Below are positions 1 to 32,000 of a stretch of DNA of 32,000 nt, piece after piece; positions within the stretch are counted from its first letter, which is position 1, and the number at the start of each line of letters is the position of its first letter. This stretch comes from an uncultured Mollicutes bacterium (lineage in GTDB: Bacteria > Bacillota_I > Bacilli_A > RF39 > UBA660), in assembly GCA_945969495.1 (NCBI GenBank), contig CAMFOH010000003.1, forward strand, positions 1 to 32,000, in the 5' to 3' direction. Made by a program: the position numbers and the translations under genes. A model generated the notes under the pieces. That model did not search any database and was not told where the DNA came from. It saw nothing but the letters and a program-made list of their open reading frames with translations.

Positions 1-4
1 TGCA

Positions 5-847
5 ATGGTTTGCCCAAAATGTGGAAGACAATTAAAAGTAGTAAAAAAAGAAGAAATATCAGCTTCAGAAAAAAGCAGCGAAGCTAAATATGATGAATCA
101 AGTAAGTTTTATGCTAAAGCATGGTTTATGTGGGTAATGCTTATAATCTTTGCTCCAGTAGGAATTTTCTTAATGTGGAAGTTTCATCCAGAAATGAAAA
201 AGAACACAAAAATAATTCTAACTGTTGTATTTGCAATACTATTTTTAGCTATCGCATTTGGAGGAAATAGTGATGAAACAACTACAAACAATAACAGTTC
301 AAACTCAAATAGTAATACAAATACGGTAAGTAAGGTAAAAGTTGAAGTAATTGACTTTAGTGGTATGTCAGAAAGCGAAATATTGACTTGGTGTAAAGAG
401 AAAAATTTAAATTGTGATTTTAAAAGAGAATATTCAGACACTGTAGCAAAAGATGGTTACATAAAACAAAGTGTTAATGCAACTGAACAAGTTACAGAGG
501 GCAGTAAAATAACTATTACTTATTCATTAGGAAAAGAACCTACTACTGAACAAAAGAATGCATTAAGAAAAGCTGAATCTTATGCCAAAACTATGCACAT
601 GTCAAAACAAGGTATTTATGATCAATTAACATCTGAATATGGAGAAGGTTTTGATAAAGAAGCCGCTCAATATGCTATTGATAATATTGAATGGGATTGG
701 AATGCCAATGCACTAGCAAAAGCTAAATCATATAGGGATACAATGAGTATGTCTAAAAATAGAATTTACGATCAATTAATATCACAATATGGAGAAAAAT
801 TTACTAAAGAAGAAGCTCAATATGCTATTGACCATTTAGATGATTAA
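5..847 (+). CDS. Membrane-anchored surface protein: N-terminal zinc-ribbon (CPKCG), one TM helix, Asn/Ser-rich linker, PASTA-like domain, two tandem Ltp-like (host cell surface-exposed lipoprotein, PF07553-type) repeats
   Basis: Long ORF. MVCPKCG lies at the N-terminus and a hydrophobic segment (WFMWVMLIIFAPVGIFLMW) follows. VEVIDFSGMSESEILTWCKEKNL...GSKITITYSLG fits the PASTA pattern. Two repeats of the form A..YA.TMHMSK.GIYDQL.S.YGE.F.KE.AQYAID are typical of the Ltp family. The start sits 4 nt from the window edge, so an upstream extension cannot be excluded. Confidence 0.8.
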   Translation: MVCPKCGRQLKVVKKEEISASEKSSEAKYDESSKFYAKAWFMWVMLIIFAPVGIFLMWKFHPEMKKNTKIILTVVFAILFLAIAFGGNSDETTTNNNSSNSNSNTNTVSKVKVEVIDFSGMSESEILTWCKEKNLNCDFKREYSDTVAKDGYIKQSVNATEQVTEGSKITITYSLGKEPTTEQKNALRKAESYAKTMHMSKQGIYDQLTSEYGEGFDKEAAQYAIDNIEWDWNANALAKAKSYRDTMSMSKNRIYDQLISQYGEKFTKEEAQYAIDHLDD

Positions 848-895
848 AATTGATAGTCTTTGATAAACGATTATAGATTATGATATTAATATAGG

Positions 896-920
896 AGATT
901 ACCTAAAAGGTAGTCTTTTT
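896..920 (+). terminator. Rho-independent terminator after the first CDS
   Basis: Stem AGATTACC (896-903) pairs with GGTAGTCT (909-916), with one G-U pair. Loop is TAAAA, followed by a T-run. Confidence 0.65.
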
Positions 921-971
921 CTATGATTTTAAGAACTTACTAAAAAATTGCGAAAAATCGTCAAAAAAGTA

Positions 972-995
972 TTTTAGATACCTTTTTAGATACCT
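972..995 (+). repeat. Perfect tandem duplication of the 12-mer TTTTAGATACCT (2 units)
   Basis: 972-983 and 984-995 are identical. The same pair occurs at 3753-3776. Confidence 0.95.
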
Positions 996-1049
996 TCTGC
1001 TAGGTTTCCCAAGTGCTGTCGGAAGCTCCCAAGTGCATTCAATAGCTGA

Positions 1050-1145
1050 AAAAAGCCACAAAATGCTCTGGAAAGCCACCGAAAAACCCACTATAAAAAG
1101 CCATGTGGAAGTGGACGCAAATATAAGCAATGTTGTGGCAAATAA
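1050..1145 (+). pseudogene. Start-less gene 3' fragment encoding a SEC-C (SecA C-terminal zinc-finger type) tail, copy A
   Basis: 1101-1145 translates to PCGSGRKYKQCCGK followed by a stop. The frame is open only back to the TGA at 1047-1049 (KKPQNALESHRKTHYKK...). There is no ATG or RBS. Confidence 0.7.
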
Positions 1146-1146
1146 G

Positions 1147-1185
1147 CCCACAAACCTGCATAGAATAAGGGATTGCGGGTTTTTC
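1147..1185 (+). terminator. Possible terminator after SEC-C fragment A
   Basis: Imperfect stem CCCACAA (1147-1153) with TTGCGGG (1173-1179), one mismatch and a long loop, followed by TTTTT. Confidence 0.4.
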
Positions 1186-1227
1186 TATGATTGAAATTTT
1201 TAGGTAATTAAGCCTCAAAAAAGGCAA

Positions 1228-1249
1228 TTAGATAAGTTTTAGATAAGTT
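1228..1249 (+). repeat. Perfect tandem duplication of the 11-mer TTAGATAAGTT (2 units)
   Basis: 1228-1238 and 1239-1249 are identical. A related pair (TAGATAAGTT twice, period 12) lies at 2301-2322. Confidence 0.9.
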
Positions 1250-1326
1250 TTTTATCAATTTGGAATACTTTTTTAGATTACAAAATATTAATATTCCAAA
1301 AATTATAATAAATACTTTTGATTACA

Positions 1327-1335
1327 TGATATAAT
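1327..1335 (+). promoter_or_regulatory. Extended -10 promoter element (TGATATAAT) for the lipoprotein gene
   Basis: TGnTATAAT match about 20-30 nt upstream of the start codon. Confidence 0.5.
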
Positions 1336-1352
1336 GATAATGAAAGGAGTAT

Positions 1353-2222
1353 ATGATTTGTATGTCAAAAAAAATTATTAGTTTATTTTTACTTATTGTT
1401 ATGGTATTTGGACTAACAGCATGTGGAAAAAGTGAAGATAATGGAGGTTCTAATTCAATAGCAAGTAAAGAACTTAAAGCAAGTGATTTATCAATAGAAG
1501 ATTTTAAATGGGAAACAAATTCAAGCAAATGTAATGGTTATGACTGCTATGTAGTGTCTTTAACTAACAATTCTAAATATGATATTATCGGTGTTGACTT
1601 TTCATATAAAGTAAAAGATAGTGTTTCAGAAAGCCAACTAAATGTCTATGATAAATTCATGAAAGACCACGACGGATACATAGAAGAAGATGATTCTCCA
1701 AAAGATGTAACATTAGGAGCAAACAAAAATGTATTAGTTCAAAAAGGCGAACAAATAAGTGGTTTAAATTTGACCGTAGGCTTTAAAAATTGGTTTTGGT
1801 ATGATTACCCTACTGATGAACAATTTAACCTTATGGAACCAAAAGAACTTCAAATTGGAATAGTAAGTGGTAATAAATTATATATTGCTTATTATAACTT
1901 CAAAGGCAAGTCTTGGAAATTAGATAAAAAAACAGTTGTAGTTGATGAGTGGACAAAAAATGAAATAGGTAAAAAACTTAATAAGCCTAACGGACAACAT
2001 TTTGTTGTAAAAACTGATGATGATGAAGAATTTGAAATATATTCATACGGTGTTACAAAAGATATGTATAAAGAATATGTTCAAAACTTAAAAACATCAG
2101 GTTTCAACGAAGACGATTCTTATTCATCACATTTCGAAGGAACAAACTCTGATGGCTATACAGTTGAAGTTTACCATTATGAAAATGAAAAAACTTTAAG
2201 TATAAGCATTGAAAAAGAATAA
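1353..2222 (+). CDS. Lipoprotein of unknown function
   Basis: Signal peptide with lipobox LTAC (..LLIVMVFGLTACGK). GGAG at 1346-1349. The ATG at 1362 (MSKKIISL..) has better spacing than 1353 and may be the real start. Confidence 0.8.
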   Translation: MICMSKKIISLFLLIVMVFGLTACGKSEDNGGSNSIASKELKASDLSIEDFKWETNSSKCNGYDCYVVSLTNNSKYDIIGVDFSYKVKDSVSESQLNVYDKFMKDHDGYIEEDDSPKDVTLGANKNVLVQKGEQISGLNLTVGFKNWFWYDYPTDEQFNLMEPKELQIGIVSGNKLYIAYYNFKGKSWKLDKKTVVVDEWTKNEIGKKLNKPNGQHFVVKTDDDEEFEIYSYGVTKDMYKEYVQNLKTSGFNEDDSYSSHFEGTNSDGYTVEVYHYENEKTLSISIEKE

Positions 2223-2300
2223 ACATAAAACTATAAAAAAAAACCACTTTTTTTCTTTGATTGGGAAATTAAGATAATGTGATATATTAAATAAATTTTT

Positions 2301-2322
2301 TAGATAAGTTTTTAGATAAGTT
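2301..2322 (+). repeat. Tandem TAGATAAGTT direct repeat (2 units, period 12)
   Basis: 2301-2310 and 2313-2322 are identical. Same motif as 1228-1249. Confidence 0.85.
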
Positions 2323-2363
2323 GTATGAAAAAAAACTTACAATTTATCAATAAAAAATTATAA

Positions 2364-2468
2364 ATTTTAAATAAAAAAACCCAATTTAAAAGTAAAAAAT
2401 TACCTGGTTGTTTTAATATTTTACCATGTGGCAGTGGTAAGAAATATAAACAATGTTGTGGAAGATAA
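2364..2468 (+). pseudogene. Start-less SEC-C tail fragment, copy B
   Basis: 2424-2468 translates to PCGSGKKYKQCCGR followed by a stop. The open frame reaches back only to the TAA at 2361-2363 (..KKTQFKSKKLPGCFNIL..) and has no start codon. Relative to copy A it carries an in-frame 33-nt insertion. Confidence 0.7.
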
Positions 2469-2480
2469 TAAAAACGCCCA

Positions 2481-2507
2481 AAAAACCCAATAAATACGGG
2501 TTTTTTT
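2481..2507 (+). terminator. Rho-independent terminator after SEC-C fragment B
   Basis: Stem AAAAACCC (2481-2488) pairs with GGGTTTTT (2498-2505). Loop is 9 nt, with a T-run. Confidence 0.55.
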
Positions 2508-2532
2508 AATTTTCCGAATACTTCAGAATATA

Positions 2533-2625
2533 CTTTAGATACCTTTTTGGATACCTTCCGATGAGTATCTAAAAGGTATCTAGATACCCTTTTTAGGTGT
2601 AAATTCGCAATTTTTTAGCAAGATT
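2533..2625. repeat. Rearranged copy of the 5' part of element R: one + oriented 12-mer pair followed by an inverted copy. Includes a perfect 14-bp palindrome.
   Basis: CTTTAGATACCT/TTTTGGATACCT at 2533-2556. GAGTATCTAAAA plus GGTATCTAGATACC (2575-2588, self-complementary). TTCGCAATTTTTTAG (about 2604-2618) is the reverse complement of CTAAAAAATTGCGAA at 940-954. Confidence 0.8.
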
Positions 2626-2765
2626 TTAAAATGCACTATTTCCTTTATTTATAAGGGATTGTAAGTAATTTTGCTTAGTTAGAATATAGAATTTTGTCCA
2701 TTATCAAAGTGACATAGATAAAAATTTTAAGAATAATAATATAAATATAATTTTTTGTATTTTTG

Positions 2766-2774
2766 TGCTATAAT
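2766..2774 (+). promoter_or_regulatory. Extended -10 promoter element (TGCTATAAT)
   Basis: TGnTATAAT match about 50 nt upstream of the ATG at 2826. AAGGAG RBS at 2811-2816. Confidence 0.5.
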
Positions 2775-2825
2775 TAATGTAGAGTAGTTGAAACTTGTCA
2801 TTTCAAAATAAGGAGTGTGTAGTAT

Positions 2826-3629
2826 ATGGCAATGATTAAATGTCCAAAATGTGATAAAGAAATATCAGACAAGGCAGTGAAATGTGTTCATTGTGGTCAA
2901 GAGTTAATTGAAAAAACAAATTTATTTTGTAGTGAGTGTGGAACTGAAATAAAAGATAATGAAGATATATGTAGCAAGTGTGGATGTCCTATTGATCGAA
3001 AAAAAGATTCTGAACCACAAAAAGTAGAAGTCACTGGAGTAAAAATAGGAAATGGTATTCCAAAGAAAAAAATAATAATAATTGGAGTTATTATAGTATT
3101 ACTTGTATTTGGATTTGTAGCAATAAAAAATAATAGTGATAAAAAGAAAGCAGAAGAATTGAGCAGTCAGTATAAAAGTAATTTAAGTACAATTACATTT
3201 AAGATGTTAAGTGGTGCTGCAGAAGCTGAAACATGTGGAAATAAAATAAAAAAAGTATGGTCCAATACAATATGGGAAGATGATGATCCAGAAACAGATA
3301 AATATACTAAAACTAATGGAATATTTAATGATGATTTTAATGATTCTTTAACTGCATTATTTACTGATTCTGATTTTAAAAAGATAACAGATAGTGTTGA
3401 GGAAAATCAAGGTGAAGTAAATAAGCTTATGAGGGAGATGAAGAATCCGCCGGAAGAATGGTCAGATGCTTATCGTGATCTAAAGGATTATTATGATGAT
3501 TATTTAACATTAACCAATTTGTGTACAAATCCAAGCGGAAGTTTACAGACATACTCGACAAATTTTAGTAATGCAGACACTGATGCATTAAATGGATATA
3601 ATAAGGTTAAGTCATATTTAGATTACTAG
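2826..3629 (+). CDS. Double zinc-ribbon / single-TM membrane protein with an extracytoplasmic domain of unknown function
   Basis: CPKCDK...CVHCG and CSECG...CSKCGC motifs, a TM helix (IIIIGVIIVLLVFGFVAI), a good RBS, and a terminator directly after the stop. Confidence 0.8.
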   Translation: MAMIKCPKCDKEISDKAVKCVHCGQELIEKTNLFCSECGTEIKDNEDICSKCGCPIDRKKDSEPQKVEVTGVKIGNGIPKKKIIIIGVIIVLLVFGFVAIKNNSDKKKAEELSSQYKSNLSTITFKMLSGAAEAETCGNKIKKVWSNTIWEDDDPETDKYTKTNGIFNDDFNDSLTALFTDSDFKKITDSVEENQGEVNKLMREMKNPPEEWSDAYRDLKDYYDDYLTLTNLCTNPSGSLQTYSTNFSNADTDALNGYNKVKSYLDY

Positions 3630-3648
3630 AAATTAGTAATCTTTTTTT
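3620..3648 (+). terminator. Rho-independent terminator
   Basis: Perfect 9-bp stem AGATTACTA (3620-3628) with TAGTAATCT (3634-3642). Loop is GAAAT, followed by a T-run at 3643-3648. Confidence 0.75.
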
Positions 3649-3711
3649 AAAAAATGTTGAATAAAAGACATAGCAAACTTTTTGTGTTATGTTCAATAAA
3701 TATAATGAAAT

Positions 3712-3926
3712 AGGAATTTGCTAAAAAATCACGAAAAATCGTTAAAAAAGTATTTTAGATACCTTTTTAGATACCTTCTGCTAGATTTCCAAAGTGCTGT
3801 CGGAAGCTCCCAAGTGCATTCAAGAGCAAAAAAGGACCACAAAATGCTCTCAAGAACTCCCAAAAATCCCAAATTACAAGCCATGTGGTTCGGGCAGAAA
3901 AATATAAACAATGCTGTGGAAAATAA
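3712..3926 (+). repeat. Repeat element R, copy C (paralogue of 931-1145), immediately upstream of prfB
   Basis: See copy A. Contains the perfect tandem 12-mer at 3753-3776 and a frameshifted SEC-C tail. Confidence 0.9.
3785..3926 (+). pseudogene. Start-less, frameshifted SEC-C tail fragment, copy C
   Basis: The frame is open from the TAG at 3782-3784: ISKVLSEAPKCIQEQKRTTKCSQELPKIPNYKPCGSGRKI followed by a stop. Removing one A from the A-run at about 3896-3901 restores ...RKYKQCCGK and a stop at 3924-3926. Confidence 0.65.
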
Positions 3927-3946
3927 TCCCAGTGTTTTTTTGTGTT

Positions 3947-3981
3947 TTGACATGTTATTAATACATTATTTATGATATAAT
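3947..3981 (+). promoter_or_regulatory. Candidate prfB promoter: extended -10 TGATATAAT (3973-3981), with TTGACA (3947-3952) at non-canonical 23-nt spacing
   Basis: Motif match only. The 5' UTR would be short, with the AGGTGA RBS at 3989-3994. Confidence 0.4.
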
Positions 3982-3998
3982 GAATAATAGGTGATTAT

Positions 3999-5106
3999 AT
4001 GGCAATTACAAATAAGAATATTTTATTATTAGAAGAAAAATTCAAACAAATATGGAGTTGTCTTTGACGTATTAAAAAAACAAGAAAGAATAGCTTCATT
4101 AAATGAAAAAATATCTAATCCTAATATATGGAATAATCCATCAGAAGCAGAAACTTTGACTAAAGAAATGAATGAATTAAAAGAAATAGTTAATCCATTA
4201 TTAATGCTGAAAGAAAATATAGATACTCTTAAACAATATGGGGAGTTCAATGAGATTGATTTAGATGATGATATGAATAAAGAATTTGAAAAATTATATT
4301 TTGATTCTAAAACAGTATTAGAAGAACAAGAAATTTTAACTTATTTTAGTGGTGAGTTTGATAATAATGATGCAATTTTTGAGATACATGCAGGAGCAGG
4401 AGGAACAGAAAGTTGTGATTGGGCACAAATGCTAGAAAGAATGTACTTGAAATATTTTGATAAAAAAGGTTTTAAACATGAACTAGTTGATGTCCAGCCA
4501 GGAGAAGAAGTTGGAATTAAAAGTGTAGTATATATAGTGAAAGGCAATTTTTCTTATGGTTATTTAAAAAATGAAAAAGGAGTCCATCGTTTAGTTAGGT
4601 TATCACCATTTGATTCAAACAATAGAAGACATACATCTTTTGCAGCGGTTGATGTCATTCCAGAATTTGATTCTGATATACAGGTAGAAATAAATGATTC
4701 TGATATAAGAATTGATGTATATAGAAGTAGTGGCGCAGGCGGACAAGGTGTTAATACTACTGATAGTGCTGTAAGAATTACTCATCTTCCAACGGGTATT
4801 GTTGTTACTTGTCAAAACGAAAGAAGCCAAATAAAAAACAAGGAAATTGCTTTAAAGGTATTAAAAAGTAAGCTTTATCAAATTAAATTAAAAGAAAATC
4901 AAAGTAAAATTGATAATATGAAAAGTTCTAATAGTAATATAGAGTTTGGATCACAAATAAGAAGCTATGTGCTTCATCCTTATTCTTTAATAAAAGACCA
5001 TAGAACTGGATATGAGACTTCTAATGTTAATAAAGTATTAGATGGAAATATAGATGAATTTATAGATAGTTATCTAAGAAAGGAAAGAAAAGATGAAACT
5101 ATTTAA
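3999..5106 (+). CDS. prfB: Peptide chain release factor 2, requiring a programmed +1 ribosomal frameshift at 4062-4068
   Basis: Frame 0 from 3999 to 4064 reads MAITNKNILLLEEKFKQIWSCL, then the in-frame TGA at 4065-4067. Skipping T4065 continues DVLKKQERIASLNEKISNPNIWNNPSEAETLTKEMNELK... in the frame of the tracked ORF 4156-5106. The SPF motif (LSPFDS) and GGQ motif (GAGGQGVN) are present. Confidence 0.93.
4054..4068 (+). promoter_or_regulatory. RF2 autoregulatory +1 frameshift site (SD-like GGAG, then CTT TGA C)
   Basis: GGAG at 4054-4057, a 4-nt spacer, and CTTTGAC at 4062-4068. This matches the canonical CUU UGA C slippery/stop context. Confidence 0.9.
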
Positions 5107-6001
5107 AAAAATAAAAGAAAAAAGAAAGGAAAACGTCCTTCAACTTGTTGAAAAAACTCATTTATTAAAAAGGTATTTTCTTTTAGTAATTGCAGTAGGA
5201 ATATATGCAGTAGCTTATAATTTATTCTTTTATAAAAATAATATTGTTTACGGTGGTGCAAGTGGTATATCAATAATTACACAAAATTTAATTGAACCAT
5301 CTGTTATGATATTTATATTAAATGTATTTTTCTTAGTTTTAAGTTTTTTTCTATTGGGCAAAAAGCAAACATTAGATTCAATAGTAGGATCACTTTTATA
5401 TCCTATTTTTGTAAAATTAACCGCTAATATAGGTAACTATATAGTAATTGATAATTCCGATTTATTACTTATTACTATAATAGGTGGTGTTTGCGTAGGC
5501 TTTGCATCTGGAATTGTTTTTAAAAGTGGTTTTACTACTGGAGGTACAGATATACTAAATCAAATTGTTTCTAAGTGTTTTAAAGTATCTATTGGAACAT
5601 CAATGTTAATGACTGACGGCTTGATAGTTCTTGCTGGTGGATTTTTCTTTGGTTGGACAAGGGTTTTATATGCACTTATAGTTTTATATATAATAAATAT
5701 AATGGTTGATAAAGTAGTTTTAGGAATATCAGGAAGTAAAGCTATTTATATTACTACTGATGCTGATGATGAAGTATGTAATTATTTATTAAATGAATTG
5801 AAGTTAGGAATAACTTTGCTTGAAACAAGAGGGGGATACACTAATAAGAAAGATCAAATTATTATGTGTGTAGTTCCAACCATTGACTATTTTAAAGTAA
5901 GTGAGGGAATTGAGCAGATAGATCCAAAAGCAGTTGTTTTGGTTACAGATGCATATCAAACTAGTGGAACATATAGAGGTAACACAAGAACTAATAGATA
6001 G
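5093..6001 (+). CDS. YitT/YvjA-family (UPF0750, DUF2179-containing) membrane protein
   Basis: Multi-TM N-terminal part with GGASGISII and GGTDIL motifs, plus a C-terminal soluble domain. Overlaps the prfB stop by 14 nt. Same position as yvjA after prfB in Bacillus subtilis. Confidence 0.8.
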   Translation: MKLFKKIKEKRKENVLQLVEKTHLLKRYFLLVIAVGIYAVAYNLFFYKNNIVYGGASGISIITQNLIEPSVMIFILNVFFLVLSFFLLGKKQTLDSIVGSLLYPIFVKLTANIGNYIVIDNSDLLLITIIGGVCVGFASGIVFKSGFTTGGTDILNQIVSKCFKVSIGTSMLMTDGLIVLAGGFFFGWTRVLYALIVLYIINIMVDKVVLGISGSKAIYITTDADDEVCNYLLNELKLGITLLETRGGYTNKKDQIIMCVVPTIDYFKVSEGIEQIDPKAVVLVTDAYQTSGTYRGNTRTNR

Positions 6002-6029
6002 AATTAAAGAAGTAAAGGAAGGGATTTAA

Positions 6030-6728
6030 ATGGAATTTATAAAATTTAAAAACGTTGAAAAAACATATAAGAATGGTGTTAATGCAGTTTATGATATGAA
6101 CCTTGATATAAAAAAAGGAGAGTTTGTGTTTATAATAGGTGCATCAGGGTCAGGCAAATCAACGTTAATAAAAATGTTGTATCGAGAAGAAAAACCTACT
6201 AGTGGAGAAATTTACGTTGGTGGGGTTAACGTTGCTAAGGTAAAAAATAATAAAGTTTATAAATTAAGAAGAAAAATAGGAATAGTTTTTCAAGATTATA
6301 AATTACTTCCTAAATTAACGGTATATGAGAACGTAGCATTTGCTCTTGAAATATATGGATTGCCCACTGATGAGGTTAAAAGAAAAGTTTTGAAAGCTTT
6401 AGACTTAGTTGGATTAAAATCTAGAACAAAAAGTTATCCTGATCAGTTATCTGGCGGAGAGCAGCAAAGAGTTGCAATAGCTCGTGCAATAGTTAATTCT
6501 CCAAAACTTTTAATTTGTGATGAACCGACTGGTAATTTAGATCCTGATACTAGTTTAGAAGTTATGAAGGTAATTGAAAAAATTAATGACTTAGGAACTA
6601 CTATTGTAATGGCAACACATGATAGGGAAATGGTTGATAAAATGAAAAAAAGAGTTGTTTTATTAGATAATGGTAAATTAATTAAAGATTATGAGAAGGG
6701 AAGTTATAGTAATTATGAGAGCAATTAG
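6030..6728 (+). CDS. ftsE: Cell-division ABC transporter ATP-binding protein FtsE
   Basis: Walker A GASGSGKST, signature LSGGEQQR, Walker B LLICDEPTGNLD. Followed by ftsX. Confidence 0.93.
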   Translation: MEFIKFKNVEKTYKNGVNAVYDMNLDIKKGEFVFIIGASGSGKSTLIKMLYREEKPTSGEIYVGGVNVAKVKNNKVYKLRRKIGIVFQDYKLLPKLTVYENVAFALEIYGLPTDEVKRKVLKALDLVGLKSRTKSYPDQLSGGEQQRVAIARAIVNSPKLLICDEPTGNLDPDTSLEVMKVIEKINDLGTTIVMATHDREMVDKMKKRVVLLDNGKLIKDYEKGSYSNYESN

Positions 6729-7614
6729 GATATTTTTAAGAAACATAAGAGATGGATTTAAAAGTGTTGGTAGAAATCTTAGTTTATCTATTGCTTCAAT
6801 ATCATGTATAACCATAACTCTTTTAATTGTTGGTATAGCATTAGTTGTTTCTTATAATGTTGAAAACGTGACAAAATTAGTTAAGGAAGATTTTACAATA
6901 GTAGCTTTTATTGATGTTAATGCCACAAAGGAAGATATTGAAAATTTACAGAACACTATTAAAGATTATTCCAATGTAGAATCAGTAGAACATCAAACTA
7001 ACAAACAGATTGCAGAAGAAATGAGAAAAACATCTAGCGAACTAGCTAGTATAATAGATAGTTGGTCAGATGATACGAATCCATTATATGATACCCTTTT
7101 AATAAAAGTTAAAAATACAGAAAACATATCGAAAACAGCAACTAAAATAGAAAATTTAGAATTTATAAACAAAGTTAAATACGGACAAGGAATGGTAGAA
7201 GATTTACTTGTTATATTTAAAGTTTTAGAAAAAGCAATGCTAATAGCAATGATTGCGTTGGTGCTTGTAACTTTATTTTTAATAACAAATACAATTAAAA
7301 TAACGATTTTTTCAAGAAAAAGAGAAATTGAAATAATGCGTTTGGTTGGTGCTTCTAATTTTTCTATAAAACAACCATTTGTAATAGAAGGATTATGTTT
7401 GGGATTTTTAGGTTCACTTATTCCAATTGCATCAATTTTATATGGCTATTCTGCATTATATAATCATTTTAACGGGCAATTTTTTTCTCCATTCTTTAAA
7501 CTTGTTTCAGCAGAGCCTTTTATATATATTGCTTCGTTAGCATTACTAATATTAGGAGTTGTCGTTGGAATGTTTGGTAGTTATAGAGCGGTAAGGAAGT
7601 ATCTAAAAATATAA
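6715..7614 (+). CDS. ftsX: Cell-division ABC transporter permease-like protein FtsX
   Basis: The N-terminus MRAIRIFLRNIRDGFKSVGRN resembles FtsX N-termini. There is a large extracellular loop and 4 TM helices. The ORF opens at 6691, but the ATG at 6715 fits family N-termini better. Confidence 0.88.
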   Translation: MRAIRIFLRNIRDGFKSVGRNLSLSIASISCITITLLIVGIALVVSYNVENVTKLVKEDFTIVAFIDVNATKEDIENLQNTIKDYSNVESVEHQTNKQIAEEMRKTSSELASIIDSWSDDTNPLYDTLLIKVKNTENISKTATKIENLEFINKVKYGQGMVEDLLVIFKVLEKAMLIAMIALVLVTLFLITNTIKITIFSRKREIEIMRLVGASNFSIKQPFVIEGLCLGFLGSLIPIASILYGYSALYNHFNGQFFSPFFKLVSAEPFIYIASLALLILGVVVGMFGSYRAVRKYLKI

Positions 7615-8801
7615 TGAAAAGATTTATAGTTTTATTATTAGTATTAATACTAATACCTTTTGCAAAAGTAAATGCAGCTGAAAAAACAATTGCTCAGTGG
7701 GAAACAGAACTAAACAAAGTTCAAAAAGAATTAGATGAAACAAATGCTAAGAAAAACCAAACACAAAGTGAAATAAATCAAGCAAACAATAAAATTAATT
7801 CTATCTATGCACAAATAGAAAATATAGAACAAGAGATTTCTAATAAAACAGAAGAAAGTAAAAAGCTAGAAGAGAATATTGCAAAAAAAAATAAAGAAAC
7901 TGAAGAACTAATGCGTTATTATCAAGTATCATCTTCTGGTTCAGCAATGTTAGAATACATAATGGGTGCAAAAAGTATTACAGATTTAATATATCGTTTA
8001 TCCATAACTGAACAAATATCTTCATATAATAAAAAAGTTGTAAAAGATATGAATCAAATGATTAAGGATAATGAACAAATAAAAAACGATTTAGCAAGTA
8101 AAAAAGAAGAACTTTCTAATTTAAAATCTGAGTTGAATAATCAAGTTGCTACATTAAATAAGACAAAAGTATCACTTGATGAAGAGGGACACTCATTATC
8201 AGAATCAATATCTGAAATGAAAAAAACAATATCAGATTTAAAGAAAATGGGATGTAAAACAAATGAAACTCCTACTGCTTGTCAAAAAAGAATATACGGC
8301 AATTCCGGAGGATATTTACCTCCAGGTTCTACTTTTTATAGACCAACGGCATCAGGTAGAATTTCTAGTGAGTATGGTTGGAGAACTTTGTATGGAAAAC
8401 CTAATTTGCATGCTGCAATAGATATTGCAACTCCAATCGGAACAACAGTTTATTCAGTTGCACCAGGTCGTGTTGCAAAAGTAATATATAGTAATTCAGG
8501 TGGTGGTAATCAAATAATTGTCCATCATCAAATAAATGGTAAATATTATACTTCATATTATTGTCATTTATCATCAATTAATGTTTCAGTAGGAACAATA
8601 GTTACAAAAGATACCATAATTGGTAAGTCTGGTAATACAGGTAACTCTACTGGACCACATCTACATCTAGGGTTAGCAAATGGTAGATGGTATAGTGATT
8701 ACTATTCTTATTATGGTAACAGTGGTTTTATAGGTCATTCGTTTAATCCAAGAAACGTAATTATCTTTCCTGCTAAAGGTTCAAGTTATTCAAATAGATA
8801 A
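7614..8801 (+). CDS. Secreted coiled-coil M23 (LytM-type) peptidase, PcsB/EnvC-like partner of FtsEX
   Basis: Signal peptide, an approximately 200-aa heptad-rich Q/E/K/N region, and a C-terminal M23 domain with HxxxD (LHAAIDIA) and HxH (GPHLHLG). The start ATG overlaps the ftsX stop (TAATG). Confidence 0.88.
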   Translation: MKRFIVLLLVLILIPFAKVNAAEKTIAQWETELNKVQKELDETNAKKNQTQSEINQANNKINSIYAQIENIEQEISNKTEESKKLEENIAKKNKETEELMRYYQVSSSGSAMLEYIMGAKSITDLIYRLSITEQISSYNKKVVKDMNQMIKDNEQIKNDLASKKEELSNLKSELNNQVATLNKTKVSLDEEGHSLSESISEMKKTISDLKKMGCKTNETPTACQKRIYGNSGGYLPPGSTFYRPTASGRISSEYGWRTLYGKPNLHAAIDIATPIGTTVYSVAPGRVAKVIYSNSGGGNQIIVHHQINGKYYTSYYCHLSSINVSVGTIVTKDTIIGKSGNTGNSTGPHLHLGLANGRWYSDYYSYYGNSGFIGHSFNPRNVIIFPAKGSSYSNR

Positions 8802-8827
8802 AGAGTATGTTTACTCTTTATTTTTTG
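8800..8827 (+). terminator. Rho-independent terminator
   Basis: Stem AAAGAGTA (8800-8807) pairs with TACTCTTT (8812-8819). Loop is TGTT, followed by a T-run. Confidence 0.7.
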
Positions 8828-8845
8828 TGTTGGTATTTCGATTTA

Positions 8846-8874
8846 TTGATTACTTTAAAAATACATGTTAGAAT
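8846..8874 (+). promoter_or_regulatory. uvrB promoter: -35 TTGATT, 17-nt spacer, extended -10 TGTTAGAAT
   Basis: TTGATT at 8846-8851 and TAGAAT at 8869-8874, preceded by TGT. The same ATGTTAGAAT decamer precedes uvrA. Confidence 0.55.
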
Positions 8875-8930
8875 AAAATGACAAGGGTTATTAGTTATTA
8901 ATTAAATTTTTATCTAAAAGGAGGAATATT

Positions 8931-10883
8931 ATGTTTGAATTAGTATCGAAATTTAAACCATTTGGAGATCAACCTCAAGCAATTAAAGACCTTTCAGACG
9001 GAATAAAAGATAATAAAAAATATCAGGTTCTACTAGGGGCAACAGGAACTGGTAAAACTTTTACAATTGCAAATGTAATCAAAGAAGTTAATAAGCCTAC
9101 ACTAGTACTTGCACATAATAAAACATTAGCAGGGCAACTTTATTCTGAATTAAAAGAATTATTTCCTAATAATCAGGTATGTTACTTTGTATCTTATTAC
9201 GACTATTATCAGCCAGAAGCATATGTTCCTTCAAGTGATACTTACATAGAAAAAGATTCATCGATAAATGATGAAATAGATGAATTAAGGCATTATGCTA
9301 CTTCATCTTTAATAAATACTAAAGATGTTATTGTTGTTGCATCGGTTTCTTGCATCTATGGTATCGGTGATAAAGAAGAATATGAAAATCATATGTTAAC
9401 TCTAAAGGTAGGAGATCAAATAAACAGAAATGATGTATTATCTAAATTAGTTGATATGATGTATGAAAGAAACAATATTGATTTAGCAAGGGGTACTTTT
9501 AGAGCTAAAGGGGATGTGATTGAAGTTATTCCAGTATATGAAAAAAGTAAGGGTATTAGAATTGAATTATTTGGTGATGAGATAGATAGAATATCTGAGT
9601 TTGATGTTTTAACAGGAGTTATAACTGGCGATAAAAAGTTTATTTCCATTCTTCCTGCTTCTCACTTTGTAACTGGCGAAGAAAAACTAAAAAAAGCGGT
9701 TGTTAACATCAAAGAAGAATTAAAAGATAGAATTAAATATTTTAAAGAAAATGGTAAATTATTAGAAGCTGAACGCCTGGAACAGCGGTGTAAGTATGAT
9801 TTGGAAATGTTAGAGGAAACAGGATTTTGCTCTGGTATAGAAAATTATTCTAGACATTTAGCTTTAAAACCAGAAGGTGCAACCCCGACCTGTCTTTTAG
9901 ACTTTTTTCCTGAAGATTTTTTAATGGTAATAGATGAATCTCATGTAACTTTACCACAGGTTAAAGCAATGTATAATGGTGATAGAAATAGGAAACAAAT
10001 GTTAGTTGATTATGGATTTAGACTACCTAGTGCACTTGATAATAGACCACTTCGTTATGAAGAATTTGAAGAAAAAATAAATCAAGTTATATACGTTTCT
10101 GCAACCCCAGGTGATGAGGAATTGCAAAAGGTTAATAATCATGTTGTTGAACAAATAATTCGTCCTACAGGTCTTCTTGATCCAAAAATTGAGGTTAGAA
10201 AATCAAGTAATCAAGTAGATGATCTAATTGAAGAAATACAAAAACAAATAGATAAAGGTGATAGAACCCTTGTTACAACCCTTACTATTCGGATGGCAGA
10301 AGAATTAACTTCATACTTAAAAAACTTGAATATCAAAGTTGCATACCTACATAGTGAAGTAAAAACATTAGAAAGATTAAAAATTATACATGACTTAAGA
10401 GAAGGTAAGTATGATGTTTTAGTTGGAATAAACTTACTTAGAGAAGGTCTTGACATTCCTGAGGTTAGTTTAGTTGCTATTTTGGATGCGGATAAACAAG
10501 GTTTCCTAAGAAGTCATCGTAGTTTAATACAAACCATAGGAAGGTGTGCAAGGAATGCCGATGGTAGAGTAATAATGTATGGTGATATAGTAAGTGACGC
10601 AATGAAAACGGCAATCGATGAAACAAAAAGACGTCGTACAATTCAAATGAAATATAATGAAGAACATAATATTATTCCTCAAACGATTAAGAAGAAAATA
10701 ATGGATGTTGTAAGTGTAAAAGAAGAAGATAAAAATACTAAAAAACATAAAGCTCGTGATAAAATTAATAATGATAAACTTCTAAAACAATTAGAAGAAG
10801 AAATGAATAAAGCTGCTAAAGAATTAGACTTTGAGCGTGCTATGGAACTTCGTGATATTATATTTGAGATGAAAGTAAATTAA
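8931..10883 (+). CDS. uvrB: Excinuclease ABC subunit B
   Basis: GATGTGKTF Walker A, DESH box, helicase motifs, and the C-terminal UVR domain ([22 protein letters not shown]). Confidence 0.96.
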
Positions 10884-10963
10884 AATATAAGAGTGAGACT
10901 AAAAGATGGTTGTTTTTTATATTTTTATATGATACTATATTTAGCCAATAAAGGTGTGGTAGC

Positions 10964-11869
10964 ATGGAAATAACGAAACAAATGGTTGATGAAGATTTTA
11001 TGCAATTAAAAGGTTTAGCAAAAATAGGAAAAGATATACATTCACCATATTTTTGCTCTTATGATAATATTTATCCATTTACCAATGACAGACTAAAAGA
11101 TATATTTAAAACGTTAGACACTAGTAATGGGGTGCTTACTGTTACTGCATCTGGAGATCAAGCTTTAATGGCTATATTAAATGGTGCTCCATATGTTAAA
11201 ATGTTTGACATTAATCACTTGGCAAAGTATTTTGCAATATTTAAATTTACCTCCATATCATGCTTATCATATGATGAATTTATAAGACTATACAAAATAA
11301 ACGTACCATTTTCTAATTCTATCGCAGGAGGTTTTTTAACCAACCCAGATGTTAAATTGTATAATAAAGTATGTTCTAACACAGACTATGTTTGTGCCAG
11401 ATTTTTTGAGTTGCTTTATGAATTTATGGAAACCGCAACAGTTGGTGAAAAATTCAACCTAGTTAATATTAAATATTATCCTAAATTAGCAGGATATTTA
11501 ACACGTAATGATTATGAAGAACTAAAATGGAAAATAAAAAACATATCAGCTTTAGATTTTGTTGATTGCAGCATATTTGATTTAAAACAAAATTTAGGTA
11601 ACGAAATTTATTCAGCGATGTTGTTTTCTAATATAAGTAGTTATTTTAATAAATCAGAATTAGAAAATTATTTAAAATTATTAAAATCTTTAGAAGAAAA
11701 TTTAACTAATGATGGTTTAATTCAAGCTGGATATGGAACTATAAAATATAAACCAGACAGTATAGGAAAAAACAGCATGGATCCTAAATTTATTGATGAT
11801 AATAGAAACTGTTTTTTTGAAACAAAATCACATGGAATGATGACTACCTTTTATAAGCGTAGTAAATAA
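10964..11869 (+). CDS. DUF3419/BtaA-like (SAM-dependent-fold) protein of unknown function, inserted between uvrB and uvrA
   Basis: VLTVTASGDQALMAILNGAPYVKMFDINHLAKYFAIFKFTSISCLSYDEFIRLY resembles, from memory, the N-terminal signature of DUF3419/BtaA-type proteins. No search was run. Confidence 0.45.
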   Translation: MEITKQMVDEDFMQLKGLAKIGKDIHSPYFCSYDNIYPFTNDRLKDIFKTLDTSNGVLTVTASGDQALMAILNGAPYVKMFDINHLAKYFAIFKFTSISCLSYDEFIRLYKINVPFSNSIAGGFLTNPDVKLYNKVCSNTDYVCARFFELLYEFMETATVGEKFNLVNIKYYPKLAGYLTRNDYEELKWKIKNISALDFVDCSIFDLKQNLGNEIYSAMLFSNISSYFNKSELENYLKLLKSLEENLTNDGLIQAGYGTIKYKPDSIGKNSMDPKFIDDNRNCFFETKSHGMMTTFYKRSK

Positions 11870-11926
11870 ATTACTTCAAAGATTAATTAAAATGGTTATA
11901 ATTTATATAATCATTTTTTTAATTAT

Positions 11927-11936
11927 ATGTTAGAAT
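11927..11936 (+). promoter_or_regulatory. Extended -10 element (TGTTAGAAT within ATGTTAGAAT) upstream of uvrA
   Basis: Identical decamer to 8865-8874. It lies 24 nt upstream of the preferred uvrA start. Confidence 0.45.
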
Positions 11937-11959
11937 TAGTAATAGAAAAGGTGATAAGT

Positions 11960-14773
11960 ATGGATAAAATAATAGTAAAAGGTGCTAGGGAAAATAATTT
12001 AAAAAACGTGGATATAGAAATACCAAAAGATAAACTAACCGTTATGACTGGTGTATCAGGTAGTGGCAAATCAAGTTTAGCCTTTGATACGATATACGCA
12101 GAAGGACAAAGAAGATATGTAGAAAGTTTGTCCGCTTATGCAAGGCAGTTTTTAGGAGGAACATCAAAACCTGACGTTGATTCCATTGAAGGGCTTTCTC
12201 CATCTATTTCAATAGATCAAAAAACTACTAATAATAATCCTAGATCAACGGTTGGTACAGTAACTGAAATATATGATTATTTTAGACTTTTGTTCGCTAG
12301 AATAGGTGTACCATATTGTCCTAATCATAACATTCCAATATCAAGTCAATCAATTGAAGAAATGACTATACAGATTATGAATGAAGAAGATGGAACTAAA
12401 TTAATTATTATGTCTCCTGTTGCATATGGTGAAAAAGGAACTTTTAAAGATCTTTTGGATAACTTAAGAAAAGAAGGTTATGTTAGGGTTAAAATAGATG
12501 GCGAAACAAAAGATTTAAGCGAAGAAATTATTTTAGATAAAAATAAAAAACATAATATCTTAGTAGTGATAGATAGAATAATAAAAAAAGATGATGCAAG
12601 AAGTAGAATATATGAAGCCTTGGAACTTGCATGTAAATTATCTAAGGGAAAAGCTGTTGTAGAAATTCCTGGAAAAGATGAAATTGTTATGAGTGAATCT
12701 TTCGCGTGCCCACATTGTGATTTTTCTTTAGAAGAATTAGAACCTAGAATGTTTTCATTTAACGCCCCTTATGGTTCATGCCCTGATTGTAAAGGGTTAG
12801 GATTCAAACAAAAAATAAGCGAACAATTGATTATTCCTGATAAAGAAAAAACACTTGCAAGAGGGGGCATAGAACCACTTTCTGGTATGGATGATCAAAA
12901 TATTTATATTAAAAAGCTAGAGATTGTATGCGAAAAATATAATATTGATATGAACAAGAAGATGAAAGATTTAACTAAAAAGGAATTAGATATTATTCTT
13001 CAAGGCACAAAAGAACCTATTGAATTTAATTTTAAAACTAGAAGTGGTAACGTCATGAATAGTTTTGAACCATATGAAGGAGTTTTAAATAATTTAGAAA
13101 GAAGGTATTTTGAGACTAATAGTGAATTCATAAGAGAATGGCTTGGCAAATACATGGTTGAGCTTACTTGTCCTACTTGTCATGGTAAGAGACTAAAAGA
13201 AAGTGTTTTATCAGTTTTAATAAATAAAAAAAACATAATTGATTTAACTGACATGAACATAGATAAATTATATGATTTTTTTGGTAAATTAAAATTAAGC
13301 AAGGAAAAAGAAGAGATAGCTAAACTATTAATTAAGGAAATAAAGTCACGGTTAGAATTTTTACATAACGTTGGACTTGGCTATTTAACATTATCTAGAA
13401 GTGCTGGAACTTTATCAGGAGGTGAAGCTCAAAGAATAAGGCTTGCAACTCAAATAGGTTCGCAGTTAACAGGAGTTTTATACGTACTTGATGAACCAAG
13501 CATAGGCCTTCATCAAAGGGATAATCAAAGGTTAATTGATTCATTATTAAAAATGAGAGATTTAGGCAACACCTTAATTGTTGTAGAGCATGATACCGAT
13601 ACCATGCTTCAGGCAGATTATTTAGTGGACGTTGGCCCTGGTGCTGGAGACCATGGAGGAGAAATCGTAGCATGTGGAACACCTAGCGAAGTTATGCAAA
13701 ATTCTAATAGTTTAACCGGAGATTATTTAAGCGGAAGAAAGCAAATAGAAGTTCCTTTAAAAAGAAGAAAAGGTAATGGTAAATTTATTGAGATTAAAGG
13801 TGCAAAAGAAAATAACCTTAAAAATATAAACGTTAAATTTCCTTTAGGTAAACTGGTTTTAGTAACTGGAGTATCTGGTTCTGGTAAAAGTAGTTTAGTA
13901 AATCAGATTTTATATAAGGCACTTGCTTTAAATGTATATGGATCAAAAGTGATTCCTGGAAAGCATAAAGCAATAAAAGGATTAGAAAATATTGATAAAG
14001 TAATAGATATAACGCAAGACCCAATAGGAAGAACACCACGTAGTAATCCTGCAACTTACGTTGGAGTGTTTGATGATATAAGAGATGTTTTTGCTCAAAC
14101 CAAAGAAGCTAAAATAAGAGGATATGAAAAAGGCAGGTTTTCATTTAATGTTAAAGGTGGTAGATGTGAAGCTTGCTGGGGTGATGGTGTAAAAAAAATA
14201 TCAATGAACTTTTTGCCAGACGTATATGTTCCATGTGAGGTATGTGGTGGTACAAGGTTTAATAAAGAGACACTTGAAGTTAAATATAAGGGTAAAACAA
14301 TTTATGATGTACTTCAAATGAGAGTAGAAGAAGCTTTGGACTTTTTTGAAAATCATCCTAAAATAAAACGTAAGTTACAAGTTTTGGTGGATGTAGGACT
14401 TGGTTATATAAAATTAGGGCAAAGTGCTCCAACTTTATCAGGCGGAGAAGCATCTAGGGTTAAGCTTGCAAAAGAACTTCAAAAAAAACCAACTGGTAAA
14501 AGTGTCTTTATCTTGGATGAACCAACTACTGGTCTTCATAGTGATGATATAAAAAGGTTATTATTAATTTTAAATAGAATAGTAGATAATGGAGATACGG
14601 TAATCGTTATTGAACATAATTTAGACGTAATAAAAGTTGCCGATTACATAATTGATTTAGGCCCAGAAGGTGGAGATAGTGGTGGTGAGATTGTTTGTGA
14701 GGGAACTCCAGAAGAAGTAGCAAAATGCACAAAATCATACACTGGTCAATATTTAAAAAAAATATTAAAATAA
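11960..14773 (+). CDS. uvrA: Excinuclease ABC subunit A
   Basis: MDKIIVKGARENNLKN N-terminus, two ABC modules (GVSGSGKSS twice, LSGGE twice), and zinc-finger cysteines. The ORF opens at 11927, but the ATG at 11960 has an AAAGGTGA RBS and the family-typical N-terminus. Confidence 0.96.
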   Translation: MDKIIVKGARENNLKNVDIEIPKDKLTVMTGVSGSGKSSLAFDTIYAEGQRRYVESLSAYARQFLGGTSKPDVDSIEGLSPSISIDQKTTNNNPRSTVGTVTEIYDYFRLLFARIGVPYCPNHNIPISSQSIEEMTIQIMNEEDGTKLIIMSPVAYGEKGTFKDLLDNLRKEGYVRVKIDGETKDLSEEIILDKNKKHNILVVIDRIIKKDDARSRIYEALELACKLSKGKAVVEIPGKDEIVMSESFACPHCDFSLEELEPRMFSFNAPYGSCPDCKGLGFKQKISEQLIIPDKEKTLARGGIEPLSGMDDQNIYIKKLEIVCEKYNIDMNKKMKDLTKKELDIILQGTKEPIEFNFKTRSGNVMNSFEPYEGVLNNLERRYFETNSEFIREWLGKYMVELTCPTCHGKRLKESVLSVLINKKNIIDLTDMNIDKLYDFFGKLKLSKEKEEIAKLLIKEIKSRLEFLHNVGLGYLTLSRSAGTLSGGEAQRIRLATQIGSQLTGVLYVLDEPSIGLHQRDNQRLIDSLLKMRDLGNTLIVVEHDTDTMLQADYLVDVGPGAGDHGGEIVACGTPSEVMQNSNSLTGDYLSGRKQIEVPLKRRKGNGKFIEIKGAKENNLKNINVKFPLGKLVLVTGVSGSGKSSLVNQILYKALALNVYGSKVIPGKHKAIKGLENIDKVIDITQDPIGRTPRSNPATYVGVFDDIRDVFAQTKEAKIRGYEKGRFSFNVKGGRCEACWGDGVKKISMNFLPDVYVPCEVCGGTRFNKETLEVKYKGKTIYDVLQMRVEEALDFFENHPKIKRKLQVLVDVGLGYIKLGQSAPTLSGGEASRVKLAKELQKKPTGKSVFILDEPTTGLHSDDIKRLLLILNRIVDNGDTVIVIEHNLDVIKVADYIIDLGPEGGDSGGEIVCEGTPEEVAKCTKSYTGQYLKKILK

Positions 14774-14803
14774 CGAGTGAAATTAAAAGCTACGAATAAT
14801 AAT

Positions 14804-14840
14804 AAAGTAGAGATTTATATAATCTTTACTTTATTTTTTT
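14804..14840 (+). terminator. Rho-independent terminator after uvrA
   Basis: 12-bp stem AAAGTAGAGATT with AATCTTTACTTT (one G-U pair), followed by a long T-run. Confidence 0.75.
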
Positions 14841-14917
14841 ATAATTAATTTATTAATTTAATCTTAACTTTTATAATTATGAAAATGATAAAATATTTTT
14901 TGAAAGGAGTTGTTGTC

Positions 14918-15334
14918 ATGATAAAACCATTAAATATTTCTTGGACTAAAACAAAGAAAAATGTTGAACAAATGATATCAAGGTATATATATTATAGTTT
15001 ATCTGTTGATAACAATTCCACCTCTTGCATCAATGATAATTTTTTATTAGATATGTTAAATATAAACGGAATTGATAAATCGCATTTAAACATCAATCAA
15101 GAAGAACAAAAAAACAGAGTAGATTTTATAAATCATGTTAGATTTTCTTTTAATAAACTAACGACAGAAGAAAGAAAAATAATTTATTGGACTTATTTTG
15201 ATAAAGAAGATAATTATGATGATAGATTTATTGCTAATAATCTTGGATTTTCACTTGGTTATTACTATATAAAGAAAAAAGAGACATTAATAAGATTTGC
15301 TTATTCACTTGGGGTAGAAGAAATTGAAAAATGA
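14918..15334 (+). CDS. ArpU-family (phage late-gene type, sigma-region-4-like) transcriptional regulator, orphan
   Basis: N-terminal ..TKTKKNVEQMISRY.. and C-terminal LTTEERKIIYWTYFDK...IANNLGFSLGYYYIKKKETLIRFAYSLG match the ArpU pattern from memory. The GGAG RBS favours the ATG at 14918 over the ORF-track start at 14879. Confidence 0.5.
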   Translation: MIKPLNISWTKTKKNVEQMISRYIYYSLSVDNNSTSCINDNFLLDMLNINGIDKSHLNINQEEQKNRVDFINHVRFSFNKLTTEERKIIYWTYFDKEDNYDDRFIANNLGFSLGYYYIKKKETLIRFAYSLGVEEIEK

Positions 15335-15413
15335 TCCTTTGGGGAGTATTTTTTGACGAAAAAAATAGTTATATTAAATTACTTTTATATGCTATAATTA
15401 TATTGGTGATAAA

Positions 15414-15869
15414 ATGAAAGTAATAGTAGTAGATGATAATAAGAAAAATAAGAAGAATAAGAAGAATAAAAATTTAGAAATTGAGTATCGTTTAAACTTG
15501 TTTTTAGAATGGCTTATTTACATGTTTGGGTATGCACTAGTGCTAATTATTGCTTCTAATTTATTTAGATCATTATATGTAGAAAATTTTTTATATGGTT
15601 TTTTAGCAGCGATTATTATTTATGTTCTTAACAAAACCATAAAGCCGTTTTTAGTAACTATTTCATTACCATTAATTGGCATGTCACTTGGGTTATTTTA
15701 TTTTGTTATAAATGTTTTTATACTTTTACTGGTAACTTTAATTTTAGGCAAACATTTTTATTTAACTGGTTTCTTATCACCTTTTATAGTATCTATATTT
15801 ATAAGTATAATGAACGTTTTAATGGAAAGTTTTATAATAAAACCACTTATAGAAAGGTGTAAAAAATAA
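15414..15869 (+). CDS. YvlD-like / phage holin superfamily IV (PF04020-type) 4-TM membrane protein with a KKN-repeat N-terminus
   Basis: Four hydrophobic helices and a size of about 150 aa. Occupies the position between uvrA and lgt, as yvlD does in Bacillus. The family call is from memory. Confidence 0.55.
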   Translation: MKVIVVDDNKKNKKNKKNKNLEIEYRLNLFLEWLIYMFGYALVLIIASNLFRSLYVENFLYGFLAAIIIYVLNKTIKPFLVTISLPLIGMSLGLFYFVINVFILLLVTLILGKHFYLTGFLSPFIVSIFISIMNVLMESFIIKPLIERCKK

Positions 15870-15870
15870 T

Positions 15871-16680
15871 ATGAGTAAGATAGCTATTAGTATGGGACCA
15901 ATTACAATAACTTGGTATTCTATTTGTATTCTTTTAGGAATAATATTAGCAGGAATAATAATTAATAAAGAGGCTAAAAGAAGTAATATACCAGCTACTT
16001 TTATAACAAATCTTATTTTTTGGTGCGTTGTTTTTGGTATTATAGGAGCAAGAATATATTATGTTTTATTTAATTTAGATTATTATAGTTCTTATCCAAT
16101 TGAAATAATAAAAATATGGAATGGGGGACTTGCTATTCATGGGGGAATGATAGCAGGCTTAATTACACTAATAATTTATTGTAAGAAATATAAAGTTAAT
16201 GGTTTAAAGATGTTAGATATAGCTGTTCCAGGTCTTATTTTAGCTCAAGCAATTGGAAGATGGGGAAACTTTTTTAATGCGGAAGCTCATGGTGGTGTTG
16301 TATCAAAAGCTTTTTTAGAAGGACTTCACTTGCCAAAATTTATTATTGAAGGTATGCATATTGGTGGTAATTATTATCATCCAACATTTTTATATGAATC
16401 TATTTTTTGTTTGATTGGTTTTTTTGTTTTGGTTGGTATAAGAAGTTTAAAAAATACTAAATTAGGAAACACAACGGCGGTATATCTTATATGGTATGGT
16501 GTTGTTAGATTCTTTATAGAATCACTTAGAACTGATAGTTTAATGCTTGGAAATATAAAAATGGCACAATTAATTTCTATTTTAATGATTATTATAGGAA
16601 TAGTAATGTTTATAATTACTAAGAAAAAATGTAAAAATTATGATCTAGAGGTGGCTGGTGAAGATGAAATCAAAATCTAG
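15871..16680 (+). CDS. lgt: Prolipoprotein diacylglyceryl transferase
   Basis: Motifs GARIYYV, GGLAIHGG and GRWGNFFNAE. Multi-TM protein. Confidence 0.94.
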   Translation: MSKIAISMGPITITWYSICILLGIILAGIIINKEAKRSNIPATFITNLIFWCVVFGIIGARIYYVLFNLDYYSSYPIEIIKIWNGGLAIHGGMIAGLITLIIYCKKYKVNGLKMLDIAVPGLILAQAIGRWGNFFNAEAHGGVVSKAFLEGLHLPKFIIEGMHIGGNYYHPTFLYESIFCLIGFFVLVGIRSLKNTKLGNTTAVYLIWYGVVRFFIESLRTDSLMLGNIKMAQLISILMIIIGIVMFIITKKKCKNYDLEVAGEDEIKI

Positions 16681-17581
16681 TTATGATGTTATTATAATAG
16701 GTGCTGGTCCAGGTGGTATATCAGCAGCCATATATCTAAAAAGAGCAGGCATAAATCCGCTAGTTTTAGAAGCTGATGCACCAGGTGGAACATTAAACAA
16801 AACACATAAAATAGAAAACTATCCAGGTTATGTTGATAAAGATGGAACGACACTTGCTTTTAGAATGTACAGTCAAATAGAAGAACTTGGTGTTACTTTT
16901 AAAACTGAAAAGGTAATTAATATTGAAAATGAAAATAATTTTCATAAAGTAATAACCGAAAATAACGTTTATGAGTGTAAATATATAATTATTGCAACTG
17001 GTAAAATCCCAAGAAAGTTAGATATAAAAGATGCTGATAAATATAACGGAAAGGGAGTTTCCTATTGCACAATATGTGATGGAACGCTTTATAAAGGAAA
17101 AACGATTGCAATAGTAGGTGGTGGAAACTCTGCTATGGAGTCCGCTTCATACATGAAAGACATTGCTAAAAAAATATATATAATTAATAGATCACCGGTT
17201 TTAAGGGCGGATGAAAAAGAACAAAAAGAAGTATTAAATAATAACAATGTAGAAGTTATTTATAATAGTAAAATAAAAGAAATAATAGATAAACAAGGTT
17301 TAATTACTGGTATAAAGTTAGATAACGAAAAACAATTAGAGGTATCAGCGATATTTGTTTGCATTGGACAAGAATCAAACTTAGCATATTATCAAAATTT
17401 AAATTTAAAAACCGATAATTTAGGAATAATAGTAGATGTTAATATGAAAACAAGTGATGATTATGTATATGCTTGTGGTGATGCTATTAGTAAAAGTTTA
17501 TATCAAGTTGTAACCGCTGTAAGTGAAGGTGCTATTGCAGCTACCAATATTATTAAGAACATAAAAAAGAAATCTAATTAA
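16664..17581 (+). CDS. trxB: Thioredoxin-reductase-like flavoprotein disulfide reductase (low-Mr TrxR family) with a non-canonical NADPH-site motif
   Basis: GAGPGG FAD motif, redox CTIC (17066-17077), and a GGGNSAMES second dinucleotide motif. The HRRxxxR position reads NRSPVLR. ATG at 16664 has a GAGGTGG RBS; the ORF track starts at GTG 16658. Confidence 0.8.
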   Translation: MKSKSSYDVIIIGAGPGGISAAIYLKRAGINPLVLEADAPGGTLNKTHKIENYPGYVDKDGTTLAFRMYSQIEELGVTFKTEKVINIENENNFHKVITENNVYECKYIIIATGKIPRKLDIKDADKYNGKGVSYCTICDGTLYKGKTIAIVGGGNSAMESASYMKDIAKKIYIINRSPVLRADEKEQKEVLNNNNVEVIYNSKIKEIIDKQGLITGIKLDNEKQLEVSAIFVCIGQESNLAYYQNLNLKTDNLGIIVDVNMKTSDDYVYACGDAISKSLYQVVTAVSEGAIAATNIIKNIKKKSN

Positions 17582-17601
17582 AAAATGTTAGATTTTTTTT
17601 G
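17570..17601 (+). terminator. Rho-independent terminator
   Basis: Stem AAATCTAA (17570-17577) pairs with TTAGATTT (17588-17595), followed by a T-run. Confidence 0.6.
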
Positions 17602-17689
17602 ATTTAACAATATTTTTAATCTTTATCAGAAAGATAATTATATAAAAAATCAATAATTTAATTTAAATAAATAAAAACACCTGGATATG

Positions 17690-17718
17690 TTGAAAAAGAA
17701 ATCTTTATTTGTTATAAT
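17690..17718 (+). promoter_or_regulatory. whiA promoter: -35 TTGAAA, 17-nt spacer, -10 TATAAT
   Basis: TTGAAA at 17690-17695 and TATAAT at 17713-17718, preceded by TGT (extended -10). Confidence 0.6.
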
Positions 17719-17742
17719 CATAAAGGTAAGGAAAGTGATAGT

Positions 17743-18675
17743 ATGACATTCTCAAGTAAAATTAAACAAGAAATTAGTACAACTGAGTGTACTAGGGCAG
17801 AATATCTATCTGAACTATCTGGAATAATTAGAACTAATGCAGAAATAAAGATATATAACATTAAGATACAAACGGAAAATAAGTTTGTTGCAAATAGGAT
17901 TTTTGGTTTGTTTAAAATCCTTTATGATATTAATCTAAATATAACTTTAAGAAAAAATTATAATTTTAAGAAAAATGAAATATATGTATTAGAGCTTAAA
18001 AGAGACACGTTAAAGATATTAAGAGATCTTGGAATTGTAAGCGATAAAAATGAACTTCTTAGAATACCAAGTGAATCATTGTTATCTGATGAAGAATTAA
18101 AAAGAGCTTATTTAAGAGGTGTATTTTTAGTAAGCGGTAGTTTAAATGACCCAAAAACATCAAGATATCATTTGGAATTTTTAATTGGAGATACAGAGTA
18201 TGCTAACTTCTTAAATTCATTATTAAAAGATAACTATCTTAATAGTAAAATATTACATCGTAAAAAAGGGTATATGATATATATTAAAGAAGCGGAAAAA
18301 ATAAGTGATTTTTTAAGACTTATAAGAGCTTACAACGGGGTTATGTATTATGAAGAAATAAGAGTATACCGTGAAAAAATAAACATGACTAACAGACTTA
18401 ATAATTGTGAACAAGCAAACGTAGAAAAAACGATGCTTACTTCTAATAAACTAATTAATGATATATCACTTATAAAGCAAAAAGATATGTTTGATTTATT
18501 AGATGAAAAAGTAAAAGAAAGTGCTATATATAGAGAAAAATATCCAGAGTCATCTTTGTTAGAATTAAGTAAAATAATGACTTTAGAAACTGGTGGCAAG
18601 ATAAGTAAATCATGTTTAAATCATAGGTTTAGAAAGATAAAAGATTTAGCTGATAAAATAAGAAAAGAAAATTAA
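17743..18675 (+). CDS. whiA: DNA-binding protein WhiA (sporulation/cell-division regulator family)
   Basis: MTFSSKIKQEIS N-terminus, degenerate LAGLIDADG-like domains, and a C-terminal HTH (SSLLELSKIM...ISKSCLNHRFRKI). Confidence 0.92.
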   Translation: MTFSSKIKQEISTTECTRAEYLSELSGIIRTNAEIKIYNIKIQTENKFVANRIFGLFKILYDINLNITLRKNYNFKKNEIYVLELKRDTLKILRDLGIVSDKNELLRIPSESLLSDEELKRAYLRGVFLVSGSLNDPKTSRYHLEFLIGDTEYANFLNSLLKDNYLNSKILHRKKGYMIYIKEAEKISDFLRLIRAYNGVMYYEEIRVYREKINMTNRLNNCEQANVEKTMLTSNKLINDISLIKQKDMFDLLDEKVKESAIYREKYPESSLLELSKIMTLETGGKISKSCLNHRFRKIKDLADKIRKEN

Positions 18676-18765
18676 AATGCTATAAGGTATTTTAAAAAGA
18701 ACTTTTTTTTGATAGAATATAACTATCAGAATAATAATACGAATGTAGTGAGGGGAAGTGTAATC

Positions 18766-19560
18766 ATGGGCAAAATAATAGCTTTAGTAAATCAAAAAGG
18801 TGGAGTTGGCAAAACCACAACTAGTATTAATTTAGCAGCGTCATTGGGAGTACAAAATAAAAAAGTTTTACTTATTGATTTAGACCCACAAGGTAATGCT
18901 TCAACCGGAGTTGGAATAAATAAAGGTGATGTAGATAAAAGTATATATGACTTATTACTTGGTAGATGCATGCCAAACCAAGCTATAATAAGAACTAATT
19001 TTAAGAATTTAAGTATTATTCCTGCTACAATAAATTTAGCAGGAGCTGATATAGAACTCATTGAAAAAGCAAAGCAAGATCCTAATTTTCAAAAGAATAT
19101 GCAGCTTAAAATAGCTCTAGCGCCAATTAAGGATAATTATGATTTTATAATAATAGATTGCCCACCATCATTAGGGCTTTTAACTACTAATGCACTTACT
19201 TGTGCTAACTCAGTTCTAATTCCAGTTCAGTGTGAATTTTTTGCATTAGAAGGTATAATGCAACTTTTAAATTCAATAATGCTTGCACAAAAGAAACTTA
19301 ATCCTGGACTGGAGATAGAAGGGGTACTGCTTACTATGCTAGATTCAAGAACAAATTTAGGATTAGAAGTAGTAGAGGAAATAAGAGGCTTTTTTAAAGA
19401 AAGGGTTTATAATACATTAATACCAAGACTAATAAGATTAACCGAAGCTCCAAGCCATGGCAAACCAATTGTTGCTTATGATCCTATGAGTCGTGGTACT
19501 GAGGCATATCTTAACTTAGCAAAGGAGGTCATTGAACAAAATGAAAGAAGAAACGGGTAA
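18766..19560 (+). CDS. parA: Chromosome partitioning ATPase ParA/Soj
   Basis: Deviant Walker A NQKGGVGKTT and IIIDCPPSLG. Directly followed by parB. ATG at 18766 has a GAGGGGAAG RBS. Confidence 0.94.
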   Translation: MGKIIALVNQKGGVGKTTTSINLAASLGVQNKKVLLIDLDPQGNASTGVGINKGDVDKSIYDLLLGRCMPNQAIIRTNFKNLSIIPATINLAGADIELIEKAKQDPNFQKNMQLKIALAPIKDNYDFIIIDCPPSLGLLTTNALTCANSVLIPVQCEFFALEGIMQLLNSIMLAQKKLNPGLEIEGVLLTMLDSRTNLGLEVVEEIRGFFKERVYNTLIPRLIRLTEAPSHGKPIVAYDPMSRGTEAYLNLAKEVIEQNERRNG

Positions 19561-20428
19561 AAGAAGAGCTCTTGGAATGGGTCTAGAGCAATTATTTAAT
19601 TCAGAAATGCTAGATTTTGATCAAGTTGAAAAAGAGATAGTAAAAGAAACTCCAAAGGATGAAATCGTTGAAATAGATGTAAATGAGCTTATGAGTAATC
19701 CTTATCAACCAAGAAAAATTTTTGATGATGATGCATTAAGGGAACTTTCATTATCAATTAAAGAACATGGAGTTTTTCAGCCTATAATTGTAAAGAAAAG
19801 CGTAAGAGGATACAACATAATAGCAGGTGAAAGAAGGGTTAAAGCATCAAAATTAGCTGGTTTAACAAAAATTCCTGCAATAATAAGAGATTTTACTGAT
19901 GATGAAATGATGCAAGTTGCTTTATTAGAAAATTTACAAAGGGAAGATTTAACAGCAATTGAAGAGGCAAAAGCTTATAAATCAATAATTGAATCTTTAA
20001 GATTAACCCAAGATGAGTTAGCAAAAAGACTTGGAAAGTCTAGAAGTCATATCACTAATATGCTAGGACTTTTAAGACTTCCACTTAGTGTACAAGATAT
20101 GGTTTTGTATAACAAAATTTCTATGGGACATGCCAGGGTACTAAGTAAATTAGAAAGTCATGATCAAATAGAAGAACTTGCAAATCGTGTGGTAAATGAA
20201 AATCTAAGTGTAAGGGAGCTTGAAAATATTACAGAAGCTTCATCATTTACAAGAATGGCACCAGTAAAGAAGAACGTAAGAAACAAAGAATATAAATATG
20301 TAGAAGATGCAATGAAAGATAAACTTGGTACTAAGGTATCTATTTCTGGTAATAAGATTAAGATTTCTTTTGCAACAACAGAGGATCTTAATAGAATATT
20401 AGAAATTTTAAACATAGATGTAGAATAG
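19541..20428 (+). CDS. parB: Chromosome partitioning protein ParB/Spo0J
   Basis: GERRVKASKLAG ParB box and an HTH (LTQDELAKRLGKSRSHITNMLGLLRL). ATG at 19541 follows AAAGGAGG. Confidence 0.94.
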   Translation: MKEETGKRRALGMGLEQLFNSEMLDFDQVEKEIVKETPKDEIVEIDVNELMSNPYQPRKIFDDDALRELSLSIKEHGVFQPIIVKKSVRGYNIIAGERRVKASKLAGLTKIPAIIRDFTDDEMMQVALLENLQREDLTAIEEAKAYKSIIESLRLTQDELAKRLGKSRSHITNMLGLLRLPLSVQDMVLYNKISMGHARVLSKLESHDQIEELANRVVNENLSVRELENITEASSFTRMAPVKKNVRNKEYKYVEDAMKDKLGTKVSISGNKIKISFATTEDLNRILEILNIDVE

Positions 20429-20438
20429 AGGAATTAAC

Positions 20439-21245
20439 ATGAAAATATTTGGACTTTCAATAGTAAAAGAAATTTATATGCCGATAATAATTATATTTAT
20501 TGCAGTGTTAGTAGAAAAAGTTATAAAGTTAATTATAAAAAAGGCGTTTGATCCAAATAATAAACACCATAAATTTGATTCAAGAAAGATAAGTACAATA
20601 AGAAGTTTATTGTGTAATATTGTTAAATATATTGTTTGGGTAATTGCTATTTTATCAATTTTAGGTGTGTTTGGTGTTAATACCGCTGCTATAATAACTG
20701 GTTTAGGAGTTGTAAGCTTTGTAATTGGTCTTGCTTTTCAAGATATATTAAAAGATGTATTAGTCGGGGTATCAATTCTTTTTGAGAATCAATTCGCAGT
20801 AGGAGATTTAGTTAAAATTGGAGATTTTGAGGGAACTGTTATATCACTTGGTCTTAAGACAACAAGACTGCAGGCATATACTGGAGAAATTAAAATAATA
20901 TCTAACCGAAATATCACTGAGGTCATTAATTATAGCATGGATAAAACTTTAGCAGTTGTTGATTTAGCTGTTAGTTATGAGTCAAAAATTGATAAAGTAG
21001 AAAAAATTCTTATGGTAACAGCAGCTACAATAAAAGAAAAAATCCCTTCATTAGTTGGAGATATTGAACTTTTAGGAGTTCAGGAACTTTCTGATTCTGC
21101 TGTTGTATTTAGAATGGTAGGAAAGTGTAAACCTGCTAAACATTATGAAGTTCAAAGACAAATGAAAAAAGAATTTAAAAATGCTTTGGATAAGAATGGA
21201 ATTAAAATTCCTTATCCACAACTTGAGGTACATAATGAAAAATAA
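20439..21245 (+). CDS. Small-conductance mechanosensitive channel (MscS family)
   Basis: Three N-terminal TM helices, then FENQFAVGDLVKIGDFEGTVISLGLKTTRL, typical of the MscS beta domain. Confidence 0.88.
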   Translation: MKIFGLSIVKEIYMPIIIIFIAVLVEKVIKLIIKKAFDPNNKHHKFDSRKISTIRSLLCNIVKYIVWVIAILSILGVFGVNTAAIITGLGVVSFVIGLAFQDILKDVLVGVSILFENQFAVGDLVKIGDFEGTVISLGLKTTRLQAYTGEIKIISNRNITEVINYSMDKTLAVVDLAVSYESKIDKVEKILMVTAATIKEKIPSLVGDIELLGVQELSDSAVVFRMVGKCKPAKHYEVQRQMKKEFKNALDKNGIKIPYPQLEVHNEK

Positions 21246-21429
21246 TTATCAATTAGGTTCAGTCGTAGAAATGAAAAAAAATCATCCATGTGGTTGTAAT
21301 AAATTTAAAATAATAAGAATAGGTGTAGATATTAAAATAAGATGTGAAAGCTGTGGAAGAACAATAATGCTTTCAAGAATAGATTTTAATAAAAAGATAA
21401 AAAAGGTGTTGGAGGTTGAAAATGATTAA
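21235..21429 (+). CDS. DUF951 (YyzM-like) small zinc-ribbon protein
   Basis: MKNNYQLGSVVEMKKNHPCGCNKFKIIRIG..IRCESCGR. Lies next to the ychF region, as yyzM does in Bacillus. GAGGTA RBS. The ORF-track start at 21181 lies inside the MscS-family gene (20439-21245). Confidence 0.75.
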   Translation: MKNNYQLGSVVEMKKNHPCGCNKFKIIRIGVDIKIRCESCGRTIMLSRIDFNKKIKKVLEVEND

Positions 21430-22963
21430 AGATAAAAAAATTAAAAGATCATCACATCCCGTTATGTTCTTTATATATGTATCGGTTTTTGCTGTTCTTA
21501 TAAGTGCAATTACAAATACGTTAAATTTTCAAGTAACATATGACAAGTTAACAACTATAGCAGGTGAAGTAGATAAAGCAACAATGGCTGTTAATTCATT
21601 ACTTAGTTTAGATGGATTAAAGTTTTTGATTACTTCAGCCTATGATAATTTAACGTCTTTTGCTCCTTTTGGATCATTACTTATTGCTTCAATTGCTTTT
21701 GGTATAGCGTTGAAATCAGGTTTTTTAAAAACTTTATGTGGAAAATTAACCAAACGAATACCTAAGTCTGCAGTCGTATTTATATATTCATTAATATGTA
21801 TAATTGCAAGCGTTGATGGTAATACGGGTTATGTTATTCTTTTACCATTAGGTGCGGTGTTATTTATGAGTATGAATAGAAATCCAATAGGTGGTTTAGC
21901 TCTTGGTTTTGCGTCTATGGCAGGAGGCTATGGGGCTGGAATGTTTATTAACTCATTAGATTATAATTTATCTAGTTATACGGAAGCAAGTGCCAAATTA
22001 CTTGATTCTGAATATGTTGTAACGCAAAGTAGTAACTTAATATTTATAATAATTGCAGCATTATTAATATCAGCAATTTGTACCTTTATAACTGAGAAAT
22101 TTGTTTCTAGAAAATTAGGAAGAAATAACTTTGAAGAAGATGAAGAATTAATGTTAGATGAAAAAGAAGAAAATAAAGGGTTAATCGCGGTATTAGTATC
22201 TACAATAATTTTTCTTATTCCACTAATATTAATGATAATTCCTTCTACTTCAAATGGTTTTATTGGTTTATTACTTGATAAATCTCAAACTGTTTATTCA
22301 AAAATGATTTTTTCTAGTGATGCACTTTTGATGACTAATTTAGTTGGTATAATTTCTTTATTGCTTGTTATTCAAGGTTTTGTTTTTGGTTTATTTACTG
22401 GTACAATTAAAAAAATAAGGGATTTAGTTAACTTTTCTACGGATTATTTAAAAAGTATTGGAGGAATATTTGTACTTATTTTCTTTGCGGCCCAGTTAAG
22501 CGCAATCGTTAAAGAGTCAAATTTAGGAGTGGTAATAACTGGTAGTTTATCTAATCTTATTGCAGCCTCTGAATTTTCATTTGTTCCACTAATTTTACTA
22601 ATATTATTAGTGGCAATGATTACTAATATTTTTTTACCTACACCGGTTGCAAAGTGGTCAATTATAGCACCTAACATAATGCCAGCTGTTATGAAAGCTA
22701 ACATTACACCAGAATTTGCACAATTGGTATTTAGAGCAGGTGATTCAATAACTAATATAATAACTCCGCTATTTTCTTATTTTGTAATATTTATTGGTTT
22801 TATTGAGGTTTATACAAAAAATAAAAATGATTTTAGTATAAGAAATTGTTATAGATTAATCTTTCCATATTTTTTAGCAATTACACTTATGTGGTTATTT
22901 ATGATTATATGTTGGTATATAATAGGACTTCCAATTGGTCCAGGAGTATATCCAATGGTTTAA
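21422..22963 (+). CDS. AbgT-family (p-aminobenzoyl-glutamate/antimetabolite type) transporter
   Basis: About 515 aa with more than 10 TM helices. N-terminal ..SSHPVMFF.. and overall organisation fit AbgT from memory. GGAGG RBS lies 6 nt before the ATG at 21422. Confidence 0.7.
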   Translation: MIKDKKIKRSSHPVMFFIYVSVFAVLISAITNTLNFQVTYDKLTTIAGEVDKATMAVNSLLSLDGLKFLITSAYDNLTSFAPFGSLLIASIAFGIALKSGFLKTLCGKLTKRIPKSAVVFIYSLICIIASVDGNTGYVILLPLGAVLFMSMNRNPIGGLALGFASMAGGYGAGMFINSLDYNLSSYTEASAKLLDSEYVVTQSSNLIFIIIAALLISAICTFITEKFVSRKLGRNNFEEDEELMLDEKEENKGLIAVLVSTIIFLIPLILMIIPSTSNGFIGLLLDKSQTVYSKMIFSSDALLMTNLVGIISLLLVIQGFVFGLFTGTIKKIRDLVNFSTDYLKSIGGIFVLIFFAAQLSAIVKESNLGVVITGSLSNLIAASEFSFVPLILLILLVAMITNIFLPTPVAKWSIIAPNIMPAVMKANITPEFAQLVFRAGDSITNIITPLFSYFVIFIGFIEVYTKNKNDFSIRNCYRLIFPYFLAITLMWLFMIICWYIIGLPIGPGVYPMV

Positions 22964-22986
22964 AAGATGCTTTTTTGCATCTTTTT
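22962..22986 (+). terminator. Rho-independent terminator
   Basis: Stem AAAAGATGC with GCATCTTTT, a T-rich loop and trailing T-run. Confidence 0.7.
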
Positions 22987-23065
22987 CATTATGTTTACAC
23001 TTTATAATTAAAAATATTTGAGTATAAATAAAAATCAATTATAATAATACTAGAGGTGATACACT

Positions 23066-24130
23066 TTGAAATCAGAGTTTGAATTAAGGTCTCTTGATTT
23101 AGCTTTACAAAGATTATTAGAAGATAATGTTCTTAAAAATAAAGAACAAAAAGAAAAATTATTTGAAGTATATAAAAAAGACCCTAGAAAGTATAGCTTA
23201 ATTCATGAAGAAATAAGAAAATTAAGATTTGATAAAGAACTTTTAGAAAAAATGTTAAAAAAAGATGAACTAATCGCTGGCAAAAATTCTAACTCAATTG
23301 ATACTAATAAAAAGGCAGAATACGCCTTATCTTTAGAAAATATAACTGAATTTGAAAAGGATGGAAAAAGTTATATAAAAATACATTATCCCTATCCTTA
23401 TGATAATGTAAGAATAATAGAAAATAGAACAGATCCACATCAAACAGGAAAAGAGCGTTTTGAGGCATTATCTGGGACTCAAAAAGTTATAAGTACAGAT
23501 GGTGTTACAAATGCAACTTCTATTTTTGAACAATCATTAGTAAGAGATTGCCACGAAATTAACGTAAGAGACATTAAGGAAGTTTCTACTGCTACAGAGT
23601 ATTCAAAATTATCTTTTGAACAAAAAGAAAAAGTATATGGAACGATAAAATCAATTATTTATAATTTGCCTGTTTCTGATGAAGAAAAAAGAGTATTAAG
23701 TAGTAAGTCTGTAGATGCAATGCTTGAAGCGCTTAATAAAAAAGTGTACATTTCTCCAGAAGATAATATTGTTGTTATATGCGAACAAAATGAGCCTGAA
23801 AAAGATGAGGTGAAAACTCTTAGTGTTACTGAAAGGGTAAATAAAAACGGAAGTATATCAAAAAATTATACTTTAAAACCAGTAAATGAAAATGGATATA
23901 AATATGAAGAGTCAAACGATGAAATTGAATATGAAAATATTGAATTTGAAAAACAAAATGAAGAAGATATAGAAAAAGAAATGGGGGTTTCTTTAAAACC
24001 AAAAGCTCCTTGGCAAAAAAGAAGAAAAAAAGAAGCTGCTTTCATTAGCATTTTATGGTTTGTTATCTTTTTAGGTGTAATAGCTGCTATAATTTTTGTA
24101 TCTTTAATTAATTTAATCATAAACAAATAA
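23066..24130 (+). CDS. Hypothetical tail-anchored membrane protein (charged/coiled N-terminal region, single C-terminal TM)
   Basis: Long ORF with a TTG start 6 nt after the AGAGGTGA RBS. C-terminal KRRKKEAAFISILWFVIFLGVIAAIIFVSLINLII. I recognise no family. Confidence 0.65.
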   Translation: MKSEFELRSLDLALQRLLEDNVLKNKEQKEKLFEVYKKDPRKYSLIHEEIRKLRFDKELLEKMLKKDELIAGKNSNSIDTNKKAEYALSLENITEFEKDGKSYIKIHYPYPYDNVRIIENRTDPHQTGKERFEALSGTQKVISTDGVTNATSIFEQSLVRDCHEINVRDIKEVSTATEYSKLSFEQKEKVYGTIKSIIYNLPVSDEEKRVLSSKSVDAMLEALNKKVYISPEDNIVVICEQNEPEKDEVKTLSVTERVNKNGSISKNYTLKPVNENGYKYEESNDEIEYENIEFEKQNEEDIEKEMGVSLKPKAPWQKRRKKEAAFISILWFVIFLGVIAAIIFVSLINLIINK

Positions 24131-24151
24131 GATAGATTACTATCTTTTTTA
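24129..24151 (+). terminator. Rho-independent terminator
   Basis: Stem AAGATAG (24129-24135) pairs with CTATCTT (24140-24146). Loop is ATTA, followed by a T-run. Confidence 0.65.
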
Positions 24152-24160
24152 TTTATACAA

Positions 24161-24189
24161 TTTACATCAAATTTTTAAAATGTTATAAT
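24161..24189 (+). promoter_or_regulatory. ychF promoter: -35 TTTACA, 17-nt spacer, extended -10 TGTTATAAT
   Basis: TTTACA at 24161-24166 and TATAAT at 24184-24189. Confidence 0.6.
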
Positions 24190-24212
24190 ACTTTAACAAA
24201 GGAAGTGATAAT

Positions 24213-25310
24213 ATGTCTCTTACAGCAGGCATAGTAGGATTACCAAACGTAGGTAAATCAACTTTATTTAATGCAATAACTAAAAAAAATATTTTAGCAG
24301 CTAATTATCCTTTTGCTACCATAGAACCAAATGTTGGAATGGTTACGGTTCCAGATAAAAGATTAGATTTTTTAAATGAATTAATAAAACCTAAAAGTTT
24401 GGTGCCAACTACTTTTGAGTTTACTGACATTGCAGGTTTAGTAAAGGGCGCTTCTCATGGTGAAGGATTAGGAAATAAATTTTTATCTCACATAAGAGAA
24501 GTTGATGCAGTTGTTGAAGTAGTAAGATGTTTCGATGATGCTAATATTACTCACGTAGAGGGTGGGGCAAACCCAATACGTGATATAGAAATAATAGATG
24601 TTGAATTTATCTTTTGTGATTTAGAAGTAGTAGATAATAGACTTGCAAGAATAGAAAAAAAAGCTGTTTCATCAAAAGATAAAGATGCATTAAAAGAAGT
24701 TGCCTTACTTAAAAAAATAAAAGAAGCTTTGGAAAATAATATTCCTGCTAGAAAACTAGATTATACAGACGATGATTTAAAAATGTTAAAAGCTTTTAAC
24801 CTTCTTACCATGAAACCGGTAATTTATGTTGCAAATATTAAGGAAAATGAAATTGGAAAAGAAAATGATTATGTAAAAGAAGTAAAAGAACATGCGAAAA
24901 AAGATAATGCTGAAGTAATTGTTTTATGTGCAAAGATAGAAGAGGAGTTAAGCGGATTTGAAGAGGAAGAAAAAGCTGCATTCTTATCTGATTTGGGTAT
25001 AGAAGAAAGTGGGTTAGATAAACTTATTAAAGCGTCTTATAGTTTACTTGGTCTTCAAACATATTTTACTGCAGGCCCTAAAGAAGTGAGAGCATGGACT
25101 TTTAAAAAAGGAATGAAAGCCCCAGAATGTGCTGGAATTATTCATAGCGATTTTGAAAAAGGATTTATAAGAGCAGAAGTAATAAGTTTTAATGATTACG
25201 AAAAGTATAAAGGTGAAAAAGGTGCTAAAGAAGCAGGAAAACTTCGAAGTGAAGGTAAAGAATACCTAATGCAAGATGGAGATATTTGTTTATTTAGATT
25301 TAATAATTAG
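24213..25310 (+). CDS. ychF: Ribosome-binding ATPase YchF
   Basis: GLPNVGKSTLFNA G1 motif, a coiled insertion, and a C-terminal TGS-like domain (FIRAEVI...). Confidence 0.95.
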   Translation: MSLTAGIVGLPNVGKSTLFNAITKKNILAANYPFATIEPNVGMVTVPDKRLDFLNELIKPKSLVPTTFEFTDIAGLVKGASHGEGLGNKFLSHIREVDAVVEVVRCFDDANITHVEGGANPIRDIEIIDVEFIFCDLEVVDNRLARIEKKAVSSKDKDALKEVALLKKIKEALENNIPARKLDYTDDDLKMLKAFNLLTMKPVIYVANIKENEIGKENDYVKEVKEHAKKDNAEVIVLCAKIEEELSGFEEEEKAAFLSDLGIEESGLDKLIKASYSLLGLQTYFTAGPKEVRAWTFKKGMKAPECAGIIHSDFEKGFIRAEVISFNDYEKYKGEKGAKEAGKLRSEGKEYLMQDGDICLFRFNN

Positions 25311-25375
25311 TAAATAGATTATATATAAATCAAAAAGTAAGAATTTTATATATTTTATGTAATAAAATTAATTAT

Positions 25376-25407
25376 AAAAAGAAGGTTTACAATAATCTTC
25401 TTTTTTG
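25376..25407 (+). terminator. Terminator-like hairpin after ychF, overlapping the rpsF promoter -35
   Basis: AAAAAGAAG (25376-25384) pairs with CTTCTTTTT (25397-25405), with a 12-nt loop. Confidence 0.5.
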
Positions 25408-25414
25408 TTATAAT
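25386..25414 (+). promoter_or_regulatory. rpsF operon promoter: -35 TTTACA, 17-nt spacer, -10 TATAAT
   Basis: TTTACA at 25386-25391 and TATAAT at 25409-25414, preceded by TGT. Confidence 0.65.
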
Positions 25415-25491
25415 ACAAAGCGAGTAATGGGATTACTCTCTTGCTCTTAATATAAGTTAAGGGCCAAAAGACCAGAAGAGGAGGAAAATAA
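25415..25491 (+). promoter_or_regulatory. Structured 5' leader of rpsF-ssb-rpsR (candidate S6:S18 autoregulatory leader)
   Basis: Perfect hairpin GAGTAAT-GGG-ATTACTC at 25422-25438, a C/G-containing segment (GGGCCAAAAGACC), then a strong RBS GAGGAGG. Confidence 0.4.
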
Positions 25492-25776
25492 ATGAAATAC
25501 GAAATTATGTTCATTGTTAGACCAAACCTTGAAGAAAATGCCGTTAAAGATGTTGCTAAGAATTTTGAAAAAGTTCTAGCTGATAATGGTGCTAAAGTTG
25601 TATCTTCAAAAGATTTAGGTCAAAAAGAATTAGCATATGAGGTAAAAGGTTTTAAAACTGGATACTATTTTTTAATTAACATTGAAGCAAATGATGCAAA
25701 AGCAATTAATGAATTTGATCGTTTAGCATTAATAAGTGAAGATGTCATTCGTCACATAATAGTAAAAGAAGATTAA
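25492..25776 (+). CDS. rpsF: 30S ribosomal protein S6
   Basis: MKYEIMFIVRP... is a typical S6 N-terminus. Operon with ssb and rpsR. Confidence 0.96.
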   Translation: MKYEIMFIVRPNLEENAVKDVAKNFEKVLADNGAKVVSSKDLGQKELAYEVKGFKTGYYFLINIEANDAKAINEFDRLALISEDVIRHIIVKED

Positions 25777-25794
25777 TAAGAAGTGAGGAACAAA

Positions 25795-26268
25795 ATGAAT
25801 AAAGCATTTTTAATCGGAAGATTAACTAGGGATCCTGAACTTAGATATTCATCTAGCAATGCCGCAATAGTAAATTTTTCTATTGCCATTGATAGACAAT
25901 ATACAAATAATCAAGGCCAAAGAGAAACTGATTTTATTAATATAGTTGCTTTTCAAAAACAAGCAGAAAACATAAAGAAATATGTTTTTAAAGGTTCTTT
26001 AGTTGCAGTAGATGGAAGAATTCAAACTCGTAACTACGAAGATAAGGATGGTAAACGTGTTTATGTTACTGAAGTTGTAGCAGATCGTGTTCAATTCCTT
26101 GATTCAAAAAATTCTAATAATACGTCTATGGTTAATGATAATGAACCAGATGTTTCACCTGCTGATTTCCAAAATAATGATGATTTAAAAGAAACTAATG
26201 TTTCTGATGATGTGTTTGCAGATTTTGGTAGCAGCATAGAAATAAGTGATGACGATATTGCGTTTTAA
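25795..26268 (+). CDS. ssb: Single-stranded DNA-binding protein
   Basis: MNKAFLIGRLTRDPELRY OB-fold N-terminus and an acidic C-terminal tip (DDDIAF). ATG at 25795 follows a GAGGAA RBS; the ORF track starts at GTG 25783. Confidence 0.95.
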   Translation: MNKAFLIGRLTRDPELRYSSSNAAIVNFSIAIDRQYTNNQGQRETDFINIVAFQKQAENIKKYVFKGSLVAVDGRIQTRNYEDKDGKRVYVTEVVADRVQFLDSKNSNNTSMVNDNEPDVSPADFQNNDDLKETNVSDDVFADFGSSIEISDDDIAF

Positions 26269-26287
26269 TTAAAAAGGAGGAATATAA

Positions 26288-26503
26288 GTGGCAGAATTTT
26301 TTAGAAAGAAAAAGAAAATTTGTCAAATGTGTGCTGGTAAAAGCGTAGATTATAAAGATCCTGAAATTTTAAAAAAATATATAAATGAAAAAGGTAAAAT
26401 ATTACCTAGAAGAGTTACAGGAGCTTGCTCTAAACACCAAAGGCATATTGCACAACAAATTAAAAGAGCTAGAATGATAGCATTACTACCATTCTCAAAA
26501 TAA
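26288..26503 (+). CDS. rpsR: 30S ribosomal protein S18
   Basis: ..[42 protein letters not shown] start after AAGGAGG. Confidence 0.95.
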
Positions 26504-26506
26504 AAG

Positions 26507-26546
26507 GAAAGTGTATGTAAAGTTTTACATTGCTTTCTTTTCTTTT
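26507..26546 (+). terminator. Rho-independent terminator after rpsR
   Basis: Long interrupted stem GAAAG..ATGTA with TACAT..CTTTC, followed by a T-rich tract. Confidence 0.65.
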
Positions 26547-26562
26547 ATTTAAATAAAAATTA

Positions 26563-26571
26563 TGATATAAT
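26563..26571 (+). promoter_or_regulatory. Extended -10 element (TGATATAAT) upstream of rplI
   Basis: Motif match 40 nt upstream of the ATG. RBS is AAAGGTGGG. Confidence 0.5.
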
Positions 26572-26610
26572 ACTTATACATATTTTTGTAATTAAAAAGG
26601 TGGGATAATT

Positions 26611-27051
26611 ATGAAAGTTATATTTATAAAAGACGTAAAAGGACAAGGCAAATCTGGAGATATAAAAGAAGTTAAGGATGGATATGCACAAAATTTTTTA
26701 ATTAGAAATGGATATGCTGTTGCTTATACTACAAGAAGCAAAGAAATTTTAGACATAAGTAATAAAAATAAAGCTGAAAAAGAGGCTGCTTTAATAAAAG
26801 AATGTAATGATATTAAAAACAAATTAAAAGATATAGTTTTAACTTTTAAAGTGAAAACAGGAAAACAAGATCAAGTATTTGGTAGTATCTCAACTAAACA
26901 AATTACAAATGAATTAGAAAAACATGGATTTAAGATAGATAAGAAAAAGATAATATTAGATGAACCTATAAGCTCACTTGGATTTCATGAAGTTAACGTA
27001 AATTTGCATAAAAAAGTTCAAGCTAAGCTAAGGATAGAATTAGTTAAATAA
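26611..27051 (+). CDS. rplI: 50S ribosomal protein L9
   Basis: MKVIFIKDVKGQGKSGDIKEVKDGYAQNFL is a canonical L9 N-terminus. Confidence 0.96.
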   Translation: MKVIFIKDVKGQGKSGDIKEVKDGYAQNFLIRNGYAVAYTTRSKEILDISNKNKAEKEAALIKECNDIKNKLKDIVLTFKVKTGKQDQVFGSISTKQITNELEKHGFKIDKKKIILDEPISSLGFHEVNVNLHKKVQAKLRIELVK

Positions 27052-27071
27052 GAAGTAAAGGAAGTGATAAA

Positions 27072-28415
27072 ATGGCAGAAAGAAAGATACCAAATAGTAT
27101 AGAAGCAGAAAAAGCCGTATTAGGTTCTGCTTTTTTATCAAAAACTGCTTTGCAAAAAATATGTGATGAATTATCAAGTGAATCTTTTTATAATGAAGCA
27201 AACAAAAAAATATTTGAAACTTTACAAGAATTAAATGATAACTCATCACCTATTGATATAACAATTCTTACTAATAAATTAAGTGATAAGAAAATATTAA
27301 GTCAAGTTGGTAATGTTGAATATTTATCTGAGATAATAGATTCAGTTCCTAGTGCTTCTAACGTTGAATACTATATTAACATTGTAAAAGAAAAAATGGT
27401 TGGTAGAAAAATTATTGAAACAGCAGAAGAAATAGCTAATGATGCTTATCTTTCTGAGGATTCCATTTATGATGTCTTGGATAACGCGGAAATGAAGATG
27501 CTTAGAATAGGTAATATGAGAAAAACAACGGAATTTAAGCGTATACAAGATGTTGCATATCGTGAACAAGCAAACCTTGAAAAGTTAGCAGAACAAGGTT
27601 CAGAAATAACAGGACTTGCAACTGGTTTTTCTGATTTTGATAAGTTAACTGCAGGGTTACAGCCTAATCAATTCATAATAATTGCTGCAAGACCGGCAAT
27701 GGGTAAAACTGCTTTTGCTCTTAATTTAGCAACTTATGCAGCAATGCATAGTGATAAGTCAGTTGCTTTATTTAACTTAGAAATGAGTGCTGAACAACTT
27801 GCAAATAGAATTCTTCAATCTTTAGGGCAAATAAATGGTTCTAAGATGAGAACAGGAAGGCTTGAACATAATGATTGGAAAAGACTTAATGAAGCAATTA
27901 GTAGGCTATCAGATACTAATCTTTTCTTAGATGATACTCCTGGTATAACAATTGGTGAAATAAGATCAAAGTGTAGAAGATTAGCAAACTCAGATAAAGG
28001 ATTAGGTCTTGTGGTAATCGACTACTTACAGCTTATAACAGGTCCTGCTAAAATGATTGGTAATAGGCAACAAGAAGTATCTGAAATATCGCGTAGCTTA
28101 AAAACCATGGCGCTAGAACTTGGCGTACCGGTTATAGCTTTAGCACAATTATCTCGTGCGGTAGAAGCTCGTGAGGACAAAAGACCGATCATGAGTGATT
28201 TAAGAGAATCTGGTTCTATTGAACAAGATGCTGATATTGTATCATTCTTATACAGAGATGATTATTACAATAAAGAAGCAAGGCGAGATGATAATGCTAG
28301 TATAACCGAGTTTATTATTGGTAAGAACAGAAGTGGTCCTACTAAAACAATTGAATTATTATTTAGAAAAGATACTAGTACGTTTGTTAATTTTCAAAGA
28401 GAGAATGGTGAGTAG
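27072..28415 (+). CDS. dnaB: Replicative DNA helicase (DnaB family; DnaC in B. subtilis nomenclature)
   Basis: N-terminal IPNSIEAEKAVLGS, Walker A ARPAMGKTAF, VVIDYLQL, and SRSLKTMALELGVPVIALAQLSR. Confidence 0.96.
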   Translation: MAERKIPNSIEAEKAVLGSAFLSKTALQKICDELSSESFYNEANKKIFETLQELNDNSSPIDITILTNKLSDKKILSQVGNVEYLSEIIDSVPSASNVEYYINIVKEKMVGRKIIETAEEIANDAYLSEDSIYDVLDNAEMKMLRIGNMRKTTEFKRIQDVAYREQANLEKLAEQGSEITGLATGFSDFDKLTAGLQPNQFIIIAARPAMGKTAFALNLATYAAMHSDKSVALFNLEMSAEQLANRILQSLGQINGSKMRTGRLEHNDWKRLNEAISRLSDTNLFLDDTPGITIGEIRSKCRRLANSDKGLGLVVIDYLQLITGPAKMIGNRQQEVSEISRSLKTMALELGVPVIALAQLSRAVEAREDKRPIMSDLRESGSIEQDADIVSFLYRDDYYNKEARRDDNASITEFIIGKNRSGPTKTIELLFRKDTSTFVNFQRENGE

Positions 28416-28417
28416 CT

Positions 28418-29893
28418 ATGATGAAAGTAATAAAAACGGGGTTAATTTATATTTTTGCAATTGCATTAGCTGTTGCTATTGTTATGTTCGTTAATTTTGC
28501 GAATAGATATCAGTTAAATCCAAAAGAAGTATATAAAGTATATTTAGATGGCAAAGTACTTGGTAATATAAATGATAAAGAAGAACTAGAAGAGTATATA
28601 AATGATGAGCAAAAAGAGTTGAAAGAAAAGTACATGGTAGATAAAGTATACATACCAACTGGAGTTGATATTCAAAAATGCACAACTTATGAGAAGGAAG
28701 TTCTTACTGCTAAACAGGTTCACAATTTAATAAAAGAAGAAAAACCATTTACTATAAAGGGGTATAAAATAACAATAAAGCCAAATAATGATGATGAAGA
28801 AAAAATAATTATCAACGTTCTTGATAAAGACATGTTTGACAGAGCATTAAAATCAGTAGTTGAAGCGTTTATAAGTAAGGAACAAATAAAAAATTATGAA
28901 AATAATACTCAGCCTGAAATAAAGGATACTGGTTCAATAATAGAAGATATATATATTGATCAAGATATTACTATAAAACAAGGTTATATATCAACTGATG
29001 AGCAAATTTTTACTGACGAAAAGTTATTAACTAAATATTTACTTTTTGGAAATTTACAAGAAGATCAATATTATACGGTTAAGGAAGGCGACACAATTGA
29101 TTCAATCGCATATGACCATAAGCTTGCAACTGCAGAATTTTTAGTTGTTAATCCAGAATTTACTAGCGCTAATAATTTGCTATCAGTAGGTCAACAAGTA
29201 AAAGTAGGACTTATTTCACCAATTGTAGATGTAGTTGTTGAATCTCATACAGTTTTGGATCAGGAAAGTCAGTATAAAACAACAACTGAATATGATTCTA
29301 GTATGAGTGCTGGTATTCAAAAAGTTGAGGTTGAAGGTCAAAATGGATTAGATCGTTTAACTACAAAATTAAAGACTATAAACGGTGAAACCACGAACGT
29401 TGTAATTGTAAGTAAGGAAGTCATAACCCCTGCTGTTGATAAAGTTGTAAAAGTTGGAACTAAAATTAATGGTGGAACAGCAACTGCACCAATTATGTCT
29501 GGAACATGGGCATGGCCAACTATTTCTCAGTACTATATTTCAAGTTATTTTGGCTATCGCTGGGGTAAAATTCATGAAGCATTAGACATAGCAGGTAGCG
29601 GAGAGGGCTCTCCAATCTTTGCAGCAGGTTCTGGTGTTGTAGTTGCTTCACTAAATAAGGGAAGTTTAGGTAACTATGTCACGATAGAACATGGAAATGG
29701 TTATTATACTTTGTATGCTCATTTACATTCAAGAACGGTACAGGTTGGACAAACAGTTGAAAAAGGACAACAAATTGGAACTATGGGACATACAGGATTT
29801 GCAACCGGCACTCACGTGCATTTCGGTCTGTATAAAAATGGTTTACCATACAGAGATGGAATTCCACTTGATCCACTTATCTTGTATAGATGA
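28418..29893 (+). CDS. Membrane-anchored LysM-G5-M23 peptidoglycan endopeptidase
   Basis: N-terminal TM helix, a LysM domain (YTVKEGDTIDSIAYDH...VGQQVKV), a G5-like segment (..VEVEGQNGLDRLTTKLKTINGE..VVKVGTK), and an M23 domain with HEALDIAG and GTHVHFGL. Confidence 0.85.
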   Translation: MMKVIKTGLIYIFAIALAVAIVMFVNFANRYQLNPKEVYKVYLDGKVLGNINDKEELEEYINDEQKELKEKYMVDKVYIPTGVDIQKCTTYEKEVLTAKQVHNLIKEEKPFTIKGYKITIKPNNDDEEKIIINVLDKDMFDRALKSVVEAFISKEQIKNYENNTQPEIKDTGSIIEDIYIDQDITIKQGYISTDEQIFTDEKLLTKYLLFGNLQEDQYYTVKEGDTIDSIAYDHKLATAEFLVVNPEFTSANNLLSVGQQVKVGLISPIVDVVVESHTVLDQESQYKTTTEYDSSMSAGIQKVEVEGQNGLDRLTTKLKTINGETTNVVIVSKEVITPAVDKVVKVGTKINGGTATAPIMSGTWAWPTISQYYISSYFGYRWGKIHEALDIAGSGEGSPIFAAGSGVVVASLNKGSLGNYVTIEHGNGYYTLYAHLHSRTVQVGQTVEKGQQIGTMGHTGFATGTHVHFGLYKNGLPYRDGIPLDPLILYR

Positions 29894-30660
29894 TGAAAGT
29901 TTCAGTACTATCAAGTGGTAGTAAGGGTAATAGTGTATTAGTAAAGACAGATAACACCAAGATCTTAATAGACCTTGGTGTTACAAAGTCCTATATAGAA
30001 GAAAAATTAGAAGAATTAGAAGTGGATCCAAATGAAATAAAAGCTATATTAATAACACATACCCACGTGGATCACATACAAGGTTTAAAGGTATTTTTAA
30101 AGAAATATCACCCAAAATTATATGTTAATAAAGTTATTTTGTCATTATTACATGAATATATAGAAGACTTCGATTATGAACTTTATGAAACCCCTAATTT
30201 TAATATTGATGATATAGAAGTAATGGTAATAAAAACTTCACATGATGTAAAAGGCTCGGTAGGGTTTATTATTAAAAATGAAAATAAGTCATTAGTATAT
30301 ATAACTGATACTGGTTATATAAATAACAAGTACTTTAATGTCTTAAGCAACCATAATTTATACATAATGGAAAGTAATCATGATATAAAAATGCTAATGA
30401 ATGGTAAATATCCATTTCATCTAAAACAAAGAATCTTAAGTGACAAGGGCCATTTGTCAAATGATGATGCCTCGTTTTATTTATCAGAGTTTATAGGTAA
30501 TAATACAAATACCATTATTTTAGCTCACTTGAGCGATGATAATAATACTTATTCTAAAGCTCTTGATACATTAACTGGAGTTCTATTATCTAAAAATAAA
30601 AAAGTAGATAATATTATGGTAGCTAAACAAAAGAAAAGAACGGATTGGATAGAAGTATGA
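29890..30660 (+). CDS. MBL-fold metallo-hydrolase, YycJ/WalJ-like
   Basis: SSGSKGNS.. N-terminus and HTHVDHIQG (HxHxDH). The start overlaps the upstream stop (ATGA). Followed by rlmH, as yycJ is in Bacillus. Confidence 0.85.
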   Translation: MMKVSVLSSGSKGNSVLVKTDNTKILIDLGVTKSYIEEKLEELEVDPNEIKAILITHTHVDHIQGLKVFLKKYHPKLYVNKVILSLLHEYIEDFDYELYETPNFNIDDIEVMVIKTSHDVKGSVGFIIKNENKSLVYITDTGYINNKYFNVLSNHNLYIMESNHDIKMLMNGKYPFHLKQRILSDKGHLSNDDASFYLSEFIGNNTNTIILAHLSDDNNTYSKALDTLTGVLLSKNKKVDNIMVAKQKKRTDWIEV

Positions 30661-31103
30661 TAAAAATAATTTGTGTTGGAAAAATAAAAGAAAAATTCTT
30701 TATTGATGCCCTAAAAGAATATCAAAAAAGAATTAGTAAGTATTCTAAATTAGAAATAATAGAACTTTCTGATTATAATTATGATCCTAAAAAAACTATT
30801 GCTGAAGAAGGAAAAACCATATTATCAAAAATAAATGATAACGATTTTGTAATAACTTTAGAAATAGAAGGCAATAAACTTAATTCTAATAAATTATCTA
30901 ACTTCATAGAGAAGAATATTTCTAAAAACATTACCTTTGTAATAGGTGGTTCATATGGCCTGTCAGACGAAGTAAAAGAAAGATCTAATTATAAATTATC
31001 TTTTTCTGATTTAACCTTTCCCCATCAATTGTTTAGAATAATATTATTAGAACAAATATATAGATCATTTAAGATTATAAATAATGAAAGCTATCATAAA
31101 TAG
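30657..31103 (+). CDS. rlmH: 23S rRNA (pseudouridine1915-N3)-methyltransferase RlmH (SPOUT family)
   Basis: MIKIICVGKIKEKF... and ..FVIGGSYGLSDEV...LSFSDLTFPHQLFRIILLEQIYRSF. ATG at 30657 overlaps the upstream TGA. Confidence 0.93.
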   Translation: MIKIICVGKIKEKFFIDALKEYQKRISKYSKLEIIELSDYNYDPKKTIAEEGKTILSKINDNDFVITLEIEGNKLNSNKLSNFIEKNISKNITFVIGGSYGLSDEVKERSNYKLSFSDLTFPHQLFRIILLEQIYRSFKIINNESYHK

Positions 31104-31111
31104 CTTTTTTA
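31087..31111 (+). terminator. Rho-independent terminator after rlmH
   Basis: Stem AAAGCTAT (31087-31094) pairs with ATAGCTTT (31100-31107), followed by a T-run. Confidence 0.65.
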
Positions 31112-31157
31112 TTATATATTTGATATAATTAGTATTAGTTTATAGTAGGAGTTTATT

Positions 31158-32000
31158 ATGTTGATTGGAATTATTAAAAACACTGATAAAACTTATGAAT
31201 ATTTATATAAAATTAATGATGAATTAATTTCTTTTCATGTTGATAATAATGGTTTTTCAAAGTCAAATAGATCATATATAGATTTCTTAATATCAAAATT
31301 TAAGTATAATGAAGATTGTGAATATGTATCTAAGTTTAAAGAATATGATGTATATTATGACCCAAATACGAAATTAAAACACTTTTTATTAAATAAAGAA
31401 GAAGATTATGATATGTTATTTAGACTTAATGGAATGGATGCTAGATATTATAAAGATAAAAGAAGTTTAGGCACTTGGGATAAAATACTTATTACCCTTG
31501 GAATCACAGCTGTTTTTACTTATGGTGGATTATTATTTTTACTTGGATCTAATTATGATATGAATGTTAAAGAGTCCGTATATAGTTCTTATAGTATTTC
31601 TACCATTAATCACATGTATGATTATGAACCAATTAATTATGAAGATGCCATTGATTATATTAATTTAAGTGATATTAATAGTGAAGTTAAATTTGTAATT
31701 ACAGATGAGGATTTTCTTAAACTAATTTTTTCATATTATAAAGATACTCCTTTAGAATATACAGCAAGAATTAAATTAGATGGAATAAATATAAAATGTT
31801 TTCAAGAAAATCCTAAAGACCCTAATACTAATGGATATTATACTTCGACAGATCCTAATACTTTATACATAAAAGAAGGACAAAAGAAAGATTATGAAGT
31901 CCGTAATACAATTCATGAATTTGTTCATTTGTTGCAGGCAGAGGGCTCCCCATATTATTATTTAAATGAAGCTGTTGCTGAACTTATGACAAGTGAATTA
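31158..32000 (+). CDS. Hypothetical membrane-anchored protein with an HExxH motif (putative zinc metalloprotease), 3'-truncated by the window end
   Basis: Not in the ORF track because it has no stop. My translation from ATG 31158 (RBS TAGGAG) stays open for 281 codons to the window end. It has a TM segment (ILITLGITAVFTYGGLLFLLG) and ends ..IHEFVHLLQAEGSPYYYLNEAVAELMTSEL. Confidence 0.6.
   Translation, partial: MLIGIIKNTDKTYEYLYKINDELISFHVDNNGFSKSNRSYIDFLISKFKYNEDCEYVSKFKEYDVYYDPNTKLKHFLLNKEEDYDMLFRLNGMDARYYKDKRSLGTWDKILITLGITAVFTYGGLLFLLGSNYDMNVKESVYSSYSISTINHMYDYEPINYEDAIDYINLSDINSEVKFVITDEDFLKLIFSYYKDTPLEYTARIKLDGINIKCFQENPKDPNTNGYYTSTDPNTLYIKEGQKKDYEVRNTIHEFVHLLQAEGSPYYYLNEAVAELMTSEL

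Follow-up and report, generated by a model that had tools for sequence, protein, structure and literature searches.

In the attachment sites of lambda and L5, sites for Xis, IHF, and Fis are located between the arm-type sites and the core. Integrase-less elements that keep both attL and attR, known as CIMEs, have been described, for instance together with ICESt1 and ICESt3 at fda in Streptococcus thermophilus (PMC5704250). The tycheposon islands of Prochlorococcus provide an example of repeated integration at a tRNA gene (bioRxiv 10.1101/2020.12.28.424599). We analyzed a window of 32,000 nt from an uncultured Mollicutes bacterium (contig CAMFOH010000003.1, positions 1 to 32,000 of the forward strand) in which a block of 107 nt is repeated. 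This block is very probably the conserved recombination-site arm of small integrase-less cassettes that are stacked at the end of secA.

Three cassettes were found in the window, with cargo at 5-847, 1353-2222, and 2826-3629, and none of them carries an integrase. Their genes and the downstream flank are as follows.
5 to 847, plus strand: cargo 1 gene, encoding a protein with a zinc ribbon, a transmembrane segment, PASTA, and two Ltp domains (Pfam Lipoprotein_Ltp 1.6e-52, PASTA 3e-9).
893 to 919, plus strand: hairpin resembling an intrinsic terminator, at the end of the cargo 1 transcript (terminator scan).
1353 to 2222, plus strand: cargo 2 gene, encoding a lipoprotein with DUF6591 (Pfam 1.5e-11).
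2826 to 3629, plus strand: cargo 3 gene, encoding a double zinc-ribbon membrane protein (Pfam).
3999 to 5106, plus strand: prfB (RF2), the conserved downstream flank of the cassette array (Pfam PCRF and RF-1; sequence).

The N-terminus of cargo 1 is cut by the start of the window, and its homologues in L100, L015, and L033 start about 47 nt farther upstream. With this first ORF being N-terminally cut, contigs for the upstream context of the window were looked up via yitT. A protein identical to that of cargo 3 is encoded on four short contigs, three of which (L001, L002, and L004) extend into an arm. The right-hand ends of these three contigs are inside the right arm, and the conserved arms indeed break short-read assemblies. 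The +1 frameshift site of prfB, CTTTGAC, is located at about 4062-4068. Cassettes 2 and 3 each present an L and an R site around a single cargo gene and, as in CIMEs, attL and attR are kept while integration and transfer genes are absent. Of the 51 TTTAGATA-type elements, 49 measure 0.9-3.6 kb and lack an integrase. The order of the array would be secA and core, then tail, terminator, L site, cargo, R site, phased spacer, and core, then the next tail, and so on up to prfB.

We compared the two copies of the block, located at 940-1046 (copy A) and 3721-3827 (copy C). The first-pass annotation had counted about six mismatches, and the copies indeed differ at positions 949, 950, 962, 1004, 1010, and 1043, which corresponds to 94.4% identity. 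On the left, homology begins abruptly at about 936/3717, at the end of unrelated cargo. On the right, a sharp drop in identity had been described; the drop is real (to ~65-80% past the block), but it amounts to a step to ~70-80% and not to a cliff to background. Identity in 20-nt windows is 0.95-1.0 up to about 1037, 0.8 for 1037-1065, and 0.6-0.75 in the tail, and the alignment contains the two compensating 1-nt indels that had been noted past the block. Several other observations made by eye were reproduced: the perfect tandem 12-mer (TTTTAGATACCT twice, at 972-995 and 3753-3776), the 9-mer direct repeat (CCCAAGTGC, at 1008-1016 and 1028-1036), and the elevated GC content (28 of the 60 nt of 1001-1060 are G or C, and GC is 0.44 in 1001-1100 vs 0.28 in the window). 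The 12-mer motif is enriched, with 15 matches against 3.0 expected and none of 100 shuffles reaching 15. The peptide VLSEAPKCIQ, said to be in the SEC-C frame in both copies, is in this frame in copy C, but it is out of frame and followed by a stop in copy A. A third, diverged junction of the same type spans 2299-2468, and inverted and left-hand versions of the arm sites are found at 1227-1249 and 2534-2632.

The two blocks are, in all likelihood, the distal and most constrained part of the right-hand arm (P-type, attR-side) of two related integrase-less integrative cassettes. The right arms of the three cassettes comprise the following elements.
926 to 971, plus strand: outer end of the right (P-type) arm of cassette 1, with CTTACTAAAAAATTGCGAAAAATCG (inverted repeat I1 with 2589-2632: 44 nt, 77% complementary).
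972 to 995, plus strand: tandem TTTTAGATACCT, two copies of the CC variant, putatively bound by the arm-binding domain of an integrase (unchanged among 44 R modules, at a fixed offset).
996 to 1006, plus strand: conserved junction (T)TCTGCTAGGTT past the dimer (columns at least 75-90% conserved in the 44-module alignment).
1007 to 1086, plus strand: seven to eight repeats phased at 10 nt, TCCCAAGTGC, TGTCGGAAGC, TCCCAAGTGC, ATTCAATAGC, TGAAAAAAGC, CACAAAATGC, TCTGGAAAGC ... (GC-dinucleotide phase).
2299 to 2322, plus strand: right-arm tandem repeat of cassette 2, TTTAGATAAGTT twice, AG variant, matching its own left site.
2323 to 2423, plus strand: AT-rich type-2 core-proximal arm of cassette 2 (aligns with L006_5235, L080, L102_5000, and L124_5708).
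3717 to 3776, plus strand: right arm of cassette 3 (copy C), with the outer segment and TTTTAGATACCT twice (3753-3776).
3788 to 3867, plus strand: phased 10-nt repeats of copy C, the first four kept as in copy A and the later ones decayed.

The sequence ACTAAAAAATTGCGAAA was found at the equivalent place in many R modules. The TTTAGATAxx dimer plus TTCTGCTAGG does not vary among 44 R modules, nor does its distance from the core. In 49 of 102 tails, the AARTAYAAR codons come 141-150 nt after the start of the dimer, with ~105 nt from the end of the dimer to the core. The loci of the genome scan were selected by the dimer pattern, which biases the frequencies of dimer-bearing junctions upward. 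Both copies of the 9-mer are members of a run of seven repeats of the (C)CNAGTGC / A-tract-GC type, phased at 10 nt. All seven GC dinucleotides of 1001-1100 fall in one 10-nt phase (1015, 1025 ... 1075), and family-wide, 196 of the 284 GC dinucleotides share one such phase. The phased repeats of 1007-1086 constitute either putative phased protein-binding sites or an intrinsically curved spacer. In L220, the counterpart of this segment is made of GGGCAAAAAA repeats. The first-pass annotation had read DNA of this arm as a remnant of secA; for 1007-1100 this was not borne out, as the segment presents no similarity to secA upstream of the SEC-C motif and its periodicity is 10 nt and not 3 nt. The segment 1007-1100 is part of the arm of the element.

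It was also proposed that the block is a structured small RNA, or an operator or terminator module kept for the regulation of the cargo. Copy A does fold better than shuffled sequences on both strands (z = -2.97), and the minus strand of CC-subfamily members also folds well (z as low as -3.9). However, this behavior does not extend to the family, whose median z is close to zero (-0.35 on the plus strand and +0.58 on the minus strand). RNAalifold on 26 modules yielded energies of -2.8 (plus strand) and -2.1 kcal/mol (minus strand), without any covarying pair, and an Rfam scan of 1-4200 returned only chance-level matches (best E 0.64). In addition, the block is located downstream of the cargo terminator and accompanies unrelated cargo genes. 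We consider an RNA or operator function extremely improbable. RNA or single-stranded DNA structure as a family-wide feature was ruled out, with neither consensus structure nor covariation among the 26 members on either strand.

The cores, the tails past them, and the associated hairpins are located as follows.
1101 to 1108, plus strand: core CCATGTGG of junction A (cassette 1 in the window, in L033, and in L097 shares the arm up to the octamer and presents different tails directly past it).
1109 to 1145, plus strand: displaced SEC-C tail remnant A (SGRKYKQCCGK and stop; repeat families D4 and D5; sequence).
1147 to 1186, plus strand: terminator-like hairpin and T-run past tail A (by eye; absent from the terminator-scan output).
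2424 to 2468, plus strand: core (2424-2431) and SEC-C tail remnant B (SGKKYKQCCGR and stop; repeat family D5).
2480 to 2506, no strand assigned: terminator-like hairpin past tail B (terminator scan).
3881 to 3926, plus strand: core (3881-3888) and tail remnant C, frameshifted by a 1-nt insertion, at the last junction before prfB.

The core CCATGTGG corresponds to the Pro-Cys-Gly codons of the SEC-C motif of SecA and is found at 1101-1108, 2424-2431, and 3881-3888. As expected of att junctions, it is shared: the exact octamer was found in 68 of 102 tails. The first-pass annotation had placed the core in the segment that it read in the SEC-C frame (1012-1041) or at the edge of the block (1046/3827), but it lies 55 nt beyond this edge, at 1101-1108 and 3881-3888. 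Tail A has an intact motif with an in-frame stop upstream. By our model, the hairpin of 1147-1186 is part of the left arm of cassette 2; segments homologous to it come after tails in many loci (matches spanning 1101-1209). The homology of many loci starts exactly at 2424.

Comparison of strains locates the crossover. From 3882 (CATGTGG of tail C) onward and through prfB, six contigs of the same species (L005-L011) match the window without a difference (100% over 3882-4200). Upstream of 3882, they are unrelated to it and present entirely different cassettes. The arrays of these strains differ despite 100% identical flanks, and we therefore conclude that cassettes were recently gained and lost at the core. 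The secA genes of L005 and L006 differ by a single substitution up to CCATGTGG and are divergent after it. The functional secA of both ends in an element-specific tail and the window contains three SEC-C tails, as in duplication or replacement of a 3' end. The same pattern was observed in other genomes. Of the junction pairs that match at 90% or more over the 100 nt preceding the core (87 pairs), nearly all have a downstream identity of only 0.4-0.7; conversely, most of the 27 pairs with at least 90% identity downstream are 0.25-0.6 identical upstream. Left and right flanks assort independently at the core across ~100 junctions. The edge of the block at 1046/3827 was ruled out as the crossover, with strain breakpoints located at 3881/3882 and directly past CCATGTGG. 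Because the core is elsewhere and 1007-1100 is arm DNA, the drop in identity at 1046 is not a recombination breakpoint. It is consistent with the half of the arm nearer the core being under weaker constraint, and this half is also the more variable one in the family.

Left arms were identified for cassettes 2 and 3.
1227 to 1249, plus strand: left-arm repeat of cassette 2, ATTAGATAAGT TTTAGATAAGTT, AG variant, 11-nt spacing.
2534 to 2588, plus strand: left-arm site of cassette 3, TTTAGATACCTT TTTGGATACCTT, CCGA, and inverted units (TATCTAAAAGGTATCTAGA), CC variant (repeat D3).
2589 to 2632, plus strand: inner end of the left arm of cassette 3, TTCGCAATTTTTTAGCAAG (inverted repeat I1 of 926-969).

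A left site similar to 1227-1249 adjoins a phage-type integrase in L244, and the site at 2534-2588 is homologous to the site found immediately past secA in L005, L100, and L015. Arm repeats are found on both arms, as in att junctions, at offsets of -150 to -141 and +80 to +110 from the AARTAYAAR codons of the tail. Of 14 cassettes compared, 12 have the same dinucleotide xx at L and R (11 found by script, and the AG/AG pair of the window corrected by eye), whereas sites on either side of a tail agree in only 7 of 13 cases.

This matching could mean that another recombinase, for example a serine recombinase with xx as the central dinucleotide, crosses over within the TTTAGATAxx dimer. The cassettes would then be units located between direct repeats of this site, with the SEC-C tails as passengers. 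In line with this possibility, the L and R sites of one cassette not only share xx but remain similar for a few bases beyond the dimer (CTTCYGNT). Moreover, the TTTAGATAAG L site of L179 comes directly after unrelated DNA with a truncated integrase gene and lacks a preceding tail, an arrangement that the simple model does not predict. However, all the breakpoints examined between strains and between species are at CCATGTGG and none is at the dimer. Integrase-bearing relatives share the layout and the core but have a different dimer sequence, and the dimer has tandem as well as inverted copies, as arm-type sites typically do. Among the neighbors sampled by Pfam scans of selected ORFs, there was no serine recombinase, the systematic queries being those for tyrosine integrases. 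Crossover at the dimer is very unlikely; the TTTAGATA dimers were discarded as crossover sites in view of the breakpoints at CCATGTGG and of the decoupling of flanks at the core.

We then compared the cassettes across species. Positions 1-1154 of the window are 94-98% identical to cassettes found in the genomes of three other species, and the prfB-ftsX region of one of these (L033) is 76.7% identical to the window. Neither the 32-kb window nor ten related array loci, same-species loci among them, gave a match to the integrase query. Without a recombinase of their own, the window cassettes would depend on mobilization in trans or in cis, in the manner of CIMEs. An integrase family (PF00589, Phage_int_SAM_3, Arm-DNA-bind_4) was examined at 44 metagenome loci and adjoins SEC-C tails in most of them; all the tails found there share the strand of the integrase, with none in the opposite orientation. 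This family includes mobilizable elements of 9-10 kb located between secA and a displaced tail, which also carry an HTH_17 Xis-like gene and a Mob_Pre (MobV) relaxase. These elements possess their own tandem arm repeats, of the TTGTTTGCA type, at the same distances from the same core. A cognate integrase is lacking in the window cassettes but is present in the relatives L159 and L179 (Arm-DNA-bind_4, SAM_3, PF00589), L244, and L196.

Some relatives are phages. On the viral contig L244, which also encodes a cI/S24 repressor, a TTTAGATAAG-type L site directly adjoins a phage-type integrase, and L196 likewise presents an integrase at this position. The right ends of the prophages in L220 and L226 terminate in a TTTAGATACC R block plus core. 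Only AG- and CG-type variants were seen next to a phage-type integrase, and no integrase was found beside a CC-variant arm. In the pattern scan of viral contigs, 37 of the 40 matches are chance matches in AT-rich DNA and three are real (L220, L226, and L244). No DNA match to the block was found among cultured phages, and the relatives of the L244 integrase are only ~29% identical to it. The reading of the block as an attR-type junction, composed of tandem arm-type sites, a core, and a displaced secA tail, which the first-pass annotation had put forward, is backed by the polymorphism between strains, by ~100 homologous junctions, and by these integrase-bearing relatives.

Alternatively, the cassettes might be inert relics of prophages or IMEs that decayed at secA, with a block devoid of function and conserved only through the recency of this decay. 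The window indeed contains no integrase, integrase fragments persist in a few TTTAGATA-type elements (L145 and L179), tail C is frameshifted, and a stop is located ahead of tail A; such decay has been described for CIMEs (PMC5704250). This explanation is unlikely, however, when the conservation of the arms is considered. Arms are 90-99% identical between the genomes of different species even where the sequence past the core differs, and the dimer and its spacing are invariant while adjacent columns vary. One cassette is shared at 94-98% identity by species with ~77% identity in their housekeeping genes, and arrays are wholly different between strains with 100% identical flanks.

Junction anatomy, crossover position, independent assortment of flanks, horizontal spread of cassettes, and integrases in related elements were all observed. 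Regarding the mechanism, the elements would integrate by site-specific recombination catalyzed by a tyrosine integrase at CCATGTGG, within the SEC-C codons at the 3' end of secA. The incoming element would supply a replacement SEC-C tail plus a terminator and displace the previous tail downstream; secA would stay intact because each element supplies such a tail. The TTTTAGATACCT dimer is a putative arm-type site for the N-terminal domain of the integrase, with direct and inverted copies in the left arm. The phased (C)CNAGTGC / A-tract-GC repeats may bind an accessory (Xis-like) protein on one face of the helix or form a static bend, and either of these would bring the arm-bound integrase to the core. 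The likely source of recombinase for the window cassettes would be a phage-type or IME-type integrase, encoded on an incoming element or at another place in the same cell.

Junctions of this kind are ordinary in mobile DNA, and the present one occurs widely among uncultured gut bacteria. The zinc-binding SEC-C codons of secA are possibly a new integration target on which several integrase lineages seemingly converge: our search of the full-text literature for secA as an integration site returned general ICE/IME papers and a mention of SecA2-SecY2, and no earlier report. More tentatively, and with a fairly low probability, the secA-prfB interval of reduced-genome gut Bacilli could be an integron-like gene-capture platform composed of lambda-type att sites, mini-cassettes shuffled in trans, and a phased spacer. 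In such a platform, miniature cassettes of 0.9-3.6 kb with one or two co-oriented genes would be selected to keep complete attP arms, and unrelated phage-type and IME-type integrases would converge on the 8-bp SEC-C core and shuffle them in trans. The phased A-tract spacer would substitute for host bending proteins, and defence and spare housekeeping genes (RM systems, RhuM/PDC-S05, TyrRS, MetRS, LysRS) would be carried between species.

These results explain why the region separating the essential genes secA and prfB is hypervariable across a large group of uncultured gut bacteria. They also provide annotators of metagenomes with exact rules to delimit cassettes, namely the core CCATGTGG, the TTTAGATAxx dimers, and the phased spacer. 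The small cassettes with intact arms constitute a natural set of att sites and cargo for testing the specificity of arm sites (CC, CG, and AG variants), and the same set could be used to test whether intrinsic curvature replaces accessory bending proteins.

Among known systems, integron cassettes with attC sites resemble the array in being small, mostly promoter-proximal, and co-oriented, without a recombinase of their own. The array might be an integron-like platform in the strict sense, with attC-like sites folding as single-stranded DNA hairpins and one dedicated integrase: most cassettes here carry one or two genes, 75 of 79 cargo ORFs are co-oriented with secA, and the CC-type left site is palindromic. 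In contrast to integrons, there is no attI or Pc, no IntI-type gene was found beside the array, and no conserved, folded attC-like hairpin was found in the R module (26 modules). Recombination occurs at a duplex core with flanking arm sites, in an octamer that encodes protein. In addition, the junctions present the bipartite arm and core layout of lambda-type att sites, and the associated integrases carry arm-binding domains. Membership of the array in the attC/intI class is extremely doubtful.

IMEs with a MobV relaxase and a tyrosine integrase (PMC5357655, PMC5704250) are represented in the same arrays by the L159-type relatives, in which Mob_Pre, an AAA_25/DnaB-like protein, an HTH_17 gene, and a tyrosine integrase are located between the secA tail and the displaced tail. 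The window cassettes differ from these IMEs in having none of these genes and in their arm repeats (TTTAGATAxx vs TTGTTTGCA). As in tycheposons, one site is reused, older elements are pushed inward, and cargo is located between partial copies of the target, in streamlined genomes; the target in secA is, however, a protein-coding motif, and most units are integrase-less mini-cassettes with intact arms. The array also resembles CIMEs and tandem accretion, with elements in tandem at the 3' end of one gene and a target end restored at each integration. Unlike described CIMEs, it consists of many very small cassettes (0.9-3.6 kb) with strongly conserved arms that are present in many species, and at least some of these arms match the ends of prophages and not those of ICEs or IMEs. 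Mobilization of the secA cassettes is putative and is suggested by their co-occurrence with IMEs and prophages in arrays and by their horizontal spread.

Finally, the junctions can be compared to the attP and attR sites of the lambda type (lambda, L5, HP1, and the Tn916 class). They differ from these in a core located within the SEC-C codons of secA, in a spacer made of strictly 10-nt-phased A-tract/GC repeats, and in arms that are present in the window cassettes without int or xis. They resemble these sites in the short core common to all junctions, in the tandem arm-type repeats located ~100-140 nt from the core on both arms, and in the repeated or bendable DNA between arm sites and core. 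The relatives of the cassettes further share with this class an HTH_17 Xis-like gene and integrases composed of Arm-DNA-bind, SAM-like, and catalytic domains.

Ahead of prfB (3999-5106), the opening 4 kb of the window hold three short units, each of which ends in a copy of SecA's last 12-15 codons with the SEC-C motif ...PCGSG(K/R)KYKQCCG(K/R)*. All the cargo genes are flanked on both sides by TTTAGATAxx repeats, where xx is CC, CG or AG. The anatomy of the junctions and of the cassettes between them is as follows:

5-847, cargo gene 1, Zn-ribbon / PASTA / 2x Ltp protein (Pfam)
893-919, terminator-like hairpin ending the cargo 1 side (terminator scan)
972-995, 2299-2322 and 3753-3776, right-side TTTAGATAxx dimers with 12-nt spacing, ~105 nt upstream of the tail's core octamer CCATGTGG
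1101-1145, 2424-2468 and 3881-3926, SEC-C tails (repeat families D4/D5)
1227-1249, left-side TTTAGATAxx dimer with 11-nt spacing, 80-110 nt past the preceding tail
1353-2222, cargo gene 2, DUF6591 lipoprotein (Pfam)
2534-2557, left-side TTTAGATAxx dimer with inverted units to 2588, 80-110 nt past the preceding tail
2826-3629, cargo gene 3, double zinc-ribbon membrane protein (Pfam)

An element extends from core to core and consists of a new tail, terminator, left site, cargo, right site, spacer and core. CC-type arms form inverted repeats of one another at their outer ends (926-969 vs 2589-2632, repeat I1). Downstream, the site of the programmed +1 frameshift typical of prfB is present (CTT TGA C at 4062-4068), which is why the ORF finder splits the gene (start 3999, main ORF from 4156).

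The first-pass annotation had singled out a 107-nt block shared by two of the junctions (copy A, 940-1046; copy C, 3721-3827). Alignment of the copies confirmed the estimate of about six mismatches (949, 950, 962, 1004, 1010 and 1043), and the tandem 12-mer TTTTAGATACCT at 972-995 and 3753-3776, the direct repeat of the 9-mer CCCAAGTGC and the 28 G/C in 1001-1060 had all been read correctly. The sharp loss of identity described at the 3' edge is real, but it is a step to about 70-80% rather than a cliff to background: in 20-nt windows, identity is 0.95-1.0 to ~1037, then 0.8, then 0.6-0.75 through the SEC-C tails, and the diverged portion contains two 1-nt indels that offset each other. At the opposite end, homology starts abruptly at ~936/3717, right after the unrelated cargo genes and the terminator-like hairpin. 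Allowing at most one mismatch, the motif TTTAGATAMSTT is present 15 times in the window vs 3.0 expected, with 11 of the 15 occurrences inside 973-3777.

Comparisons between strains and species place the crossover in or at CCATGTGG (1101-1108, 2424-2431 and 3881-3888). Contigs of other samples (L005-L011), which represent the same species as the window because they encode an identical YitT protein, are 100% identical to it from 3882 (CATGTGG of the tail of copy C) through prfB. Upstream of 3882, their genes are wholly unlike those of the window (GntR-ABC, DUF4190, DUF2207, a methylase+HNH restriction system and NT5C/HD). In the two contigs that extend as far as secA, the secA sequences differ from each other by one substitution up to ...CCATGCCCATGTGG and diverge from the next base. 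Cassette 1 was also found at two further loci (L033 and L097), where the arm is kept up to CCATGTGG and a differing tail follows. Finally, the flanks of 102 junctions from many genomes assort independently at the core. Among 87 pairs at least 90% identical over the 100 nt before the octamer, identity on the right side is almost always 0.4-0.7, and in the 27 pairs that match at 90% or more to its right, the left side is mostly at background. The octamer is exact in 68 of the 102 junctions and mostly one base off in the remainder. Strain breakpoints, L033/L097 tails and decoupled flanks together lead to the conclusion that crossover takes place in or at CCATGTGG. The block edge (1046/3827) was ruled out as the crossover point, the mapped breakpoints being at CCATGTGG instead.

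We then considered the block across the family by scanning one genome of each species for the pattern. Dozens of MAGs from uncultured gut bacteria contain the dimer together with multiple SEC-C tails (up to five per 8 kb); their labels are Bacilli, Mollicutes, Tenericutes, Erysipelotrichaceae or 'Clostridium sp. CAG:710'. Alignment of 44 right-hand modules (arm plus core) revealed that TTTTAGATAxxTTTTTAGATAxxTTCTGCTAGG is essentially invariant, as is the core, and that the distance from dimer to core is fixed. The core-proximal half is more variable and presents at least three types: GC-phased (copies A and C), AT-rich (junction B, the diverged third junction) and a third one. The step in identity at ~1046 falls within this spacer and matches what is seen across the family, where the distal half is highly constrained and the half next to the core less so; the looser halves of copies A and C each resemble a different sub-lineage. 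Both CCCAAGTGC 9-mers belong to a series of seven 10-nt-phased repeats. All GC dinucleotides of 1001-1100 are located at 1015, 1025 ... 1075, and a single phase holds 196 of the 284 GC dinucleotides of 35 modules. Some relatives, e.g., L220, present textbook phased A-tracts (GGGCAAAAAA, GGGCAAAAAA, GGGCTCCCAAAAGCC ...).

A structured small RNA or an operator module had initially been proposed as an alternative explanation for the block. This is not supported: there is no Rfam match, neither strand yields a consensus structure or covariation, and the cargo terminator precedes the block. Copy A and the rest of the CC subfamily do fold as a long imperfect hairpin with z about -3 (minus strand of the phased repeats, window 1018-1084 and L005, L097 and L124; z -3 to -3.9), but the larger CG/AG subfamily is devoid of it, which makes this fold a subfamily curiosity.

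One cassette has spread between species. Positions 1-1154 of the window are 94.2%, 97.6% and 92.3% identical to cassettes of other species (L033, L015 and L100, respectively), and from prfB to ftsX, L033 and the window share only 76.7% identity. The xx dinucleotide is the same at the left and right sites of one cassette in 12 of 14 cases (11 by script, plus the window's AG/AG pair, which the regular expression mis-scored and which was corrected by eye). For neighbouring cassettes, compared across the tail that separates them, the agreement is only 7/13. Both arms therefore travel with the intervening cargo. That these particular window copies are inert relics retains some probability, but the idea fits poorly with arms that are strongly conserved across species and with arrays that change from one strain to another.

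Many cassettes carry anti-phage/defence-type cargo, e.g., a type II methylase + HNH nuclease, an MmeI-like type IIG enzyme, RhuM/PDC-S05 or AAA_14-DUF4143/PDC-S01. Full-length aminoacyl-tRNA synthetase genes (TyrRS, MetRS and class-I LysRS; Pfam E 1e-74 to 1e-131) are also cargo of TTTAGATA-type elements, i.e., cassettes with TTTAGATAxx arms:

L006:1982-4160, L045:3292-5802, L095:376-1383, L042:875-2140 and window 5-847, defence-type cargo
L038:4280-5524 (minus strand), L084:875-2506 (plus strand; also L137, L145) and L053:3294-4865 (plus strand), aminoacyl-tRNA synthetase cargo

The window ORF at 5-847 has a weak PD-T4-6 match and two Ltp (phage superinfection-exclusion-type) domains, visible as a 150-nt-spaced direct repeat (557-690 vs 707-840, 75% identity). 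In the TTTAGATA-type cassettes of all loci, cargo ORFs of 100 aa or more share the orientation of secA in 75 of 79 cases, which is reminiscent of integron arrays. Sites of the integron attC kind are not supported, given that there is neither a conserved fold nor a linked integrase. An identical Zn-ribbon cargo was found on four short-read contigs of only 1.0-1.2 kb (L001-L004); the right ends of L001, L002 and L004 are inside the cassette's right arm and the left ends of L001 and L002 reach beyond the inner left-arm repeat, indicating that arm repeats fragment assemblies of the locus.

No integrase is encoded in the 32-kb window or in the related strain loci, and 49 of 51 TTTAGATA-type elements (0.9-3.6 kb) are without one. 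Related elements possess integrases with an arm-binding domain, and tyrosine integrases are found within some arrays (L076, L090 and L106). A metagenome scan with the L076 protein as query yielded 79 distinct loci; in the 44 that were examined, SEC-C tails are on the integrase strand only, either ~320 nt past the integrase gene or flanking 9-10 kb elements. One such element, L159, extends from the secA tail to a displaced tail and encodes an AAA_25/DnaB-like protein, a Mob_Pre relaxase, an HTH_17 (excisionase-type) protein and an integrase (Arm-DNA-bind_4 + SAM-like + catalytic domains), which identifies it as an integrative mobilizable element (IME). Its arms follow the window's layout with a differing tandem repeat (TTGTTTGCA type). 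Split or truncated extra integrase genes are located right after its secA tail and again after the displaced tail (L159:5034-6429 and 14026-14805), which shows repeated IME integration and decay at one core.

The viral contig L244 encodes a convergent phage-type integrase whose 3' end directly adjoins a TTTAGATAAG-type left site; a cI/S24 repressor comes next. L196 is arranged likewise, and its integrase shares 48% identity with that of L244. The right ends of the L220 and L226 prophages present a TTTAGATACC right block, phased repeats and core, near genes for tail fibres, holin, lysin and restriction-modification. Temperate phages that target secA thus have an attR arm homologous to the block, and the window cassettes are miniature integrase-less versions of such elements with both arms intact. 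At L179:13701-14180, a TTTAGATAAG left site immediately follows a 145-aa N-terminal integrase fragment and is preceded by neither a SEC-C tail nor a terminator, which crossover at the core does not predict. This one odd junction would agree with a crossover within the TTTAGATAxx dimer itself, which is contradicted by all mapped breakpoints; the junction may have arisen by deletion or by secondary recombination. Tandem arm repeats of a third kind (CTGGAGCCA ...) were found at L189:11380-11440 and 13200-13260, next to an integrase that is 58% identical to the L244 type over the aligned residues 127-369 and beside an apparent decayed SEC-C tail (by eye). Arm-repeat type and the N-terminal domain of the integrase may accordingly be exchanged as modules.

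Following the established lambda / L5 / Tn916-type model, TTTAGATAxx dimers would be putative arm-type sites for the N-terminal domain of the integrase, with xx variants corresponding to different binding specificities. The phased repeats might be sites for Xis-like accessory proteins along one helix face or, alternatively, a static bend carrying the arm to the core; an intrinsic bend can reportedly replace IHF in lambda recombination (work of Goodman and Nash in 1989). Cassettes would move in trans, or in cis in the fashion of cis-mobilizable elements (CIMEs, as defined in PMC5704250).

Neither secA nor the SEC-C codons turned up as an integration target in full-text literature searches, and no similar block was found in cultured phages. 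The closest known systems include lambda-type att sites, CIMEs with tandem accretion at a gene's 3' end (PMC5704250) and tycheposon islands (bioRxiv 10.1101/2020.12.28.424599). The secA cassettes have some unusual features: their core is a protein motif and is common to integrases of the phage and IME types, the conserved mini-cassettes are numerous, and the spacer consists of phased A-tracts.
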